Below, piece by piece: positions 1 to 64,000 of a stretch of 64,000 nucleotides of DNA. Positions within the stretch are counted from its first letter, which is position 1. Each line of letters opens with the position of its first letter. The translations under genes were made by a program, and so were the position numbers. The stretch is from Klebsiella pneumoniae (GTDB lineage Bacteria > Myxococcota_A > UBA9042). The notes under the pieces are model-generated. The model ran no database searches, was not told the DNA's origin, and was given only the letters and a program-made list of their open reading frames with translations. The DNA lies in assembly GCA_945889325.1 (NCBI GenBank), contig CAMDBH010000003.1:27702-91701 (forward strand). Reading direction: 5' to 3'.

Positions 1-960
1 ATTGGTGCTGCCATCGCAGTTGTCGTCGTAATTTGTGCCGCAATCCTCTTTTTGACCCGGAAAAACCAGCGCTTTGCTGTCGTCGCAGTCGGTCGCTTTG
101 GCCAAAAGCACTTTGTAATTGCTGATCGCCGTACAACTGCATTGCTTGTCGTTGCTTTTACCGAAGGTATCGCCGTCAAAATCCATGTAAAAATCAGTGC
201 AACCGGTCGCATCGATGTCGTTGGTGTTGCCGTCGCAGTTGTCGTCGTACACTGTCACACAGCTCTCTTTTTGGCCAGGAAATACCAAGGCTTTTGCGTC
301 ATCACAGTCCGTCGCCTTGGCCAAAAGCACCTTGTAACTGCCAGCGACTGCACAAGTGCACTGCTTGTCGGCCAGCTTGCCGAAGGTATCGTTGTCAAAA
401 TCCATGTAATAATCTATGCAGTTGGTGGCGTTGATGTCGTTGGTATTGCCGTCACAATTGTCGTCGTACAACGTCGTACAAGTTTCCTTCTGCCCCGGAA
501 ATACCCCGATCTTGGTGTCATCGCAGTCGGTCGCGGCAGCCAGCAAAACCTTGTAGTTGCCAGCAGCTGTGCAGGTGCACTGCTTGTCGGCCAGTTTGCC
601 AAAGTTGTCGCCGTCGGCGTCCATGTAATAGTCGATGCAACTTGTGGCATTGATATCATTGACATTTCCATCGCAGTTGTCGTCATACAGCGTCACGCAA
701 GTCTCTTTGGCTGCTGGGTTCACGGTGATTTTGCTATCGTCGCAATCGGTTGAAAGTAATGACGTATATTTGGCGCCGATGTCGGCCGCGCACAAGCACT
801 GCTTGTCGGCGAGCAAGCCATAACCGTCCAAGTCTTGATCCTTGAAATAATTCACACAACCGCCGCTGCCTGCATCGTTGGTCTTGCCATCGCAGTTGTC
901 GTCAAACAGCGTACCGCACAATTCCGCCTTGCCCGGATTGGCTGCCACGTTCTTGTCATC
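1..960 (-). repeat. Exact 219-bp (73-aa) tandem coding modules inside the giant lipoprotein gene
   Basis: The landmark GTTGTCGTC(G/A)(T/A)A recurs at 19, 238, 457, 676 and 895, an exact 219-bp spacing. Each module encodes ~DCDDxKxxVFPGQKExCxTxYDDNCDGNTNDIxATxCxDxYMDxDxDxFGKxxDKQCxCTxxxxYKVLLAxAT. Confidence 0.8.
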
Positions 961-3900
961 GCAGTCGCCGCCTCCCTTGGGGCAAACCTTGGGAATGCCC
1001 ACAATGACCATGTTGGTTTCGCAGTACTGGTCCAAATCGTCGTCGCAGCCCTCATCGGTCTTGCTGCTACAGTTGTCGTCAATATCGTTGCAAATTTCCG
1101 TTGCGCCTGGGTTGACGGCCTTGCCTGCGCCGGGGGTGTCGTTGCAATCGTCCGCGGTATTGGCTTTGCTCTTTGGGCAAACGTTGGGCGAGCCGATGAC
1201 CACCATGTTGCTGTCGCAATACGCATCGCCATCGTCGTCACAGCCCTCGTCGACGCCAGCCGTGCAGTTGTCATCGGTATTGTTGCATTTTTCCACAGCG
1301 CCCGGATTGATCGCGTTGTTGTTGTCGTTGCAGTCGTCGCCTGTGTTGGCCTTGCTCTTCGGGCAAATCTTGGGCACGCCCACGACCGTCATCGCGCTTG
1401 TGCAATACCCGTCGGTGTCAATGTCGCAGCCTTCGTCCGTGCCGCCCGCGCAGTTGTCATCGATATCGTTGCAGCTTTCTGTCGCAGTCGGGAAGATCGC
1501 TTTGGCGGTGTCGTTGCAATCCTTGCCGCCGTTGGGGCAAATCTTGGGCACTCCGACAATGGGAATGTTGATATCGCAGTACAAATCGCCGTCGTCGTCG
1601 CAGCCCTCGTCGACTTTGCCACTGCAATTGTCATCGATGTCATTGCAAGATTCAGGCGTGCCTGGATTCACTGCTTTTTCCGCGTCGTTGCAATCGTCGC
1701 CGTTGCCGTTGATCGCCGCAGTTTTGGGACACACGGTCGGTTTGCCGACCACAACCATGGCACTGTCACAGTACTGATCTAGGTCGTCGTCGCAGCCCTC
1801 ATCGATCTTGGCGCTGCAGTTGTCATCGATATTGTTGCAACTTTCGACCATGCCCACGTTGATCGCCTTGTCGCTGTCGACGCAGTCATCGCCCTTACCA
1901 TTGATCGCCTTGGTCTTTGTGCACACGTTGGGCACGCCTACGACGTCCATCGTGCCGTCGCAGTACAAATCGCCGTCGTCGTCGCAGCCTTCGTCGGTTT
2001 TGCCGTCGCAGTTGTTGTCCTTGTTGTCACAGATTTCAACGGCTTTCTTGCCCAACGTCGAACAAGTCACCGACTGCTGACCGCTGCAAATCACCTTGCC
2101 ACCTGAACATTCGCCCAAGCCGCAGCCGGCATCCTTGACCAGCAATTTGCTCAATTCGCCATAAGTAAAGCCTTCATCCACGCCGTCTTTGCAGTTGTTG
2201 TCGATGTCGTCGCAAATTTCCGCTGCGCCCGGATTGATTTTGACCTCGTCCTTTTTGCAATCGCCACCACCCTGTGGGCAAGCCTTTGGTTTACCTACAG
2301 TTTGAATGCCGATATCGCAATATGCATCTTTGTCGTCGTCGCATTTCTCATCGGTCGCGCCGTTGCAGTCATTGTCCTGATCGTCGCAAATTTCCAAAGT
2401 ATTTTGTTTGCCTGAACCATTGGCGTCCGTCGAACAGGTCACCGTTGCCTGCGTCAAGCATTCGACCTTGCCCATGCCGCAAGCGCCCACGCCATCGCAA
2501 ACCGCATTCCAGCCGAGTTTTTGGCCGTCAGATTGCGTGTACTGCCACAATTCATCGGTTTTGCCGTTGCAGTCATTGTCCTTGGTGTCACAGACTTCAG
2601 GCGTCACTTTAGTAAGTGTCGAACAAGTCAGGCCTTTCTTGTCGCCTGTGCACACGACCGTGCCACCCACGCAGGCGCCGCTGCCGCAGCCCTGACCGAT
2701 AGGCTTAAGCGCGCCCAAATCGTTGAAATCGAAATCCTCATCTGTCTTGCCATCGCAGTCGTTGTCTTTGGCATCGCAAGTGATTTCCTTGCTGTCTTCA
2801 TAACTTTCAACTTTGGTGTATTCGCAAACCCATTTGCCCGCAGGACACGTCGCAATCACATTGGCCGGATTGCACGCCCCGACAAGCTTGCAATTGGATT
2901 CCGGGACCGTCATGCCGTCGTCGGTTTTGCCATTGCAATCATTGTCTTTGGCGTCACACACTTCCTTGGTGATCTTAGGCAGTGAATCGCAGGTCAACTT
3001 GGTCGTCGAAACATCGCACACGACCTTGCCGCCATTGCAGTCGCCTGTGCCACAACCTTCTGTAATAATCTTGGTTTTCCCCAAATCGTCAAAGCTGAAA
3101 TCGTCGTCGACCTTGCCGTCGCAATCGTTGTCTTTGCCGTCGCAATGGGCTTCGATCATTTTGTAGCAGGTTTGGCTCAAGCCCTCGCAATGGCAATTCG
3201 GCGTGCCTGCCTTGCAAGTTTGCGTCTTGTCAAACTCAACATTGGCGACAGCTGCGTAATTGCACAACCAACTACCTGCAATGCAGACGGTTTTGATGCT
3301 GCCGAATGCCGTACCGCTGCAAACGCCCTTCTTTTCACAAGTTGAATCTTCAATCGTCGTTAAATTTTCGTCCGTCTTGCCGTTGCAATCGTTGTCTTGG
3401 TTGTCGCAGATTTCGGGCTTGTTCTGCTTGGCTGAACCATTGAAATCCGTGGAGCACACTGCTTTATCAAGCGTTTTGTTGCATTCGACCACGCCAATCG
3501 CGCAAGCACCGACACCGTCGCAAGACGTGACGGGTTTGCCGTCTTTGACCAAGATCCCAAGTTTTGCACCTTTTTCATCGGTGTAGCTGTAATCTTCGTC
3601 GGTCTTGCCATCGCAGTTGTTGTCCAAGTAATCGCACAGATCTTTGCTCGGTCGGTTGTCGCCTTCGCAGCCGACGCAAGTGTTCTTGGCCCCAAAAGCG
3701 CTGCTGCAATCCAATGGATCTGAAGGTTTTTGTCCCCCTGGGTAATGTTTGCACACTGTGGTGCCGTGCTTCAAATTGCACTCGCCGTCTTTGTCGCCGC
3801 ATTCGACGTCGTTGGCTTCCGGATTGCCGTCGTCAACGACTTTGTCGCAGTCGTTGTCAACGCCATCGCACAATTCCTTGGCTTCCGGATTGATCTTTGG

Positions 3901-5319
3901 ATCCCCATCGTTGCAATCTGCCGGTTCATACCAACCGTCGCCGTCTTTGTCCTTGGCCGAATCGCATTTGTCATTGCCAACGCAGCCTTGCAATTTGCCA
4001 TCGCCGCATTTTTCAGGTGCGCCCGTGTGGCTAAGCGGGTCCTTGTCGTCGCAATCCGCCGGTGCTGGCTGACCGTCGCCATCTTTATCGTTGGCATCAC
4101 AAGGCGTTGACTTGCCGTCGCAATTGGTGTCACAGACAAAATCTTTGTCGGCCGCGATCAAACAGCACTTTTCTGCTTGGGTGCCCGGGTGGTATTCCGC
4201 GTGAAATTTTGCGTACTTGAACTTGCAAGCCTTGTCTTCGGTCTCATTGTCCACGCCGTCGCCGTCGATGTCCTTGAGCGTGCAACCGTTGTTGATCGCG
4301 CCGTCGCAATCGTCGTCCTCTTGGTTGTCGCAATTTTCTTTGGCCAATTTCTTCGCATCACCCGAACACAGCCATGCCGTTGATTTACCATCCTTATCCG
4401 CCGGCGCACACGCGAGCACGCCTTTGCAGATGCCGATGCCGCACGCCTGATCTTTCAAGGCCTTCTTGATCGACGGATCGCCCTGAACCGGCAGATCTTC
4501 ATCGACTTCGCCGTTGCAATTGTTGTCTTTGCCGTCGCACAGTTCAGCCGCGCCCGGATAAATTGTCGCATCTTTTTCAGCCCCTGCACCACAGCTCACT
4601 TCTTGACAGTCGGCCACGCCGTCCTTGTCGCTGTCCACGCAGGGTGTGTCGCCGCCAGCACAATCTTCGTCAATGTTATTACCGCATTGGGTACATGCGT
4701 TTTCCGACGAGTACGGATTGGCCGCAAAGCCTTTGGGCACGCCTTTGGCGTCCGGCGTGCCGTCATCGTTGCAGTCACAAGCGGCTAATTTGTCCGGCGA
4801 ACACTCAGGTGTGCAATTGGGCACGCCATCGCCGTCCGCGTCGCATTTGGGCGTTGTTTCAGGGACTTTGAGCACGATCACAAACTGAGCTTTCTCGGAC
4901 GTATCGATGACGCCGTTGAAACTCGACAAAACCTTGCCGTTGTCGACGCCGCGCACGCGCACTTGCAACTTTCCGGCTGAAGTTGCGGGCTGTTGGATGT
5001 CCCACGTGAATGGCTGTGTCACGATGTTGCGCCCAGCTGGCAGCAAAATATTGAAATCGGCTTCTTGGCCCACGGCCGGCAATTTAATCGCAACCGGGGC
5101 ACCCGGCTCACTCAACAGCGCAATTTCTAGACCAGTAATCGACCCTTGCAGCGGTGCCTCGCTCGTGATGCTCAAGCGCAGCGTCTGGTAAACGATGACT
5201 TCACTGCCGCAACTTGGCGCCACCGCGATAGCCATTGCGCTTAAAAAAAGCACGGTCAAACTGCGCGCTAACCGCGGCAATCGTGCGGACAATTTTGAGC
5301 TAAGCAGCCATTTCAACAT
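1..5319 (-). CDS. Giant Cys-rich repeat lipoprotein with MopE-like 'putative metal-binding motif' modules; N-terminus complete, C-terminus beyond the left window edge (>=1773 aa)
   Basis: Absent from the ORF track because it has no stop inside the window. The minus-strand frame whose last codon is positions 3..1 was hand-translated at several points without stops. ATG at 5319-5317 is preceded by GGAG. N-terminus MLKWLLSSKLSARLPRLARSLTVLFLSAMAIAVAPSCGSE reads as a signal peptide plus lipobox-like Cys. Translated stretches include DCDDSKALVFPGQKEDCGTNYDDNCDGSTN and DCNDTPGAGKAVNPGATEICNDIDDNCSSKTDEGCDDD. All listed + strand ORFs here are Val/Ala-rich shadow ORFs. Confidence 0.8.
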   Translation of the reverse strand, partial: MLKWLLSSKLSARLPRLARSLTVLFLSAMAIAVAPSCGSEVIVYQTLRLSITSEAPLQGSITGLEIALLSEPGAPVAIKLPAVGQEADFNILLPAGRNIVTQPFTWDIQQPATSAGKLQVRVRGVDNGKVLSSFNGVIDTSEKAQFVIVLKVPETTPKCDADGDGVPNCTPECSPDKLAACDCNDDGTPDAKGVPKGFAANPYSSENACTQCGNNIDEDCAGGDTPCVDSDKDGVADCQEVSCGAGAEKDATIYPGAAELCDGKDNNCNGEVDEDLPVQGDPSIKKALKDQACGIGICKGVLACAPADKDGKSTAWLCSGDAKKLAKENCDNQEDDDCDGAINNGCTLKDIDGDGVDNETEDKACKFKYAKFHAEYHPGTQAEKCCLIAADKDFVCDTNCDGKSTPCDANDKDGDGQPAPADCDDKDPLSHTGAPEKCGDGKLQGCVGNDKCDSAKDKDGDGWYEPADCNDGDPKINPEAKELCDGVDNDCDKVVDDGNPEANDVECGDKDGECNLKHGTTVCKHYPGGQKPSDPLDCSSAFGAKNTCVGCEGDNRPSKDLCDYLDNNCDGKTDEDYSYTDEKGAKLGILVKDGKPVTSCDGVGACAIGVVECNKTLDKAVCSTDFNGSAKQNKPEICDNQDNDCNGKTDENLTTIEDSTCEKKGVCSGTAFGSIKTVCIAGSWLCNYAAVANVEFDKTQTCKAGTPNCHCEGLSQTCYKMIEAHCDGKDNDCDGKVDDDFSFDDLGKTKIITEGCGTGDCNGGKVVCDVSTTKLTCDSLPKITKEVCDAKDNDCNGKTDDGMTVPESNCKLVGACNPANVIATCPAGKWVCEYTKVESYEDSKEITCDAKDNDCDGKTDEDFDFNDLGALKPIGQGCGSGACVGGTVVCTGDKKGLTCSTLTKVTPEVCDTKDNDCNGKTDELWQYTQSDGQKLGWNAVCDGVGACGMGKVECLTQATVTCSTDANGSGKQNTLEICDDQDNDCNGATDEKCDDDKDAYCDIGIQTVGKPKACPQGGGDCKKDEVKINPGAAEICDDIDNNCKDGVDEGFTYGELSKLLVKDAGCGLGECSGGKVICSGQQSVTCSTLGKKAVEICDNKDNNCDGKTDEGCDDDGDLYCDGTMDVVGVPNVCTKTKAINGKGDDCVDSDKAINVGMVESCNNIDDNCSAKIDEGCDDDLDQYCDSAMVVVGKPTVCPKTAAINGNGDDCNDAEKAVNPGTPESCNDIDDNCSGKVDEGCDDDGDLYCDINIPIVGVPKICPNGGKDCNDTAKAIFPTATESCNDIDDNCAGGTDEGCDIDTDGYCTSAMTVVGVPKICPKSKANTGDDCNDNNNAINPGAVEKCNNTDDNCTAGVDEGCDDDGDAYCDSNMVVIGSPNVCPKSKANTADDCNDTPGAGKAVNPGATEICNDIDDNCSSKTDEGCDDDLDQYCETNMVIVGIPKVCPKGGGDCDDKNVAANPGKAELCGTLFDDNCDGKTNDAGSGGCVNYFKDQDLDGYGLLADKQCLCAADIGAKYTSLLSTDCDDSKITVNPAAKETCVTLYDDNCDGNVNDINATSCIDYYMDADGDNFGKLADKQCTCTAAGNYKVLLAAATDCDDTKIGVFPGQKETCTTLYDDNCDGNTNDINATNCIDYYMDFDNDTFGKLADKQCTCAVAGSYKVLLAKATDCDDAKALVFPGQKESCVTVYDDNCDGNTNDIDATGCTDFYMDFDGDTFGKSNDKQCSCTAISNYKVLLAKATDCDDSKALVFPGQKEDCGTNYDDNCDGSTN
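960..2100 (-). repeat. Second, more degenerate module series (174-195 bp units) in the same gene
   Basis: The landmark (G/A)TTGTC(G/A)TC recurs at about 1072, 1267, 1453, 1627, 1819 and 2011. Units encode CDDDxDxYCxxxMxVVGxPxxCPKxxxxxxDDCNDxxxAxNPGxxExCNxxDDNCxxxxDEG. Confidence 0.6.
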
Positions 5320-5524
5320 GGGAACTCCGAGCAACCGGCGGGAAAAAATTCTGCAACCGAGGGCGCAGTGCGCGCAGGGCCAAGTGTCGGAGTATAACTG
5401 TCCCCGCGGCCATAGGTAAACGCCAAGCGACAAAAACTTATCCACTGGGGCGGCGCGGCCTTCAGCACAGCCATAGACGTTTGGGCGCGGTTTGCAATAG
5501 TCTGGCGCGCCGGAGGTATCGCAA

Positions 5525-7228
5525 ATGAATCCGCAGAGCCGTCGCCTGATCGAAACCATCCGCGCTGGCATCATCGGTGACGATGAAGTCCTCGACGGCC
5601 CTTTCGGGCCGCGCCGCGTGACCTACGCGGACTACACGGCTTCAGGGCGATCTCTTGAATTTATCGAAGATTTCTTGCGCAAAGAAGTCATGCCCCTTTA
5701 CGCCAATACGCATACCGAATCGAGCGGCACGGGCCTGCAAACTGGGCATTTTCGGCACGAAGCACGTCAGATCATTAAGGAGTCGTTGGGTTGCAATGAA
5801 AAAGATGCGCTGATCTTTACCGGCTCAGGCGCCACGGGCGCGATTCACACGCTGATCGCCTGTCTCAATTTGCGCTTGCCGCACGATCTGGCGGTGAAAT
5901 ACCAGCTTGCTGCCAATATTCCGCAAGCAGATCGGCCCGTTGTGTTCATTGGTCCGTTTGAACACCACAGCAATGAGTTGCCTTGGCGCGAATCAATCGC
6001 CGATGTGGTGGTCATCCGCGAAGATGGCGATGGCCACATTTCGACGGCACATCTAACTGAAATGCTTGTACAATACTGCGATCGCCCGCTCAAGATCGGC
6101 AGTTTTTCGGCTGCTTCCAATGTGACGGGCATTGCGTCCGATACCGTGGCGATCGCCACGTTGCTACATCGCCACGGCGCCTTGAGTTTTTGGGATTTCG
6201 CCGCCGCCGGCCCCTATGTTCAAATCGACATGAATCCGCACGGCATCGGCATTGATGCCAATTTGGCTTACAAAGACGCGGTGTTTCTGTCACCGCACAA
6301 GTTTATCGGCGGTCCGGGCACGCCGGGCTTGCTCGCGTGCAAGCGCGCGATCCTGACCAACAGCGTGCCATCGGTGCCAGGCGGCGGCACGGTCGCGTAC
6401 GTGAATCCCTTTGAGCATAGCTATTTGCAAGATCCTGAGCAGCGTGAGGAAGGCGGGACGCCAGCGATCTTGGAATCGATTCGCGCAGGGCTGGTGTTTC
6501 AGCTCAAAGAAGCCGTGTCCGTGGCGGCGATCCGCGAACAGGAAGAAAGCTTTATCGAACGCGCGGTCGAACATTGGTCGGCGCAGCCAAATTTGCAAAT
6601 TTTGGGCAACAAACAGGCTTGGCGGCTGTCGATCGTCAGCTTTGTCGTGCGCCACGGCGAAAAGTACTTGCACCACAACTTTGTCGCCACGCTGCTCAAC
6701 GATCTATTCGGCATCCAAGCGCGGGCCGGTTGCTCGTGCGCTGGCCCCTACGGTCACCGGCTGTTGGCGATTGAAATCGAAAAATCCCGTGAATTTGAAC
6801 GCGAAATCTTGCGCGGCTGTGAGGGCATCAAACCCGGTTGGGTCCGCGTCAATTTCAACTATTTCCTGTCTGAAGCGGTGTTTCGCTTCTTGCTCGACGC
6901 CGTCAGTTTCATCGGCGAGCACGGCTACAAATTGCTGCCGCGTTATACTTTTGAACCCAACTCCGGCCGCTGGATTCACCGCAACGGTTACCTGGCCCCG
7001 CCGATGAGTTTGCGCGACCTTTCTTACCGCACCGGCAAGTTGGATTACCGCGCTCGCCACGCGACCGAACCGGAATGGGTGTTGGATGGCTACGTGCAAC
7101 AAGCGCACGAAATTCTCCTGCACGCCGCACCGCAAAGCGTTGCACAGCCCATGGAGATGACCGCAGATTTTGAAGCCTTGCGCTGGTTTTGGCTGCCGCA
7201 GGACGTCGCCACGGCTGTGCAGCCGTGA
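5525..7228 (+). CDS. Aminotransferase class V-fold PLP-dependent enzyme (cysteine desulfurase/selenocysteine lyase-like family)
   Basis: 567-aa ORF. GGAGG sits 7 nt upstream of the ATG. SPHKFIGGPGTPGLL is a PLP-lysine motif of the SxHK type, and YANTHTESSGTG is a typical N-terminal block of this family. Confidence 0.75.
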   Translation: MNPQSRRLIETIRAGIIGDDEVLDGPFGPRRVTYADYTASGRSLEFIEDFLRKEVMPLYANTHTESSGTGLQTGHFRHEARQIIKESLGCNEKDALIFTGSGATGAIHTLIACLNLRLPHDLAVKYQLAANIPQADRPVVFIGPFEHHSNELPWRESIADVVVIREDGDGHISTAHLTEMLVQYCDRPLKIGSFSAASNVTGIASDTVAIATLLHRHGALSFWDFAAAGPYVQIDMNPHGIGIDANLAYKDAVFLSPHKFIGGPGTPGLLACKRAILTNSVPSVPGGGTVAYVNPFEHSYLQDPEQREEGGTPAILESIRAGLVFQLKEAVSVAAIREQEESFIERAVEHWSAQPNLQILGNKQAWRLSIVSFVVRHGEKYLHHNFVATLLNDLFGIQARAGCSCAGPYGHRLLAIEIEKSREFEREILRGCEGIKPGWVRVNFNYFLSEAVFRFLLDAVSFIGEHGYKLLPRYTFEPNSGRWIHRNGYLAPPMSLRDLSYRTGKLDYRARHATEPEWVLDGYVQQAHEILLHAAPQSVAQPMEMTADFEALRWFWLPQDVATAVQP

Positions 7229-7354
7229 CACATGCGCGCGGTTGCAGCGGTTGTGCGATTTTGTGAGCAGCGCCGATTGTGTTTGCGTCCAGCGAGCTTG
7301 GCGAGTATCGTGTGGCGTTGCGCGACACGGGCGTCACCGCGCGGATGGACGAAC

Positions 7355-9967
7355 ATGGCATGTAAAGCGGGTTCAACGGCGAAATTTGGGGCGTGCGCGG
7401 CGGTTTTTGCCCTCGCTTTGGCGCTCTATGGCTGCGGTGACGATCCAGTTGTGGCGGGCGACAACACAAAGGCCGATGCCTTACAAGACGACGCCATTTT
7501 GGACATTGCCCCAGCGCCAGACCAAGGCAACGCGCCCGATGCTGCGCCGATCGCCGATGCCGTCGACGCAGCGCAAGGTCTGGATAGTGTCCCAGACGAC
7601 GACATCGATGCGCTCACGCCCGATGACAATTTCGCCGGTGAACTCGACGATGCGGATCAAGACGTACCCGACGATGTCACGGCGACGGATGTCGAGTTGC
7701 CGCCCGACGTGATTGCCCCAGAAGATGTTCCAAGCGTTGAAGAGATTGCCCCGCCTGACGACGTGCTGAATCCCCAAGACTTGGTTGTGATTGAAGACGC
7801 GCCGCCGCCGCCGGACGCGCCGCCGCCACCGGACGCACCCCCGCCACCGGACGCGCCCCCGCCGCCGGACGCGCCCCCGCCGCCGGACGCGTCACCACCG
7901 CCGGACGTGGCGCCACCGCAGGACGCTCTGCCACCGCCGGATGCGTCACCACCGCTGGACGTGGCGCCACCGCAGGACGCGCCGCCCGCCGATGTTTCCG
8001 CTTTTGACGGCGGCGATCCCTGCGTGCTCGATCCGAACCAATGTTTTGACGGCAACCCCTGCACCAATGACAAATGCTTGCCCGGGGGCGTTTGCGAATG
8101 GACCCTCAAATCCGGTCCTTGCGACGACGGCAACCTTTGCACCAGCGGTGAGGCATGCCTTGGCTTGAAATGCGTCGGCGGAAAACCTGCTGACGCCGCA
8201 GTGGTTTGCAACGACAGCAATGCCTGCACAACGGACAGTTGTGACGCCGCCTTAAAAGCTTGCGTACATATCGCCGCCGACGGTCCTTGCGACGACGGAG
8301 CCGTGTGTACGGCTGGCGAAACGTGCAAGAACGCGGCTTGCGTGAGCAAAGCGCCCAATTCCGCTTGCGACGACGGCAAACCGTGCACCCAAGACCTGTG
8401 CGACGACAAAACCGGCGCGTGTAGCTGGATCGGCTTACTGGCCGCTTGCGACGATGGCAACGATTGTACCACCGGCGATACCTGCAAGAACGGCAATTGC
8501 GTCTCTGGGCCACCGACGGCCTGTAATGACGGTGATAGCTGCACAGCTGATACCTGCGACAAAATCAGCGGCAAGTGCACCGTGACACCCGTTGCGGGTG
8601 CAGCAGCGCTGCCATGCACGGATTCCTCGATCGGCGGCCGGTGCACCAAAGCCTTCAAAGTAAACGGAAATTGGCCACAAGCTGAAGCCGCTTGCGTGAC
8701 CTGGGGCGGCCACTTGGTGCGGATGGACACCGCGCAGGAAAACACCGATGTGCGCAACCTGGCCAACGGCGTTTGTGGCGTTAATGCGCAGACTTGGATG
8801 GGGGCCAACGATTTCGCGGTTGAAGGCAAATTTGTCTGGTCCGACGGCGGCGCAGTGGCGTTTAGCGCCTGGAATCAAGGCGAACCAAACAATTTCAATA
8901 CCGGCTGCCCGGAGGGCGAAGATGCCACCGAAATTATCGACGGCGCCCACTGGAATGACATCTGTTCGACAACCGTTTTAGGCTGCTACGTTTGTCAACG
9001 GCCGTCACCCAAGATCGCTTGCGGCGACGCCAACCTGTGTTTAAGCGGGGGCTTGTGCACAGCCGGCAAATGCACGGGTGCAAAATTCGGCTGTGATGAC
9101 GCCAATCCATGCACCGTCGACGCCTGCGCCAATGGCGCCTGCAAAGCGACCAACGCCCCGGACGGCGCAGCTTGCGGAGTGGGCGGCAAGTGTACGGCTG
9201 GCAAGTGTTCGCCCGGCTTTGACCTCAGTTCGCCCGGCAGCAGTTGTGCCATGGTTTTGGCGACATCGCCCACGGCGCCCAGCGGGATTTATTGGCTGGA
9301 TCCGGACGGACCCGGGCCGATCGCGCCGCTGCAGGCCCAGTGCGAAATGGTGTTGGGCGGCGGTGGTTGGACGTTGCTAGCGGTGCAATCCGATGACGCC
9401 CAGCCGACTTGGACGTGGAACGCGCGGGCCTTGTGGCGCACAGACGTCAAAGTGTTTGGCGCAGTCAATGCGTTGACCAAGGATTACAAGTCGAGTTTGC
9501 TCCATTCGCTGCCCGTCAAAGACATGCTTTTTGTGCACGCGCCGTCAGGCGTTTGGGCGCAATACAATGCAATGAACAATGGATTGCAGTCGCTTGCAGC
9601 AAAGATTGCCGCATTGCCAGAAAAAGTTTGCTACAAAGTAAAGGGCGACGGTTTTCCGATGACAGCGGGCACCCTGACCGTAGCTGGCAAGATGTGCGAC
9701 ACAAATTTGTACTTTAATCCTGCAGATCACGACGCCGATGCGGTCAAATGCGATACCGATACCGATCCCGAGGACACCGAAGGCCCCGCCTGGAATGTGA
9801 ACCGCCAAGACGGCTGCTTTGACGATCCGGGTTGGGGGGGCGGCCTAGGCAGCGTGGTTTCGCAACCGGCTGATGAGTATGCTAATATTGGATTTGGCTG
9901 GGCGCTTGATTTGAACAAAGGGGCCGTGGGGACTGGGGCCAATCGCATGGCTGTCTATGCCAGGTAG
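7355..9967 (+). CDS. Secreted lipoprotein with acidic tether, PPPPDA repeats, Dictyostelium-type Cys repeats (CxDGNxCTxDxC), a C-type lectin domain (EPN/WND) and a fibrinogen-like GGGWT domain
   Basis: The track ORF starts at 7232, but the internal ATG at 7355 gives MACKAGSTAKFGACAAVFALALALYGCGDD, a signal peptide with lipobox. CTLD signature: WMGANDFAVEGKFVWSDGG...WNQGEPNN...EDATEI...WNDICS...CYVCQ. Fibrinogen-like block: SGIYWLDPDG...AQCEMVLGGGGWTLL. Confidence 0.8.
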   Translation: MACKAGSTAKFGACAAVFALALALYGCGDDPVVAGDNTKADALQDDAILDIAPAPDQGNAPDAAPIADAVDAAQGLDSVPDDDIDALTPDDNFAGELDDADQDVPDDVTATDVELPPDVIAPEDVPSVEEIAPPDDVLNPQDLVVIEDAPPPPDAPPPPDAPPPPDAPPPPDAPPPPDASPPPDVAPPQDALPPPDASPPLDVAPPQDAPPADVSAFDGGDPCVLDPNQCFDGNPCTNDKCLPGGVCEWTLKSGPCDDGNLCTSGEACLGLKCVGGKPADAAVVCNDSNACTTDSCDAALKACVHIAADGPCDDGAVCTAGETCKNAACVSKAPNSACDDGKPCTQDLCDDKTGACSWIGLLAACDDGNDCTTGDTCKNGNCVSGPPTACNDGDSCTADTCDKISGKCTVTPVAGAAALPCTDSSIGGRCTKAFKVNGNWPQAEAACVTWGGHLVRMDTAQENTDVRNLANGVCGVNAQTWMGANDFAVEGKFVWSDGGAVAFSAWNQGEPNNFNTGCPEGEDATEIIDGAHWNDICSTTVLGCYVCQRPSPKIACGDANLCLSGGLCTAGKCTGAKFGCDDANPCTVDACANGACKATNAPDGAACGVGGKCTAGKCSPGFDLSSPGSSCAMVLATSPTAPSGIYWLDPDGPGPIAPLQAQCEMVLGGGGWTLLAVQSDDAQPTWTWNARALWRTDVKVFGAVNALTKDYKSSLLHSLPVKDMLFVHAPSGVWAQYNAMNNGLQSLAAKIAALPEKVCYKVKGDGFPMTAGTLTVAGKMCDTNLYFNPADHDADAVKCDTDTDPEDTEGPAWNVNRQDGCFDDPGWGGGLGSVVSQPADEYANIGFGWALDLNKGAVGTGANRMAVYAR
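7797..7994 (+). repeat. About 11 tandem 18-bp units encoding (A/S/V)PPP(P/Q)D(A/V) inside the lectin gene
   Basis: Direct reading shows GCGCCGCCGCCGCCGGAC and variants repeated head to tail. Protein: PPPPDAPPPPDAPPPPDAPPPPDAPPPPDASPPPDVAPPQDALPPPDASPPLDVAPPQDAPPAD. Confidence 0.85.
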
Positions 9968-9991
9968 CCCACCCGGCGGGTTTTGCCCTGA

Positions 9992-10025
9992 CAGCGTGTG
10001 AAAAAACCTTTTCACAGCCTCTGAG
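9992..10025. repeat. REP-like palindromic hairpin, copy A (TGTGA-N10-TCACA core)
   Basis: CAGCGTGTGAAAAAACCTTTTCACAGCCTCTGAG lies about 25 nt after the lectin gene stop. It matches the copies at 17629 (reverse complement) and 42163 very closely. Confidence 0.6.
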
Positions 10026-10240
10026 TCTGCTTCAATTACCCATTGAAATTCAAGCTCAAATAGCGCGCGGCGCGGCGCGGAATTTGACCCTCGCTGCGCT
10101 GGACCGGCTGTTGTGAACGCCGGTTTGAAAGCGCGACAAGTTGCTGATTGGCGCCTTTGTGGTGGCGTCTACACCAAGTCTGAACGATCGGATTGAAGGG
10201 GAGAAAGTCGAATATTTCAGCCTGAGGTGGCGGGAGCCCG

Positions 10241-11539
10241 CTACTTGCCGCCTGCAGAGACATACGCGGAATCCCAGCGTTTTGCCAAGGTCTTTGCTGA
10301 AGTCTTGATCCAAGCGCGGATCGCGTCTTTTTGTACGCCTTGCCATGCCGCGCGGTGCAAGTCGGCCAAAACACTTGCTTGCACTTGTAGGACGCCTTGG
10401 CGCTCTTTGCCGTGAAGATCCAGCACATCTAATGACTTGCGCTGCAAACGGTCGCGAGCCAGAAAAGTCTTGCCTTGCAGCGTCACCAACGCCAGTGCGT
10501 CCTGTCCAGCGTAGCCCCACATCGCGGATTGCAGTTGGGACAGCCGCGAGGCGCCAGTCAGTGTTTTGGCGTGAATCCCTTGCTCCGTACCGGGTTGCGC
10601 CGTCTGTTTCAGTTCGACAATGGTCTGTGTACCGCCTTTTTGCAACAAGAGCCAATAGCGATCCAAGCCACCGCTGCCGCCGCTTTTGCGGTCGATTTCA
10701 ACCACGTCGAGCACGCTCCAGCCCTGCAACCAAGAAACGTTGGCCACGGTTGCCGTGGCGGCGCTGCGGTTGGCTGACGATGTCGCGCGCAAGTCTTCAA
10801 TCAAATAGAATTTTTTGCCAGAACTGTATTGTTCCAAGCCTTTGGCGCGCACTTGGTCCCAATCCGGTGCCCAATCCTTGTCCAACGTCACGCCGCGGCT
10901 GGGATCTTTGAGGGCATCGACGTACGTTTCAAGCACTGCGTCGGTCAAATCGCCGTCATCAAAGAACAAACGAAGTGCGGCGAAGTAACGCGCGGCGTCG
11001 TAGGCCACAGGACAATAGCCAGCGTCATCCAAGTCGTTGTAAATAAATCGTGTTTTTCCACCCAGTCGCTGGAAGCCGAAATTGCTCGGGTGCGCATCGC
11101 CCACGCAAAGGGTCTGGCGACCGAGTTGGCGGCTGGCAGGCACCGTTTTGAGATCCTTGTGGAAACCACCGGGAAAAGCGCGGAAGAACATCATCGACTT
11201 CTGCAACGATGCCTGCCACTTGTCGGCCCAGTCGGCTGGGGACAGCGTGTGCGTGGCGTGCAAGAACGCCTCGCTCGGCACGCTGCTCCAATCGTCGGCC
11301 GTGAGTGGCGCGGCGGTGGTAACCAAGGGACCTGCGGTCAAATCATCAGTTGCAGCAGCCACTTCGCTACCATCCGTGGCCGCAGCCTCGCCGCTATTTT
11401 CGATCGCAGTTGCACACGCGCTGAGCAGGATCAGGCCGAATACGGGCAGAAGCCAGCTTTTGCGCCAATGAGTCTGCAGTTGGGTGCCACCGAACAGGTC
11501 TACTTTCATGCGGATGAGGATCGCAAGTTGAACCCGCAT
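10241..11539 (-). CDS. DUF2252-family lipoprotein
   Basis: CVGDAHPSNFGF and YNDLDDAGYCPVAYDAARY blocks are typical of DUF2252. The signal peptide ends at LLSAC (lipobox). The start is uncertain: TTG 11545, ATG 11539 or ATG 11509, none with a strong RBS. Confidence 0.65.
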   Translation of the reverse strand: MRVQLAILIRMKVDLFGGTQLQTHWRKSWLLPVFGLILLSACATAIENSGEAAATDGSEVAAATDDLTAGPLVTTAAPLTADDWSSVPSEAFLHATHTLSPADWADKWQASLQKSMMFFRAFPGGFHKDLKTVPASRQLGRQTLCVGDAHPSNFGFQRLGGKTRFIYNDLDDAGYCPVAYDAARYFAALRLFFDDGDLTDAVLETYVDALKDPSRGVTLDKDWAPDWDQVRAKGLEQYSSGKKFYLIEDLRATSSANRSAATATVANVSWLQGWSVLDVVEIDRKSGGSGGLDRYWLLLQKGGTQTIVELKQTAQPGTEQGIHAKTLTGASRLSQLQSAMWGYAGQDALALVTLQGKTFLARDRLQRKSLDVLDLHGKERQGVLQVQASVLADLHRAAWQGVQKDAIRAWIKTSAKTLAKRWDSAYVSAGGK

Positions 11540-11751
11540 TGTCAACTTGTTTTGCGCTTACCGCAGCCTAGATCGGCCCCTCATGCCACCACGTTGAAAA
11601 AGTTGATTTGATGCACGGCGGTTACCTTGTGCCGGCCGTCAATTCGCGCCATGCACAAATTCGCAGCACCCGAAACTTGCTGTTTTTAAAGTAAAAAACG
11701 TGATCGTCGCCCGCGGCCGACTTAGCCGTGACGACGAAGTCTGCTGAATTC

Positions 11752-11908
11752 GGGCCTGTCTAACAATAAGTCATCGACACCGAGGGCGTCGATGGCGAGC
11801 CGATTTGCAGGCGGAATGAGGGAAGATATTGGAATCTCTGACCGATTGACAACGGACAAATCGGCCGTCAGCGGCGACCGAATGTATGACTTATTGTTAG
11901 GCAGGCCC
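11752..11908 (-). mobile_element. 157-bp MITE-like / structured element, copy 1 (22-bp terminal inverted repeats)
   Basis: Ends are GGGCCTGTCTAACAATAAGTCAT...ATGACTTATTGTTAGGCAGGCCC. The reverse complement matches 26248..26403 with only 4 differences, all in one arm. It lies 24 nt downstream of the stop of the 11933..15346 gene. Confidence 0.75.
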
Positions 11909-11932
11909 TTAGGGCAAAACCGTAGCGGAGCG

Positions 11933-14900
11933 TCACAGAGAGACCCAAACCGCCCCAGCCACGCCCGTCGTATTCTTACTGGCCGCAGGATTGGCAAACC
12001 CAGGAATAACAAGGCCTCCCGCACCACCGCCACCGCCACCACAACCGCCAACCGTCACACCATTGCCGCCATTGGCGCCGCCGGTACCGCCGCAATTGCT
12101 GTCATAACCAGAAGTTCCCCAATGCCCAGCCCCACCGGCGCCAAAACCACCGCCGGTGCCCGCAGGCTGATTGGAACCGGGCGAAGGTGTGCCCGCTACG
12201 CCAGCGTTGGCGCCCATCGGCACGGCCGAACCCACACCGCCGCCATCGGGCGAATTGGTGTAACCCGCGCCGCCGCCAGAGCCGCCGTTGCCGCCTTTGG
12301 CGCTCGGCTGGCCGCTGCCGGCCGTATGCGGCTGTCCCGGCAGACCGCCGTTGACCACCGTAGTGCCGAATTTGCTCGCGCCGCCGCCGGTCGAAATCAA
12401 GCCACCCGCACCGACTTCAATCGTCAACTGCGCACCTGCCTGCACGGCAATGGCTTTTTGCAAAATGTAGTAACCCGAGCCGCCGCCGCCGCCCGGATAA
12501 TAAAATCCAGTGCCGCCTCCCGCGCCACCGCCTATCATCGTGACAGTCAAGCTGTTTGTCGCGCCAGGGACCGTGAACGTGTCGGTGCCGGCAACGCTCC
12601 ACACGCAGCCGTTGCCCAACGGCGTGCCCTTGCCACAAGCCAGTGCAGTTAGTAAGCAATCCGCCGAACAGCCCGAAGCTGGCACGCCGTTTTTGTTGCC
12701 CAAATCGCATTGTTCCGGTGCCTCGACGCTGCCGTTGCCGCATACTTGCTTGACGATGCATTTGCCCGCCATGCACCAGTTCAAACCGCCGCAGTCGGTC
12801 TTATCGACTACATTATTGGGAACACAGCCTTTTATGCCATCGCAGGTGTCCAGCGTGCACGGGTTGCCATCGTCGCAAACGGTGACCTTCTTGACGCAAT
12901 TGAGGTTTTTGCACACCTCATTGCTGGTACAAGTGTCATTGTCGGGGCACAGCAGCACGTTGGGCGTCTGTACACAACCGGCTGATTTATCGCAGCTATC
13001 GTCGCTACAAATGTTGCCGTCGTCGCAGTTGACCGCTGGGCCGCCGCACACGCTGTTTTTGCAAGCGTCGTTTTGCGTGCACGCGTTGCTGTCGTCGCAT
13101 TTGCCCGCGTTGCCGGTGTTGATGCAGCCCTTCTTGGCATCGCAGGCGTCGTCGGTGCAAACATTGTTGTCATTGCAACTCACAGCGCTGCCTTCACAAT
13201 CGCCGAATTTGCAAATGTCGCTTTTGGTACACGCATTGCCGTCGTCGCAGCCTTTGCTGTTAAAAGTCGGATTGCAACCTTTGATTTTGTCGCATAAATC
13301 GTCAGTACACACGTTGTTGTCATTGCAATCTTTGGCCAAACCGCCGCTGCAAAAGCCGTTGGCGCAGGCGTCGCCCAACGTGCAGACATTGCCGTCGTCG
13401 CAAGGGGTGGCGTTCATGGCTGCGGCGTCAAAAAAGCAAGCGCCCGTGGTTTTGTTGCAGGTATCTGCCGTGCACAACACGTTGTCCGCGCACACTTTTG
13501 CCGCGCCCGAAACGCACAAGCTGTCCTTGCAATTGTCGCTTTGCGTACACGCGTCGCCGTCGCTGCACGGCACGGCATTGGCGAGGTGGGTGCAGCCGTT
13601 CTTGCCATCGCAGCTGTCATCGGTACACGGGTTGCTGTCGTCGCAGTTGACGGTTTTTCCTTGGCAGATTGCGTCGTTGCAGCCGTCGTTCTGCGTGCAC
13701 GCGTCGCCGTCGTTGCACGGAGCGCCCGCGGCTTTGTTCTTGTAGTCGCACTTGCCGTTGACCAAGCTGCAAGCGCCGACTACGCAAGTGACACCAGCGT
13801 CACAGGTTTTTGCCGCGCCTTTGGCGCATGCGCCGGCGTTGCACAAGTCTCCGATCGTACATGGGTTGTCGTCGTCGCAGGCAATGCCGTCCAAATTCGT
13901 GGTCTTGCAGCCCAATACCGCGTCGCAGGCATTGCCCGTACACGGATTGTTGTCGTCGCAACTGACAATTTTCCCAATACATTCGCCGCTTTTGCACACA
14001 TCCGTTTGCGTGCAGACCGTGCCGTCATCGCAAGGCACACCGTCCTGCGCCGATTTGCCGACGCATTTACCGCTGCTGTTGTCGCAACTGGCCTTGGCGC
14101 ATGGGTTTGTGTTGTCGCAGTCCACCATTTTGCCGGCCGTGCAAGTGCTGCCGACGCAATGGTCCGCAGAAGTACAAGCATTTCCGTCGGCGTCACAGGC
14201 TTTGCCGTCATCGGCGGTTTTGGTGCAGCCGCTCGCTGGGTCGCAGGCGTCGGTTGTACAAGGGTTGCCGTCGTCGCAGATCTTGCCTGCACCGGGCACG
14301 CAACTGCCCTGTTTACACTGATCATTTTCAGTACACGCGTTCTTGTCCGCGTCGCAAGGCACGTTGTTGAGCTTGTTGTACTGACAACCTTGCTGCGGAT
14401 CACAACTGCCGACGTTGCAGGTCCCGCCAGCATCGCAGGTGGATTCATCGGTTAAGCCGTCGCAATCGTTGTCCTTGCCGTCGCAAACTTCCACATCGAG
14501 CGCGGGCGCTGCGCACGTCGTCAGCCCGCTGCTGCCGCACGCGCGCACGCCAGCGCACTTGCCCACGAGTTCGCCCTTGTCATTCTTGTGCTCAATAAAA
14601 CAGTTGGTTTGCGCCTTTTGCGCCACCGCCAATTCGCTGCAAGTGCATTCACCGTATTTCAATTCGGGCGCGGTTGAGGTTTTCACGCACTGTTTGACCG
14701 GCGCCCCTTCCACTGAATTTACGCTTTGACATCCATAACCTGCCGCGCAATCGCCGTCGATCGCACACGCTGTCCCGCAAAAATTGCCCTGACCGGCTTC
14801 ATGGACGCAGGCCGCATCGCCGATGCCAAGCGATTGGCAATCCTTTGATTTCACGCAAGGATCGCACAAATGCATGTATTTGGGCACGCAAATCGTGACG

Positions 14901-15346
14901 GAATCGCCGCTACCTGAATTGATCAACGTGCACTTGAAGCCATCGGCGCACTTGTCGACGCAAGGCGTCGCGCAGACTTTACCGCTGCCTGAAGCATTGC
15001 CGCCGGTTTCAATGCATTGGGCGTTGTCGCAATCGCCATTTTCCTTGCAACTACAGCCAGGTGCGCCGGGGCATTTCTGGGCCCCATCCGCGCCAGCCGC
15101 GTCGACCGGCGCGACAGCATCGGCGCCAGTTGCGTCTGCCACGTCCGCTTGCGGCGCCGCAATATCTGCGGAATCTGCTTTGTTCGCATCGAGTTGAGCG
15201 ACTTCCTCCACGGCGCTATCGCCCAACGCATCGGTGCCTGCGTTGGCTGCAATGGGGCCAGAACAAGCGCCGATTGTGCAAAGGGCCCACATAATCGCAA
15301 GGGAAATCAAGATTCTTGCGGGGGTTCGGTCTGCGAAAAAAGCCAT
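11933..15346 (-). CDS. Large secreted lipoprotein with acidic tether, about 25 Dictyostelium-type Cys repeats, one Myxococcus Cys-rich repeat and a C-terminal glycine-rich domain
   Basis: The internal ATG at 15346 (AAGGAC RBS) gives MAFFADRTPARILISLAIMWALCTIGACSG (lipobox). CDDGNPCTxDxCDxxxGC units recur. CGNGSVEAPEQCDLGNKNGVPASGCSADC matches the myxo disulfide repeat pattern. C-terminus: GGGAGGGTGFYYPGGGGGSGYY...IEVGAGG...GGNGGSGGGAGY. Confidence 0.8.
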   Translation of the reverse strand: MAFFADRTPARILISLAIMWALCTIGACSGPIAANAGTDALGDSAVEEVAQLDANKADSADIAAPQADVADATGADAVAPVDAAGADGAQKCPGAPGCSCKENGDCDNAQCIETGGNASGSGKVCATPCVDKCADGFKCTLINSGSGDSVTICVPKYMHLCDPCVKSKDCQSLGIGDAACVHEAGQGNFCGTACAIDGDCAAGYGCQSVNSVEGAPVKQCVKTSTAPELKYGECTCSELAVAQKAQTNCFIEHKNDKGELVGKCAGVRACGSSGLTTCAAPALDVEVCDGKDNDCDGLTDESTCDAGGTCNVGSCDPQQGCQYNKLNNVPCDADKNACTENDQCKQGSCVPGAGKICDDGNPCTTDACDPASGCTKTADDGKACDADGNACTSADHCVGSTCTAGKMVDCDNTNPCAKASCDNSSGKCVGKSAQDGVPCDDGTVCTQTDVCKSGECIGKIVSCDDNNPCTGNACDAVLGCKTTNLDGIACDDDNPCTIGDLCNAGACAKGAAKTCDAGVTCVVGACSLVNGKCDYKNKAAGAPCNDGDACTQNDGCNDAICQGKTVNCDDSNPCTDDSCDGKNGCTHLANAVPCSDGDACTQSDNCKDSLCVSGAAKVCADNVLCTADTCNKTTGACFFDAAAMNATPCDDGNVCTLGDACANGFCSGGLAKDCNDNNVCTDDLCDKIKGCNPTFNSKGCDDGNACTKSDICKFGDCEGSAVSCNDNNVCTDDACDAKKGCINTGNAGKCDDSNACTQNDACKNSVCGGPAVNCDDGNICSDDSCDKSAGCVQTPNVLLCPDNDTCTSNEVCKNLNCVKKVTVCDDGNPCTLDTCDGIKGCVPNNVVDKTDCGGLNWCMAGKCIVKQVCGNGSVEAPEQCDLGNKNGVPASGCSADCLLTALACGKGTPLGNGCVWSVAGTDTFTVPGATNSLTVTMIGGGAGGGTGFYYPGGGGGSGYYILQKAIAVQAGAQLTIEVGAGGLISTGGGASKFGTTVVNGGLPGQPHTAGSGQPSAKGGNGGSGGGAGYTNSPDGGGVGSAVPMGANAGVAGTPSPGSNQPAGTGGGFGAGGAGHWGTSGYDSNCGGTGGANGGNGVTVGGCGGGGGGAGGLVIPGFANPAASKNTTGVAGAVWVSL

Positions 15347-15435
15347 GGTTGTCCTTGCAAAAGTGCAGGACAGCTTGGCGTTTCTCGGTGTCCAACGCAA
15401 GCGTGCAGCGCCTAGTTCATGGCCCAGTCACGCTT

Positions 15436-16293
15436 CTAAACCGGCAACCCAACCATTTCCGCGCTTTTTGTCCAAACTTCTTCAGCCAAAGCCTCGTCGC
15501 CGGCCAGCTTAGACGGCGTGCGCGTTGCGCTTTTGTCGTAATACAACCCGGTTTCGGCCGCAGCTTGGGCTGAAGTCGCGCAATGCAAGGTTGTCAGCGC
15601 GCCTTGCTCGTTGGTGATCATGAAACGCAGGGCAATCCAGCGGAAAGGTTGCGGAATCTTGCGCCAAATATCGGACGCGACCACGCCGGGATGCAGGGCG
15701 TACGTCGTCACACCGCTGCCAGCCAAGCGTTTGGCCAGCGCCTTGGCCAATAAAACGTTGCATAATTTGGAGTTGGCGTATTCGTCCATGCTGGTGGTGG
15801 AGATGGTCTTGCTTCTCACATCGCCCCACGGGATGCCTTTGCTTTGGTAGTGCGCGCGGCTGGCAACGCAAACAATGCGTGCAGGCGCGCTGGCTTGCAC
15901 GCGATCGAGCAACAACCGCGTCAGCAAATACGGGCCCAAATGGTTGGTGCCCCAAACGAGTTCAAAACCGTCGGTGGTTAAACCGCGCGTGCCTGCCATG
16001 CCGCCGTTGTTGATGAGCAAATGCAGCGGTTCGCCGCTGGCCAAAAAGGTTTCCGCGGCCTTGCGCACCGACGCAAAACTGCCCAAATCCAGCGGCAAAA
16101 ACACCAAATCCGCTGTGGGTACATCGGCTTTGATGCTGGCAATCGCGGCATCGGCTTTGTCTTTGGAACGGCAGGCCAGCCAGACGCGGGCGCCCGCGCG
16201 GGCCAATTCACGGGCGGTGACCAGGCCGATGCCGGTGTTGGCTCCCGTAACTAAAGCGGTTTTTCCCGTAAGGTTGGCTGCGACGGCTGACAT
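15436..16293 (-). CDS. Short-chain dehydrogenase/reductase (retinol dehydrogenase-like SDR)
   Basis: TALVTGANTGIGLVTARELARAGARV is a TGxxxGIG Rossmann motif. NNGG and YxxSK (YANSKLCNV) catalytic motifs are present. Confidence 0.85.
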   Translation of the reverse strand: MSAVAANLTGKTALVTGANTGIGLVTARELARAGARVWLACRSKDKADAAIASIKADVPTADLVFLPLDLGSFASVRKAAETFLASGEPLHLLINNGGMAGTRGLTTDGFELVWGTNHLGPYLLTRLLLDRVQASAPARIVCVASRAHYQSKGIPWGDVRSKTISTTSMDEYANSKLCNVLLAKALAKRLAGSGVTTYALHPGVVASDIWRKIPQPFRWIALRFMITNEQGALTTLHCATSAQAAAETGLYYDKSATRTPSKLAGDEALAEEVWTKSAEMVGLPV

Positions 16294-16718
16294 TTTTTCG
16301 CCCTTGTCGACCTGAAGTGGTCAGCCGCAGCATAACGCGGTTGCGCCGCCGTGTCGATCGGGTTAGTTTGGTCGTGCGTGGAGCGTTTTGGCCCACGGAT
16401 CGCCAAACGTTTAAGTATTCAATGAATTGGCGCAGATCATTGACGTCGATGTCAGGTGCAATGGCACCCAATTGCCGTGCTTGGATATCAAAGTCGACTG
16501 CAGTGGCGGCACGGCATGCACCAAAATCGTGCCGATGAAAGACTGCGTGAAATCAACACCGAAGTGCAAAAGTGACGACAGTTTTTGCAAATGACCCGCC
16601 GCGGCGCCGACCAAGCGTCCATGTGACTGCGCGAAAAACTTGCCAAAACGGCGCCCGCCGTCAATCCTCCGCTATTGGTGGCGATCCTGTCAGTCGCCGC
16701 AGCCAGCGTAAGGAATCT

Positions 16719-17621
16719 GTGAGCCATCGTCTTGGTACATTTTGCGCCATTGCCGCCGCATCATGGGTCGCTTGTTCGGCCAATGGCGCTTGGGCGTTAG
16801 ACAAACAGGGCAGCGCCCACGGCGGCGAGGTCGGTGAAACCACCGGTTTCGGCTTGTCCGGCTCGTTCATGTTGGGCAGCGCCCTTTACAATCCGTCCTA
16901 TGCAGCCCGACCAGACAATAGCGGCAAAGCCTTGTTGCGCTACGCAGGCCACGCTGACATCGATTTGATCGGCGCAAAGTTATCGATACCATTGGACATC
17001 AATTTCTTCACCGATCGCTTGCGCGGCGGCGTCGGCGCCATTGCCCCCAGTGAATTCGACGTCATCGGCGGCGTGACTTCCACTTGGAATGTCGGTTCAT
17101 CGGCGTTTGAATTCGGCGCGCGCATCGAAAACGACCGCCCAGTGGATCAGGGCGACTACACCCAAACCTACGGCGACATCCGCGCCCGTTGGCTGTATTC
17201 GCTGTTGCCGCTTTTTCCGGAACTGAAAAATGCATTGCGCGACGGCGATTTGCACGGCTGGCTCACGCTGGGCTGGTTCGGTTACAACAAAACCTACGCC
17301 GCGCGTCCGGACAATTCCGGCTTGGCCTTGTTTCGCTACGGCGCGCACGGCGAAGTCGAGGCTTGGGATGGCCGTTTTGGCTTGGGCTTGGACGCCGCCA
17401 TGTTCACCGATTCTAGAGCCAATGCCGTTCGGCCCAGCGAACTGGACTTTACTGTTGATTTTTTCGCCAGGATCGCCGATTGGGATGTGCATTTGGCGAT
17501 GGAGCGAGACATGCCGCTGGATGTCGGTGGTCTAGTGCAACAGATGGTTTATGTGACGATCGGCCGCGGTTTTGCGTGGCAGCCGTCCAAGCGGTTGGAT
17601 CAGGCGCAACCTTGGAAGTAG
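16719..17621 (+). CDS. Hypothetical exported protein (possible beta-barrel) with internal duplication
   Basis: In-frame GTG at 16719 with AGGAA 6 nt upstream gives VSHRLGTFCAIAAASWVACSANGAWA, a signal peptide. The block YN(P/K)(S/T)YAARPDNSG(K/L)AL(L/F)RY(A/G)xH occurs twice. Confidence 0.5.
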   Translation: MSHRLGTFCAIAAASWVACSANGAWALDKQGSAHGGEVGETTGFGLSGSFMLGSALYNPSYAARPDNSGKALLRYAGHADIDLIGAKLSIPLDINFFTDRLRGGVGAIAPSEFDVIGGVTSTWNVGSSAFEFGARIENDRPVDQGDYTQTYGDIRARWLYSLLPLFPELKNALRDGDLHGWLTLGWFGYNKTYAARPDNSGLALFRYGAHGEVEAWDGRFGLGLDAAMFTDSRANAVRPSELDFTVDFFARIADWDVHLAMERDMPLDVGGLVQQMVYVTIGRGFAWQPSKRLDQAQPWK

Positions 17622-17628
17622 TTTCGCG

Positions 17629-17666
17629 CTCAGAGGCTGTGAAAAAGGTTTTTTCACACGCTCTCA
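17629..17666. repeat. REP-like palindromic hairpin, copy B; likely bidirectional terminator
   Basis: CTCAGAGGCTGTGAAAAAGGTTTTTTCACACGCTCTCA starts 8 nt after the TAG of the + gene and overlaps the TGA (17664-17666) of the convergent permease gene. Confidence 0.6.
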
Positions 17667-19214
17667 TTCGCCGCTCGGCAGCGTAATCCACTTGGCCACC
17701 AACAACAGCAGTCCCATGAAACCGTAGCCCAGCGCGTGTTGCCACGCGGGTGCCAAGGCAAAAGCGACATCGCCGGGGGTGAATTGCCAACTGTGCATCA
17801 AGCCGATGGCGCTGGTGGTGGCAGCGGCAAAGCACCAAAAACTCGCGCGGACAAAGCGTTTTTCGATAATTTCAACCGTGGTCGCGGCAAGGAACATGGC
17901 TGAAAAAATAAAGCCCTGTTCCAAGGCAAAGGCGCCGGTGATCCAAGTGTCGCCGCGTTCGAAGAGTGCAATGATTGTCGCGTCAAACGGGCGACCGGGC
18001 GCGCCCATGCCCGCGGCGCGCAAGCCATTTTTCGCCAAAAGGGCACCCCACGCGCCAACGGCGGGCAGGATCCCGAGCACAACCGCAGGTGCGTGCTCAC
18101 GCGGCACAGCTGAAAACGCCTGTGCGGTGATAACCAGGCCGATCCAAAGGACAATGGCCATGCCGGCATCGATGGGAATGGCCCAAGCGATGTAGGCCAA
18201 AGTGCCGCTCAGGCAAACGACTGTGGCAAAGATGCCGTTGAGCACGGAGTAACCGGCGCCGGCGCCCAAGGCCTTCCAGCCGGGATGGCCGATGTAGATG
18301 GTTGTCGGAAATGCGGAGCCAAAACAGGCGGCTACAATCGAGCCGATGCCGTTGACAGTCAGGGATGGTGCCGTTGGATAAGCGTCACCGGCGGCTTCGG
18401 CAGATTCGATATTTTGCAGGCTGCCTAAAACGTTGAACAAACCCATCGGCACAATAACGGCCAAGTAAGTCAGCAGGTGACCAGCGGTCAGGGACTGCCA
18501 CAATTCGCCAAGTACTGGAATCGGCAGCTGAAAGCCCGCACCTAGCGGCGGCGGGCCGACAGGTGCCAGACCGGTGGCCCACGCCAAAATCACGCCGAGC
18601 ACTACCGCGACGGCGCCGCCGGGCAAGTTGAACTTGAACTTCACTTTGCCAAAATAGGTCAATAAAACAACACCTAACGTCGAAAGGCCGACCAGCGGAT
18701 GGGCGTAAGTGCGAAACAGAAAACCAAGCGAGATAAAGCCCAGCGCAATGCCCGCCAACGTCGACAGCAATGCGGCACGCGGCGTGAACTTGCGGATCTT
18801 GTCGGCGACAGTCGCTCCCAAAAGCTCAATGACACCAGCACCTAACGTTGCAACCAAGCCTGCATGCCAAGCGATGCGCACGGGATCAGGATGGCCTGCT
18901 GCCTGAGCCGCCAATTTGGCTGGCAACATGATCAAAAAGACATGGCCAAAGAGCGACACCGTGTTGATGCCGTAGGGCAGCGCGCAAACGTCAGTGCGTC
19001 CTGTCTTTTTCGCCAGTTGCATCGCTTGCCAGGCGTAAAACAAATTACCGACCAGCAGCGACATCGCCGCCCCGGGCAAGACGCGGCCGTACAAAAGGTC
19101 CGACGGCATGCCGAGCACGAAGCGGCACAACCCATCGATGAGCAACAATTGCACAAGGCTGTCTAGCGCCAGACCAAAGAAGCCGTCGAGGTCGCCGCGG
19201 GTAAACCAGCGCAT
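17664..19214 (-). CDS. NCS2/AzgA-like (xanthine/uracil/vitamin C permease family) transporter
   Basis: The internal ATG at 19214 (GGAGA RBS) gives MRWFTRGDLDGFFGLALDSLVQLLLI...ALPYGINTVS. The protein is polytopic and hydrophobic throughout. The family call is from memory of similar N-terminal blocks. Confidence 0.6.
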   Translation of the reverse strand: MRWFTRGDLDGFFGLALDSLVQLLLIDGLCRFVLGMPSDLLYGRVLPGAAMSLLVGNLFYAWQAMQLAKKTGRTDVCALPYGINTVSLFGHVFLIMLPAKLAAQAAGHPDPVRIAWHAGLVATLGAGVIELLGATVADKIRKFTPRAALLSTLAGIALGFISLGFLFRTYAHPLVGLSTLGVVLLTYFGKVKFKFNLPGGAVAVVLGVILAWATGLAPVGPPPLGAGFQLPIPVLGELWQSLTAGHLLTYLAVIVPMGLFNVLGSLQNIESAEAAGDAYPTAPSLTVNGIGSIVAACFGSAFPTTIYIGHPGWKALGAGAGYSVLNGIFATVVCLSGTLAYIAWAIPIDAGMAIVLWIGLVITAQAFSAVPREHAPAVVLGILPAVGAWGALLAKNGLRAAGMGAPGRPFDATIIALFERGDTWITGAFALEQGFIFSAMFLAATTVEIIEKRFVRASFWCFAAATTSAIGLMHSWQFTPGDVAFALAPAWQHALGYGFMGLLLLVAKWITLPSGE

Positions 19215-19423
19215 GGTTTTCTCCAAGTTGGAACCGGCATCGGAAAAATCGCATTTTTGCGGATGCGGTTTCAGCGTATCGGTAAAATTTACTTTTGCCC
19301 ACACCCACCGTGGCCCAAATCGAACCGCCGTGCAACCTAACAAACAAGCAACGGCAGTTGCAGCCTTTGGCGTTTCTCCTATCTTGCCCAACGCCGGTCC
19401 AATTGACCCAAAAGGAGCAGAAA

Positions 19424-22400
19424 ATGCGCAACCATTATCGAATTCTACAAATGTTCGCGCTGATCGGGCTATTTTTGTCGATGCAGGCGCAAGCTGCGCC
19501 GCTGGACCGCTTTTGGCCGCATCCGGCCCACGATTTGCACCGCTCGCGCTACTCGGCGACTAAGAATCAACTTGCAGAGCCGGTGATGCGCTGGCGGGCC
19601 TTCTTGGGTGGCCTGCCCGTATCGCCGCACGCGCTCGACGTCGATTTTGACAACCGCGAGGATGTGATAGCAGTCGAAGGCGGCCGCGCGGTGGCGCGGC
19701 GCCAAAATGGCGCTTTGCTGTGGAGCAGTCTCGCCTTGGGCGCCACCGCACTCGGGCCGATCGCGGATTTCAACGGCGACGGCACCCCTGACGTGGTTGT
19801 CGTGGCGCAGACAGCTGTGCACGTGATTTCAAGCGCCAATGGCAAGATTGTGTTTTCATCGCCAGCGGGGCAGTTGCCCGACGTGTCCTTTGTTTCCGCC
19901 GACGATCGCGATGGCGACGGACTGGCCGATTTGGCCTACGCAGGCAGTGGCGGCGGCGGTCAGAGCGCCAAAGCCACGACTTTTGTTTACCGGCTTGTTG
20001 GCGCGCCCCAGTTACTGGCCAAAACCGACACAAGTCCGCCGACTGTGCAAATCGCGGCCACAAACGGCGAACGCAGTTTGGATATCGACGGCGACGGACT
20101 GGCCGACTTTTTGCTGCCGGGCCTGTTTTATGTCTATGCGTTTTCCGGAAAAACCGGCGCTTTGATCGCGGTGACTGCAAAACTGAAGCAATTTCCTGGG
20201 GGCAATGTGCAGGCCTTTTCCGTGCCGTCAAAACTTGGCGGAGCGCCGCTTTTGGTGATGAGCGCCAGCTATGTATACGGTGTTCTGCAAAAAGAAGGCA
20301 TGGAGGGGCTGATGGCGCTGCGTCAAAAAGGCAAACTTTTAGAGGAAGTTTGGTCCATGTCTCTGCCCGATTTGGCCAAAGACCGCTTTGCTTGCCGCAC
20401 GGGTGGGATGGGCGATCTGGATGGCGATGGTCAGGCGGAAATTCTTTACGGCAGGTTTCAGGGCGGCGTGTGGACGCTGGAAGTGCGCGATGCCCTAACC
20501 GGTGCAATTCTCCATAGCCTAGGCCCAACGACCCCATGGCTAGGTGGCGCTGGTGGCCTGCAACCGGTTGTCACGGCAAAATTTTATGCCACGGGGCCCT
20601 TTGTGACCCTCGCGGTTGCCGGCACCACGGAGAGTGTGGCGCCGATTGCCCACTGGCACGCCGTGCGCTGGACGCGCGCGACGGGCTTTGAATCGGTGGC
20701 CGATCTCGGGCTGGGCGGTTGGAGCGAGGCCAACGTCCTGCCCGGGCTGGGCAAATGGAAACAGCTTCAGTGGAGCGTCGCGCCGCTCGCGGGCGGTTTG
20801 GGCACGACGGCGCAACTCTTGATGCAGCGCGACGGCAACGGCGAAGGCTCGCCGGACACGTTGGAAATCATCGATTTGCCACAAAATGGCAAGCCGAAAG
20901 AGGGGGGCCCCAAACTGAAAATACCACCGGGCGCCGGGGCGCGTTTGACCTTGCTTGAACCCAATGGCAGTCGGCACCTCATGCTGGGCTATGTCGATGG
21001 CCACGCGCCGATTTTCGACGCTCAACTGAAAATTACCAATGATCTCGATAAAGACCAGCAGGCCGATTTGCGCTACGGCGGCGGGAGCAATCCAGCGATC
21101 CTCGTCGCCCCTGTGCACGATGCAGACGCAACACCATTGATTTTGTTGTCCAATGGCGCTTCAGCCTATGCACTGGATCCTGTGGCGGCGGACTCGCTGC
21201 ACGAACCGAAAGTGGTCTTGCAAATCGAGTCGCGCGGTGCCTTGCCCAATATCGCGATGGCCGATGTAAACGGCGATGGGGCCCGTGAATTCGTTGTGCG
21301 GACGCGACCGCTCAAAGGCACCGCCAGCGTGACGGCTTATGACGTCGCGGGCAAGCAAATGTGGAAGTATGCCCATCCCAAGGACAACTGGTTCTGGCAG
21401 CCAACGCAGTTGAATGGCCTGATTGTCTACGACGCCAATGCGGACGGGGCAGACGATCTACTGCTGCAATTCACTTTGCCCGGCCTGTTTGACCCAGCAA
21501 AGATTTACAACCTGATGTTGGACGGCAAGACCCAAAAGGCGCTGTGGACTGATTCCGCTGCCGCAGCAGCCAATGTGGACGCAGCAGCAGCGCTCGACGA
21601 CGGCGATCCAGCCAAACCGAGGTGGTTGTGGTCCAGCTACTATTTGCTCACGATGCTGGATGCCAAGGACGGCACGAGCAAGACGCAGGCTGGCCTTCCG
21701 ACTTCGTCCGGCGTGGCAATTGCGCAAGACCTGAATAAAGATGGCAAAATGGACCTTGTCGTGCCCGACGGTGCGGCAGGGCCCGCGGCGTATTTGGCGC
21801 CAGATTGGAAGGTTGCATGGTTTGATCCGATCAGTTTTCCGGGACGTTCCAATGCCTTATGGCCGATGTTGGGTGGATTTTATGTGGTGGTTGCGCCCAA
21901 TGTCCTGCCCAATTTGCAGGTGCGCGATGCGGCCAATGGTAAAATCTTGTGGTCGCGCATGTTTGTCGACGGCAAGTCCTATGCGTTGGACAGCGCGCCG
22001 TCGAGCAGCCACACACTGCACGGCATGGTGGCAGTGCAGGATCTGGTCGGCCTAGGTCATGCCAATTTGGTGTTTCGCGACACAGCGGGCTATCTGTACG
22101 CCGTCAACGCGCAGGATGGCTCGGTCGATTGGGCGATCAATTGGGGCGGACTGTTTGGCGATCCGATCGCGGCAGACATCGATGGCGATGGGGAAGTCGA
22201 GATTCTTACAACCTTTAGCGATGGTTACCTGTATGCACTGGACAAGAACAAGCTGGGCAAGGCTGCTTGGGCGCGCGAACACGACGCCACAGGTCCGGCG
22301 CTCACGGCCCAAGCCGATATCGATGTGCAAGAATCAACGACGCAAGTCCTGGTCAATTGGGCGGCCCTGGACAACGCAGCAGCCTATTCGGTTCAATTGG

Positions 22401-23110
22401 TTGATTCTACAGGTTATATTGTTTCTCCGTGGCGCGACGTCGGCGGGCTGACCGATGGCAAGATCGATGGGCTGTTGCTTTTGCCCGGTGAAACGTACCG
22501 GACTCAAGTGGCCGGTCGGGAAGGACAAGGCCTGACCGCCGCGCAATCTCAGGTGGTTGAGAGCGATGGCGTGACGATCGTCGACAACTCGCCACCGCGG
22601 GTCGATGCGCTGGCGGTGCAACCGGTGGCCGTGCCGATGGCCCACACAGGCGGCCAGATCACGGGGCAAATCAGCGATGCGACGCGACTGGCCAGTTGGC
22701 AAATGCGCATCTTGAACGACGTCGGCAAAAATGTGTTCGAAAAATCCGCCAAAACCACCGCACCCAGCCTTGGCATCGATGTGGCGTGGGACGGTTTGGA
22801 CAGCAACGCGATTCTGGCGCCGCCGGGGCAGTACACGGTGCAATTGACCGCCCGCGACGACGCTGCGCATGAGGCCAGCAAGTCGGTGCCATTGACGGTG
22901 TGCGGGCCGCTGCAACATGTGGAAAATGGAAAATGTGTCAGTGGTTTAGAAGGTGTCGATGCGGGCGGGACGGTGGATGCCAATTCGCTCAACGGCTCTT
23001 TGGCCAATGACTGTCGGGCGACTCCGCGTGCTGCCGACGGAGGTTGGGCCGCATTTGGGCTTGTCGCCGGTTTGGCGCTGCTGATCGCGCGCAACAGGCG
23101 CCGCATCTGA
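19424..23110 (+). CDS. Secreted FG-GAP/VCBS and PQQ-like beta-propeller repeat protein with FlgD-Ig-like domain and MYXO-CTERM-like C-terminal anchor
   Basis: ATG at 19424 with AAAGGAG RBS. Signal peptide MRNHYRILQMFALIGLFLSMQAQA. At least 8 DxDGDGxxD(L/V) calcium-loop repeats. GYLYAVNAQDGSVDW and DGYLYALD resemble PQQ/BamB repeats. The tail CRATPRAADGGWAAFGLVAGLALLIARNRRRI is present. Confidence 0.75.
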   Translation: MRNHYRILQMFALIGLFLSMQAQAAPLDRFWPHPAHDLHRSRYSATKNQLAEPVMRWRAFLGGLPVSPHALDVDFDNREDVIAVEGGRAVARRQNGALLWSSLALGATALGPIADFNGDGTPDVVVVAQTAVHVISSANGKIVFSSPAGQLPDVSFVSADDRDGDGLADLAYAGSGGGGQSAKATTFVYRLVGAPQLLAKTDTSPPTVQIAATNGERSLDIDGDGLADFLLPGLFYVYAFSGKTGALIAVTAKLKQFPGGNVQAFSVPSKLGGAPLLVMSASYVYGVLQKEGMEGLMALRQKGKLLEEVWSMSLPDLAKDRFACRTGGMGDLDGDGQAEILYGRFQGGVWTLEVRDALTGAILHSLGPTTPWLGGAGGLQPVVTAKFYATGPFVTLAVAGTTESVAPIAHWHAVRWTRATGFESVADLGLGGWSEANVLPGLGKWKQLQWSVAPLAGGLGTTAQLLMQRDGNGEGSPDTLEIIDLPQNGKPKEGGPKLKIPPGAGARLTLLEPNGSRHLMLGYVDGHAPIFDAQLKITNDLDKDQQADLRYGGGSNPAILVAPVHDADATPLILLSNGASAYALDPVAADSLHEPKVVLQIESRGALPNIAMADVNGDGAREFVVRTRPLKGTASVTAYDVAGKQMWKYAHPKDNWFWQPTQLNGLIVYDANADGADDLLLQFTLPGLFDPAKIYNLMLDGKTQKALWTDSAAAAANVDAAAALDDGDPAKPRWLWSSYYLLTMLDAKDGTSKTQAGLPTSSGVAIAQDLNKDGKMDLVVPDGAAGPAAYLAPDWKVAWFDPISFPGRSNALWPMLGGFYVVVAPNVLPNLQVRDAANGKILWSRMFVDGKSYALDSAPSSSHTLHGMVAVQDLVGLGHANLVFRDTAGYLYAVNAQDGSVDWAINWGGLFGDPIAADIDGDGEVEILTTFSDGYLYALDKNKLGKAAWAREHDATGPALTAQADIDVQESTTQVLVNWAALDNAAAYSVQLVDSTGYIVSPWRDVGGLTDGKIDGLLLLPGETYRTQVAGREGQGLTAAQSQVVESDGVTIVDNSPPRVDALAVQPVAVPMAHTGGQITGQISDATRLASWQMRILNDVGKNVFEKSAKTTAPSLGIDVAWDGLDSNAILAPPGQYTVQLTARDDAAHEASKSVPLTVCGPLQHVENGKCVSGLEGVDAGGTVDANSLNGSLANDCRATPRAADGGWAAFGLVAGLALLIARNRRRI

Positions 23111-23368
23111 CGACCAAGCGGCACATCGCGCAGCGGCCGTGCCGTGCGCAGCGACGCGCGCCAGATACCGATATTATTTCATATGCTTTTAGATCGGCCG
23201 CAGTTTTGTCGCCAAACACGGCGCCATTGGCTTGATCGTTGCCGCGCGATCGCCCATGCTTGTACATGGCGCGCCCGCCAAATTTTTCCGCCCACGCGCG
23301 GATTTTGGGCCGCTGTTCGCCCCTGTTTCCGTCCGCCCGTGGGTCGCCCGTGTTCTGGAGGTTCTGTG

Positions 23369-25705
23369 ATGTCCGCTGGTTATCCCCTTGTTTTAGCACG
23401 CTTGTGTCGGCTTGTTTTCGCGTTGGTCTGCGTTTTTGCCGTTGCATTTCCAGCCACGTACGTCCAAGCGGCTGAACGCGCTGAAGTTTTGCTATTCGTG
23501 CTCGATCAGGTCGACATCGGCGGTGTCGTGCTGCCGATGATCGTGCCGCAGGCCAACAAAGCGTTGGCCGATGCAGGGCCATCTTCGCGTCCGACAAAGG
23601 CTTTTGACGCTTTGCGCGCGCGCTCGCCCAAGGCCTACGGCGCGACCAGCTTGCGCATCGACTCTGCCACGCGGGCCACGTTGGTGCTGGACAAAATGGC
23701 CGATGCAGATCAAGTGCTTGCCGAAGTGTATTGGTCTTTGTCGGCCCAGGGCTTTACGGAAATTTTGGCGCCGCCGTTTATCAAAACCAGTGTGACCATT
23801 GAGGATCTGAGCTATGCCGCCCACGTGCCGATCGTGTACATGTGGGATTTGCTGCGGTTTTATGAGCAGGTCAACTTGGTCGCCAGCACCTTTGTGATTG
23901 AAAGTGGCCGGCCGGTGATGGCGATGGAGGCGATCAAGAAGCTGCAAAAAGGCGATCCGGGCTTGAAAAAACAATTGACCGATGCGCTGGCTGGCAATTC
24001 CATGCGGGCCAAAATTGCGTATTTGGAAGCCATTGCCGATGGTTCCATGCGGCAGGCCTTCAAGTTCAAGGCCGACGACGCGTTGCCCGGTCTCAAGGAC
24101 CCGTCAGTGGCCGTGCGCGGTGTGGCGTTGGACGCTGTGATTGCAAGTGGTTTCAAATCGCCGGGCCCTGTGGACACCGCGCTCGAAGAACTGGTGGAAA
24201 ACGATGTGGATGCCGAACTCAAACTGCGCGCGGTCAAAGCGCTGTCAAAATCAGGCAATAAGAAATACGAGATCATTTTGGAAAGTGAAAAATTGCGCAC
24301 CGGAACGGCCAAAGAAGCATTAGAAGCCGTAGAAAAATTGGCCAAATCGACGCAAGTTAAGATTGCGGCACCCGCGCTAGTCGGTGCGCTGTCGCATTCT
24401 GATGCCAACGTGCGTGAAGCGGCGTTTAAGGGCCTAGTCGCCTTGAAACAATACGATTTGTTGCAAACGGCCATGGACGGCGATCAACTGTCGGCGCAAA
24501 TGCGCGAGCAGATCGCAATGGTGCTGGTGGAAAATGGCTCGGCGGCGGCTCAAGATCAATCGCTGCAATATCTGATTACCAAAGGCAAAGCGCCGGGCGC
24601 GATTTTTGCCTGTCAAACGTACGGCAAGCGCGGCGCAAAAACTGCCTCACCTGCATTGATCGATGCGCTTAAGCATGAATCGGCCGAAGTGCGCGCGGCG
24701 GCTGCGGAAGCGTTGGCGTTGCTCAAAGACGAACGCGCAATCGTGCCGCTGGCCGACGCTGCCGACGCCAAGGCCCGCGACAAAGAAGTCATGATGAAAG
24801 CGGCGGTGGAAATTTTGGCCTCGCTGCGGTTGGAGCAGGTAAAGTCGCTTGTGGGCAGCAAAAATATCGCGGTGCGCCAGATGGCAATTCGGGCGTTGGC
24901 CGATTTTGCCAAAGGTTCACGGCCGCGGCCGGACGTGGTCGCGATTTTGCAGGAAGCCAAAAAAGATCCGGATATCAACATCAAACGTTCAGCTGTGTAT
25001 GCGTTGGCGCGGTTGCAAGATGATGGCATTGCGCGCGATCTGGCGGAAATGAAAAAGGACACTGACGCCGAAGTGCGCCAGCAGGTTGCGCTTTCTCAAG
25101 GGTCTGCTTCCAGCAAATACACCGAAGCCGACGATGTACTGATCGAAATGGTCTCCGATCCAGACAAGCGCGTGCGCATTGAGGCGATCAACGGCTTGGC
25201 CAAGCGCAAAGCCCCAGCCGGTGTTGAGAAAATTTCAAAATTGGTCACCAATCCGGACGCCGAAGTCAAACGCGCGGCCCATGCGGCGCTGCTGGCGCTG
25301 CGCGATCCGACCAACGCGGACAAGTTGCGGCCGATTTTTCGCCGCGGCATGGAATTCAATGATTCCGCGGTGCGTTTGACCTGCGTCCAAGCGCTGTCGG
25401 ACAAAGTGACGGCTGAAGACATTGAAGCGCTGCGCAAAGCAGCATTTGACAACTCTAAGGAGGTGAAAGTTCAGGCGATTGCGGCATTGGGCTCATCAAA
25501 ATTGGCTGAGAGCATGGATGCGTTGGCCAACTTCTTATCCGATACCGATATGGAAGTACGTGAAAAGGCACTGGATGCGCTGTGTTCGATTCCGGCGGGT
25601 GAATCGTCCAAGGCCAAAATGCAATACCTCAAAGATGCCATCGACGCAGCCGATATGCCCGATGCCCTGAAAAAGAAAGCGGAAGCTTGTCGCAAAAAGC
25701 CGTAG
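23369..25705 (+). CDS. HEAT (PBS-lyase type) repeat protein, secreted or membrane-anchored
   Basis: ATG at 23369 after GGAG gives MSAGYPLVLARLCRLVFALVCVFAVAFPATYVQA. More than 10 units of the type DxxVRxxAxxALxxL, for example SAEVRAAAAEALALLKDERAIVPL. Confidence 0.75.
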   Translation: MSAGYPLVLARLCRLVFALVCVFAVAFPATYVQAAERAEVLLFVLDQVDIGGVVLPMIVPQANKALADAGPSSRPTKAFDALRARSPKAYGATSLRIDSATRATLVLDKMADADQVLAEVYWSLSAQGFTEILAPPFIKTSVTIEDLSYAAHVPIVYMWDLLRFYEQVNLVASTFVIESGRPVMAMEAIKKLQKGDPGLKKQLTDALAGNSMRAKIAYLEAIADGSMRQAFKFKADDALPGLKDPSVAVRGVALDAVIASGFKSPGPVDTALEELVENDVDAELKLRAVKALSKSGNKKYEIILESEKLRTGTAKEALEAVEKLAKSTQVKIAAPALVGALSHSDANVREAAFKGLVALKQYDLLQTAMDGDQLSAQMREQIAMVLVENGSAAAQDQSLQYLITKGKAPGAIFACQTYGKRGAKTASPALIDALKHESAEVRAAAAEALALLKDERAIVPLADAADAKARDKEVMMKAAVEILASLRLEQVKSLVGSKNIAVRQMAIRALADFAKGSRPRPDVVAILQEAKKDPDINIKRSAVYALARLQDDGIARDLAEMKKDTDAEVRQQVALSQGSASSKYTEADDVLIEMVSDPDKRVRIEAINGLAKRKAPAGVEKISKLVTNPDAEVKRAAHAALLALRDPTNADKLRPIFRRGMEFNDSAVRLTCVQALSDKVTAEDIEALRKAAFDNSKEVKVQAIAALGSSKLAESMDALANFLSDTDMEVREKALDALCSIPAGESSKAKMQYLKDAIDAADMPDALKKKAEACRKKP

Positions 25706-25724
25706 CCACGGAGGGAGAATCTAA

Positions 25725-26246
25725 ATGAAAATCAAGCAGTGGGCGGCCAGCTTGGGTTTGATTGTTGCTGTGGGCGGCATCGGTGTTGCCTTGGCCGCGA
25801 CCCCAGCCAAACCGGCGGGCGAAGCGGCGGCGTCCAAGGAGATGGCGGCGCAACAAAAGGCGGCGCTGGAATTGGTGCACTTTGTAGTACCTCGCGATAT
25901 TTATCTGAAAATGACCGAGCAAATGATTGCGGCGATGTCCGGTGAACTGCGCAAACAGTCGGAAAAACTGCCCGATGATTTTGAAAAACGCATGCAAGAC
26001 GTGATGGCCGACGTTCTGCCGTATGACGAGTTGCTGGCGTGGGCGGCGGAAATCTATGCGACGCGGTTTACTGTGGACGAATTGCACGCGATTACGGCAT
26101 TTTACAAGACGCCGGTCGGGCAAAAGACCATCAAACTGATGCCGGAATTGCAGGGTGAAATCGGCCTGAAAGTGGCCAAACTTTTGCCACAGAAGTTGCC
26201 GGCTTCTATGAAGAAGTTTGGGCTTTTGCCGGCGGATGCGCCTTAA
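25725..26246 (+). CDS. DUF2059-family periplasmic protein
   Basis: GGAGGGAG RBS and signal peptide MKIKQWAASLGLIVAVGGIGVALA. FTVDELHAITAFYKTPVGQKTIKLMPE is the DUF2059 signature. Confidence 0.75.
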   Translation: MKIKQWAASLGLIVAVGGIGVALAATPAKPAGEAAASKEMAAQQKAALELVHFVVPRDIYLKMTEQMIAAMSGELRKQSEKLPDDFEKRMQDVMADVLPYDELLAWAAEIYATRFTVDELHAITAFYKTPVGQKTIKLMPELQGEIGLKVAKLLPQKLPASMKKFGLLPADAP

Positions 26247-26247
26247 C

Positions 26248-26403
26248 GGCCTGTCGAACAATAACTCATACATTCGGTCGCCGCTGACGGCCGATTTGTC
26301 CGTTGTCAATCGGTCAGAGATTCCAATATCTTCCCTCATTCCGCCTGCAAATCGGCTCGCCATCGACGCCCTCGGTGTCGATGACTTATTGTTAGACAGG
26401 CCC
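26248..26403 (+). mobile_element. 157-bp MITE-like / structured element, copy 2
   Basis: GGCCTGTCGAACAATAACTCAT...ATGACTTATTGTTAGACAGGCCC. It is flanked by TAA on both sides (26244-26246, the stop codon of the upstream gene, and 26404-26406). The interior is identical to the reverse complement of copy 1. Confidence 0.75.
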
Positions 26404-26424
26404 TAATTTGAAGACCGGTTCCAA

Positions 26425-27000
26425 TCACGCATGAATCCGCGCAATCGGCGCTAGATTCTCCAAAATCGTGCATTCCGCCAGCGCCAGTTCATCCAGCCGC
26501 GCGCGCACGGCCGCCGGATCGGCCAGCGTGTGGGCCAAGCGCACAAAAACACCGTAATGCCGCGCTTCACTTTCCAGCAAATCGCGATAAAGCGCGCGCA
26601 GTTCCTCATCGGGATGCCGTTGGGACAGCAGGACAAAGCGTTCACACGATCGGGCTTCGATCAGCGCCGCCACCAGCAAGGTGTCGATGATTTTGTCCGG
26701 CAGCCCTTTGCGCAAAAGCTTAAACAAACCAAATTGATAGCCTGATGGACTTTGGCGCGACACGGCAATGCCGCGGGCATCCAGCAAAGCGATCACCTGC
26801 TCAAAATGGTCCATTTCTTCGCGGGCGAGCGCCAGCATGGGCGCGATGAACTGCGGCTGTTCCGGGTATTTAGCCAGCAAATTCAGGGCATTGGCCGCGG
26901 CCTTGCGTTCGCAATGGGCATGGTCGACCAAAATTTCCGCGGTGTTGGCGATTGCTCGCTGTAACCACACAGATTCGGTACGAGATTTTAGACAAAGCAT
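26425..27000 (-). CDS. miaE: tRNA-(ms2io6A37)-hydroxylase MiaE
   Basis: ILVDHAHCERKAAANALNLL plus EEMDHFEQV and ESEARHYGVF form a di-iron ferritin-like motif set typical of MiaE. Confidence 0.8.
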   Translation of the reverse strand: MLCLKSRTESVWLQRAIANTAEILVDHAHCERKAAANALNLLAKYPEQPQFIAPMLALAREEMDHFEQVIALLDARGIAVSRQSPSGYQFGLFKLLRKGLPDKIIDTLLVAALIEARSCERFVLLSQRHPDEELRALYRDLLESEARHYGVFVRLAHTLADPAAVRARLDELALAECTILENLAPIARIHA

Positions 27001-27075
27001 GGCAGGCTCGGGCGATGCGTAGGCGCGGCGCGGTGCTTAGCGTACCATCGTCAGCGCAGTTTGCGGAGGCAGGAG

Positions 27076-27714
27076 ATGAGTCAGCGGAAAAATGGCCAAT
27101 TGTTGCAGATTATCCTGAGTTTAGGGCTGATTTTGGCAATGGCGTCGGCAGCAGGGGCCAAGCCGAAAGCCGGCAAAGAACCGGTGGCGGCCAAGCCCCC
27201 AGAAACTGCTCCGGAAAAAGGCAGTTACCGCGGTCCGGGCGCGTTGGGCCAATTGATTGCGGCGCTGGACAAAGCGCGGGCGCTGTCGCGCAAGGCCAAT
27301 GAAGATCCGGATTTAACAGCCAAATTTCTCGATGCCATCGCGCGGACTTCGCTGGTAACGGCGATTCACGGCCATTATGCATTTGCGGGTTTGGGCCAAG
27401 CGATGCGCACGGGCGGCATGCCCGCCGCGGATGTACGCGCGTATGCCAGCGATATGCAACAGAATTATCGTGGGATGGCCGAAAGTTACGCCGATCTGGC
27501 TAAGGTCAAGGCGTTCGATCAGACGCTGAAGGACATTTTTGCGTCGCTGCAACTGCTTTGCGAATATGCGGATAAGGCGGCGGCGGGGCTAGTGAATTGG
27601 AGCGACAAGGCCGATGACCCGCCACGTGCGGCCGCGTTTGAGGCGGCGTTGGAGGCCTATCGCGGGCGGGTGAAGTCGTTGGTTTTGACGGTGAGCGGGG
27701 GCGATGGGAAGTAG
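27076..27714 (+). CDS. Hypothetical secreted protein
   Basis: ATG at 27076 with GGAGG 6 nt upstream. Signal peptide MSQRKNGQLLQIILSLGLILAMASAAGA. No recognisable domain. Confidence 0.55.
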   Translation: MSQRKNGQLLQIILSLGLILAMASAAGAKPKAGKEPVAAKPPETAPEKGSYRGPGALGQLIAALDKARALSRKANEDPDLTAKFLDAIARTSLVTAIHGHYAFAGLGQAMRTGGMPAADVRAYASDMQQNYRGMAESYADLAKVKAFDQTLKDIFASLQLLCEYADKAAAGLVNWSDKADDPPRAAAFEAALEAYRGRVKSLVLTVSGGDGK

Positions 27715-27716
27715 GG

Positions 27717-29324
27717 TTACTTCTTCCGATTCTTCTTCCGAGCTTGCGCCGCCATCTTGTTCTTATTCTTGCGGTGATCCCGATCAAAGCCCGCCTTGGC
27801 CGACGGCGGCAAATTGCCCTTCGGCGCAAAGGGGTTACCGCCCATACCGCCAAAACCGCCCATACCCGGCATCCCCGGCATCCCACCGGGCCCAGCGCCA
27901 CCACCGGCTTGATCCAAACTGTCAAAGAACTGATCCACATTCATATTTTTCATCTTGGCCATCTGGCCCATCTGACCAAAGCCCGGCAGCCGCGACAGCA
28001 GGCCCGGCGCTTGACCGATGCGCTGCATCATCTGCCGCATGACGTCATAGCGTTGCAACAAATCCTGCACATCCGCGTTCTTGCGCCCTGAACCTTTGGC
28101 AATCCGCTGTACCCGCCGCGCGTTGATAATCGCCGGATGCCGCCTTTCCTTGGGCGTCATGGACTGGATCATCGCTTCGATCTTGAACAATTCCTTGTCG
28201 TCAAACTTCACACCGTCGGCCATCGCATCGCCAAAGAACGGCAGCTTTTCCATCACATCGCGCAAACTGCCCATCTTCTTGAGCATTTTGATCTGCGTCA
28301 AAAAGTCTTCCAGCGTGAATTTGCCGCTGAGCATCTTCTTTGCGTCGGCTTCGGCCTGTTTTTCATCGATGACTTTTTCAAAATCGGTCATCAAGCCGAT
28401 GATATCGCCCATGCCCAAAATGCGGCTGGCCATGCCTTCAGCGCGAAAAGGCTCTAATTTATCCAGCCCTTCGCCCATACCGACGTACTTGATCGCCGCG
28501 CCCGTCACGACCTTGACGCTCAACGCCGCACCGCCGCGGGCATCGCCGTCCAATTTGGTCAAAATCACGCCGTCAATGCCGATTTTGTCGTGAAATGCTT
28601 TGGCCGTGGTCACCGAGTCCTGGCCGATCATCGCGTCAATGACCAGCAGCGTATTGTCCGGCGGCGAACGGCGGCGGATCTCAGCCAATTCATTCATCAA
28701 TTGGTTGTCGATGGTCAGACGGCCCGCGGTATCAAAAATCACCACATCGCAGCCGAGTTTGTGCGCTTCTTTGACGCCACCTTCACACAAATCAGGCGGT
28801 TGCTGCCCCGGCACGCTGTAAACCGGCACGCCCAGACGCTGCCCCAAAACTTTAAGCTGTTCGATCGCCGCCGGACGGTAAATATCCGCCGCCACCAGCA
28901 GCGGCTTCTTGCCCTGAGATTGCAGCAATTTCGCGAGCTTACCCGCAGAAGTCGTCTTGCCCGACCCCTGCAGACCGACCATCATGATTTTGGTCAGGCC
29001 TTTGTTCTTGAGATCGAGCCCGGGCTCTCCCGATTCCATCAAGGCCACGAGTTGGTCGTGACAAATCTTGATAAAATGGTCCTGCGGCGTCACTTGCAGC
29101 TTGCGACCCTGGGCGTCGGTGGTCTTGAGTTGCACCACTTCGCCAAGCGCCTTTTGCTTCACATCGGCCAAAAACTGTTTGACTACGCCAAATTCAACGT
29201 CGGCTTCAAGTAGCGACGCGCGGATATCCTGCAGTACTTCATCCAACGTGTCTGCGTCCAGTTCGCGATACCCCGCAAGGCGGTGGCGAGCACTGCGAAA
29301 TCCTTTGGTAATTGTCTCAAGCAT
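27717..29324 (-). CDS. ffh: Signal recognition particle protein Ffh, with an extended Gly/Met-rich and basic C-terminal tail
   Basis: MLETITKGFRSARHRLAG is the N domain. GLQGSGKTTSAGKLA is the P-loop, followed by DTAGR and TKLDGDARGG. The M domain is present and the tail reads ...GGMPGMPGMGGFGGMGG...RKNKNKMAAQARKKNRKK. GAGGA RBS. Confidence 0.95.
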   Translation of the reverse strand: MLETITKGFRSARHRLAGYRELDADTLDEVLQDIRASLLEADVEFGVVKQFLADVKQKALGEVVQLKTTDAQGRKLQVTPQDHFIKICHDQLVALMESGEPGLDLKNKGLTKIMMVGLQGSGKTTSAGKLAKLLQSQGKKPLLVAADIYRPAAIEQLKVLGQRLGVPVYSVPGQQPPDLCEGGVKEAHKLGCDVVIFDTAGRLTIDNQLMNELAEIRRRSPPDNTLLVIDAMIGQDSVTTAKAFHDKIGIDGVILTKLDGDARGGAALSVKVVTGAAIKYVGMGEGLDKLEPFRAEGMASRILGMGDIIGLMTDFEKVIDEKQAEADAKKMLSGKFTLEDFLTQIKMLKKMGSLRDVMEKLPFFGDAMADGVKFDDKELFKIEAMIQSMTPKERRHPAIINARRVQRIAKGSGRKNADVQDLLQRYDVMRQMMQRIGQAPGLLSRLPGFGQMGQMAKMKNMNVDQFFDSLDQAGGGAGPGGMPGMPGMGGFGGMGGNPFAPKGNLPPSAKAGFDRDHRKNKNKMAAQARKKNRKK

Positions 29325-29551
29325 CGGTCATTCCTCGGCGGCAACGGGCGGTAACTGGTTTGGCGAGCGGTGCGCCAAGGGGCGATAGGTTAAGGCGGCA
29401 GCGCTGAGTTTTCAAGCGCATAAGGCGCAACGCTTGACCTAGGCGGCGTTCTAGCGTGAAATTCTGCCGCGTTTGTTGCGGCGCGTTGCGGAAGTTCGCT
29501 CAGTGCCACAAAGAATTACCTTGCCGTACATGCAGTTGCAGGAGAACCCCA

Positions 29552-31159
29552 ATGTCTGAACCGGTCGCGTTGCTAGTAGGCGGCACCAAAGTCCTTGAGC
29601 GTGCGCTGCAAATGGCGATTCCCGCCAACGTGGTGATTGTCGGCACGATGGAAGAAGCCATGCGGGTGACGACCGAAAAGCCCGTAGTTTTGACGGTTTT
29701 GGGTCCGACGCTGCGCCGAGCGTTGGCGATGGTCGCCACCCTGCGGCGCGAGGGGCAGGTCGAGCCACGGCTGATCGTGGTGTACCGCGATGACCAAAAA
29801 GACGAAGTCAAGCGGCATCAGCGCGGTAAAGTGGTTGCCGATCGCTATGTTGTGCAGTCGCGCATTGGCAAGGAATTTGGTCCGGCGGCCGCTGAACTGT
29901 GGGCAGAAGCAACCGGCGTTCAGGTGCCGCCGCCGGTCCATGGCGAAGAACTGCCCGATATTACAGGCACCACCTTGCGCAACGTATCCGATATCCACAC
30001 CACGCATACGCGGATGATGGATGTGATCGCGGTGGGCGATGACGACGTGCTGGAAATGGACGTGATAGAGACCGATGAACTGCAATTGGAAGAGCTGCAA
30101 GCTGATGAATTACTTGAGGATGATTTGGTGGCCGACGATCTGATCGAGGAAATGGAAGAGTTGGAGGAACTCGAGGAACTGGAAGAATTGCCGGAATCGC
30201 CACCTCTAACCCCAGCCGCCGCCGTTGCCATTGTTGCAGCACAGGCCGATGAAGTACTTGAAGAATTTGACGCGGACGCCTTTGAAGAAATGGATCAAGA
30301 GGAAGAGACAGCCGCGCTGGCAACCGGCGGTCTAGTCGAAGAAACGCTGGAGGAATTGGCCGCTGAAGAATTGGTCGAAGAATTGGACGTCGAAATCGAA
30401 GAAGAGCTAGATAGTATTGAATTGATTGAGGAATTGGAAGAAGACGACGGCGAACTTGAACTGCTCGAAATCGATGCGATCGCGGCCGAGCCGGTTGCAG
30501 TAGATGACACCGTGCTTGTTGAAATCGATGATGAGATAGATGCCATTGAAATCGAAGCGGAAGAGCTCGATGCCGTCGCCTCGGAAGCGGTTGCTTCGGG
30601 CTCAGAAAGTGTTGAAGTTCTGGAACAAATCGTTGAAACTGTTGAAGATCCTGTGGATGAAACTGTCACTGCGCCGATCGCCGCAGCTAGCGCGGCCAAA
30701 GCGGCCACCGAAGCTGCAGCCATTGCCGCCACGCCGTCGCGACCTGCCAGCGGTGTCTTTAATGAACTGGCTGGATTTATGGGTAAATTGCAAGAAGCAC
30801 TGGGTGAAAATGCGCTGCTGGACGCCGAAAACACAAAGCTGCGCGAAAAGTTACAACACGCGCAGTCAGCGGTACGACCCGAACGCGAAGCTGAACTCAA
30901 TGCGCTGCGCGCAACGCTCGCCGACGTGCGCTTGCGCTTGGAAGGCGCCGAACAAGCGCGGGCAGCAGCCGTGGACGCGCGTATGCTCGCCGAACAGGTA
31001 GCGCAAAGCTGCAGCAGCGAACTGCAGAAAATCGCGACGGAACTGGCTTCAGCTACGGCAAGGGAATCGGCGTTGGAAGCGCAACTGGAGAACCAGCGCA
31101 AAATCGCCGCCAGCGCCGCGCGCGAATTGCAGCATTGGGCCGATACGCTCAAGGGCTAA
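29552..31159 (+). CDS. Hypothetical protein with receiver-like N-terminal fold, long polyacidic region and C-terminal coiled coil
   Basis: ATG at 29552 after GGAG. The N-terminus MSEPVALLVGGTKVLERALQ...VVIVGTMEEAMRV...VVLTVLGPTL has a beta-alpha pattern. About 250 aa are E/D/L-rich (EEMEELEELEELEEL). The C-terminal region is heptad-like and A/E/L/R/Q-rich. Confidence 0.6.
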   Translation: MSEPVALLVGGTKVLERALQMAIPANVVIVGTMEEAMRVTTEKPVVLTVLGPTLRRALAMVATLRREGQVEPRLIVVYRDDQKDEVKRHQRGKVVADRYVVQSRIGKEFGPAAAELWAEATGVQVPPPVHGEELPDITGTTLRNVSDIHTTHTRMMDVIAVGDDDVLEMDVIETDELQLEELQADELLEDDLVADDLIEEMEELEELEELEELPESPPLTPAAAVAIVAAQADEVLEEFDADAFEEMDQEEETAALATGGLVEETLEELAAEELVEELDVEIEEELDSIELIEELEEDDGELELLEIDAIAAEPVAVDDTVLVEIDDEIDAIEIEAEELDAVASEAVASGSESVEVLEQIVETVEDPVDETVTAPIAAASAAKAATEAAAIAATPSRPASGVFNELAGFMGKLQEALGENALLDAENTKLREKLQHAQSAVRPEREAELNALRATLADVRLRLEGAEQARAAAVDARMLAEQVAQSCSSELQKIATELASATARESALEAQLENQRKIAASAARELQHWADTLKG

Positions 31160-31169
31160 ATTTTGACCA

Positions 31170-32189
31170 CTATTTGACGTAACTGCTGCACTGGCCGCTG
31201 TCGCATTTGGCCGCCAGCGTGCCGCTGTCGATCGCCTTGCCGTCCTCGGCCGCGGTGGGCTGGGCCATGCAATCGCAGGCGGCGGGAATTTTACAAGCAA
31301 TTTCAGCGATATCGTAGTTGTCTTTGGCGGCTTTGTGGATGCCGTAGACGACTTCTGTGCCGCAACAATCCTTCTGATGCGTCACCGTGGCGCAATCGCT
31401 GTCGATTTGGCAATACTTGAACAGTTTGGGAAAGCCAGGCTCGCCGATTTTGCAGTCGATTTTTGCCGCTTTGACGTAACTTTGGCACAAGCCGGCCGTG
31501 CATTTGGCGCCGAAAATGTCGTCGGCGCCAAAGGCGCTAAAGCCGTCTTGGGCCAAGGTGGCAAACGAGGCACAGCCGCAGCCGGGATACTGGCCTTGGC
31601 AAGTGGCTTCGGCGGCTGCAAATTTGTCCTTGGCGCAGACGTTGATGCCCAGCGCCACGTTGGTGCCGCAGCAATTGATCTGGTGCTGGGCCACCGCGCA
31701 GTCGCTGTCGACTTTGCAAGTGTCTGACCATACAGGGAAACTGTTGGCACCGCCCATCGCGCAGTTGACACTGCCGCTGCCGCTGCAACTGCCGCTTGGC
31801 CCGCTGTCGTTGGCGGAATCGACTTTGGCCATATCGCTGCCGCCAGCGTCTTTGCTCACATCCGATCCACCAGAATCATTGGCAACGATGTCGCTTAGGC
31901 CGATGTCGTTGGCGGCGCTGTCGCTGGTTGCGCCGTCGTTGCCGACGTCCAACTTGGCCGCGTCCGCTTGGCCGCCGTCGTTCGGCAGGCTGTCCGTGGG
32001 GGGCGCGTCTGCAGGCCCTGCATCGTTGGCGGCCGCATCAGCCGCTGCGTCGGGTGCGTCAGCAGCAGCCGTTTCGACGGCGGCGTCTTTGGCCGCTGCG
32101 CTGTCACTGGCCGTGCCGCCACCGCCATTGGCCGTCGCACCGCAGGCCACCAGACCGAGAAACATCCATGCGATTGCGCAGCGAAACAT
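31170..32189 (-). CDS. Lipoprotein with D/A/S-rich tether and two tandem copies of a Cys-rich domain
   Basis: The internal ATG at 32189 (GGAGG RBS) gives MFRCAIAWMFLGLVACGAT. The duplicated module is C(K/Q)xDSDCAxxxHQxxCCGTxVxxGIxxxAKDx(F/Y)xxAExxC...C(G/D)CxxxxT.A(Q/E)DG...KC..G.C.SYVK. Confidence 0.7.
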   Translation of the reverse strand: MFRCAIAWMFLGLVACGATANGGGGTASDSAAAKDAAVETAAADAPDAAADAAANDAGPADAPPTDSLPNDGGQADAAKLDVGNDGATSDSAANDIGLSDIVANDSGGSDVSKDAGGSDMAKVDSANDSGPSGSCSGSGSVNCAMGGANSFPVWSDTCKVDSDCAVAQHQINCCGTNVALGINVCAKDKFAAAEATCQGQYPGCGCASFATLAQDGFSAFGADDIFGAKCTAGLCQSYVKAAKIDCKIGEPGFPKLFKYCQIDSDCATVTHQKDCCGTEVVYGIHKAAKDNYDIAEIACKIPAACDCMAQPTAAEDGKAIDSGTLAAKCDSGQCSSYVK

Positions 32190-32334
32190 GCCAAACCTCC
32201 AGCCACAGAATAGTCGTTTTGCATGGCCGCGCAACCAGCCGATAAATTGCACGGCAATCCTTGCGTTTCTCGGCGGCAATTGCAAGTATAGTTGCGGGGC
32301 TGCGGGTTTTTTCTGCGGCTGAAAACGCTGTACG

Positions 32335-33846
32335 ATGCAATGGCAGTTGGCAAAATGCGGGAAAGTTTTGCGCTTGGGCGCGGCGGCATTGCTTGCAGGG
32401 CTTTGCACCGCTGCGTGCGGCACAGGCAACCCTGCCACAGCGGACGCACAAGCCGCCGATCAGATCGCTGATATGGCAGATGTGTCTGACAATCTTGCAC
32501 AAGATGCTGTGACTGATGCGGCAGCGACTGAAATCGCCGATGCGATTTTGGAGGGCAGTGAAGCGGTGGTTGACGCCGCCGACTTCCAGGATACAATCGA
32601 AAAAGACGCGCCTGATTCCGTAGTTGTCGACATTTCGCTGCCGGCCGACGCCATCGACGCGGGGCTCGACAGTCTCGCGGATGTCGCCGCAGCGTTGGAT
32701 GCCAGCGCCACTGCCGATGTGCCTGATATCGCTAATTTTGCTGAAATTTCTGCCGATGCGGATGCTGTAGGTGCGCCCGATGTGGCCATTTGGCCCGATG
32801 TCGCAACCGACGTGAAATACGACAATGACGCTTATCCACTTGGATTTGTTTCACTTATCACGGGGAAAAATGCGGTGATTGAACTGGGCAAGATGAACGT
32901 CGCCGCGACCATTGGTGCTGGCGGAGAGCCCTTTCACGGCTGTGGCGTCCTGCCCGGACAGAAAACCGTTTACTTACCTGGCAATGCGGCGTTGGATCGC
33001 TACGATCAGGGCAGCAGCGCCAAGAATTGGCAGTTCATCAAAAGCATTAAATCCCCAGTCCATCCAGGCCAAGTGCGCGGGGCTCTGAACGGCAGCGTGA
33101 TCGGCATTGTCGATGGCTTTATGGTGCTGGATCAGAGCGGCATTGACTTCAAATCGGGCAATTTGCCGCCGGGATCAAAGAATTTGGCGATTTTTTATCC
33201 GCAAACGGAGACTTTTGCCAAAATTGTCGTGGTCACTTCGCCGTCGACGATTGCCGTGAGCGCAGACGGCGCGACAATTTACGCGGCCAACTGGATCGAA
33301 CACACCGTGTCGGTGGTCGAAACAAAAACCGCACAGGTGGTGGACACTTGGGAAATCCCTGCCAACCCCGCAGTGCCCAAATGGATCGGCCCTTCGGACG
33401 TCAAGGTGTCGCACAACGGCCTGTGGGTCGCAACGGCGAATTTGACCGGATCCAGCGTGACCATTTTCGACGTCAATGCCACGCTCGCCCCGCCACAAGT
33501 GGCTGTGTTTGAAAAGAAATTGGTGCACTGGGTCGATTTTTCGGCCGACGATTCGCGGGTCGTCGTGGTGCTGTGGCAAGACGTGCCCATGTTGGGCATG
33601 GAAATGAAGAACAAAGATATCGTCAATGAAATTCAAATTCTCGATCGACCGACCTTGCAAAAAATTGGCACGATCAAGCTGGCTGGCCAATTGATCGCCC
33701 ACGCCACCGTGCCGCCGGGATCAAAGTTTTTGTACGCCATGGGCTCAAACAGTCTGGTTTCGCAGTTTAATTTGGACACTTTGGCGCTGACTGGCCAGAC
33801 GCCCGGGCTGCTCGGGCCCGAGCCGGCGATGGTGATGCAATTTTGA
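32335..33846 (+). CDS. Lipoprotein with D/A-rich tether and YVTN/YncE-like beta-propeller region
   Basis: Signal peptide and lipobox LLAGLCTAACG. Long acidic spacer (ADVSDNLAQDAVTDAAATEIADA...). Repeats of the type ATIYAANWIEHTVSVVETKTAQVVDTWEIP. The start codon is not well supported by an RBS. Confidence 0.65.
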   Translation: MQWQLAKCGKVLRLGAAALLAGLCTAACGTGNPATADAQAADQIADMADVSDNLAQDAVTDAAATEIADAILEGSEAVVDAADFQDTIEKDAPDSVVVDISLPADAIDAGLDSLADVAAALDASATADVPDIANFAEISADADAVGAPDVAIWPDVATDVKYDNDAYPLGFVSLITGKNAVIELGKMNVAATIGAGGEPFHGCGVLPGQKTVYLPGNAALDRYDQGSSAKNWQFIKSIKSPVHPGQVRGALNGSVIGIVDGFMVLDQSGIDFKSGNLPPGSKNLAIFYPQTETFAKIVVVTSPSTIAVSADGATIYAANWIEHTVSVVETKTAQVVDTWEIPANPAVPKWIGPSDVKVSHNGLWVATANLTGSSVTIFDVNATLAPPQVAVFEKKLVHWVDFSADDSRVVVVLWQDVPMLGMEMKNKDIVNEIQILDRPTLQKIGTIKLAGQLIAHATVPPGSKFLYAMGSNSLVSQFNLDTLALTGQTPGLLGPEPAMVMQF

Positions 33847-34637
33847 TAAATCACCGATTTATAGCGGATTTTGCGCAGGTCACCTCCGCGACACTTGCGC
33901 TGGCTTGCATGCCCGCGTGCGGTGTGCCCGTTACCGCTGCGACCGACGCAGATGCGGCCGTGCAAAGCGACGCAATCGATGCAGGCATCGGAGATACAAC
34001 ACAACCGTTGGCCGATGTGCCCGCTGGCGACGGCCAAGTCGACTCCGCTGGTATAAAAGATGCTGCGGCCAATGCCGCTGATATTCCACCGGGTTCGTCG
34101 TCGCTTGCCTGCCCGGGTTATGCCGCCGTCAATGTCATCGGCGTGGGCAAGCCGTGTCAAACCAATGACGATTGCCAAGGGCAATTGGCGGTCACTTGTC
34201 CGCATTCCAACGACGCCAAAGCGTTCGACTTTTGCACGCGCTATTGCTTTGGACTGGACGCGCAGGAATGTGGGCCCAACGCGCGCTGCATCGCTCAAGG
34301 CGAAAAAACGTCCGTTTGCGCGCCCTTGCCTTGCGCCGACGCCCTTGAAATCAAGCCACCGCCCGACGTCAAAGCCAAGATCCCGTGCCCGGACGCCGTC
34401 GCCAACAGTTTTGGCGTCGGCAAACCCTGCAAAACAAAAGACGATTGCGCTGGCAACACGGTGGCCAAAGTGTGTCCGCTCGCGATCAAGCCGACCAACC
34501 CCGCCTGGTGTTCGCTTTTGTGCACCGACGATAGCGATTGCGGTCCGGACGCTTTTTGCTGGAAGCGCCACGCGGTGGAAGAAGGCGGATTGCTCATCGC
34601 CTCTTGCGCGCCAAAGATTTGCATTATCAAGGAGTAG
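33843..34637 (+). CDS. Cys-rich lipoprotein with two copies of a GVGKPC(Q/K)T(N/K)DDC module
   Basis: The TTG start overlaps the stop of the upstream gene. LALACMPACG is lipobox-like and a D/A-rich tether follows. The duplicated module is CPxxxAxNxxGVGKPCxTxDDCxGxxxxxCP...C...C..D.(E/D)CGP(N/D)A.C. Confidence 0.6.
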   Translation: MINHRFIADFAQVTSATLALACMPACGVPVTAATDADAAVQSDAIDAGIGDTTQPLADVPAGDGQVDSAGIKDAAANAADIPPGSSSLACPGYAAVNVIGVGKPCQTNDDCQGQLAVTCPHSNDAKAFDFCTRYCFGLDAQECGPNARCIAQGEKTSVCAPLPCADALEIKPPPDVKAKIPCPDAVANSFGVGKPCKTKDDCAGNTVAKVCPLAIKPTNPAWCSLLCTDDSDCGPDAFCWKRHAVEEGGLLIASCAPKICIIKE

Positions 34638-34653
34638 ACGCGACTTTTGCTGG

Positions 34654-35451
34654 CTAGAAATGATAGCCCAAGCGCGCCATGCCGTAGCCGCCGACTTCCA
34701 GCGCTGATCCGTGCTGCAACTGAATGGCGCCCGCGCCCGCCAAGCCGCTCAAAAGAAATTTTCCCAAGCGGTATTGCACAGATGGACCGACAATGTGCTC
34801 TTGCACGCCCGTCTTCTCGATCCTGCTGCCCAAGGACGCCCTCGACTGATATTCGCCGCCGATTATGAAATCATTGCTAATATGGTACCCGCCGCCGAGG
34901 TGCGCTTCGACGTCCTGTTCGCGCCCATCTGCATCGCCTCCCGCAGTCAAATTGAGCAGAAGTTCGCTGCGGCCTCTGCGGAAGGCGCCCAAAAGGTGCA
35001 CTTCTACTTCACCTTCAGAGGTATTAAAACCTTCGGGTCGATACAAACCCATGATAGCACCGCTGAATTTGGACTTGGCGTCGCCGAGAAATTGCCACTT
35101 CAATCCCACCCCGGGGCGATAGCTGTCGGGGCGAATCGCAGAACCGAACGCGCTCAATTCTGCCGTTAAACCATAGCCCAAGCCCAACCGGCCAGTGACA
35201 CCCGGCGTCGCTGAAAAGCCGCCGGGCGCGCCAGAGCCCAAACTGGCCGTCGCGTCGCCTTCCCACTGATTCAAGCCGCTCGCTCTTCGAGTCAGATTCA
35301 TGTCAGATTGGCGAATCCAGTCTTCGTGCTTCTCGACAGGTTGTTCGGCGACAACACCCGGTGTTGGATCAAAACTGACGTCGGCGAACGAGTTCGCGGG
35401 ATATAGCAGCGAAATTACAAGAATCCATGGCCTGAAACTGCATCTACCCAT
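34654..35451 (-). CDS. Outer-membrane beta-barrel protein (hypothetical)
   Basis: Signal peptide MGRCSFRPWILVISLLYPANSFA. Alternating hydrophobic beta-strand pattern. The C-terminal ...GYGMARLGYHF ends in an aromatic residue, which is typical of OMPs. The start is taken at ATG 35451 rather than TTG 35469. Confidence 0.55.
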   Translation of the reverse strand: MGRCSFRPWILVISLLYPANSFADVSFDPTPGVVAEQPVEKHEDWIRQSDMNLTRRASGLNQWEGDATASLGSGAPGGFSATPGVTGRLGLGYGLTAELSAFGSAIRPDSYRPGVGLKWQFLGDAKSKFSGAIMGLYRPEGFNTSEGEVEVHLLGAFRRGRSELLLNLTAGGDADGREQDVEAHLGGGYHISNDFIIGGEYQSRASLGSRIEKTGVQEHIVGPSVQYRLGKFLLSGLAGAGAIQLQHGSALEVGGYGMARLGYHF

Positions 35452-35646
35452 CGCCGACCCCACTGACAACGGACACCGCTGTCGTCAGAAGTTTGTCATA
35501 ATCTCCGCCGGCGATCAAGCAAAAAGTTGCGGTCAAATGCCGTTGCGGTTTTTTTGTTGCAAGCCGTCGCGGAGATCGGGTCGACTTCAGCGGGCATTTC
35601 GCGCCACAATGCTGCGCGCCCGCGACCGGGCGAAGTTGGAGCGCGG

Positions 35647-36180
35647 GTGGAAAACGTCAGTTCAAAGCGTACGGCATGCGTATTTGTGGAAAACGATTAC
35701 CAAGAACTCGAAGCATGGTATCCGATTCTGCGCTTGCAAGAAGCGGGTTATGCTGTTGATGTCGTTGGGCGTTCTGCGACTGCACCGCATTACCGCGGCC
35801 GCAACGGCTATCCGTGCTCGGCCACCCATACCGCCGATCAGGTGCTGGCAACAGATTACGACATTGTCGTCATTCCAGGCGGTTGGGCGCCCGACAAACT
35901 GCGCATGGATGCCGATGTGTTGCAAATTGTCCAAAAAGCCATGGCGGCACGGCGCATCGTCGGCGCCATTTGCCATGCAGGTTCAGTGCTTATCAGCGCG
36001 GATGTAGTACAGGGACGGCAGGTGACCAGTTGGCCGTCGATTCGCCGCGATCTGGAGTACGCGGGCGCCCTTTGGTCCGACGCTGAAGTCGTGGTCGACG
36101 GTCATCTGGTCACGTCGCGCAAGCCCGAAGATTTGCCGATGTTCATGAAAGAAATTCTGCGTTTGGCGGAGGCACTGTGA
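35647..36180 (+). CDS. DJ-1/PfpI family protein (class I glutamine amidotransferase-like)
   Basis: In-frame GTG at 35647 with GGAG 6 nt upstream gives a family-typical length of about 177 aa. The nucleophile elbow AICHAGSVL and the blocks VIPGGWAPD and VVVDGHLVTSRKPEDLPMF are present. Confidence 0.8.
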   Translation: MENVSSKRTACVFVENDYQELEAWYPILRLQEAGYAVDVVGRSATAPHYRGRNGYPCSATHTADQVLATDYDIVVIPGGWAPDKLRMDADVLQIVQKAMAARRIVGAICHAGSVLISADVVQGRQVTSWPSIRRDLEYAGALWSDAEVVVDGHLVTSRKPEDLPMFMKEILRLAEAL

Positions 36181-37523
36181 CCGTTGCCCAGCATGTTTCG
36201 CTGCCCCTTGTGCGCGAAGAATCTTGCGATGTGCTGGTCATCGGTGCCGGTCCTGCGGGCTTTTCGGCTGCAATTTCAGCGGCCCGTCGCGGTTGCAAAA
36301 CCATGCTGATCGAACGACAGGCAAGCGCCGGCGGTGCCATGGTCTTGGGGATGAATCTGACCCCTGTGGGCTATGAACCCTTTAAATATTGGAGTAAAAA
36401 TACCGATCCAGCCTCTTTTGCCGTCCAAGGCATCGCCCGTGAATTGTACGATGCCATGGTGGCCGAACGCGCCGTGATCAAGCCGGTATGGGATGGCGAA
36501 ACCGCCAAATGGCTGATCGACAAGCTGCTGCAACAGGCTGGTGTTACAACGCTTTTTCACACCAATCTGGTCGATGCTTGGCTGGAGAACGACGCGGTCG
36601 TGGGCGCAATCGTCTTGGCGCGCGATGGCCTGTGGCGCATTCGCGCTGGCGTCAGCGTGGATTGCAGTGGCGACGGCGACCTTTTTGCCAAGGCCGGTGC
36701 GGACTTCCACATCGGGCGCGAAAGCGACGGCCGCACGCAGCCCATGGCGTTGGTCGCCATGCTCGGCGGGTTGCAACTGAATTTGCCCGACGACGTCGAT
36801 TTTGCCGGCTGGATGCAATTGACCAAGCAGCAGGTGGGACCGCAGTTGGATGCAGCGTGGCAAAGTGGTTTGATTCCACCGACTTTTGCCGGCATTCTGT
36901 TTCCGCGGGTCGTGCGCGGCGGCGTGCTCAAAGATCAGGCATGGGCGCGCTTGGTGCCGCAATGGATCGATCCCTTGGATCCACGCGCACTTGCAATGGC
37001 GGAGATGACCGCCCGCGACAATTTGCAGCGCATCGTCGATTTCTTGCGCAAGGAAGTCGCGGGCTGCGAAAATGCGGTCGTATTACATACTTCCAGTTCG
37101 CTTTGGGCGCGCAGTTCGCGGCGTTTGGTCGGCCTTGTTGAAATGCATGAAGACGACATCAGCACCAACCGCAAACGCGACGACGCGATCGCCCGCGGCA
37201 CCGGCTTTTTGGAAGTCCATTCAGCCACGCCGGGCAATCCGCGCCCAGAAGCGGGCTATGAATGGGCGCGCAAAGCGTCGCTCATCGACGCCGACGTGGA
37301 TTATGACATCGCGTATGGCTGCCTGATTCCGCAAAAGATCGATGGCCTTTTGGTCGCCGGTCGCTGCGTGTCGGCGACCCATTTGGCCCAGAGTTCGCTG
37401 CGCATGCAGATCACGTGCATGGCCATGGGCCAAGCGGCCGGGATTGCGGCGGCATTGTCGATTTTGATGGATATTTCACCGCGCGAGCTGCCGATCGGCG
37501 CGCTGCAGGCCGCGTTGCCTTGA
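36177..37523 (+). CDS. FAD-dependent oxidoreductase (FAD_oxidored/PF12831-like)
   Basis: The GTG start overlaps the upstream TGA (GTGA), with GGAGG 4 nt upstream. CDVLVIGAGPAGFSAAISAARRGCKTMLIERQASAGG is a dinucleotide-binding motif. Confidence 0.75.
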   Translation: MTVAQHVSLPLVREESCDVLVIGAGPAGFSAAISAARRGCKTMLIERQASAGGAMVLGMNLTPVGYEPFKYWSKNTDPASFAVQGIARELYDAMVAERAVIKPVWDGETAKWLIDKLLQQAGVTTLFHTNLVDAWLENDAVVGAIVLARDGLWRIRAGVSVDCSGDGDLFAKAGADFHIGRESDGRTQPMALVAMLGGLQLNLPDDVDFAGWMQLTKQQVGPQLDAAWQSGLIPPTFAGILFPRVVRGGVLKDQAWARLVPQWIDPLDPRALAMAEMTARDNLQRIVDFLRKEVAGCENAVVLHTSSSLWARSSRRLVGLVEMHEDDISTNRKRDDAIARGTGFLEVHSATPGNPRPEAGYEWARKASLIDADVDYDIAYGCLIPQKIDGLLVAGRCVSATHLAQSSLRMQITCMAMGQAAGIAAALSILMDISPRELPIGALQAALP

Positions 37524-37618
37524 CCGTTTTGGCCTGCGCAAAGCAAACTTGCGCCGACGCCGCTTATCGCTGCGCCAATAACGACGCCCAATAACCAGTA
37601 ACCACACAGGGAAATCGC

Positions 37619-38515
37619 ATGCAACAACAAATTCCGGTTTTGGTTTATGGCAGTTTCGCCCACGGTGGCGGCGCGCATGACGTCGTAGGTGACGCCCTGT
37701 TTCTCGGCCGCGCATTGGTTAAAGGCGTCGGTTATCAGTTGGCTGGCCGCATGCAGCGCGTGGGTTTGCACATCCGCGGCGGCGGCGATGCTTGGTTAGG
37801 CGGTGAACTGTATCCCGGCAGTGCGGCACTGCTGGACGCGCTGGATGCTGCCCATGGTTCTGAATTTACGCGTAAAATTGTCCAAATCCGTGCGGGTTCT
37901 GAAGGCCCGCTGATTCACGCTTGGGTCCACGTCTTCACCGGCGTGTGGTCCGAATTGGCCCATTGGCCAGGCGGCATCTTGCCCGAAGCCGCGCCGTTCG
38001 CTGGGCCGACCGCTTGGTATTTTGGCTATGCTTCCAACATGTTCCATTTTGCGGAGCGGCGCAAACTGACGGTGTTTGGCGCCCACAAACTCGGCCGCGT
38101 CGATGACTGGCGCATCGCTTTTGCCAAAGACAGCGGCAACGGTGAACACAACTATGCAACACTGTTGCCAAAACGCGGCGGCGTGGTCAAGGGCGCTTTG
38201 TACCGCATGAAGCAAACGGAGCTGGAAGGCCAACTCGATCCGCAGGAAAAAGAAGGCTGGCACTTGGTCCGGCGGACCTTCCCCGTGGTGCTAGAAGGCG
38301 AAGATCACGGCGAAATTGTGTGGGCCGAAGCCTACGTCTGTCTGCCGCGCTGGTGGGTTTGGAACCGCATTTCGCATCCGGTCAACACGCTGAAAATTGT
38401 GCCGGGAGCGTCGCTGGTCGGCCTCGATGCCGAATATGTCGCTTGGCTGACAAAATTTGTCGATACACCGTGCAATCCGGAAGACTACGATCTCGATTTG
38501 GATACAAAGGTGTAG
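37619..38515 (+). CDS. Tandem gamma-glutamylcyclotransferase-like (GGCT/AIG2-like) two-domain protein
   Basis: Domain 1 reads IPVLVYGSFAHGG...GGELY. Domain 2 reads WYFGYASNMFHFAERRKL...RIAFAKDS...GALYRM...AEAYV. Both match the YGSL/YGSN plus E pattern of the GGCT fold. Confidence 0.65.
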   Translation: MQQQIPVLVYGSFAHGGGAHDVVGDALFLGRALVKGVGYQLAGRMQRVGLHIRGGGDAWLGGELYPGSAALLDALDAAHGSEFTRKIVQIRAGSEGPLIHAWVHVFTGVWSELAHWPGGILPEAAPFAGPTAWYFGYASNMFHFAERRKLTVFGAHKLGRVDDWRIAFAKDSGNGEHNYATLLPKRGGVVKGALYRMKQTELEGQLDPQEKEGWHLVRRTFPVVLEGEDHGEIVWAEAYVCLPRWWVWNRISHPVNTLKIVPGASLVGLDAEYVAWLTKFVDTPCNPEDYDLDLDTKV

Positions 38516-38518
38516 ACC

Positions 38519-41161
38519 GTGGGCAACGCCGAGGCATGGCTGTGGCACGGCACCGTCGATGGCGCGGCCGCCGCCGTTGCGGTGCCCCACACGGCGACAC
38601 TGGCCGAAACCCTGCGCGCACTGGCCCACGATCGCGCTGAAGTGCCGTCTGTAAAAATAGCTTGCGATGAAGGGACTTGTGGCGCCTGCAGCGTGCTGCT
38701 CGACGGTCAGCGCGTGTTGGCGTGCTTGGTCCCAGCCCAGCGCGCAAGCGGCCGAAAAATTCAGACTGTTGTCAGTTTTGCCGGTGGGCCGATTCCACAA
38801 GCGCTGGCCCAAAGCGGTGCGCTGCAGTGCGGATTTTGCACACCTGGCATGGTTGTGGCCTTGGCGGAACTGCAACAACAAGGTTTTGTTCCAAAAAATG
38901 AAGACGAACTGGCCGCCGAACTGGCCAGCAACCTGTGCCGATGCACTGGTTATCGCCAACTTTTGACTTGCGGCGTGCAGATCTTGCGCGGCGAAACATC
39001 GCCGTCACAGGGCACGCCGCAAAGCGACGCGTTGGAAAAAGCTTGTGGGCGCGTGGCTTTTGCCACCGATTTGCAGGTTGCCCACGCGCTTTTTGGCGTC
39101 GCTTTGCGCAGCCCGCACGGCCACGCGCGCCTGCTTGCGCTCGATCTCGCGCAAGCGCGGGCGATGCCCGGCGTGCATGCCGTGATTTCAGCACTGGAAT
39201 TTGACGCGCCGCCCGTACCGGGTGAAGTGTTTTACGATTCCCCCATTTCGTCGCGGCCATTGCTGGATGCCGAGGCCTGTCACGCCGGTGCCCCCGTGGC
39301 ATTGCTCGCTGCCGAGACCCGCGAACAGGCGTTTGCGGCGCTGGCGGTCCTGCAGCCGCAGTGGCAATTACTTGAAACAGTGATGGATTTGCCGTCATCC
39401 CGCGCGGAAAATGGCGCGTGTGTGCATACGGGCCAAGCCAACGCCGCACTGCCGTTTGGACCGATTCACTGGCAAACGGGCGATGTCGACGCGGCCTTTG
39501 TTCAAGCTGCAAGCGTACGCGAGGACTGGTTTTCCACCGCAACCGTGCAAGCCGGTGCTTTGGAACCGTATTTTTGTGTCGTGCAACCGCGATCGGGAGG
39601 CGGCCTGATCGTGCACAAAGGTGTACCAGCGCCCTTTGAATTGCGCCGCCAGTTGGCACAATGGCTCAAGGTTTCTGAAGATCAAGTGGAAATTCGCTGT
39701 CCACCGGTCGGCGGCGGCTTTGGCAGCCGCATGGACGATTTGGAATATCTGGCGGCCTTACTTGGGCAACAAACGCAAAAACCCGTGCAAATGCAGCTAG
39801 ATCGCGGCAGCGGCTGGCTCGCCGGCCGCGTGCGCCACGGTGCGCAGATGCGCGTCAAATCAGGGCTGGATGGCCAAGGCAAACTGCTCGTGCGCGAACT
39901 GGAAGTGTTTTACGACACCGGCGCCTACCTCGATCTGGGGCCTTTTGTCGTGCTGCGCGCCCTGCGGCCTCTGGCGCTGTATCCCGCGCCAAATCAGCGC
40001 TTTATCGGCCATGTCTGCCGCACCAACAAACCGATCGCCGGCGCGACGCGCGGTTTTGGCAATCCGCAGGCGACCTTTGCCATTGAAACGCATACGGATT
40101 TGCTGTGCCGCGACAAGCACCTGGATCCTATCCAATTTCGCCGCGATCACCTCACTACAACGGCCCAAGCCAACATTTCTGTCGGCGTGGTCAACACCGA
40201 AAATGGCCTATTTTCACCCAAAGGCGCCGTCATTTCCTCGTGCGAAATACGTCAATGCCTTGATCTAGTTGAAAAATCTTGCGCCACTGCCCTGACTGCG
40301 CTGCCGCCAACGCCAACGGGCTGCGTTCGCGGTGTGGGCTTGGCGTGCGCCATGCACACGTCGGGCAAAGGCCGCGCCGAAGTATCGATGGCGCAAGTGC
40401 TTTGGACACACGAGGGCCTTTTTGTCCGCAGCGGCGCGCCAGACCAAGGCGGCACGGGCGTGGCGACGACGCTGCAACTGGTCGCGGCCGAAGCGCTGAA
40501 TCTGCCGCTAGAGCAAGTCAAGGTCGTCCTTGAGCCAACGTCGGCGGAACTGGAGGACAGTGGAGCGCACGCCTCGGGACGGACGTATGTGGCTGGAACA
40601 GCTGTATTTTCCGCGTGCGCCGTCTTGCTCAAGCGCCGTGATGCGGGAGAAAGTCTGCCGCTTGAAACAACTTTTCGCCATGTCCCTGCGACCAATGCGC
40701 CGCCGTTTGCCGCGTGCCAAGCGATTGTCGATGTCGACCTAGCAACGGGTCAAATTCACCTGCGCTGGCTGGGTCTTGGCGTCGACGCCGGGCGGATCCT
40801 CAATCCGCTGCAGGCCCGCGGTCAGGTGTTGGGTGCCGCCGTGCAGGGCATAGGCTATGCGTTGACAGAACGCCTTGATTTTGATGCGCAAGGTCGCCTC
40901 GCGACCGGCAGTCTGGCCGACTACGGCACGCCGCGGGCGTTTGAAGTGCCGCCGATCGATGTGCTTTTTGCCCAAAGTCATGAACCGACCCATCCGCTGG
41001 GCTGCAAGGGCGTGGGCGAAATCGGCTTGATGGCGGTAGCGCCGGCCATCGCCAACGCGGTCGCGCGGGCCATTGGGGCGCCGCTTTTTAACTTGCCACT
41101 TACGGCTGAATCGGTTTGGCGGGCATTGCAGCAAAATTCGCACACCTTGCAGGATTTATAG
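38519..41161 (+). CDS. Xanthine dehydrogenase/aldehyde oxidase-family molybdoenzyme with 2x[2Fe-2S] small-subunit domains fused to the Moco-binding large subunit
   Basis: CDEGTCGACSV (plant-type cluster), QCGFCTPGM and CRCTGY (second cluster). These are followed by a/b-hammerhead and Moco domains (GGGFGSR, GFGNPQATFAIE, GCKGVGEIG). The start lies 4 nt after the previous stop. Confidence 0.85.
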   Translation: MGNAEAWLWHGTVDGAAAAVAVPHTATLAETLRALAHDRAEVPSVKIACDEGTCGACSVLLDGQRVLACLVPAQRASGRKIQTVVSFAGGPIPQALAQSGALQCGFCTPGMVVALAELQQQGFVPKNEDELAAELASNLCRCTGYRQLLTCGVQILRGETSPSQGTPQSDALEKACGRVAFATDLQVAHALFGVALRSPHGHARLLALDLAQARAMPGVHAVISALEFDAPPVPGEVFYDSPISSRPLLDAEACHAGAPVALLAAETREQAFAALAVLQPQWQLLETVMDLPSSRAENGACVHTGQANAALPFGPIHWQTGDVDAAFVQAASVREDWFSTATVQAGALEPYFCVVQPRSGGGLIVHKGVPAPFELRRQLAQWLKVSEDQVEIRCPPVGGGFGSRMDDLEYLAALLGQQTQKPVQMQLDRGSGWLAGRVRHGAQMRVKSGLDGQGKLLVRELEVFYDTGAYLDLGPFVVLRALRPLALYPAPNQRFIGHVCRTNKPIAGATRGFGNPQATFAIETHTDLLCRDKHLDPIQFRRDHLTTTAQANISVGVVNTENGLFSPKGAVISSCEIRQCLDLVEKSCATALTALPPTPTGCVRGVGLACAMHTSGKGRAEVSMAQVLWTHEGLFVRSGAPDQGGTGVATTLQLVAAEALNLPLEQVKVVLEPTSAELEDSGAHASGRTYVAGTAVFSACAVLLKRRDAGESLPLETTFRHVPATNAPPFAACQAIVDVDLATGQIHLRWLGLGVDAGRILNPLQARGQVLGAAVQGIGYALTERLDFDAQGRLATGSLADYGTPRAFEVPPIDVLFAQSHEPTHPLGCKGVGEIGLMAVAPAIANAVARAIGAPLFNLPLTAESVWRALQQNSHTLQDL

Positions 41162-41878
41162 ATGTATTTGACCCCGCAATCGCTGCCGGAGGCGTTGCAA
41201 CTGCGAGCGCAGCATCCGCAAGCGGTGGTGCTGGCCGGCGCGACGCGCGTGTACGCCTTGCCAGCGGCCCAAAGGCCCGCGGACTTGTTGGATTTGCAGC
41301 ACATGGGCTGCAATGGCTTGCAATGGTTGGGCGATGAATTGCACATCGGCGCCATGGTGCCTCTGCACATTTTGGCGGCATCGTTGACGGAACACCGCGG
41401 ATTTACTGCGCTGCGCCAGGGCGTTTTGGCGATTTCGCCGCGACAGATTCGGCAACAAGCGACGATCGGCGGCAATGTGGCGGGTTCTGGCTCACTGCTT
41501 GCGCCTCTGGCGCTGCTGGGTGCGCGGGTGCAAGTGGCATCGCTGCGCGGCGTGCGTGAAGTAGACGTGCTGCAATGTGACCTTGCCGCGGACGAACTGC
41601 TGACCGGCGTTGTGGTCAAAGGTGCCGCATTTCCGACAAGTTACCGACAGTTTCGCCGTACGCCGTTGGGGCCCGCGCTGGTCGCTGTGGCGGTGGGGCG
41701 GGATCAAGGCCAACTGCGCCTGGCCATTCAAGGCGTGCAAGCAAAGGTTGTGCTGCTGACCGTTGCAGGCAATGCCGATTTGGCGCAGGAACTTGCACAA
41801 CGGTCGTTGCCTATTGGTGATTCTCGGGCTTCTGCGGAATTTCGCTTGGCCGTTTTGCACGCACTGCTGCGGCGTTAA
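41162..41878 (+). CDS. FAD-binding subunit of the molybdenum hydroxylase (CoxM/XdhB-like, short)
   Basis: The ATG directly abuts the upstream TAG. The MYLTPQSLPEALQLRAQHPQAVVLAGATRV, ATIGGNV and FRRTPLGPALVAVAV blocks are typical of the FAD_binding_5 family. Confidence 0.75.
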   Translation: MYLTPQSLPEALQLRAQHPQAVVLAGATRVYALPAAQRPADLLDLQHMGCNGLQWLGDELHIGAMVPLHILAASLTEHRGFTALRQGVLAISPRQIRQQATIGGNVAGSGSLLAPLALLGARVQVASLRGVREVDVLQCDLAADELLTGVVVKGAAFPTSYRQFRRTPLGPALVAVAVGRDQGQLRLAIQGVQAKVVLLTVAGNADLAQELAQRSLPIGDSRASAEFRLAVLHALLRR

Positions 41879-41883
41879 CACCA

Positions 41884-41914
41884 GGCCTTTTGCCTCGCAG
41901 GCAAGTGGCTTTTG
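41884..41914 (+). terminator. Candidate intrinsic terminator after the Mo-hydroxylase cluster
   Basis: GGCCTTTTGCC-tcgca-GGCAAGTGGC forms an imperfect 10-bp stem followed by TTTT, 6 nt after the TAA at 41876-41878. Confidence 0.5.
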
Positions 41915-41989
41915 CGCTGCGCGCGGCTGACATTTGCAAAGGGTTATTTTGCGCCTAACGGCGCGCGGTTGCGGTAATCAAGGGATTTC

Positions 41990-42014
41990 GGCGCGCAAAT
42001 TGGGCGCGCTTTTT
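41990..42014 (+). terminator. Second terminator-like hairpin in the long intergenic region
   Basis: G-GCGCGC-aaattgg-GCGCGC-T followed by TTTT(T). Confidence 0.4.
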
Positions 42015-42162
42015 GGGGTAATTGGAAGGCCTTTTGCTTGTGAACGCGCGAGGTTTTGGCGCGTAAGACAAGTTGTCTTGGGCGGTTCGTGGTGGTGCGA
42101 ACGCAGTGGTTTTGCCGACACTGGTGAAAACCTCGCCCGCGCCACCGAGGGGTGGTCGCATC

Positions 42163-42199
42163 GCTGAGAGCGTGTGAAAAAACCTTGTCACCGCTCTCA
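42163..42199. repeat. REP-like palindromic hairpin, copy C
   Basis: GCTGAGAGCGTGTGAAAAAACCTTGTCACCGCTCTCA. It shares GAGAGCGTGTGAAAAAACCTT with copies A and B, and the GAGAGCG/CGCTCTC outer stem is intact. Confidence 0.6.
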
Positions 42200-42325
42200 A
42201 ATGGGGTCTGGTGTTGGCAATTTCTGGCGATCGACCAGCCGCCTACTCGGATTCCATTGCATAGACTCGATAATATCAATAACTTACCGCACAGGCACGC
42301 AGAAACTGCTAACACCTGACCCCTA

Positions 42326-42363
42326 CTCAGCAGCTGTGAAATGGATATTTCACAGCTGCTGAG
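42326..42363. repeat. Perfect 17-bp-stem palindrome, copy D of the same family
   Basis: CTCAGCAGCTGTGAAAT-ggat-ATTTCACAGCTGCTGAG. The arm CTCAG..GCTGTGAAA matches copy B. Confidence 0.65.
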
Positions 42364-42550
42364 CCTACGGCACGATCGTCAGCGGACCGACGATTTGGGC
42401 TGCCAGACCGACTTGCGCCAGAGGGAACGCTTTGGCCTTACACGCTGAAACGATTTGCGCGCCGTCTGGCAGAACCTCGCCAAGATAAAGGTGTATTCAT
42501 AACCGCGCGCCAGCAGCGCAAAACAAGCCGTTGCAAATGCGCACCCGCGG

Positions 42551-43387
42551 CTAAGCGCAAACCTCCGCCAACATCCGCTGCTCCACACAACCTTCGAGTG
42601 AAAATACATAGATATCGCGCGTATAGCGCCTGGCGCGCCGCACTTCGCGCAAAGTCGACGCAAGGTCCAACAAACGCGGGGCAAAGGCCGCTTGCAAAGA
42701 CGGCACGCCACCGCCCGTGATGCCAATCGCGATGGCCTGAGCGCGCCAACCGTATAAATCCACAAGCCAATGCCCAAAGGGGGCGGGCATCGCGCTTTTG
42801 TAGAGCATCAGCACTTCGCGGTCGCCGCGCACGTCGATAAAACCGAGGCTGCGCTGCAAGATGCGCGTGCCGAGCGCGCGTTCGTCCAATACGAATGGAA
42901 ATTGGTACGTTTCTGTGCGGTAGCCATCGCTTTGAATTTGCTTGATTAATTCGCGATAAAGGTGACGGGCCTTCTTCAGTTCGTTCGGGTGGCGCGCCAG
43001 CCACCACAGCCGCACCAGCGTTTGCAAGGGCATGTGGACCATTTCCACCGCGTCGCCGTGCGGCATTTCGATATCGAGGCCAACACCATCAAATTGCAAG
43101 TTTTCTGCGAGCGCCCACGCACGCACCTGGGCGTAGCGCGCCTGCGCGTGGTGCGCGTTGTCGATGGTCAGCCAGTAGCCGTGCTCATGCGGTAGGAGGA
43201 TCCAAGCAGTGACCGGAATTTGCAGCTGATTCAGCTGGCGGATGCTGTCTGCGCGTTGCGGCGACAGGTCGATAAGCGCCATCGCGATGCCTGCATTGGC
43301 TGCGCGCAAGGTGTCGAGCACGCCCGGTTGTTCGAGGAGCAACCGGGTTTCATCGGCGGATTGTTCTTGGAAAAAGGTCAGCGTCAT
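42551..43387 (-). CDS. Hypothetical protein, possibly a TIM-barrel glycosyl-hydrolase-like fold (FDGVGLDIE motif)
   Basis: The internal ATG at 43387 lies 22 nt downstream of the stop of the upstream gene, and the longer track ORF overlaps that gene. LQFDGVGLDIEMP resembles the DGxDxDxE catalytic motif of GH18-like enzymes. The rest is unrecognised. Confidence 0.55.
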   Translation of the reverse strand: MTLTFFQEQSADETRLLLEQPGVLDTLRAANAGIAMALIDLSPQRADSIRQLNQLQIPVTAWILLPHEHGYWLTIDNAHHAQARYAQVRAWALAENLQFDGVGLDIEMPHGDAVEMVHMPLQTLVRLWWLARHPNELKKARHLYRELIKQIQSDGYRTETYQFPFVLDERALGTRILQRSLGFIDVRGDREVLMLYKSAMPAPFGHWLVDLYGWRAQAIAIGITGGGVPSLQAAFAPRLLDLASTLREVRRARRYTRDIYVFSLEGCVEQRMLAEVCA

Positions 43388-43409
43388 CCAAACCTTGCGC
43401 GCTTGCCCA

Positions 43410-46400
43410 TCAATCCCCCAACTTTTCCACCGGCGGCGGCACGGGCGGCCTCGGCGGTGGTGGCGGCGGCGGGCCCATCGCCGGTTCAACAAACGGCGCC
43501 ACCGAACTTGGCGCCACAATCGGCATGTGCCGCAGCGGTTTGGGCGGCGCCTTGAGCCACAACGGACCACTGCTAAACGCCTTCCACGCCCACGGCAGCC
43601 ACTTAAGCAGCGCCACCACCAGCCACAGCGCCCATGCCAGCATCGCGTAACGCCACACATTCAATGACACTGAAATCACGCTGCTTTCAGGCAACGCGGC
43701 CGGACTGCGCCCCACGTACCAATGCAGCACCTGTTGCGTCGAACCCGCACCACTGACTTGCATGTCGATGTGGGCCAACAGGTTTTCCTGAATCGCGGCG
43801 TACAAGGCAATCAGGAAGGCCAAGGTCAGGCCGCCAAAGCACAACTGCATGAAATTGTGTTGCATCGCGGGAAAGAAGTCGCCGCCGTCGCCGTACTTGC
43901 GCCGCCAACCGAGCGCTACAAACCACGTCATTATCACCCCAGCGGCGAACACCGGCAAATTGGCCACGCCCAGGCTCAGCAACAGCCAACCACCTGTGTG
44001 CAAAGGCAAATGCTTCATGCGCCCTAGCAACACGGCACCGAGCAGCAAAAGCGCCAAATGGCTCCAGAACAGGATCGCCGGCCCCCACGGCGGACCTTGA
44101 GCCCACAAAAGCCAGCGATCTTCACCCAAATCCAACGTGATTTGCACGTTCGCTGCCGGACTGCCGAGATCGAGAGGCGGCACGCTTTCATGCACGCCGC
44201 GTTGCGATTCTTGCTGCCAAAGCACGACGATTTCTTGGGCACCGGGCTCCAAAGGCAATTGCAAAATACGCCCTTGGGGCCGAATGGTCCGCGCTTGCCC
44301 ATTGAGGGTCACCGATTGCACGCGCGCGCCCTCGGGCAGCGTCAGCTTCTGCCAACCGCCCTGGGAAGTGCGCAGCGACAAGGTCAGCGTCGCCTGCAAA
44401 AGCCGTTGCCCCGCGGTGACTTTGTAGTCGGCCCTGTCGATCGTAACGGCCTGCCCTTGGGCGCCCTTGGGCTTGACCACAGAAATTTCAAGTGTTTCGC
44501 CTGGCCACGGTTGCCACTGCGGCTGCAACTGCTGCGTTTGCGGGTCGCGGGTGTGGACCGGCTGCAGGCCTTTGAAATCACAGCGCCAAATCGCGCTGCA
44601 CGCCAGCGACCACACTTCTGTCCATGGCATCACCTGCGGGGACGCCGGGGCCTTCAGCGTGAGGTTAGCCGCAATCGGCAGTTCACTGTCGTACTCCAAT
44701 GACGCGACATCACGGGCAAATTGCAAAACGACATAGCGCAGCTTGCTGTCCGCACCTTCGCCATTTTCGACCTTGACGCCCGGTGTGATGACGGCTTCAC
44801 CTGAAAGCAACGGCAATTTCAGCAGATGGGGCCGCGACGCGCCTTCACGCGTGACCACAGTATGGACCTGCCACGGCATGCCCAGTTGCAGGTTGCGTGA
44901 GACGCTGAACCACGGCGGCAATTCACTATTTGTTTCCGCGTCTTGTTCGCCCGACGTCGCTGGTTGCGCCAGATCGGCGGGTTTGCTGTTGCGGGTAAGC
45001 TGCAAGGAATCGCGCACTTGGCCGTTGTCCTGCAGGCCGTCGATCTGCCATTCGGTGGCGCTAAACTTGACCTGTTTGGGCAATCCCAGCGGATCGAGTT
45101 GCAAAGTCAGCACATTGCGCCGCGGCAACAGACCCTTGATCACCACGTTGTGCGGCCCAACCGGCACGCGCACGGCCACAAGGCCGTTGGCCAATCGGCG
45201 CAATTGCTGTGTCGGCTGACCATCGATGAGCACCTGCCGGATTTGCAACGGATCATAAGGCCCAGGAATCGCCCACGAACCATCGCGCTGCGCCGAAATA
45301 TCCGCCGTCAACACAATGTCCTGTCCGCGCACGTCAATGGTCAGCAGATTGGCAACTACGCACGAACCCTCGCAATTTTGCGCGTCCGTCAGGCGTTTTT
45401 CCAACGTTTGCAGCATTTCCGCACTCGGTGCCCAGTCAACGGCGTGGGCTTGTGGCATAAATACCAGCAACAACAACGCACTTACCGCGACTGGCGGCCC
45501 CACAATCCGCCTGAACCACGTGCGCAAAAGCTGCCAATCGAGCAAACGCAGCCCCAAGACCACGGCAAGCAACACGCGCAACACCGCTAGAAGCAAATTG
45601 ATTTTCGGTGACAGCAGCCACAAGCTGATCTTGTGATCCTTGCCCACCGGTCCTGTCCAATTGAGTTGCAGGTCGGTCCATGTCCAACTCGGCACGCCTG
45701 GCCCCGTTTGCACCACGGCGGCTGGGTCGATTTGCTTGAGATTTCGCGCGCTGCTCCAATACTCGCCGCCGCCGCGCTGCGATTGGGCCATCTCACCTTT
45801 GCCACCGGACGGGCTCGGGGCCAAATCTGCCTTTTTTAACGCGGCTTTTTCTGACGGCGCATCCACGGCTGCTGCCACGGGCGGTGCGGCTGGTGCCTTT
45901 TCCTTGTCCTCCATTTGCAGGTCTGCGTTGGCGGTCCTGGTGTCGACCGCGGCGGCGCGCGTGGCATAACCTATTGAAAGCGGAGCTTTACCGCCCTGGG
46001 CAACTTGTGGATAGATGCCGTGGCGGATCTGATCGCGGGCAAACGGCAGCAAGGCGCTGACCAGCAGCACCATGGCAAGTACATGATACAACGCGACAAC
46101 GCGGCGAAACCAACTGGGCGGCAAAGCGCGCACCAAGGCCAGAGCGGCTAATGCATTGATCCACAACATTTGCGGCGCATCTTCCTCGCCGTGGCACAGC
46201 GCCAAACCGAACATCGCCACAATCGCCCAGCGCCAACCCAACAACTTACCCGCGCCCAAAGCCAGCATCAGCACAAAGAAAAAATCAAAAAGTGTCCATG
46301 AATCCAGCCAAGTCTGCGGCATTTCATCCACACCGCTGCCGCCCAGCAAACGCCAGCCCGGCGGCAAATGCAGCGTGGCGCTGAGCTTTTGCACGTCAAA

Positions 46401-47714
46401 ATCCCAGCCGACGATGGGCCAATCGCTTGAAACGCCGTTCACTTTGCTGTCGGCTTCCAGGTTGACCTTGCCGTCGCGCAATTCAACGCCGTTCTTGCCG
46501 GTGACGGCGTCTTTGGTAATCAACAATGAAGTTGCACCTTTGGGGCCGCCTACGCGACCGAGATCGCTGCCGTCACCGGCGTTGAGGCGCCAGTCCTTGT
46601 GCATCTCGCCTTCGATGCAGTCGCGGGCAATCCAACTGCTGCCTGCTTCATCCAGCCACAATTCGCGTTTGATCATCAGGTGATTGGGCGGCGGCTCGCT
46701 CTCACCGCGCCGCGTTTGTTGCAACAGCAATTTCTGGCCAGCCGTGCCGACGTAGGTGCGTCCGGCCTTTTTCCAGTCGGGATCCAACTGCGTGCGTTCG
46801 GGATCAATGGATTGCAACCCGGTAAGTTCAATAGATCTCAGGGCTTCATTGGGCAGCCACAGCCAAACTTCCTGCTTCTCAAAGAATTCACCCTGCAACT
46901 GCGGCAACGGCAGTTCTAGCAGAGGCAGCGGCAAAACGGCATCAATATCAATAATGTGCTGCCCCGGTGTCCCGTGCACCCGCACCGCGCCGTCGCTGCC
47001 AACCTGCGTGGCCACCCCAGAGCGCAGCGCCGTCGGGCGCGAACCCGCCAACAGCACGGGACCTACCAGCAATTCGCGCGCTCGGCCTGCAACCCGCAGC
47101 GTCAGTCGCGTGGTCACTTTCAGTGGCACGCCATCGACGAGTTTGCGCGCAACGGTCACGGTCAAAGTATCGATTTCAGCAGTATTTTTGCCGCCGTCCT
47201 GCTGCAAAAACAGCCGACCTTGCTCATCGCGGCGCGGCCATTCAACTTTGGTGTCGCCCAAGGCCAACTCAACAAGGCCGATGGCATCGGGAACAGCCAG
47301 CAATTCCGGCGGATGCGCCCATTGCCAATTGCCCGTCACTTTGTGGTGGCCTTTGGCCAAGTCCAGATGCGGCAGGTCATTTTCTAGCTGAATCACAGCA
47401 GGTTGCGCGTCCACCGCCACATGCTGCGGCCAAGTAGTCGCGTCGCCCGGCAGCGCGACCGTCGTGCGGGCGTCCAGCCAGACGTCCAATTCAAATTTGC
47501 CATTGTCTGCACCGATTTGCACGCTGAGGCGGCCGGGCCAATCGCATTTGCGTTCGCTGCCCACTTGCGCACACAGCAAATCGCGATGGGTTTCAAGGAC
47601 CCAAGCCGTCCACGGCAGCAGGACATCGGGAATTTGCGGTTGCGGCGGCAGCGCTTGCGCGGGCACGCTGAGGGCAAGCACAAAGATGGCTACAAGTGTC
47701 CGAATAGGCTGCAT
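43410..47714 (-). CDS. 1434-aa polytopic membrane protein of unknown function (two large extracytoplasmic regions, three TM clusters, Pro-rich C-terminal tail)
   Basis: ATG at 47714 with GGAGA RBS. Signal peptide MQPIRTLVAIFVLALSVPAQA. TM clusters include FDFFFVLMLALGAGKLLGWRWAIVAMFGLAL, LLAVLRVLLAVVLGLRLL and ILFWSHLALLLLGAVLLG...WALWLVVALL. Tail: GPPPPPPPRPPVPPPVEKLGD. Confidence 0.75.
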   Translation of the reverse strand: MQPIRTLVAIFVLALSVPAQALPPQPQIPDVLLPWTAWVLETHRDLLCAQVGSERKCDWPGRLSVQIGADNGKFELDVWLDARTTVALPGDATTWPQHVAVDAQPAVIQLENDLPHLDLAKGHHKVTGNWQWAHPPELLAVPDAIGLVELALGDTKVEWPRRDEQGRLFLQQDGGKNTAEIDTLTVTVARKLVDGVPLKVTTRLTLRVAGRARELLVGPVLLAGSRPTALRSGVATQVGSDGAVRVHGTPGQHIIDIDAVLPLPLLELPLPQLQGEFFEKQEVWLWLPNEALRSIELTGLQSIDPERTQLDPDWKKAGRTYVGTAGQKLLLQQTRRGESEPPPNHLMIKRELWLDEAGSSWIARDCIEGEMHKDWRLNAGDGSDLGRVGGPKGATSLLITKDAVTGKNGVELRDGKVNLEADSKVNGVSSDWPIVGWDFDVQKLSATLHLPPGWRLLGGSGVDEMPQTWLDSWTLFDFFFVLMLALGAGKLLGWRWAIVAMFGLALCHGEEDAPQMLWINALAALALVRALPPSWFRRVVALYHVLAMVLLVSALLPFARDQIRHGIYPQVAQGGKAPLSIGYATRAAAVDTRTANADLQMEDKEKAPAAPPVAAAVDAPSEKAALKKADLAPSPSGGKGEMAQSQRGGGEYWSSARNLKQIDPAAVVQTGPGVPSWTWTDLQLNWTGPVGKDHKISLWLLSPKINLLLAVLRVLLAVVLGLRLLDWQLLRTWFRRIVGPPVAVSALLLLVFMPQAHAVDWAPSAEMLQTLEKRLTDAQNCEGSCVVANLLTIDVRGQDIVLTADISAQRDGSWAIPGPYDPLQIRQVLIDGQPTQQLRRLANGLVAVRVPVGPHNVVIKGLLPRRNVLTLQLDPLGLPKQVKFSATEWQIDGLQDNGQVRDSLQLTRNSKPADLAQPATSGEQDAETNSELPPWFSVSRNLQLGMPWQVHTVVTREGASRPHLLKLPLLSGEAVITPGVKVENGEGADSKLRYVVLQFARDVASLEYDSELPIAANLTLKAPASPQVMPWTEVWSLACSAIWRCDFKGLQPVHTRDPQTQQLQPQWQPWPGETLEISVVKPKGAQGQAVTIDRADYKVTAGQRLLQATLTLSLRTSQGGWQKLTLPEGARVQSVTLNGQARTIRPQGRILQLPLEPGAQEIVVLWQQESQRGVHESVPPLDLGSPAANVQITLDLGEDRWLLWAQGPPWGPAILFWSHLALLLLGAVLLGRMKHLPLHTGGWLLLSLGVANLPVFAAGVIMTWFVALGWRRKYGDGGDFFPAMQHNFMQLCFGGLTLAFLIALYAAIQENLLAHIDMQVSGAGSTQQVLHWYVGRSPAALPESSVISVSLNVWRYAMLAWALWLVVALLKWLPWAWKAFSSGPLWLKAPPKPLRHMPIVAPSSVAPFVEPAMGPPPPPPPRPPVPPPVEKLGD

Positions 47715-47791
47715 GTTCTTCTCCTGACGCCTCAGGCGCACAGCGCAAACTACGTTTTTGAACGTTTTCGCGCAAGCGCCGCGCGCGGGTT

Positions 47792-47808
47792 GGCGCAAAG
47801 TTTGCGCC
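47792..47808. promoter_or_regulatory. Perfect 8-1-8 palindrome in a divergent promoter region (candidate operator)
   Basis: GGCGCAAA-G-TTTGCGCC lies between the divergent starts at 47714 (-) and 47943 (+). Confidence 0.3.
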
Positions 47809-47942
47809 CGCAGCGTAACCCGTTGCGGCAATTGCAGCAAATCTCGCGCTATTGCAAGCAGATCGCGGGCAGACTACAACACAGCTTGCCGACCGCCTTT
47901 GCGGCCTGCTGCCGCGCTTTTTGGCGCGTGGAGAACCGATCG

Positions 47943-49520
47943 ATGGCCCAAGTTTACAATGATATGGAAGATTTCGAAACCCTTTTGCAAGAGCAAGGCG
48001 ACAAAAAACGCCGCTATGTGCACCCGGGCGAACGCATCCGCGGCAAGGTGGTTTTTGTCGGCGAAAAACATGCCACGGTGGATTTGGGCGATGGCTTGGA
48101 CGGTTTGCTCGATTTGGCGGGCACTCAGGGCAAAGACGGCAAAACGACTGTAAAAGTCGGCGATAACGTCGAGTCGTTTGTCCTGCGCATGCGCGATCGG
48201 GTCGTCGAATTGGCCAAAAGCATCGGCAAAGGCATGGCCAATGCCGCCGTTTTGCAAGAAGCAGCCGCGTCCGGCGTGCCAGTCGATGGCATCATAACTG
48301 GCGTAAACAAAGGCGGTTATGAGGTCGATGTCTCCGGCACCCGCGGTTTTTGTCCGCTGGGGCAAATGGACCTGCGGCGCATCGAAGATCCGGCGACTTT
48401 GATCAACCAAAGTTTCAAATTTCGCGTCACGGAATTTCGCGAAGGCCGCGATTGCGTGCTGTCGCGCCGCGCGCTGCTTGAAGCCGATGTGCAGGCAAAG
48501 GCTAGTGAAACGCGGAAGTTGGTCGTCGTCGGTGCGCATTTGCAGGGCACTGTGAGCCACGTGCGCGATTTTGGCTGCTTTGTCGATTTGGGCGGCATGG
48601 AAGGCATGGTCCCGGCGAGTGAAATGGCCTATGGTCGCAATAAGCCACAGGATCTGGTGCAACCGGGCCAAACGGTGACGGTTGAAGTGCTGCGGATTGA
48701 ACCGGGCATCGACAACAAAAATCGGCCGATTGAAAAAATTCTGCTGTCTATGCGCGCTCTTTCGCAGGATCCGTTTGAAGCGCTGGCGCCCGCCTTGCAG
48801 CCTGGCGTGCTTGTGCGCGGGCATGTCACGCGTGTGGAGGCGTTCGGCGCTTTTGTCGAATTGATCGCCGGCGTGGAAGGGTTGATTCACATTAGCGCTT
48901 TTGGCAAACGCATCGGTCGACCGTCCGATGTCGTGCAACCGGGCCAAGTCGTCGTTGTGCGCGTCGATGGCGTAGATTTGGCCCAGCGCCGCATTGGCCT
49001 TGGTTATGTCGATGCCGCAGAGGTTGAAAACGTTCGCGATCCAGCGGCGGCGCTGCCGACTTCGACCACCAACGCTGAATTTGTCGGCGTGGCCAAAACC
49101 ATTGAGCCTGTCGTGCGCGAGCGCATGGCCGCGGCGGAACCCGTGGAGCGACAGCGCGCAGCGCCGCCACCGCCGCCCATCATCGGCGCGATGTTCGACG
49201 TGACCGTGGATAAAATCGAGCAATTTGGCGTCTTTGTCCACTGGGATACCGGCCGCGGTTTGGTGCCGAACGGCGATTTGGGCCTGCCTTTTGGCGCGGA
49301 TGCGCGGCGTTTGCAGCCCATTGGCAGTTCCTTTCGCGCGGTTGTGCTTGAAGTGCGCCCAGACGGCAAAGTGCGCCTCTCAAAAACGGCGGCGGCAGCG
49401 GCTGATGAGCGTTCGCAAGCCGATTCTTGGCTGCAAGCGCAGCACAGCGGCAAAGCGGCGGCCGGCGTGGGTTCGTTTGGCGCGTTGCTGATGCAACAAC
49501 TGCAAAATAACAAGAAGTAA
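47943..49520 (+). CDS. S1 RNA-binding domain protein (five S1 motifs)
   Basis: In-frame ATG at 47943 gives MAQVYNDMEDFETLLQEQ. S1 cores: IRGKVVFVGEKHATVDLG, IITGVNKGGYEVDV, LQGTVSHVRDFGCFVDLGG, VRGHVTRVEAFGAFVEL and FDVTVDKIEQFGVFVHW. Confidence 0.8.
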   Translation: MAQVYNDMEDFETLLQEQGDKKRRYVHPGERIRGKVVFVGEKHATVDLGDGLDGLLDLAGTQGKDGKTTVKVGDNVESFVLRMRDRVVELAKSIGKGMANAAVLQEAAASGVPVDGIITGVNKGGYEVDVSGTRGFCPLGQMDLRRIEDPATLINQSFKFRVTEFREGRDCVLSRRALLEADVQAKASETRKLVVVGAHLQGTVSHVRDFGCFVDLGGMEGMVPASEMAYGRNKPQDLVQPGQTVTVEVLRIEPGIDNKNRPIEKILLSMRALSQDPFEALAPALQPGVLVRGHVTRVEAFGAFVELIAGVEGLIHISAFGKRIGRPSDVVQPGQVVVVRVDGVDLAQRRIGLGYVDAAEVENVRDPAAALPTSTTNAEFVGVAKTIEPVVRERMAAAEPVERQRAAPPPPPIIGAMFDVTVDKIEQFGVFVHWDTGRGLVPNGDLGLPFGADARRLQPIGSSFRAVVLEVRPDGKVRLSKTAAAAADERSQADSWLQAQHSGKAAAGVGSFGALLMQQLQNNKK

Positions 49521-49524
49521 TGCC

Positions 49525-51867
49525 ATGAGCGGGCTTGTCGGCAGTTGGAGCGAGGAGCAGCAGCAGGTTTGCCGCCATCTGCCGCATCCCATCGCGGCGG
49601 CTTGGCACGATTTTCTGCTGGCGCGCGGGCATGGGCAGTTGGAGCAAAAGCTGCATGGTGTCATTGAGGTGCTCGCCCGCACTTTGGGTTCGCTCATCCT
49701 CGTCGATTATTTGCGCGGACCGGTCGACGACGTCATGGAAGATCTGCTGCAAGGGCTGGAAAGGCCGCAGCCCGAAGAATGGCTGAAGATCATCGAACAA
49801 GGTCTCAAGGCCCTACAGAAACGCGCGGAACCTAAGGTATTTATGCCGGAAGCCCTGCGCTGGGGCCTCAATGCGCGCGGCGAAGTGCACGACGGGTTGG
49901 CGCGTTTGACCCAAGCCGTTCAGGTGCGAGCAGAACTTTTGCGCAGCACGGATGCCCACGTAAGCTATGATTTCTCCGCTAAAGTTGAAGAAGCGTGCGT
50001 TGAAATGTTGGCCGTGCTCACATCGCTTGCGTGGCTTGGGCTGTACCGCTTGACCTACGTGACGCAACTCACAACGCTTCGACATGAGGGTTTTAGCGGA
50101 TTGCTGCAATTCTACGTGGGTGGCAACGACACGCCCGAAGAAGTGGAAGCGCACTGGACTGCCCACCTTTTGTCCGATGTGGTCTATCTGATGAACGCGT
50201 CTGCGACAGAAGTGCTTGAAATTTCACCGTTTATTCGCATTCTCCACCACCCGCGATCGCGCAAATCATTGTGTTTCTTGTTTGAGTCATCGCGCAGCCT
50301 CGGCCGCTTGACGCTAAGTTGCGACGCGCAAAGGGTGACTGTAGAGACGGCGATTGCGGGCCCTGACGGCGAAATGGGCTTGGCCGACTGGCTGCGCGTG
50401 CGCGCCGAGCACGGGGCTTGGCTGGCCAACCGCGATCTGCTGGGCAATCTGGTCACGGATGCGGCGGCGTCGCAATTTCAGAGCCCGCGCGTGCAGCCCG
50501 TGGCGCGACCGATTCCGGATTTGTCGGCAGCAGCCTTTCGCCCCATGAGTCAGCGGCATCCTTCAACAATGGCGACTGCGCTCGACAAAAGGCGGGCGCG
50601 CCTGACTTTGGCGGCCCAATTGGTGGTTTTGGCCGCCGTGGTGGCGGGCTCCATCGCGCTGGTTGGCCCGCGGTTGCGCAGCAGACCGATAGAAGTATTG
50701 GATGATCAAGCCGTGGCCCTCGCCAGCAAAATGGCACCCGTGCAAGATAAACTGGCACCGGATGTCCAAACGCCGGCGCTGGAAGTGGCCAAGGCCCAAC
50801 CAAGTCCGCTGGGTGCCGACAACAGTCCGTCGGCTATCGCCGCAGTGGCCGTAGAACCTGCCGCGACGGCACCGAGCGAAACCGCGGTCCCGCTGACGGC
50901 AAAGGCGCAGCAGCAAGCGAAACGCGACCAAGCCGCAGCGGATGCCGCTGCGGCCAAGGCCGCACAAGCCGCCGAAAAGCAAGCTGAGCAGCTAGCGGCC
51001 AAACAGAAAAAGCAGGCTGAAGCCGACGCAGCAAAGGCCATGCAGGCGGCAAAACTAGCAGCCGCGCAACAGAAAAAGCAGGCCGCAGCAGACGCGGCCA
51101 AAGCTGTCGGGGAAGCGAGATTGGCCGCCACTTTGCAGAAAAAGCAAGCCGCAGCCGACGCTGCAAAAGCGCTGCAGGATGCGCGATTGGCGGCAGCGCA
51201 ACAAAAAAAGCAGGCCGCAGCCGACGCGGCCAAAGCGGTGCTGGCAGCGCGCCTCCAAGCAGCCGAGCAGAAAAAAGCGGCTGTGGCAGCAAGCCAACCT
51301 CCCCCGTCGGCCAAAGGGGCCGTCGCGGCAGCAGCCGGTGCAGGTGGTTATGTGGAAAAAGGCCGAGCGGATGCGAAAATTCGGCCCACTTTTGCGCAAT
51401 TGGAGTTTGAACAAGCCCTAGAAGCAGGGGATGCGCAGGCACATCTCGAGTTGGCCAAGCTCCATCAAGCCACGGGTAAACCCGCAAAATGCAAACAGCA
51501 CGCGTTGTTGGCGGCCAATATCCCTTTGGCGACTGCCTGCGGCGCAAAAAACGGCGAAGTGGCCCAGCCCGACACCGATCGCAGCACGCCTGCGGCGAAA
51601 TCAGCGTTGACGCAGCGGATTTTCAATGAGGCCGCGGCGATCATCTATGGCCCCCGCCACACGGCAGCGGAAAAGCGTCGCATGGCCAAGACGCTGTATT
51701 TGCAGGCGGGGACGCGCGGCCTTGCCAAGGCTTGGCTGGGGTTGGCGCGGGTCCACGCTTTTGGCGACACGGACCGCGCGGCGTGTCGGCGCGATCTGGA
51801 GCAATACGCTGCGGCAGGTGGAAAAGACCCCGCTGCCGCGGCTTTGACGGCGAAATGTGCACAATAA
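49525..51867 (+). CDS. Hypothetical protein with unknown about 330-aa N-terminal domain, single TM, A/K/Q-rich 20-aa repeats and Sel1/TPR-like C-terminus
   Basis: It starts 4 nt after the S1 gene stop. TM: LTLAAQLVVLAAVVAGSIALVG. Repeats: LAAAQQKKQAAADAAKAxxxAR. C-terminus: GDAQAHLELAKLH... and LAKAWLGLARVHAFG. Confidence 0.7.
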   Translation: MSGLVGSWSEEQQQVCRHLPHPIAAAWHDFLLARGHGQLEQKLHGVIEVLARTLGSLILVDYLRGPVDDVMEDLLQGLERPQPEEWLKIIEQGLKALQKRAEPKVFMPEALRWGLNARGEVHDGLARLTQAVQVRAELLRSTDAHVSYDFSAKVEEACVEMLAVLTSLAWLGLYRLTYVTQLTTLRHEGFSGLLQFYVGGNDTPEEVEAHWTAHLLSDVVYLMNASATEVLEISPFIRILHHPRSRKSLCFLFESSRSLGRLTLSCDAQRVTVETAIAGPDGEMGLADWLRVRAEHGAWLANRDLLGNLVTDAAASQFQSPRVQPVARPIPDLSAAAFRPMSQRHPSTMATALDKRRARLTLAAQLVVLAAVVAGSIALVGPRLRSRPIEVLDDQAVALASKMAPVQDKLAPDVQTPALEVAKAQPSPLGADNSPSAIAAVAVEPAATAPSETAVPLTAKAQQQAKRDQAAADAAAAKAAQAAEKQAEQLAAKQKKQAEADAAKAMQAAKLAAAQQKKQAAADAAKAVGEARLAATLQKKQAAADAAKALQDARLAAAQQKKQAAADAAKAVLAARLQAAEQKKAAVAASQPPPSAKGAVAAAAGAGGYVEKGRADAKIRPTFAQLEFEQALEAGDAQAHLELAKLHQATGKPAKCKQHALLAANIPLATACGAKNGEVAQPDTDRSTPAAKSALTQRIFNEAAAIIYGPRHTAAEKRRMAKTLYLQAGTRGLAKAWLGLARVHAFGDTDRAACRRDLEQYAAAGGKDPAAAALTAKCAQ
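50992..51285 (+). repeat. About five 60-bp tandem units encoding the (L)AA(A)QQKKQAAADAAKAxxxAR repeat
   Basis: CAGAAAAAGCAGGCCGCAGC(A/C)GACGCGGCCAAAGC recurs at about 51009, 51070, 51136 and 51202 with a 60-66 bp spacing. Confidence 0.7.
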
Positions 51868-51877
51868 AGGAGCGAAG

Positions 51878-52120
51878 ATGAGTGAATTGGCGGTAAATCC
51901 GGCGGCGAAAAAGGGCATCCTCAAGCAACTGGCCAAAAATGGCGGCGCAGTGCATATCAAGGATCTGCATGAATTTAGTACGTTGCGCTTTGCTACTGGG
52001 CATCAGGCGTTTTCGCAACTGATGGAAGGGCTGGTGGCCGAAGAGTTGGTGATGTACGACGGCGCGGTTTTTCACCTGACCGATGCGGGCACGGCAGCGA
52101 CCAAGAACATGTTGTTGTAG
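51878..52120 (+). CDS. Small hypothetical protein (about 80 aa, possible winged-helix fold)
   Basis: ATG at 51878 after AAAGGAG. MSELAVNPAAKKGILKQLAKNGGAVHIKDLHEF... Confidence 0.55.
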   Translation: MSELAVNPAAKKGILKQLAKNGGAVHIKDLHEFSTLRFATGHQAFSQLMEGLVAEELVMYDGAVFHLTDAGTAATKNMLL

Positions 52121-52247
52121 ACCCGATTTCCTTTTGGGGAATAGCGCAATGCGGCCAAAGGTTTGACGCATGTTGGCGCTGCGACTACGCTGGCGTGGCG
52201 CAATTTCGTGCGCGCCGGGCGCAGACTACGAGCGAGGTTAGGCAGAA

Positions 52248-52745
52248 ATGGGTACAAAGTCAGGCAAGTGCGTGTGGCAGGTTTTGGCGTTCTCGGTGGC
52301 GGTTTTTTCACTGTCGGCCTGCGGCCCGGGCTACTTGGACGTCGACAAGCACGTGGCGGCAACCGAAGAAAACAAAGTGGTATTTGATGTGCTGCGCGCC
52401 TACCACAAAGCGGTGGAGGACAAGGATCTGGATGGGCTCAAGGCGCTGATTTCGCCTAAGTACCATGAAAATGGCGGCACGACGGATGATGCGGCGGATG
52501 ATTACGGTTTTGACAAGTTGAGCGCGCGCTTGCCGATGTTGCGCGACAACGTCAAGAAGTTGCATTTGCGCATCAAGTTGTTGGATATTGAGGTCAAGGG
52601 CGCACAAGCCACAATCGACTATGAATTTGAAGGGCGGGTGCTGTTAACCGAAGGCGGCATAGAGACTTACAAAACCTACAACAACCGCAACCGCATGAAA
52701 TTGGCCAACGAGGATGGGCATTGGCTTATCACCGGCGGTTTGTGA
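52248..52745 (+). CDS. NTF2/SnoaL-like lipoprotein
   Basis: Lipobox VFSLSACG. VFDVLRAYHKAVEDKDLDGLKALISPKYHENGG and the terminal ...EDGHWLITGG are typical of the DUF4440/SnoaL fold. Confidence 0.6.
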   Translation: MGTKSGKCVWQVLAFSVAVFSLSACGPGYLDVDKHVAATEENKVVFDVLRAYHKAVEDKDLDGLKALISPKYHENGGTTDDAADDYGFDKLSARLPMLRDNVKKLHLRIKLLDIEVKGAQATIDYEFEGRVLLTEGGIETYKTYNNRNRMKLANEDGHWLITGGL

Positions 52746-52783
52746 CGTTGCTGATTGGCCTGAAATCTGTTGGAATTTGCACA

Positions 52784-55700
52784 ATGGCACTGGGTCAGCG
52801 GGCGTTGTTGATTGTCTTTGCGCTGGCGCTGCCATTTGTCGGTTCAGCCGCCTTTGCCCGCGATAAAATTGCAAAAAAAACGGAAACCGCCGCACAGCTG
52901 GCGGCGGAAAAGCCCGATGCGCCCGACAGCGCGCTGGCCCGCGAGGCGCGCGACTATTTGCTGCACGGCAATGCCAAGGCGGCGATACGGCTGTTTGAGC
53001 AGGCAGCGTTAGGGCGCGGCGTGCCGTCGGCCAAGGGCATTTTGCCGCCGCCCGACGAGTCACCATTGACTACAAGTCATTGGACCCAAGGCGAAGCAAC
53101 CCTGTTGGCGCAAGCTTGGATGGTCGACGGGCATTACGCCGACGCGCGGCTGTTGCTCGACAAATACTTGAAAAACAAGGAGCTTGAGACGCGGCTGCTC
53201 ACAACGGTCGATCAACTCCTGCGTATGGTCGGGTCAGCGCAAGAGAGGGTGAAATGGCTGACGACCGCGGTGCAGGCCAAGCCGCGCAATCCACAACTGA
53301 CTGTTTTATTGGGTAAAGCTCTGTACGAAACCGGCAAGGACAGCCTTGCGCGCAAAGTGCTGGACGGCCTGGCCGATCGCTTTGAAGCCGATGAATTCAA
53401 AGATCTTGACGATTTGGTTGCGGTGGCGGAATCGCTCCAGCTCAATGGCTATGTCCGCGACGCCAATCGGATTTTTGAACAAGCGTCGCAAGGTGTGCAA
53501 GACGACGCCGAACGCGCGGTGATTGAACTGCGCTGGGGTCAATTGCTCGTCAGCAAGTACAACTACCGCGATGGCGACAAGGCTCTGCGCAAAGTCCTTG
53601 TTATCAATCCGCATGATCAGGACGCGCAGGTTGCCATGGCGCGCATCGATATCTTGTCGGATCACAATTTGGCTGCTGCGCGGTCGCGCTTGGACAAACT
53701 GCTCAAACAAAATCCGCGGCACTTGGATGCGCTGGCGTTGCGCGCAGAAGTCGGCTTGCACGATGAGGATTATGTCAGTGCCGGCACGTATTTGGACCGG
53801 ATTGCGCAGCAGCGCGCCGACTTTGCGCCCGGCCTGCAAGTGCGCGCGGCTTGGTGCAAATTGACCGAAAACGAGGCCTGTTTTGCCGCGGCGGTTGCGG
53901 CGCACAAAAAGCTCAATCCTGTCAATGGTCGCGCGCATTTGGTTGCCGCAGAATATTTGGAAATAAACCATCGCTACCGCGAAGCACAGGATCTTTTGCA
54001 AAATGCCCTGCAATTCCAAAGCGATTTGTGGCAAGCCCACGCGCAGTTGGGCATGGGGTTTGCGCGCATTGCCGACGACAAAAATGCCCAAAAACATTTG
54101 GAACAAGCGTATGCCGGCGATCCGTTCGATGTGCGCACAGCCAATCAGCTTTCTGTCTTGTACGACGGCGTGCTCAAGCAAATGCAGTTGCTGCCGGGCG
54201 AAAAAGCAGACCTGCGTGTGCACCGCAAGGACAAAAAGGCCTTTGAACGCACGATGTTGCCGTTCATTCAGCAGGCCGTTACGACGCTCAATGCCAAGTA
54301 CGCTTTTGAGGCCCAACGGCCGTTGCAGATTGAAATCTTTCCAGAAACCGAACAGTTCAGCGTGCGCACGGTCGGTTTGCCGCAGTTGGGGGCGCACGCG
54401 GTGTGTTTTGGCCATTTGATCACGTCGCGGTCGCCGTCTGAAGCGCCGTTTAACTGGAAAATGGTGCTGTGGCATGAACTTAGCCATGTGTATCACATTC
54501 AGGCCTCGGACGGTCGCGTGCCGCGTTGGCTGACCGAGGGGCTGGCGATGATGGAAAGCCTGTGGGCTAACCCGCGTTGGCGTCTGCAATTTGACCGCCG
54601 CGCCTATGACCGCTTGCTGGCAGGACAAATGGCGAAATTGGCCAAATTCAATTTGGCTTTTTCGCAAGCACGGACCATGCAGGACATCATGGACGCGTAT
54701 TATCAGGCGATGCTGTTGTCGCAATACCTCAACGATCGCTATGGCTTTGACAAGTTGCGTCAGCTCGTTGCGGCGTATAAGACGGGCAAAACCACGGCGC
54801 AACTGGTGCAACAACTTTTTGCCACGGAGCCGGCGCAGATAGACGCGGATTTTGCCGTGTGGTTGCGCGGCGAATTGTCGCGTTTTGACAAGGATTTTCG
54901 GCCAAATATGGCCATGGTCGCCAATGCGATGGGCTTGCCAATCGGCCAAGCAGAGGCGGACACGCCGACCGATGCCGCCGACGAGACAGCGGAAGATCAG
55001 GAGCAACCGGCGGCCAAACCGCCCGAACCGGCTGCGCCGGTTGAGCATTCGACCGCGGTGCTGGACGCCAAGCAAATGCGCGCGGTGCAAAAAGAAGTCA
55101 TTGAACTGTTGCGCAGCGGTCAGTCGCACAAGGCCACAACGTTGTTGGAAAAGACTTTTGCCGCCATGCCGAAAACGCCACCTGCGGATGCGGCGCAACT
55201 GAACGATTACTGCACTTTGCGTTATTGGCAGTTCGATTTTGCCTTGGGGGCTGGCCGGCGACCGGCCGCCGCCGAACATGCCCAAGCCCTTGTGAGCGCC
55301 GCAGGAGCGCGCTGCGATGGTGTGCGGCAGCGTCTTGTTTTGTCTTCTAAATCTCGCGCGGATGGCGATTTTGCCAACGCGGTCGCGCACCTGCTTGCGG
55401 CGCGGCGTATCGACGCCTCGGATGGCAGTGTCGCGGCAATTCTTTATGATTTAATAGAGCAATTGTCCGTCGCCATCGAAAACGGCAAACCGCCGCAGTG
55501 GCTGAACAAACTCGCCCCGAGCGGGAAGTCGAGTGATCTGAGAGACATGCTGGCGCAAATTGCCCAAGTTGAGATCACCGACATAAAGGCCGCAAAATTG
55601 TTGGCGAAAATGGCCTGGAAAGCGTGGCAAAGCGGCGAAGAAGCTGAAAAAACAGCGGCTAACAACCATTTGCAATTGGCTGCCACGATTCTGGAGGAAA

Positions 55701-55996
55701 CGGATCCGGCCTCGCGTTTGTCCGTGCTTTTTGAGGCGCGCGCAGCGGTCTCCCGCGGAAAACCTGAGACATCTTTGCCCGCTTACCGGCTTGCCGCGGA
55801 GCGTGCGCAAACGGCGGCCGAGCGCGCCGAAGCGTGGTGCGAACTGGCCGACGTTGCCGCGAAGGCCAATGCGCGCGATGATGCCGCCGAAGCCACGCGC
55901 CATTGTGTAGCCGACCGACCGCCGGAAGTGCCGAAATTGGAAAAGGAAGTTCCACGGCATTTGCCCAAAGCTGCGGAAAGTTTGCCGAGCAAATAG
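52784..55996 (+). CDS. TPR-repeat protein with peptidase-MA-like (HExxH...EGLA) zinc metalloprotease domain
   Basis: ATG at 52784 gives the signal peptide MALGQRALLIVFALALPFVGSAAFA. Multiple TPR-like helices are present. WHELSHVYH...RWLTEGLAMMES is a gluzincin signature of the Peptidase_MA_2 type. Confidence 0.75.
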   Translation: MALGQRALLIVFALALPFVGSAAFARDKIAKKTETAAQLAAEKPDAPDSALAREARDYLLHGNAKAAIRLFEQAALGRGVPSAKGILPPPDESPLTTSHWTQGEATLLAQAWMVDGHYADARLLLDKYLKNKELETRLLTTVDQLLRMVGSAQERVKWLTTAVQAKPRNPQLTVLLGKALYETGKDSLARKVLDGLADRFEADEFKDLDDLVAVAESLQLNGYVRDANRIFEQASQGVQDDAERAVIELRWGQLLVSKYNYRDGDKALRKVLVINPHDQDAQVAMARIDILSDHNLAAARSRLDKLLKQNPRHLDALALRAEVGLHDEDYVSAGTYLDRIAQQRADFAPGLQVRAAWCKLTENEACFAAAVAAHKKLNPVNGRAHLVAAEYLEINHRYREAQDLLQNALQFQSDLWQAHAQLGMGFARIADDKNAQKHLEQAYAGDPFDVRTANQLSVLYDGVLKQMQLLPGEKADLRVHRKDKKAFERTMLPFIQQAVTTLNAKYAFEAQRPLQIEIFPETEQFSVRTVGLPQLGAHAVCFGHLITSRSPSEAPFNWKMVLWHELSHVYHIQASDGRVPRWLTEGLAMMESLWANPRWRLQFDRRAYDRLLAGQMAKLAKFNLAFSQARTMQDIMDAYYQAMLLSQYLNDRYGFDKLRQLVAAYKTGKTTAQLVQQLFATEPAQIDADFAVWLRGELSRFDKDFRPNMAMVANAMGLPIGQAEADTPTDAADETAEDQEQPAAKPPEPAAPVEHSTAVLDAKQMRAVQKEVIELLRSGQSHKATTLLEKTFAAMPKTPPADAAQLNDYCTLRYWQFDFALGAGRRPAAAEHAQALVSAAGARCDGVRQRLVLSSKSRADGDFANAVAHLLAARRIDASDGSVAAILYDLIEQLSVAIENGKPPQWLNKLAPSGKSSDLRDMLAQIAQVEITDIKAAKLLAKMAWKAWQSGEEAEKTAANNHLQLAATILEETDPASRLSVLFEARAAVSRGKPETSLPAYRLAAERAQTAAERAEAWCELADVAAKANARDDAAEATRHCVADRPPEVPKLEKEVPRHLPKAAESLPSK

Positions 55997-56030
55997 CGCC
56001 GGATGTTGCACACGCTCAAAAGGAAGTTGA

Positions 56031-56759
56031 ATGGTTTTTGAAGTCTATAACCGCTGTGGATCGTGTAAGAATTTTCGCACGCAGTACACCGATCGCATGA
56101 ACCGCACCATGGGCGAATGCCACGGCAAGCCCAATCACCCGATGGTCGCCGCCCACGAATTCGGCTGCCCAGAGTACCACTTGGAACGCGACAACCTGCT
56201 GCCGGGGTCGCCGGTGCCTGACGATGCCGATGTGTCACCGCGCCAACGCGAAATGCAGCGGCGGATGCAATCCGTGCAAGCGCCGAGCCACCACCGCCAC
56301 GGCGAGGCACCGGCGCGGGCACCGCGGGTGGAAAGGCGCCGCGACGACGATGACGAATTGCCCCCGAAAATTACCAAGATCCCTTTGCAGATAAGCGAAG
56401 ATGGCCAGGAGAACAGCATGGATCGCGCAGCCTTGAAGTCGATTTTGGCAGAAGTGTTGGATGAGGCGTTGGGCCTTTCGGATACCCCGCTACATCCGCG
56501 ATTTCGCGGTGGAAAGGTGATGGTACATCCGGGAAATCCGGATTTGCAGGCCAAGGAAATTGAAATCGACGGGCTGTTTCGCAAAATCGTCAGCATGCGC
56601 GATAAGTTGCGGGTGCTGGAGCAGAAGATCAACGCGTCGGATAAGCTGGATAGTCAGGACAAAGTGCAGATTCAGCAATACATTACGGGGTGTTATGGGT
56701 CGCTGACGAGTTTTAATTTTCTGTTTAAGGACAGAGAAGATTGGTTTGTCGGGCAGTGA
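56031..56759 (+). CDS. Conserved hypothetical protein with N-terminal Cys4 zinc-ribbon-like motif
   Basis: AGGAAG RBS. NRCGSCKNF...GECHG...FGCPEY. The C-terminal block FRGGKVMVHPGNPDLQAKEIEIDGLFRKIVSMRDKLRVLEQKI resembles a block conserved in Myxococcota; this is from memory, not verified. Confidence 0.6.
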   Translation: MVFEVYNRCGSCKNFRTQYTDRMNRTMGECHGKPNHPMVAAHEFGCPEYHLERDNLLPGSPVPDDADVSPRQREMQRRMQSVQAPSHHRHGEAPARAPRVERRRDDDDELPPKITKIPLQISEDGQENSMDRAALKSILAEVLDEALGLSDTPLHPRFRGGKVMVHPGNPDLQAKEIEIDGLFRKIVSMRDKLRVLEQKINASDKLDSQDKVQIQQYITGCYGSLTSFNFLFKDREDWFVGQ

Positions 56760-56821
56760 CTTGCAGACAGGTGGCTTTTGCCCTGCTGGCGGCTTTTGCC
56801 TTTTGCACGGCGCGTGCAGCG

Positions 56822-59479
56822 CTAAAGCCCAGTCGGGCTCTCAGCCTTCAACCCATCAATTGCGAGATTGTCGCGCAGCCGCTCCGCCGCCGAGCCGCGG
56901 TTTTCCACCTGTTTCCACAACCGCATCACCGTCGGATCGTCGGCGTGCTTGACGTGAACCCGTTCCAGCACATCGTGCGCTTCATCAAATAAATCCAGGT
57001 GCACCAAGCAATTGGCCAAAATGAGCGTCGCCTCCAGTTGGTTCCCTTCCGCCACCAAGCCTTGTGCCGTCCGCGCGGCATCCAGTGCTTCATCGACGCG
57101 GCCCATTTGATATTTTGCGCGCGCGATTTGCATCCAGTAATACCCTGCGGTGTTGGTGTTTTCGAACATTTGCTTGCGCTGCGTCTGAATAAATTCCAAA
57201 GCGTCGCTAGGTCGATTCGCTTGTAAAATTGCGTTCATCGCGCCGTAACATGCGTCGGCATTGCCGGGCGTTGTATCGCAAACTTGGCGAAACATGTGAA
57301 AGGCTTCATAGGGGCGGCCGGCGGCAGCGCGCAATTCGCCCTCGAGCATGTAGCCCTCGAGGCGGGTCGCGGGGTCAGACATCAAGTCGCCGGCGATCTT
57401 GCGGGCCGGTTTGAGCAAGCCGCGTTTGACGTAAAGCGATCCGCGGGCGGCGTCGATGCCAAAGTGGCGGGATGGAAAGCGTTTACGCAGATCCATGGCC
57501 ACTTTTTCCACCAGATCGGGGCGCTTCGCCACCAACAGTTCGATGCCGATTTGATAACTGTACTCGGCCAGTTCGGGCACGACAGCCGCCAACACGTCGG
57601 CGCCAATGCCCGCGCGCGTGCACAAGTTGATCGCGCGCCGCATCATCTCGGGATCAAAGTGAATCAGCCAAGCGAGATCCTCCTTCGCGCCGCGGGTGTC
57701 CTGCACCTCCAGACGGGTAGCAAAACGAAACAAATGCGCGTGCTTGCTATCGGGTCGCAGCACCACCGCGCGATCGAACAGGGCAAGCGCTTGCTTCTTG
57801 TCGTGTGCTTCTAGGGCCTTGCGCCCCAAAATGTAAAACGCGTGGTGGTCATGGAGGTACCATTTTGCAGTTATTTCACGCGCTTGTGCCATCGGCAGAT
57901 CGGTCAAGTTCGCATTGTCATTGCGACTGAGGGCCACACTAGCCCGCGCCAGCATCCAACCCGTCCCGGCCACGACGACACCGGCAACCGCCATCAGGAT
58001 CTTATGATTGCGCCGCAGACGCCATGGCTTTTTGCGAGATTCCGCCGACGGCGGCAGCACCCGATCGAGGCTAGTCGCAACGACAATGAACGGCAGAAGG
58101 CCGCCTGCCAATTCCATAGAAAAATCGGCAAGGTTCGCCAAAAGCAGCGTGCACGTACTGACGAGCAGCGCAGGTGCCGCTTCGACACGGTTCCAACGCT
58201 GCACCACCTGCCACAGTTGCCACAGCACCGCGCCGATGAACAGCAGACCTAGAGGCCAACCGCTGTCCAAAATTCGCTGCATCGCCATGTTTTCGGCAAA
58301 ATCGACGCGGGCAGTGCTAAAAAGCGGGTCAGTTCCGGCGATAACCGGCAAACTACCCGCGCCGACACCGAACAGCGGATTGGCCACGAGCAGACCCGCC
58401 GTTTTGCGAAACGCGACAAACTTAGCCATCTTGTTGGCATCTGTGCCACCGAACTCCTGATCCATGGCTGGCAGCGCGACAATGGCGCCGAGCAGCGCGA
58501 CACTGACCGCCAAGGCCAGCAGTCGGCGTTGGGCCTTGACGAGTTTTTCGCGCGGATCGATGCGCCTGGTCTCGGGCGGACGCGGCAGGGTAAAGACGGT
58601 CATGGCCAACATGAAGCCAAGGGTCAAGATGCCGCCGCGAGAGGGAATCAACATCACGCACAAACTTAGGGCCAAGCACACTGTGACGTACACCGTTTGC
58701 CAGCGCACAGTTGAAGCGTGAATCACGCGGCCGAGCGACAGAGCAATGGCGATATTCACCAGCCCGGACTGACTGTTGGGATTGATGAACGTGAAATGCA
58801 CCAAAAGATTGCGCAAACTCTGGGGCACATAGTCGGCTAATTCGGGCTGGTGCACGCAAAGCCAGAACCATTGAGAAACGCTAATTAAAACTACAAGCAT
58901 CGCCCGAGCGCGATCGACAAGGAAGCGGCCGTTACTGCCCATGAACACGGTCGCCAACAAGATACCCGTGAGGCCAGCCAACAGCATCAGCGCGGCCTGG
59001 ATCGCGCCATCACTGGGCGCTAGCGTCATAGGCAGCCAGTCAAGCACCGGTAAATTCAAAGCTTTTCGACTTGCATCGGCCATTTCAACCGCGCGCGGGT
59101 GCAACAAACGCACAAGGCCGCGCGGCAGGGGCGCGGCTTGCACAAGCGACCAAATGCCTAAGCCTAACCAAATCCACGCAAATCGGATGCGCGGCGGCTT
59201 GTGTGGCAGCGCTGGAATGGCGAAAAGCCAAGCGAGTGCAACCAAAACAAAGCAGGTGATAAGCGCGGGAAGCGAAACGCCACCCTGCCACATCAGCGCC
59301 GTCGCCACAGCCACGAGCAGCAGAACCCGCGAAATCCAGCGAAAAACCCGACGCATCCGACTGTCATTGGCGTCAAACAGCACGCCCGAAGCGGCACCGG
59401 ACCCGTGGCGTTTGCGCTCACCGTCTGGCGACTCGGCGGATGCGGCGTCGTCTTGCAGCAAGTCGTCGTCGTCGCTCAA
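56822..59479 (-). CDS. O-antigen ligase (Wzy_C)-like polytopic membrane protein fused to C-terminal TPR repeats
   Basis: TTG start with GAGG 6 nt upstream. More than 10 TM segments. LIPSRGGILTLGFMLAM is Wzy_C-like. The C-terminal half has TPR-like helices (ALALFDRAVVLRPDS...). Confidence 0.75.
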   Translation of the reverse strand: MSDDDDLLQDDAASAESPDGERKRHGSGAASGVLFDANDSRMRRVFRWISRVLLLVAVATALMWQGGVSLPALITCFVLVALAWLFAIPALPHKPPRIRFAWIWLGLGIWSLVQAAPLPRGLVRLLHPRAVEMADASRKALNLPVLDWLPMTLAPSDGAIQAALMLLAGLTGILLATVFMGSNGRFLVDRARAMLVVLISVSQWFWLCVHQPELADYVPQSLRNLLVHFTFINPNSQSGLVNIAIALSLGRVIHASTVRWQTVYVTVCLALSLCVMLIPSRGGILTLGFMLAMTVFTLPRPPETRRIDPREKLVKAQRRLLALAVSVALLGAIVALPAMDQEFGGTDANKMAKFVAFRKTAGLLVANPLFGVGAGSLPVIAGTDPLFSTARVDFAENMAMQRILDSGWPLGLLFIGAVLWQLWQVVQRWNRVEAAPALLVSTCTLLLANLADFSMELAGGLLPFIVVATSLDRVLPPSAESRKKPWRLRRNHKILMAVAGVVVAGTGWMLARASVALSRNDNANLTDLPMAQAREITAKWYLHDHHAFYILGRKALEAHDKKQALALFDRAVVLRPDSKHAHLFRFATRLEVQDTRGAKEDLAWLIHFDPEMMRRAINLCTRAGIGADVLAAVVPELAEYSYQIGIELLVAKRPDLVEKVAMDLRKRFPSRHFGIDAARGSLYVKRGLLKPARKIAGDLMSDPATRLEGYMLEGELRAAAGRPYEAFHMFRQVCDTTPGNADACYGAMNAILQANRPSDALEFIQTQRKQMFENTNTAGYYWMQIARAKYQMGRVDEALDAARTAQGLVAEGNQLEATLILANCLVHLDLFDEAHDVLERVHVKHADDPTVMRLWKQVENRGSAAERLRDNLAIDGLKAESPTGL

Positions 59480-59531
59480 ACCGGACCTCGTGGACTGTTT
59501 TCAAAATGGGCTTGCACAATCGACCACGGCC

Positions 59532-60176
59532 TTAGGTTGGTACCTTGGCCCAATCTTTGAGGAATTGTTCATTGCCGCGATCCGTGAGCGGATGGTTGAA
59601 CAACCCGTCCAGCACGCCAAACGGCACCGTGCACACGTGGGCACCCATTTTGGCCGCGTTCAAAATGTGCACCGGATTGCGCACCGACGCGACCAACACT
59701 TGGGTGGTATAACCGTAATTGCGATAGATTTGAACAATATCTTCAATAACTTTCATACCATCCCAGCCCGTGTCGTCCAAGCGACCGACAAATGGGCTGA
59801 TGTAAGTGGCGCCGGCCTTGGCGGCCAGAATCGCTTGGTTGGCCGAAAAACACAGGGTTACATTGGTTTTGAAACCTTCATCGGTCAGCGTCTTGCAAGC
59901 CGCGATGCCCTCACGCGTCAACGGCAACTTGATGACCACTTGTGGCCCCTCTGCTGCCAGCGCCCTGCCTTGACGCAGCATGCCTTCGTACGTCATATCC
60001 GTGACTTCTAGCGACACTGGCCCCTTGACCATGGCCAAGATTTCGGCCTTGACGTCGTCAAAACGCCGGCCGGTTTTGGCGACCAGCGACGGGTTGGTCG
60101 TCACGCCATCCAGGATACCCCAAGCTAGGGCTTTGCGAATTTCATCGACGTTGGCCGTATCTACAAAAAATTTCAT
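59532..60176 (-). CDS. fsa: Fructose-6-phosphate aldolase / short transaldolase (TalC/Fsa type)
   Basis: [32 protein letters not shown]. Schiff-base Lys context VVIKLP. 214 aa. Confidence 0.9.
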
Positions 60177-60256
60177 CGGGGGCCCCGCGTTGCCATCGGT
60201 TTGAAAAAACCGATTTGTTGAGTTGCCGCTGTGGCGGCAAAAGTTGATTTCTTTCG

Positions 60257-61540
60257 CTACTGACTACTTTTCCAGAACAAGAATCCAGCAATCGCTGCCA
60301 GAACCACCAGCACGCTGCCCACCGCCAGCCATTTACCGGTGCTTTTGGCTTTGACGGCTTTGATCGGGGCCAACCTTGAAATCGTTGAACCTTCCAAGCG
60401 GTCGGCCAGTGAGCCGCCAGCCCCAGAATCGCTCATCTCGTCGAGTGGCACCTCGGAAAGGCGTTCCAGTAGGCGGGCGACGCCCATCTTGGACACGCTT
60501 TTTGCTTTCAAATCTTCAGGCCGCAAGGGCACTTGGCCAACCGTTAGGTCGAGGTTGCCGACCAAAGCCTGTTCCTCCATCTCAGCGCGCAGAAGGGTCG
60601 GAATGTCGACGATGATCGTTTCACTTGAATCGTCCAGTCCCCGCAGCCATGCCGCCAAATCCGCTGAAGTCACACGCAAATTGTGCTTGAACAGAAACGC
60701 CGCCAGTTCCTGTTCCATTTCGCGCGCGCTTTGGTATCGCCGTTTGGGGTTTTTCGCCAACGCGCGCAGCAAGATCTTGTCGAGTTCGGGGTCAATTTCG
60801 CCGCGCAGGCTCGACGGTTTGGGGATCTCACCCTTGCGGACTAACTCTATGGTATCATTGTCAGTTTTTCCGGTGAACAGGCGGCGACCGCACAGCATTT
60901 CCCACAAAATGATGCCGCTTGAGTAGATGTCGGCGCGGGGATCGACTTCTTTGCCTTCCACGACTTCAGGCGATAGGTAGGCAAATTTGCCTTTGACCAT
61001 GCCGGCATCGCTAATTTGCAAGTTACTGGTCGCGCGCGCTAGGCCAAAATCGGTCAGCTTTACTTCACCTTGTTTGGACAGCAGCACATTTGGCGGCGAC
61101 ACATCGCGGTGAATAATCCCCAGCGATTTGCCATCTGCGCCTGTCTTTTCATGGGCATAGGCCAGCGCCTTGCAAAGTTCCATCGCCAAAAAGCACGCGA
61201 TCGCCAACGGAAACTGGGCATTTTGATCAATCGAACGCTGCATGATGCGGCGCAAATTGGAGCCCTCGATCATCTCCATGGTGATAAAATAGCTGTCGTC
61301 TACCTTGCCGATGTCAAAAATTTGAACAATATTACCGTGATTTAGCTGCATCGACAGACGCGCTTCATCCAAGAACATCGATACAAATTTTTGATCTTGG
61401 CACAGTGACGGCAAAATCCGCTTAATTGCTACAATTTTCTCAAAACCTTCGATCGACATGGCCGCACCGCGGTAAATCTCCGCCATGCCGCCCGCATCGA
61501 TTTTTTCAATAATGCGGTATCGTTGGTGAACCGAAGCCAT
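60257..61540 (-). CDS. Ser/Thr protein kinase with C-terminal membrane anchor
   Basis: ATG at 61540 after [34 protein letters not shown] and YLSPE motifs are present. Tail TM: [20 protein letters not shown]. Confidence 0.9.
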
Positions 61541-61582
61541 GCATCCTTGCGCCGACCCTTCCAAGAGCCGCAGCGCGCGAGT

Positions 61583-63304
61583 ATGGTGCGAAATGGCCGC
61601 CATTGCAAAGCGCTTGGGCCATATGATTTGAACAAGGATTTCTCGACCGTGCTCCACCGTTGGATTGTGGCTATCGTCGCGCTGCTGCTGGCACAACCGT
61701 GCTTGGCGCAAGGTGTTTCGCTCGGGCACGGCGATCGGACAGCCAGCCTGTACCGCGATCTGCTCAAACTCGACGAAGGTGGGCATCCGCTGCTGCCGGT
61801 GTCAGTGCTTAGCAATCTCGATAAGTTGGAGGTTTCGGCCAGCGGCGGCGTACGCATTTTGGGCACGGGCGACGGCAGTGTCGAAGCGCGGGTGCCGTCG
61901 CCGGTGGAAGTCAGCGCAATTGCCCAAAAAACCGGCGTATTTCAATACTTTGTCGTACTCGGGCGCGCGCCCGCGTACGATTTCGCGACGCTTTTGCGCG
62001 TAAAAAATCAGTGGAAAGAACGGGCCATCGCGGTCAAAACCCTATCGTCGGGAACGACTTATAGTTTGGCGGGGCATAATTTTGACACAAAAATCACGCT
62101 CATCTGCTTGGATCTTTCTTTTGCCAGCGACGCCGAAGCCCAGCAACGGGTGGCTGATCTGACCAAGCTTTATCCCAACGATGAATTGGCCGTGCACGCT
62201 GTGGTCGAATCGCCACCGCAAGCCACACTTATCGCGCGCGCTGGCGGCAGTGAAATTCGCGCGGCCGACGTGTTGTGGTTTGAAAGTGTGGGCAAAAATG
62301 CGTTGCACATCGTCGGCAACGGCAAGTCGGGGCGTCGCGAATTGGAACTACCCGGCCGCATTTACGTTGTGCCGGGCCAGAGCGGCTTGGAAGTCGTCAA
62401 TGAGGCGGAACTGGAAAAAATGCTGGAAGGCGTTGTGGCTTCAGAAATTTTTCTGAGCGCCCCTGACGCGGCCCTGCGGGCCCAGGCGGTTGCAGCGCGT
62501 ACGGACATGTTGGCCAAAGTTGGCACTCGGCATGTTACTGATCCGTATGCGATTTGCAGTGAAGTGCACTGTCAAGCCTACCACGGCATGGGCAAGGTCA
62601 ATCCGCGCATTTCGCAGGCGGTGCAAGACACCCGCGGTTTGGTGATGGTCGACGCCGAAGGCCATTTGGTCGACGCGTACTACCACGCCGTCTCGGGCGG
62701 ACACACGGAAAACAATGAAAATGCCTGGCCCGGCAGGCCGCAAGTCGCGCTGCGCGGCCGCGCCGACTTGCAAGACGGCGCCGCGGACTTGTTGGCCCAA
62801 GGCGCGACCGATGAGGCCGTTGCGGCACTTTTGGCAAGCAAAGACAGCAGTTGGGCCGCGGCGTCGGGGCAAAATGCCGAAGCTTGCCGTTGGACGACCG
62901 AAAAAACCGCGCAGGAAATCCAGCATTCGCTGCAAGGCTATGGCGTAAGCAAGCCTGTCGCGGCCATTCGTGTGTTAGCCCGCGGTGTTTCAGGGCGGGC
63001 CACGCTGGTTGAACTGACCTTGCAAGACCAGAGCAAAGTCGACATTGCCGGTGAACTGCGCATTCGCAAAGCCTTGGGCGGCTCGGCCGGTCCCAAAGGG
63101 CTGCGTTCGTCGCTATTTTTGGTCAAGGCTGGGCCGATCGCCAGCAAAGGTGTGCCCGACAAATGGATTTTCAGCGGTGCCGGCTTTGGCCATGGCGTCG
63201 GCATGGATCAAACCGGTGCTTTTGGCCGCGCCAAGGCCGGTCAGGATTTTCGCCAAATTCTGCAATATTATTATGCAAATTCGAAAATCGAAAAGTTGTA
63301 TTAG
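61583..63304 (+). CDS. SpoIID/LytB domain-containing protein (secreted)
   Basis: Signal peptide ...[36 protein letters not shown] and [20 protein letters not shown] are SpoIID signatures. The start is uncertain (ATG 61583 or GTG 61649). Confidence 0.8.
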
Positions 63305-63318
63305 CGAGGGGCGTTCGG

Positions 63319-64000
63319 GTGGCAGGCAACACGATCGGACAAGCGTTTGCGGTGACGACTTTTGGCGAAAGCCATGGCCCAGCCGTCGGTTGTGTCGTCG
63401 ATGGCTGTCCGGCCGGCGTGCCGCTGAGCGCTGCGCAGATCGGCGTTTGGCTGCAGCGCCGCCGTCCGGGGCAAAGCGCCTTGACATCGGCGCGGGCTGA
63501 AAGCGACCAGCCACAAATTCTGTCCGGCGTTTTTGAAGGCCTGACCTTGGGCACGCCGATCGCCGTGCTGGTGCCGAACATCGACGCAAAAGCAAAGGAT
63601 TATGACAGTTGGCGCGGGCAATTCCGGCCGGGGCACGCTGATTTTACTTGGGCTACGCGTTATGGCCACCGCGACCACCGCGGTGGCGGGCGGGCGAGCG
63701 CGCGCGAAACGGTCGGGCGCGTCGCCGCAGGCGCGATCGCCGAAGCGCTGCTGCACGCCATGATGGACGCCAAGCAACTGCCGCGTATTGAAATTGTCGC
63801 GTGGACTCAGCAGATTGCGACGATTGTGGCGGATTCACCTGACCCCGCATTGATGTGCGAGGCCCAAGAAATAAGCGCAGCCGCGCACGCGATTGCGCCA
63901 CTGCGTCTGACGCGGGCTCAAGTCGATGCCAATGCCGTGCGCTGTCCCGATGCCGACGCAGCTGCACAAATGCTTGACGCCATTGAACAAGCGCAATTGG
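63319..64000 (+). CDS. aroC: Chorismate synthase (N-terminal about 227 aa; continues beyond the window)
   Basis: Not in the ORF track because it has no stop in the window. Hand translation from GTG 63319 gives [36 protein letters not shown]...RRRPGQS...[37 protein letters not shown]. Confidence 0.9.

Follow-up and report, generated by a model that had tools for sequence, protein, structure and literature searches.

The window analysed here, a stretch of 64,000 nucleotides, belongs to an uncultured freshwater Myxococcota whose Ffh protein is only 66–76% identical to those of the nearest reference MAGs, lake genomes from Umea, Erken and Baikal. Within the window a 157-bp sequence occurs twice in opposite orientations, as a first-pass annotation had described from the letters and as alignment and a repeat search confirmed (Table 1). 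Copy A is placed between two minus-strand genes, past the end of one for a Cys-rich repeat protein (Dicty_CTDC, Gly_rich_2) and upstream of a DUF2252 gene that begins about 210 nt farther on. Copy B occupies most of the 178-nt gap between convergent DUF2059 and MiaE genes. The rule that the element always sits 3' of a gene, proposed at first pass, holds at both copies and at a third, copy C, found in another assembly; we argue below that a target preference combined with selection explains it better than a function would. At first pass, both window copies had also been read as pointing the same way with respect to the upstream gene. That orientation is unambiguous for copies A and C only, copy B being flanked by convergent genes.

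A Pfam scan of 34 large ORFs, covering about 5.5–63.3 kb of the window and excluding two that the window edges cut off (a giant minus-strand gene on the left and a chorismate-synthase-like ORF on the right), contained no transposase, integrase or reverse-transcriptase domain. A tblastn search with ISAzo13 transposases likewise gave no match in the window, and both results agree with the first-pass reading of the ORFs. Short palindromic repeats of another family also occur at gene ends in the window.

Table 1. Positions of the element, its flanks and the neighbouring genes (window coordinates unless a contig is named).
Feature	Coordinates	Strand	Remarks
Element copy A (probable MITE)	11752..11908	-	strand is sense to upstream gene (orientation 2); 157 bp; repeat and alignment evidence
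Element copy B (probable MITE)	26247..26403	+	orientation 2; 157 bp; reverse complement of copy A
Element copy C (probable MITE)	L070 313-469		650-bp contig, ENA ERZ27280326; 82 nt after stop of a histidine-kinase gene fragment; flanks unrelated to those of A and B
Copy A, invariant terminal inverted repeat arm	11752..11774	.	GGGCCTGTCTAACAATAAGTCAT
Copy A, variable terminal inverted repeat arm	11886..11908	.	reverse complement GGGCCTGCCTAACAATAAGTCAT
Copy B, variable terminal inverted repeat arm	26247..26269	.	CGGCCTGTCGAACAATAACTCAT; 3 mismatches to partner arm
Copy B, invariant terminal inverted repeat arm	26381..26403	.	same invariant arm as copy A
TAA, gene-proximal side of copy A	11909..11911	-	read on the minus strand
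GAA, distal side of copy A	11749..11751	-	one base off the TAA of the other side
TAA, left of copy B	26244..26246	+	putative target-site duplication and DUF2059 stop codon
TAA, right of copy B	26404..26406	+	second copy of the putative 3-bp duplication; perfect TAA/TAA
Terminator-like hairpin in copy A	11772..11794	-	CATCGACGCC-CUC-GGUGUCGAUG, about -14 kcal/mol, then ACUUAUUGUU; sense to upstream gene
Terminator-like hairpin in copy B	26361..26383	+	same hairpin; sense to DUF2059 gene
Upstream gene of copy A (Cys-rich repeat protein)	11933..15346	-	TGA stop 24 nt before element
Upstream gene of copy B (DUF2059)	25725..26246	+	TAA stop (26244-26246) abuts element
Convergent MiaE gene	26425..27000	-	stop 21 nt from other end of copy B

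The element has sharp boundaries and imperfect terminal arms

The letters of copy A run GGGCCTGTCTAACAATAAGTCAT ... ATGACTTATTGTTAGGCAGGCCC, and in pairwise alignment its likeness to copy B ends abruptly at GGGCCTG...CAGGCC(C/G). The first-pass coordinates of copy A stand. Those of copy B had begun at 26248, the mismatched terminal base having been left out, and are corrected to 26247. The 22-bp terminal repeats described there are present, and the arms measure 23 nt. The repeat finder reports the A/B pair as 176-nt arms of 95% complementarity and the terminal arms of copy A as a 23-nt inverted pair of 96% complementarity; counted by base, the arms are complementary at 22/23 positions in copy A and at 20/23 in copies B and C. 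A degenerate 22-nt arm pattern has four matches in the window, at both ends of both copies, where 0.01 would be expected by chance. Copies A and B differ by exactly four substitutions, at positions 1, 8, 10 and 19 of one 23-nt arm, and are identical throughout the interior, as had been observed at first pass. At 157 bp the element is too small for a transposase gene, and each of its strands carries one frame that is open from end to end.

A third locus and broken assemblies indicate a multi-copy repeat

The exact arm pattern had no match among 185,579 reference genomes (one per species) and none in IMG/VR. In JGI metagenomes (241 million records) it had three, L003, L004 and L005. The sequence at L003 is coding and phage-like, and that at L005 is a large, AT-rich inverted repeat of eukaryotic appearance; we judged both to be chance pattern matches. 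L004 is taken up below. The two peptides of its open frames, compared with a collection of 5.8 billion proteins, retrieved one called ORF of 72 amino acids (P0001), itself a copy of the element on the contig of copy C, and when 1.84 billion representative proteins were scanned exhaustively by HMMER with the open-frame peptide, only P0001 was returned again; such peptide searches detect only copies that are overlapped by called ORFs. Searches with blastn-short and nhmmer against 69 loci (1.06 Mb, mostly related Myxococcota) recovered only the element's own copies, and blastn against plasmids gave only a 22-nt chance match. Looking beyond the window for extra copies yielded only short Logan contigs that end at or inside it. 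The known loci therefore number three, A, B and C, plus a variant allele of the first, A', on L071. This small number counts against reading the element as a miniature inverted-repeat transposable element (MITE).

In other assemblies, contigs from this population all keep the element at sites A and B (L071 and L001, respectively). The copy A locus is present with its element in the independent assemblies L071–L074, and copy B in the ENA contig L001 is 100% identical. Several of these contigs are interrupted by the element itself. L073 and L074 (Logan) and L072 (MEGAHIT) all open within it, the two Logan contigs exactly 30 nt in; another Logan contig, L002, stops 27 nt into copy B, and the three preceding bases (TTA) recur at copy C. 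Logan assemblies use k = 31, and a stretch of 30 shared bases (k-1) is then what a repeat with different flanks at its several copies leaves behind. In short-read assemblies from three samples the contigs break inside the element, as expected of a multi-copy repeat.

These observations bear on another explanation, a remnant of local segmental duplication or an artefact of assembly. There are just two copies in the window, 14 kb apart, which would fit such an origin. However, identity among the three loci stops exactly at the terminal repeats, the loci are otherwise unrelated, copy C stands in a different context, and the same loci were assembled independently by ENA, NCBI and Logan from more than one sample. 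This reading is effectively refuted, and we regard it as the least credible of those considered here.

An empty site was sought through Ffh synteny, but the relatives reached in this way are too distant to compare (about 67–76% amino-acid identity) and are without MiaE and DUF2059 between orf217 and a HEAT-repeat gene. Neither an empty site nor an insertion polymorphism was found, and all same-population contigs carry the element; this, too, counts against the MITE reading.

Variation is confined to the gene-proximal part of the element

Alignment of A, A', B and C in gene-sense orientation reveals ten variable positions, which amount to eight events, all within the first 71 nt. In the remaining 86 nt the four variants do not differ (P about 0.002, calculated post hoc). 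Such clustering in the gene-proximal 71 nt is unpredicted by a simple model of a decaying transposon and counts against the MITE reading. The variants nonetheless have a subfamily structure. Copies B and C hold in common three derived substitutions of the variable arm that copy A lacks, all three of the arm mismatches of copy B being present in copy C too. This points to descent of B and C from one source copy that was already mutated, and so to copying as opposed to separate origins.

Compared with the window, L071 is a strain variant with differences at only 6/11,887 positions, four of which fall inside copy A. Counted as events, two of four differences lie in the element where 0.05 would be expected (P about 0.001). 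The excess suggests gene conversion from a further variant copy, or assembly through one. We also considered template switching, which would make the palindrome more perfect, as the origin of the TCC to GGT change in A' and rejected it, because matches to the partner arm, read by eye, number 6/11 both before and after the change.

TAA or TTA triplets flank the element

In gene-sense orientation, copy A is preceded by TAA and followed by GAA, copy B is preceded and followed by TAA, and copy C is preceded by TTA and followed by TAA. A TAA or TTA triplet thus stands at 5/6 flanks of the three copies, although this class of triplet makes up 0.8% of window positions (P 2e-10). A perfect 3-bp direct repeat is found only at copy B; copies A and C are each one point change away from one, a shortfall that counts against the MITE reading.

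The terminal arms resemble the ends of ISAzo13-family elements

The remaining match of the arm pattern, L004, came from the scan of 241 million metagenome records. Its terminus agrees with the arm of the element at 21/23 positions, for which the binomial P of 3e-11 covers a single comparison only. The match runs past the search pattern on the inside (TGTAT...), and a TAA stands on the outside. About 130 nt inside this terminus, a 55-aa frame matches PF07592 (DDE_Tnp_ISAZ013) at profile positions 249–293 of 308, with E 2.9e-8 and 33.6 bits against a cut-off of 26.9. From its sequence, L004 looks like an internally deleted ISAzo13-type element. It also lies between convergent genes, and its flanking TA together with the terminal G of the element forms the TAG stop of a neighbouring gene.

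Proteins resembling the L004 fragment are all short PF07592 pieces, one of which led to the contigs L078–L082. L078 carries at 833–2184 an insertion sequence (IS) of 1352 bp with two frameshifted PF07592 ORFs. Its left end reads TAA followed by GGGCCCGTCCAAGAACAACTGAGTCAT and its right end ...ATGGACGAGCCC followed by TAA. These two ends match the arm of the element at 16/23 and 15/23 positions, ungapped from the first base, with binomial P of 9e-6 and 5e-5 per tested terminus.

Ends were also sought in seven annotated ISAzo13-family elements from plasmids, which with L078 makes eight. TAA precedes the left end and follows the right end in the elements of Mesorhizobium huakuii (L083; left end GGACACGTCGATAAATT...), Streptomyces nojiriensis (L084; GGGCTTGCAG...) and Nostoc (ISNpu10, L088; GGCATCATGTAAAAATAAC...). 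TTA takes both places in those of Streptomyces sp. NBC_00055 (L086; GGGCGTGCAGATCTTTAACTCGT..., with a terminal repeat of 24/24), Skermanella (L087; GGAGACGCGCAGGAATAATT...) and Calothrix (L090; GAGACCTCCACAG...). Only for Rhizobium ISAzo13 (L085) could no clear ends or convincing terminal repeat be defined. GG/GA termini and a perfect 3-bp duplication of TAA or TTA therefore characterise 7/8 ISAzo13 elements. This agrees with published work, in which ISAzo13 and its eukaryotic relative Zator generate 3-bp target-site duplications (PMC10045372); the pairing of ISAzo13 with Zator is also stated in PMC5718144.

The likeness of the element to these ends lies both in how the arms begin and in an A-rich core. 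Its arms begin GGGCC.GTC and include AACAATAA(C/G)TC, which resembles ...ATAAATAACTC... in the right end of L078 and ...ATAAATAACTG... in the right end of L087. More generally, the GGGC..G(T)C start and the A-rich ..AA(T/C)AAC(T).. core are like the ends of L078, L086, L084 and L087, and a GGGC..G.C start with an ..ATAACT.. core is common to the element, L086 and L087. The element differs from the full elements in its length, 157 bp against a measured 1.3–1.8 kb with a transposase gene, and in that the likeness is limited to about 25–35 nt of the full-length IS ends, its interior matching no IS examined. Based on the termini, we assign the element to the ISAzo13 family with moderate confidence. 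The first-pass annotation had been unable to match the element to an IS end; by its own standard, the resemblance to the ends of PF07592 elements removes most of the novelty that had been seen in the element.

Neither the window nor the related Myxococcota loci scanned yielded a full-length partner IS whose ends are identical to those of the element. No ISAzo13 transposase was found, either, in the contigs of the source population that were reached or in about 1 Mb of related Myxococcota loci, a result that counts against the MITE reading.

The same termini weigh on a second kind of mobile repeat, a REPIN-type element spread by a RAYT (IS200/IS605-like) transposase. REPINs and REPs, like the element, are intergenic hairpin-forming repeats that often lie between convergent genes, and a long, near-palindromic intergenic element 3' of genes could be of this kind, the more so as short palindromic repeats occur separately at gene ends in the window. 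REPs, however, have a conserved GTAG-type head, and REPINs, whose arms are palindromic REPs, show neither target duplication nor terminal repeats of the DDE type. The arms of the element are individually not palindromes and are without a GTAG-type head, whereas its TWA (TAA/TTA) flanks and ISAzo13-like ends, which match those of PF07592 elements, indicate a DDE transposon. No Y1 transposase was found among the scanned window ORFs. A REPIN origin is accordingly very hard to credit.

The element is predicted to form one long hairpin

The entire element is predicted to fold into one long, almost continuous hairpin, which implies that the terminal inverted repeat extends imperfectly far into the interior. 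For copy A the predicted folding energy is -78.9 kcal/mol on the plus strand (z -8.7) and -69.2 kcal/mol on the minus strand (z -7.0). Both of the interior helices proposed at first pass are present. CATCGAC...GTCGATG lengthens to 10 pairs, and the second, GCCGATTTG/CAAATCGGC, was found as described.

A true structured non-coding RNA or a cis-regulatory 3'-UTR element, duplicated and unconnected with transposition, would suit the strong folds predicted for both strands and the location shortly after stop codons. But any element with inverted terminal repeats folds in this way, so that the fold is uninformative on this point. An Rfam scan of the whole window at the gathering threshold gave no match, and neither did a scan of positions 11650–12000 at E <= 10, which bears out the earlier statement that the element matches no known RNA family. 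Compensatory changes in the predicted stems amount to zero pairs changed on both sides, a count of very low power given four near-identical sequences; five stem pairs are broken in some copies, and one G-U pair is changed to A-U. Moreover, the element begins and ends at transposon-type termini with TAA/TTA flanks, and none of the related Myxococcota loci examined contains it, which would be unexpected of a conserved RNA gene. We therefore consider a structured RNA of this kind highly improbable. Of the two possibilities named at first pass, a MITE or a structured 3'-UTR RNA, it is the MITE that the termini, the flanks and the third copy support.

On the gene-sense strand, a terminator-like hairpin with a GC-rich stem of 10 bp was flagged in both window copies. 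The U-tract that follows it is interrupted, and terminator-like sites near the copies number one where 0.9–1.2 are expected in shuffled sequence. A promoter-like match inside the element, just upstream of this hairpin (TTGTCA-18-TATCTT, 9/12), was rejected as weak.

Discussion

Based on the termini, the flanking triplets and the multiple loci, we propose that the element is probably a non-autonomous MITE, a deletion derivative of 157 bp that keeps only the ends of an ISAzo13-family IS and encodes nothing. An ISAzo13-type DDE transposase, either encoded elsewhere in the genome or formerly present there, would bind the 23-bp terminal inverted repeats and move the element as a unit into a TAA or TTA triplet, which would be duplicated on both sides of the insertion. 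We infer this trans-acting step from how MITEs and DDE transposons work. Where the target is a TAA stop codon, insertion would regenerate the stop, as copy B appears to illustrate. Insertions inside genes would be removed by selection, and the survivors would be found mainly just past gene ends. In this genome of 58% G+C, TAA and TTA triplets are rare (0.8% of positions). A rare target that may coincide with a stop codon, along with the selective loss of insertions in genes, could by itself account for the 3'-of-gene placement, with no function needed.

It is also conceivable that a MITE of this origin spread by transposition and is now kept as a portable 3'-end module, acting as a terminator, as a barrier to 3' exonucleases, or as both. 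Copies A, B and C are all oriented alike relative to the upstream gene; the gene-sense strand has the 10-bp hairpin (about -14 kcal/mol) with ACUUAUUGUU after it; the four variants do not differ in the distal 86 nt, where this hairpin lies, all eight events falling in the proximal 71 nt; and the predicted RNA fold is very stable. In its most developed form, an ISAzo13-derived MITE would have been co-opted as a portable 3'-end cassette that always lands sense to the upstream gene, with TAA serving as both target and regenerated stop. The element would supply a terminator and a protective hairpin, and selection would keep the distal 86 nt while the proximal arm decays. Several observations argue against such co-option. 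Three copies of three in one orientation have a chance P of 0.25, and copy B lies past the 3' end of a convergent gene too, to which it has the opposite orientation. Terminator-like matches are no commoner than in shuffled sequence, the U-tract is interrupted, and the substitutions that exist break stem pairs, with zero compensatory changes. We consider co-option as a 3'-end module unlikely, and its elaboration into a cassette with all of these properties a little more doubtful still. The element could act as a terminator or a 3'-UTR hairpin, but such a role is unsupported.

As a MITE, the element would be of a familiar build. Bacterial MITEs, which include the Correia elements of Neisseria, RUP of Streptococcus pneumoniae, ERIC of enterobacteria and Nezha of cyanobacteria, are about 100–200 bp long and have terminal inverted repeats, no coding capacity and short A/T-rich target duplications. 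They lie between genes, often in 3' regions, where their long RNA hairpins can affect termination or mRNA stability. The element is like them in size, terminal inverted repeats, lack of coding function, intergenic 3' position and long hairpin; to our knowledge it has no sequence relationship to Correia, RUP, ERIC or Nezha. It differs from the known MITEs in its apparent parent family, ISAzo13, where the better-known parents are IS630, with its TA duplication, and IS5. Its known copy number, with three loci, is also very low.

Most likely, therefore, the element is an undescribed member of an ordinary kind. It would indicate that MITEs arise from the ISAzo13 family, the prokaryotic and little-studied relative of the eukaryotic Zator, and that in a genome rich in G+C a preference for TAA/TTA targets can land them directly on stop codons. 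This preference would offer a simple mechanistic reason for a 3'-of-genes pattern that is often read as function; only if the element proved to be a 3'-end module would a new biological question arise. For this Myxococcota population, the element fragments short-read assemblies and may be of use as a strain marker.

Variation among copies of the probable MITE

The contig L071, which carries a strain variant of the copy-A locus, matches the window at 99.95% identity across 11.9 kb, and four of the six differences lie inside the 157-bp terminal-inverted-repeat element (here called MITE, and probably a transposase-less element of ISAzo13 type). They include a 3-nt block change, GGA to ACC on the + strand. 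This clustering suggests that the L071 copy (A') arose by gene conversion from another MITE copy, or that the assembly passed through one. When copies A, A', B and C (the last on the 650-bp metagenome contig L070) are aligned, all eight substitution events fall in the gene-proximal 71 nt (post-hoc P ~0.002), and the distal 86 nt, among them one terminal arm and the terminator-like hairpin, are without variation.

Coordinates of copies of the probable MITE and of other repeat features
Feature	Sequence	Positions	Strand	Remark
MITE copy A	window	11752-11908		alignment row
MITE copy B	window	26247-26403		alignment row
MITE copy C	L070	313-469		alignment row
MITE copy A'	L071	11639-11795		alignment row
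Block difference in A'	L071	11691-11693		window 11854-11856
Single difference in A'	L071	11709		window 11838
Short palindromic repeat	window	9988-10018
Short palindromic repeat	window	17637-17667
Short palindromic repeat	window	42164-42194
Short palindromic repeat	window	42326-42363		perfect 17-bp stem, 4-nt loop
Second repeat	window	42194-42287	-	94 nt, non-coding stretch
Second repeat	L070	557-650		94 nt, contig end
Cys-rich repeat protein region	window	1-5400	-
Cys-rich repeat protein region	window	7232-9967
Cys-rich repeat protein region	window	11933-15346

Genomic setting of copy B

In related Myxococcota MAGs (L008, L009, L010, L016 and L019), Ffh, orf217 and a HEAT-repeat gene follow one another in that order. 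In the source genome, orf217 and the HEAT-repeat gene are separated by genes for a DUF2059 protein and the tRNA hydroxylase MiaE, with MITE copy B between these two (window 25725-27000). Copy B thus lies within a lineage-specific two-gene insertion.

Other repeats

A repeat unrelated to the MITE is common to the window and L070, with 92 of 94 positions identical. The block begins with GTAAGTTATTGATATTATCGAG, contains a 20-codon ORF (MQWNPSRRLVDRQKL(P/L)TPDPI) and sits, in the window, within an apparently gene-free gap of ~560 nt (41879-42437), where Rfam gave no match. The block may represent a promoter or leader that was duplicated, or else a further mobile sequence.

A further repeat family in the window consists of short palindromes that resemble terminators (approximately CTCAGrGGCTGTGAAAAAGG/TTTTTTCACAsGCTCTCAG), two of which lie 16-21 nt after stop codons; its members may be REP-like, or they may represent a conserved bidirectional terminator. 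Cys-rich repeats of Dicty_CTDC and Cu-binding MopE-like type, whose periods are 18, 45, 66 and 192-219 nt, make up several secreted-type proteins of very large size; one exceeds 2,200 aa and continues past the left edge of the window.

ISAzo13 transposase fragments

The metagenome contig L004 combines a MITE-like terminus with a fragment of PF07592, the ISAzo13 DDE transposase domain. The database proteins closest to this fragment (P0016-P0079), drawn from many different metagenomes, are without exception (64 of 64) C-terminal PF07592 pieces of 47-97 aa. Frameshifted or internally deleted ISAzo13 elements thus seem to be common in environmental bacteria.

Follow-up and report, generated by a model that had tools for sequence, protein, structure and literature searches.

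A molybdenum hydroxylase co-inherited with a PF12831 flavoprotein and a tandem GGCT protein in a family of uncultured Myxococcota

Introduction

The Puu pathway (PuuA-D) carries out the catabolism of gamma-glutamyl-putrescine by means of a flavin oxidase, followed by aldehyde oxidation and then by removal of the gamma-glutamyl group, the last step being performed by a hydrolase of the class-I-amidotransferase fold. Hydroxylases of the xanthine dehydrogenase (XDH) family are likewise overwhelmingly catabolic. The aldehyde oxidoreductase of D. gigas (MOP, PDB 1sij/1vlb) has a fused FeS-Moco chain and no FAD subunit, and the XdhD/YgfM type of E. coli (TIGR03313/TIGR03312) and the Se-dependent XDH (TIGR03311) combine a 2x[2Fe-2S]+Moco chain with a separate FAD subunit of ~240-260 aa (about 257 aa in TIGR03312). 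B. subtilis YkqA resembles human GGCT and GGACT in fold and has two domains; literature searches turned up no characterisation of it. Finally, in the qhp and mau operons, which serve the maturation of quinoprotein amine dehydrogenases, exported beta-propeller and Cys-rich proteins co-occur with flavin enzymes and with radical-SAM enzymes of the SPASM class.

Here we analyze a locus in a stretch of 64,000 nucleotides (the window) from an uncultured freshwater myxobacterium, which belongs to a Myxococcota family represented by 37 genomes. The MAG holding the window, G000, is 84% complete (3.47 Mb, 128 contigs). Each catalytic protein discussed below falls in a known superfamily, but the combination of an XDH-family Mo enzyme, a PF12831 flavoprotein, a tandem GGCT protein, three radical-SAM enzymes and two exported lipoprotein families is found in no described pathway. 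Five genes of the window, with a probability that we put at roughly 85%, constitute a genuine co-functional module.

Results

The five genes and their surroundings are laid out as follows:

32335..33846, + strand: beta-propeller lipoprotein ("propeller A"), with lipobox, tether and Pfam Lactonase match
33843..34637, + strand: Cys-rich repeat lipoprotein, recognized from its sequence, no family match
34654..35469, - strand: probable outer-membrane beta-barrel protein, with signal peptide and C-terminal ...GYHF motif
35647..36180, + strand: DJ-1/PfpI/YhbO-family gene (PF01965, TIGR01382)
36177..37523, + strand: PF12831 FAD-dependent oxidoreductase (FADox), core member
37619..38515, + strand: tandem GGCT-fold protein (GGCT2; PF06094), core member
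38519..41161, + strand: fused 2x[2Fe-2S]-Moco chain of an XDH-family Mo hydroxylase (Pfam and NCBIfam), core member
41162..41878, + strand: short FAD-binding subunit of the Mo enzyme (PF00941)
41883..41911, + strand: hairpin and short U tract, possible terminator

The initial annotation had described five same-strand genes with three tight junctions, and the open reading frames and junctions read from the sequence agree with it. The DJ-1 and FADox genes overlap by 4 nt (GTGA, 36177-36180), a 3-nt gap (TAG, "acc", GTG; 38516-38518) separates GGCT2 from the Mo chain, and the TAG of the Mo chain directly precedes the ATG of the FAD subunit at 41162 (0-nt gap). The FADox-GGCT2 junction is looser (95 nt). 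The longest open reading frame of the DJ-1 gene begins at TTG 35527, and a GGAG lies a few nt 5' of GTG 35647. A single operon is the best explanation of this layout. The terminator proposed after the last gene stays a candidate: the hairpin (-20.2 kcal/mol) has a four-U tail, but its z-score of -1.2 is not significant, and the 20 terminator-like structures in the region are not clearly more than in shuffles (13.6 +/- 4.2). As had been remarked, no regulator, transporter or XdhC gene adjoins the cluster; an XdhC gene is present elsewhere in the genome (contig C44), beside a second XDH-family enzyme.

The 880-aa Mo chain carries Fer2_2, Ald_Xan_dh_C and MoCoBD_1/2 (Pfam, above cutoff). Both sets of [2Fe-2S] cysteines are present (CDEGTCGAC at 49-57, CGFC at 104-107, CRC at 140-142), as are GGGFGSRM at 398, Arg480, Arg511 and KGVGE with Glu834, which aligns with the catalytic Glu869 of MOP. 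The cysteine motifs, the a/b-hammerhead, MoCoBD_1/MoCoBD_2 and the C-terminal Glu place the protein in the XDH/XO superfamily. The XDH equivalog models (XdhA, PucD, XdhB) are nonetheless all missed (337 vs 780, 316 vs 916, 310 vs 784 and 183 vs 850 bits). In the active site Glu834 is kept, and the xanthine-binding position reads GGGFGSRM here against GGGFGGKE, with Met405 aligned to MOP Phe425, a position that we take to be that of bovine Glu802, so that Met replaces the Glu of that enzyme. The 238-aa FAD subunit matches FAD_binding_5 (PF00941, E 2e-20) with TIGR03312 as its top NCBIfam match, and its orthologue adjoins the FeS/Moco genes in all relatives.

MOP is the best solved-structure match of the Mo enzyme (218 bits), and the FeS-Moco chain is fused in both, but identity is low, the window enzyme has a translationally abutting FAD subunit that MOP lacks, its orthologues are unfused, and it scores 297 bits against the 1100 of the MOP-type model NF045668. 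The XdhD/YgfM models are among the best matches, at 248.5 vs 1101.9 (TIGR03313) and 75.7 vs 241.5 bits (TIGR03312); besides these low scores, the window enzyme differs in having orthologues that are normally three genes and in its partners, GGCT2, PF12831 and radical-SAM proteins. The pairing of a fused chain with a separate FAD subunit, initially singled out as a hybrid, is thus real but not unusual, since TIGR03313/TIGR03312 are a curated pair and thousands of fused FeS-Moco homologues exist. Within this orthologue group, moreover, a fused chain is exceptional. Moco orthologues (at least 52% identity) occur in the seven genomes that also have FADox, with the two subunits separate, and FAD, FeS and Moco genes are separate in 6/6 relatives, hence the fusion is a derived, local state. 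Its sole support is an identical 880-aa protein on record from two contigs; other metagenome contigs fuse other pairs, such as FADsub::FeS in L058.

GGCT2 matches GGACT (PF06094) in two stretches (E 1.9e-14; 54.7 bits vs a gathering cutoff of 22.8). A phmmer search against the PDB gave no match at E <= 1, and the tandem GGCT fold is therefore shown by an AF2 model (pTM 0.80) and by Foldseek, in which the top PDB match was YkqA (2qik, E 2e-11, 293 columns), followed by GGCT (3cry) and GGACT (3jub), the last two with probability 1.00. GGCT-fold domains are capable of other chemistry, an example being the allophanate hydrolase C-terminal domain, which is also among the Foldseek matches. In the orthologue alignment, domain 1 is GGACT-like and retains an invariant G-E63-L (Glu63), with a degenerate, unconserved YGS motif; domain 2 is GGCT/ChaC-like, with invariant YxGYASNM and LDPQEKEG. 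The protein shares the architecture of YkqA and, in domain 2, the YxSN and LDxQE motifs, but sequence identity is 16%, and it has a family-specific conserved C-terminal extension of roughly 60 aa (PRWWxW...ISHPxNTxKI...YDLDL). The family is rare: a collection of 5.8 billion proteins contains only 12 clusters of it, and 185,579 species genomes yield 7 loci.

FADox spans the whole PF12831 model (positions 1-416/416, E 3.5e-94, 316.9 bits) and has the dinucleotide-binding motif VIGAGPAG (GxGxxG). Its orthologues form about 25 clusters at >= 48% identity, after which identity drops to <= 36%. Out-group PF12831 paralogues (~35% identity) lie in two unrelated contexts, one with LacI and a peptide-type ABC transporter and the other with an AraC regulator. 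The AF2 model is confident (pLDDT 95), but its best PDB TM-score is only 0.4-0.5, and Foldseek returned generic two-domain flavoproteins (geranylgeranyl reductase, halogenases, fumarate reductases) that give no functional pointer. The DJ-1/PfpI protein matches PF01965 (E 2e-47) and TIGR01382 (148.8 bits vs a cutoff of 139.05) and has the Cys-His nucleophile elbow, AICHAG. Its orthologue abuts FADox in the two genomes that have it, G000 and G002; because these are only two of the eight carriers of the module, the gene is a lineage-specific add-on and not a core component.

Across the 37 family genomes, GGCT2 is found in eight and FADox in seven, the same seven that hold a Moco orthologue, the remaining genomes having paralogues of 30-34% identity only. 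Orthologues of the three proteins therefore share the same 7-8 genomes and are absent from all others, although, kin genomes not being independent, such counts make independent events look more numerous than they are. Phyletic profiles are identical for at least seven families, also inside a single genus (g10), where only 3-4 of 11 species have any member and those species have all of them. Gene order is shuffled between genomes, and the parts sit on separate contigs in three of them, but adjacency recurs in differing orders. FADox adjoins GGCT2 in G000, G002, G008, G009, G022, L014 and L056; FADox-FADsub-FeS-Moco form an uninterrupted run in G012 and L058, as do FADox-GGCT2-FADsub-FeS-Moco in G008. 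A metagenome contig (L057) encodes a GGACT::PF12831 fusion of 610 aa, a Rosetta-stone protein. Neighbourhood conservation, on which the initial annotation had staked the functional link, thus came out in its favor, and this is why we regard the link as genuine. The best explanation is that the module belongs to a rare accessory gene set, which a single family of uncultured Myxococcota from freshwater and groundwater inherits as a unit. Some neighbouring genes hint at catabolism: in L056 FADox-GGACT is followed by an MFS transporter and Amidohydro_3, L057 has amidohydrolases and TetR, and G002 has an SSF transporter.

Upstream of the five genes, propeller A has a lipobox, a D/A-rich tether and a predicted YVTN/lactonase-type beta-propeller (Pfam Lactonase E 2e-5; best PDB sequence match the YVTN propeller 1l0q, with YVTN S-layer and hydrazine-synthase propellers also matched). 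Its orthologue lies directly 5' of FADox in G009 and G022. The Cys-rich gene overlaps it by 4 nt and encodes two modules of roughly 80 aa with eight Cys each (GVGKPC...DC.G...CGP), for which we found no Pfam, NCBIfam or PDB match; homologues adjoin module parts in eight sources, and G000 has only two loci of the family. Both lipoprotein families occur in exactly the eight module-carrying genomes of the 37 and are co-inherited partners of the module, the propeller being predicted to be extracytoplasmic. The barrel gene at 34654..35469 is divergent from the operon and has neither a Pfam/NCBIfam family match nor a conserved homologue near the module in relatives.

Besides these two lipoprotein genes, which the initial annotation had passed over, the five genes have further partners that it did not include and are part of a still larger set. 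All seven other carriers encode two B12-radical-SAM enzymes, a HemN-like radical-SAM/DAO fusion, an LdpA-like Fe-S protein and a 281-aa protein, whose genes are frequently interleaved with those of the module. In at least three carriers (G002, G008, G012) and on contig L058, genes for a HisC-like aminotransferase and for a HAD hydrolase lie next to the module. Enzymes of the radical-SAM, aminotransferase and HAD types accompany biosynthetic pathways more typically than catabolic ones. In-frame TGA codons that had flagged the relatives' radical-SAM genes as possible selenoprotein genes turned out to be ordinary stops at gene ends. None of the radical-SAM, LdpA, aminotransferase or HAD genes was found in G000, including at contig ends searched with relaxed thresholds, the sole candidate being a distant aminotransferase-HAD pair on C86 (26% identity). 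The second lipoprotein locus of G000 (C78) stops 276 bp past its Cys-rich gene, a homologue of which precedes the radical-SAM genes in G009 and G022. The window thus presents a version of the set in which redox genes and lipoproteins stand without radical-SAM partners; should these truly be missing, the set splits into two separable functional halves.

Discussion

The observation reported in the initial annotation is confirmed and its interpretation is partly supported. The five genes are best explained as the cytoplasmic "redox plus gamma-glutamyl" part of the larger set, and the cluster, as had been suspected, matches no characterized pathway: no NCBIfam equivalog cutoff was reached by the Mo enzyme, FADox or GGCT2, and literature searches on PF12831, STM4012, and GGCT with radical SAM and xanthine dehydrogenase found nothing relevant.

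The idea of a gamma-glutamylated compound is a reasonable hypothesis. The substrate would be a small nitrogen compound with a gamma-glutamyl or glutamyl-like amide. FADox may dehydrogenate this masked compound, and the C-terminal GGCT/ChaC-like domain of GGCT2 would then cyclise the glutamyl group off, yielding 5-oxoproline and a free amine or heterocycle. The Mo enzyme might next oxidise an aldehyde or N-adjacent C-H, with electrons moving from Moco through both [2Fe-2S] clusters and on to the FAD subunit. DJ-1/PfpI could be an auxiliary amidase gained in the G000/G002 lineage. The active-site features are intact (the GGCT2 domain 2 motifs, Glu834 and the [2Fe-2S] cysteines, and the Cys-His elbow). 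The proposed route follows the logic of the Puu pathway, in which a flavin oxidase works with enzymes for aldehyde oxidation and gamma-glutamyl removal, the counterpart of the last being DJ-1/PfpI and/or GGCT if the proposal holds. This is an analogy and not family membership, as no protein of the window is homologous to PuuB, PuuC or PuuD, and the surveyed module loci contain no PuuA/GS-like or ATP-grasp ligase. No version of the cluster surveyed has a gamma-glutamyl ligase or transpeptidase that could supply such a substrate, which speaks against the proposal. We lean slightly towards a role in catabolism or salvage, and we put forward the specific chemistry, oxidation of a gamma-glutamyl-masked nitrogen compound followed by its unmasking, only tentatively.

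A serious alternative, if still short of an even chance, is that the operon acts late in an anaerobic biosynthesis, at tailoring or redox steps. The radical-SAM, aminotransferase and HAD enzymes would build a small nitrogen metabolite or cofactor, possibly used by the co-inherited lipoproteins, and the assembly of G000 would merely lack the radical-SAM half. The presence of that half in 7/7 other carriers, the incompleteness of the MAG and the abrupt end of C78 all argue for it. The catabolic habit of XDH-family hydroxylases stands against it, as does the lack of an NRPS, PKS, terpene synthase or evident precursor peptide in any locus. The seven missing genes span one to three loci in other genomes, so that losing them all to gaps needs luck, and the contig ends of G000 show no fragment of them.

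Other readings are far less probable. Carbonyl-stress defence, in which a DJ-1/PfpI deglycase or glyoxalase III and an aldehyde oxidoreductase clear reactive aldehydes, draws on the above-cutoff match to TIGR01382 (DJ-1/PfpI/YhbO deglycase/protease) and on the resemblance of the Mo chain to MOP, but we consider it improbable, with DJ-1 in so few carriers and no role left for GGCT2, FADox, the lipoproteins or the radical-SAM enzymes. It is harder still to accept an ordinary operon for a purine (xanthine/hypoxanthine) dehydrogenase whose neighbours have nothing to do with it: XdhA, PucD and Se-dependent XDH are indeed among the top NCBIfam matches, at 310-337 bits, but cutoffs of 780-916 bits lie far above these, Met405 occupies the Glu802 position, no uricase, allantoinase or guanine deaminase is nearby, and purine catabolism does not account for why the enzyme is so strictly inherited together with GGCT2, FADox and the radical-SAM genes. 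Fortuitous adjacency of unrelated genes could appeal to the shuffled orders and the dispersed contigs, but the shared profiles, the recurrence of neighbours and the GGACT::PF12831 fusion have effectively refuted it already.

The lipoproteins suggest one further idea, which we regard as a long shot. By analogy with qhp and mau systems, the whole set might serve to mature and turn over a new redox machine outside the cytoplasm. The radical-SAM and flavin enzymes would equip the Cys-rich lipoproteins, which would act with the propellers, with a cofactor that is either derived from protein or a small molecule, and the FADox/GGCT2/Mo operon would process the product of this machine, an aldehyde or gamma-glutamyl amine, in the cytoplasm. 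G000 would then be a natural "half system" that kept the lipoproteins and the redox part and lost the radical-SAM half. The likeness is a lead only, the radical-SAM classes here being B12-binding and HemN-like, not SPASM. A quinoprotein amine dehydrogenase recognizable by sequence was rejected, as no sequence similarity to QhpB, QhpC or MauA/B was detected and the Cys-rich protein matches nothing.

Returning to the co-functional module itself, PF12831 proteins and YkqA-type tandem GGCT proteins are without an assigned reaction, and their obligate pairing here, together with one natural fusion, provides a handle on their substrates. Because the set is confined to uncultured Myxococcota of lakes and groundwater, it could mark a metabolism specific to this lineage, perhaps the anaerobic processing of nitrogen compounds.

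A five-gene operon in a family of uncultured Myxococcota

The five plus-strand reading frames called in the initial annotation are all real, and Pfam and NCBIfam upheld every domain assignment:

35647-36180, +, DJ-1/PfpI protein passing the TIGR01382 cutoff (longest frame begins at 35527)
36177-37523, +, FADox, a flavoprotein with a full-length PF12831 match
37619-38515, +, GGCT2, a tandem GGCT-fold protein of 298 aa with two GGACT stretches
38519-41161, +, fused FeS-Moco chain of an XDH-family Mo enzyme, 880 aa, with Fer2_2, a/b hammerhead and both Moco-binding domains
41162-41878, +, FAD subunit of the Mo enzyme (FADsub), 238 aa, FAD_binding_5

The junctions also read as described, with a GTGA overlap, a 3-nt gap and a TAG followed directly by ATG; the FADox and GGCT2 genes are separated by 95 nt. 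The hairpin 3' of the operon is weak (z = -1.2).

The source genome (G000) is a 3.47 Mb MAG, 84% complete, from a family of uncultured Myxococcota originating from boreal lakes, deep Lake Baikal and groundwater. GGCT2 itself is very rare, forming 12 clusters among 5.8 billion proteins and occurring at seven loci in 185,579 species genomes, all seven within this single family. GGCT2 is found in 8/37 family genomes, and orthologues of FADox (at least 49% identity) and of the Moco subunit (at least 52%) occur in the same seven of the 37; the eighth GGCT2 carrier, G046, is a fragmentary genome in which the gene begins at a contig end. All that other family genomes have are Moco paralogues at 30-34% identity. 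In genus g10, the genes for FADox, GGCT2 and the Mo enzyme (hereafter the module) occur in 3-4 of 11 species, always as a complete set. The DJ-1/PfpI orthologue is confined to G000 and G002, where it abuts FADox in both.

Module genes recur together in shuffled orders

Adjacency of the module genes recurs across the loci of relatives (genomes, G; other contigs, L), in shuffled orders:

G002: DJ-1-FADox-GGCT2, with FeS-Moco-FADsub ~9 kb away
G008: FADox-GGCT2-FADsub-FeS-Moco
G012 and L058: FADox-FADsub-FeS-Moco
G009 and G022: propeller-FADox-GGCT2-propeller
L056: FADox-GGACT-amidohydrolase-MFS

A natural GGACT::PF12831 fusion of 610 aa, with a single GGACT/AIG2 domain, is encoded on a metagenome contig (ERZ24794640 NODE_2960; L057:12340-14172). 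Its gene adjoins a FADox orthologue, a Cys-rich protein, two B12-binding radical-SAM enzymes (B12-rSAMs) and a stand-alone HemN-like radical-SAM enzyme, the DAO domain being a separate gene there. Such a fusion would predict that FADox and GGCT2 form a complex. The initial annotation had proposed beforehand that a neighbourhood not conserved in relatives would mean fortuitous adjacency. Co-occurrence, recurring adjacency and the fusion together show that the neighbourhood is conserved, and the cluster therefore withstands this test. The five genes very probably form a co-functional module (we put this at about 85%).

A larger accessory gene set

The five genes are part of an accessory gene set that extends beyond them and is patchily distributed. 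In G002, G006, G008 and G012, the following genes are interleaved with it:

B12-binding radical-SAM enzyme, 456 aa
HemN-like (STM4012-type) radical-SAM domain fused to a ThiO-like DAO domain (rSAM-DAO), ~850 aa
second B12-rSAM, 550 aa

A HAD hydrolase, a HisC/CobD-like aminotransferase, an LdpA-like Fe-S protein and a 281-aa protein of no known family also lie beside the module in G002, G008 and G012. Orthologues of rSAM-DAO and the B12-rSAM occur in exactly the seven carriers other than G000, and the second B12-rSAM, LdpA and the 281-aa protein are present also in G006, G009, G022 and G046.

Searches of G000 for rSAM-DAO, both B12-rSAMs, LdpA, the 281-aa protein, the aminotransferase and the HAD gene found none of them, nor any fragments of these genes at its contig ends. 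The radical-SAM half was thus not found in this 84%-complete MAG and may be truly lacking from G000. G000 does encode a HisC-like aminotransferase with a HAD-like ORF directly after it (C86:1223-2428). Since their identity to the cluster's pair is only 26-35%, these two are probably distant paralogues and not the genes that are missing. Four radical-SAM domain matches also lie within ~6 kb at C33:16930-23042; they form a separate cluster, non-orthologous to the partners of the module.

A short way upstream of the operon lie genes for two families of exported lipoproteins. These families share the 8/37 distribution of GGCT2 and adjoin module parts in most loci:

32335-33846, beta-propeller lipoprotein, 8/37 family genomes
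33843-34637, Cys-rich repeat lipoprotein, 8/37 family genomes

A second lipoprotein locus of G000, outside the window (C78:8539-13956), encodes propeller B (467 aa), an AsnB-like asparagine synthase, and Cys-rich proteins of 386 aa (three-module) and 244 aa (two-module). The contig stops 276 bp past the last of these genes, whose homologue in G009 and G022 is followed by the radical-SAM genes. The window also encodes a third lipoprotein (31170-32438, minus strand), in which the tether is D/A-rich and the duplicated Cys modules, with CCGT motifs, are of another type. It differs from the two neighbouring lipoproteins in that relatives have no homologue of it close to the module and G000 has no further copy.

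Domain 2 of GGCT2 carries the conserved motifs

The closest structural match of the GGCT2 AF2 model (pTM 0.80) is YkqA of B. subtilis, which likewise has two domains, followed by human GGCT and GGACT. An alignment of ten orthologues shows far stronger conservation in domain 2 (residues 130-298) than in domain 1. The invariant YxGYASNM and LDPQEKEG of domain 2 are the putative GGCT/ChaC-type substrate-anchoring and catalytic-Glu motifs, and this domain bears a family-specific C-terminal extension. Domain 1 retains G-E63-L, but its YGS motif is no longer conserved in these orthologues. The FADox model reached a pLDDT of 95, and no close solved relative of it was found.

An XDH-family enzyme with fluid subunit fusions

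The Mo enzyme has both [2Fe-2S] Cys sets, the GGGFG loop, Arg480 and Arg511, and alignment to D. gigas MOP pairs its catalytic Glu834 with Glu869 of that enzyme. Met405 stands at the position of bovine Glu802 (Phe425 in MOP), and all NCBIfam equivalogs (XDH, PucD, 4-HBCR, PaoC, CODH, MOP-type) score far under their cutoffs. Judged from its sequence, it is an XDH-family member outside every NCBIfam equivalog scored, and because of Met405 and these scores we leave it unassigned within the family.

The initial annotation pointed out that the FeS-Moco chain is fused and yet accompanied by a short FAD subunit encoded on its own. TIGR03313/TIGR03312 is already curated with this same architecture, which therefore is in itself no surprise. 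The FeS-Moco fusion in G000, with its junction at about 38990, is derived. The FeS gene of L047 stops after ...LLRGPT* and overlaps the Moco start, and in G000 the FeS frame simply runs on into Moco (...ILRGETSPSQGTPQSDALEKACGRV). An independent FeS::Moco fusion of 885 aa (L048:1912-4569) and a FADsub::FeS fusion of 434 aa (L058:9470-10774) show that the way the subunits are fused varies freely within this orthologue group. A locus at C44:17961-21528 holds the one further XDH-family large subunit of the MAG, with an XdhC/CoxI maturation gene ~3 kb downstream of it; this XdhC could serve the window's Mo enzyme in trans.

Discussion

We infer a route in which flavin-dependent dehydrogenation would be followed by removal of a gamma-glutamyl-type group through cyclisation and then by Mo-dependent oxidation, with DJ-1/PfpI as a putative auxiliary amidase of the G000 lineage. 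By analogy, this scheme would parallel the Puu logic for gamma-glutamylated amines, although, unlike Puu, the module has no ligase. There are hints of catabolism in the transporters, amidohydrolases and TetR regulator beside some versions of the module, and of biosynthesis in the radical-SAM, aminotransferase and HAD genes.
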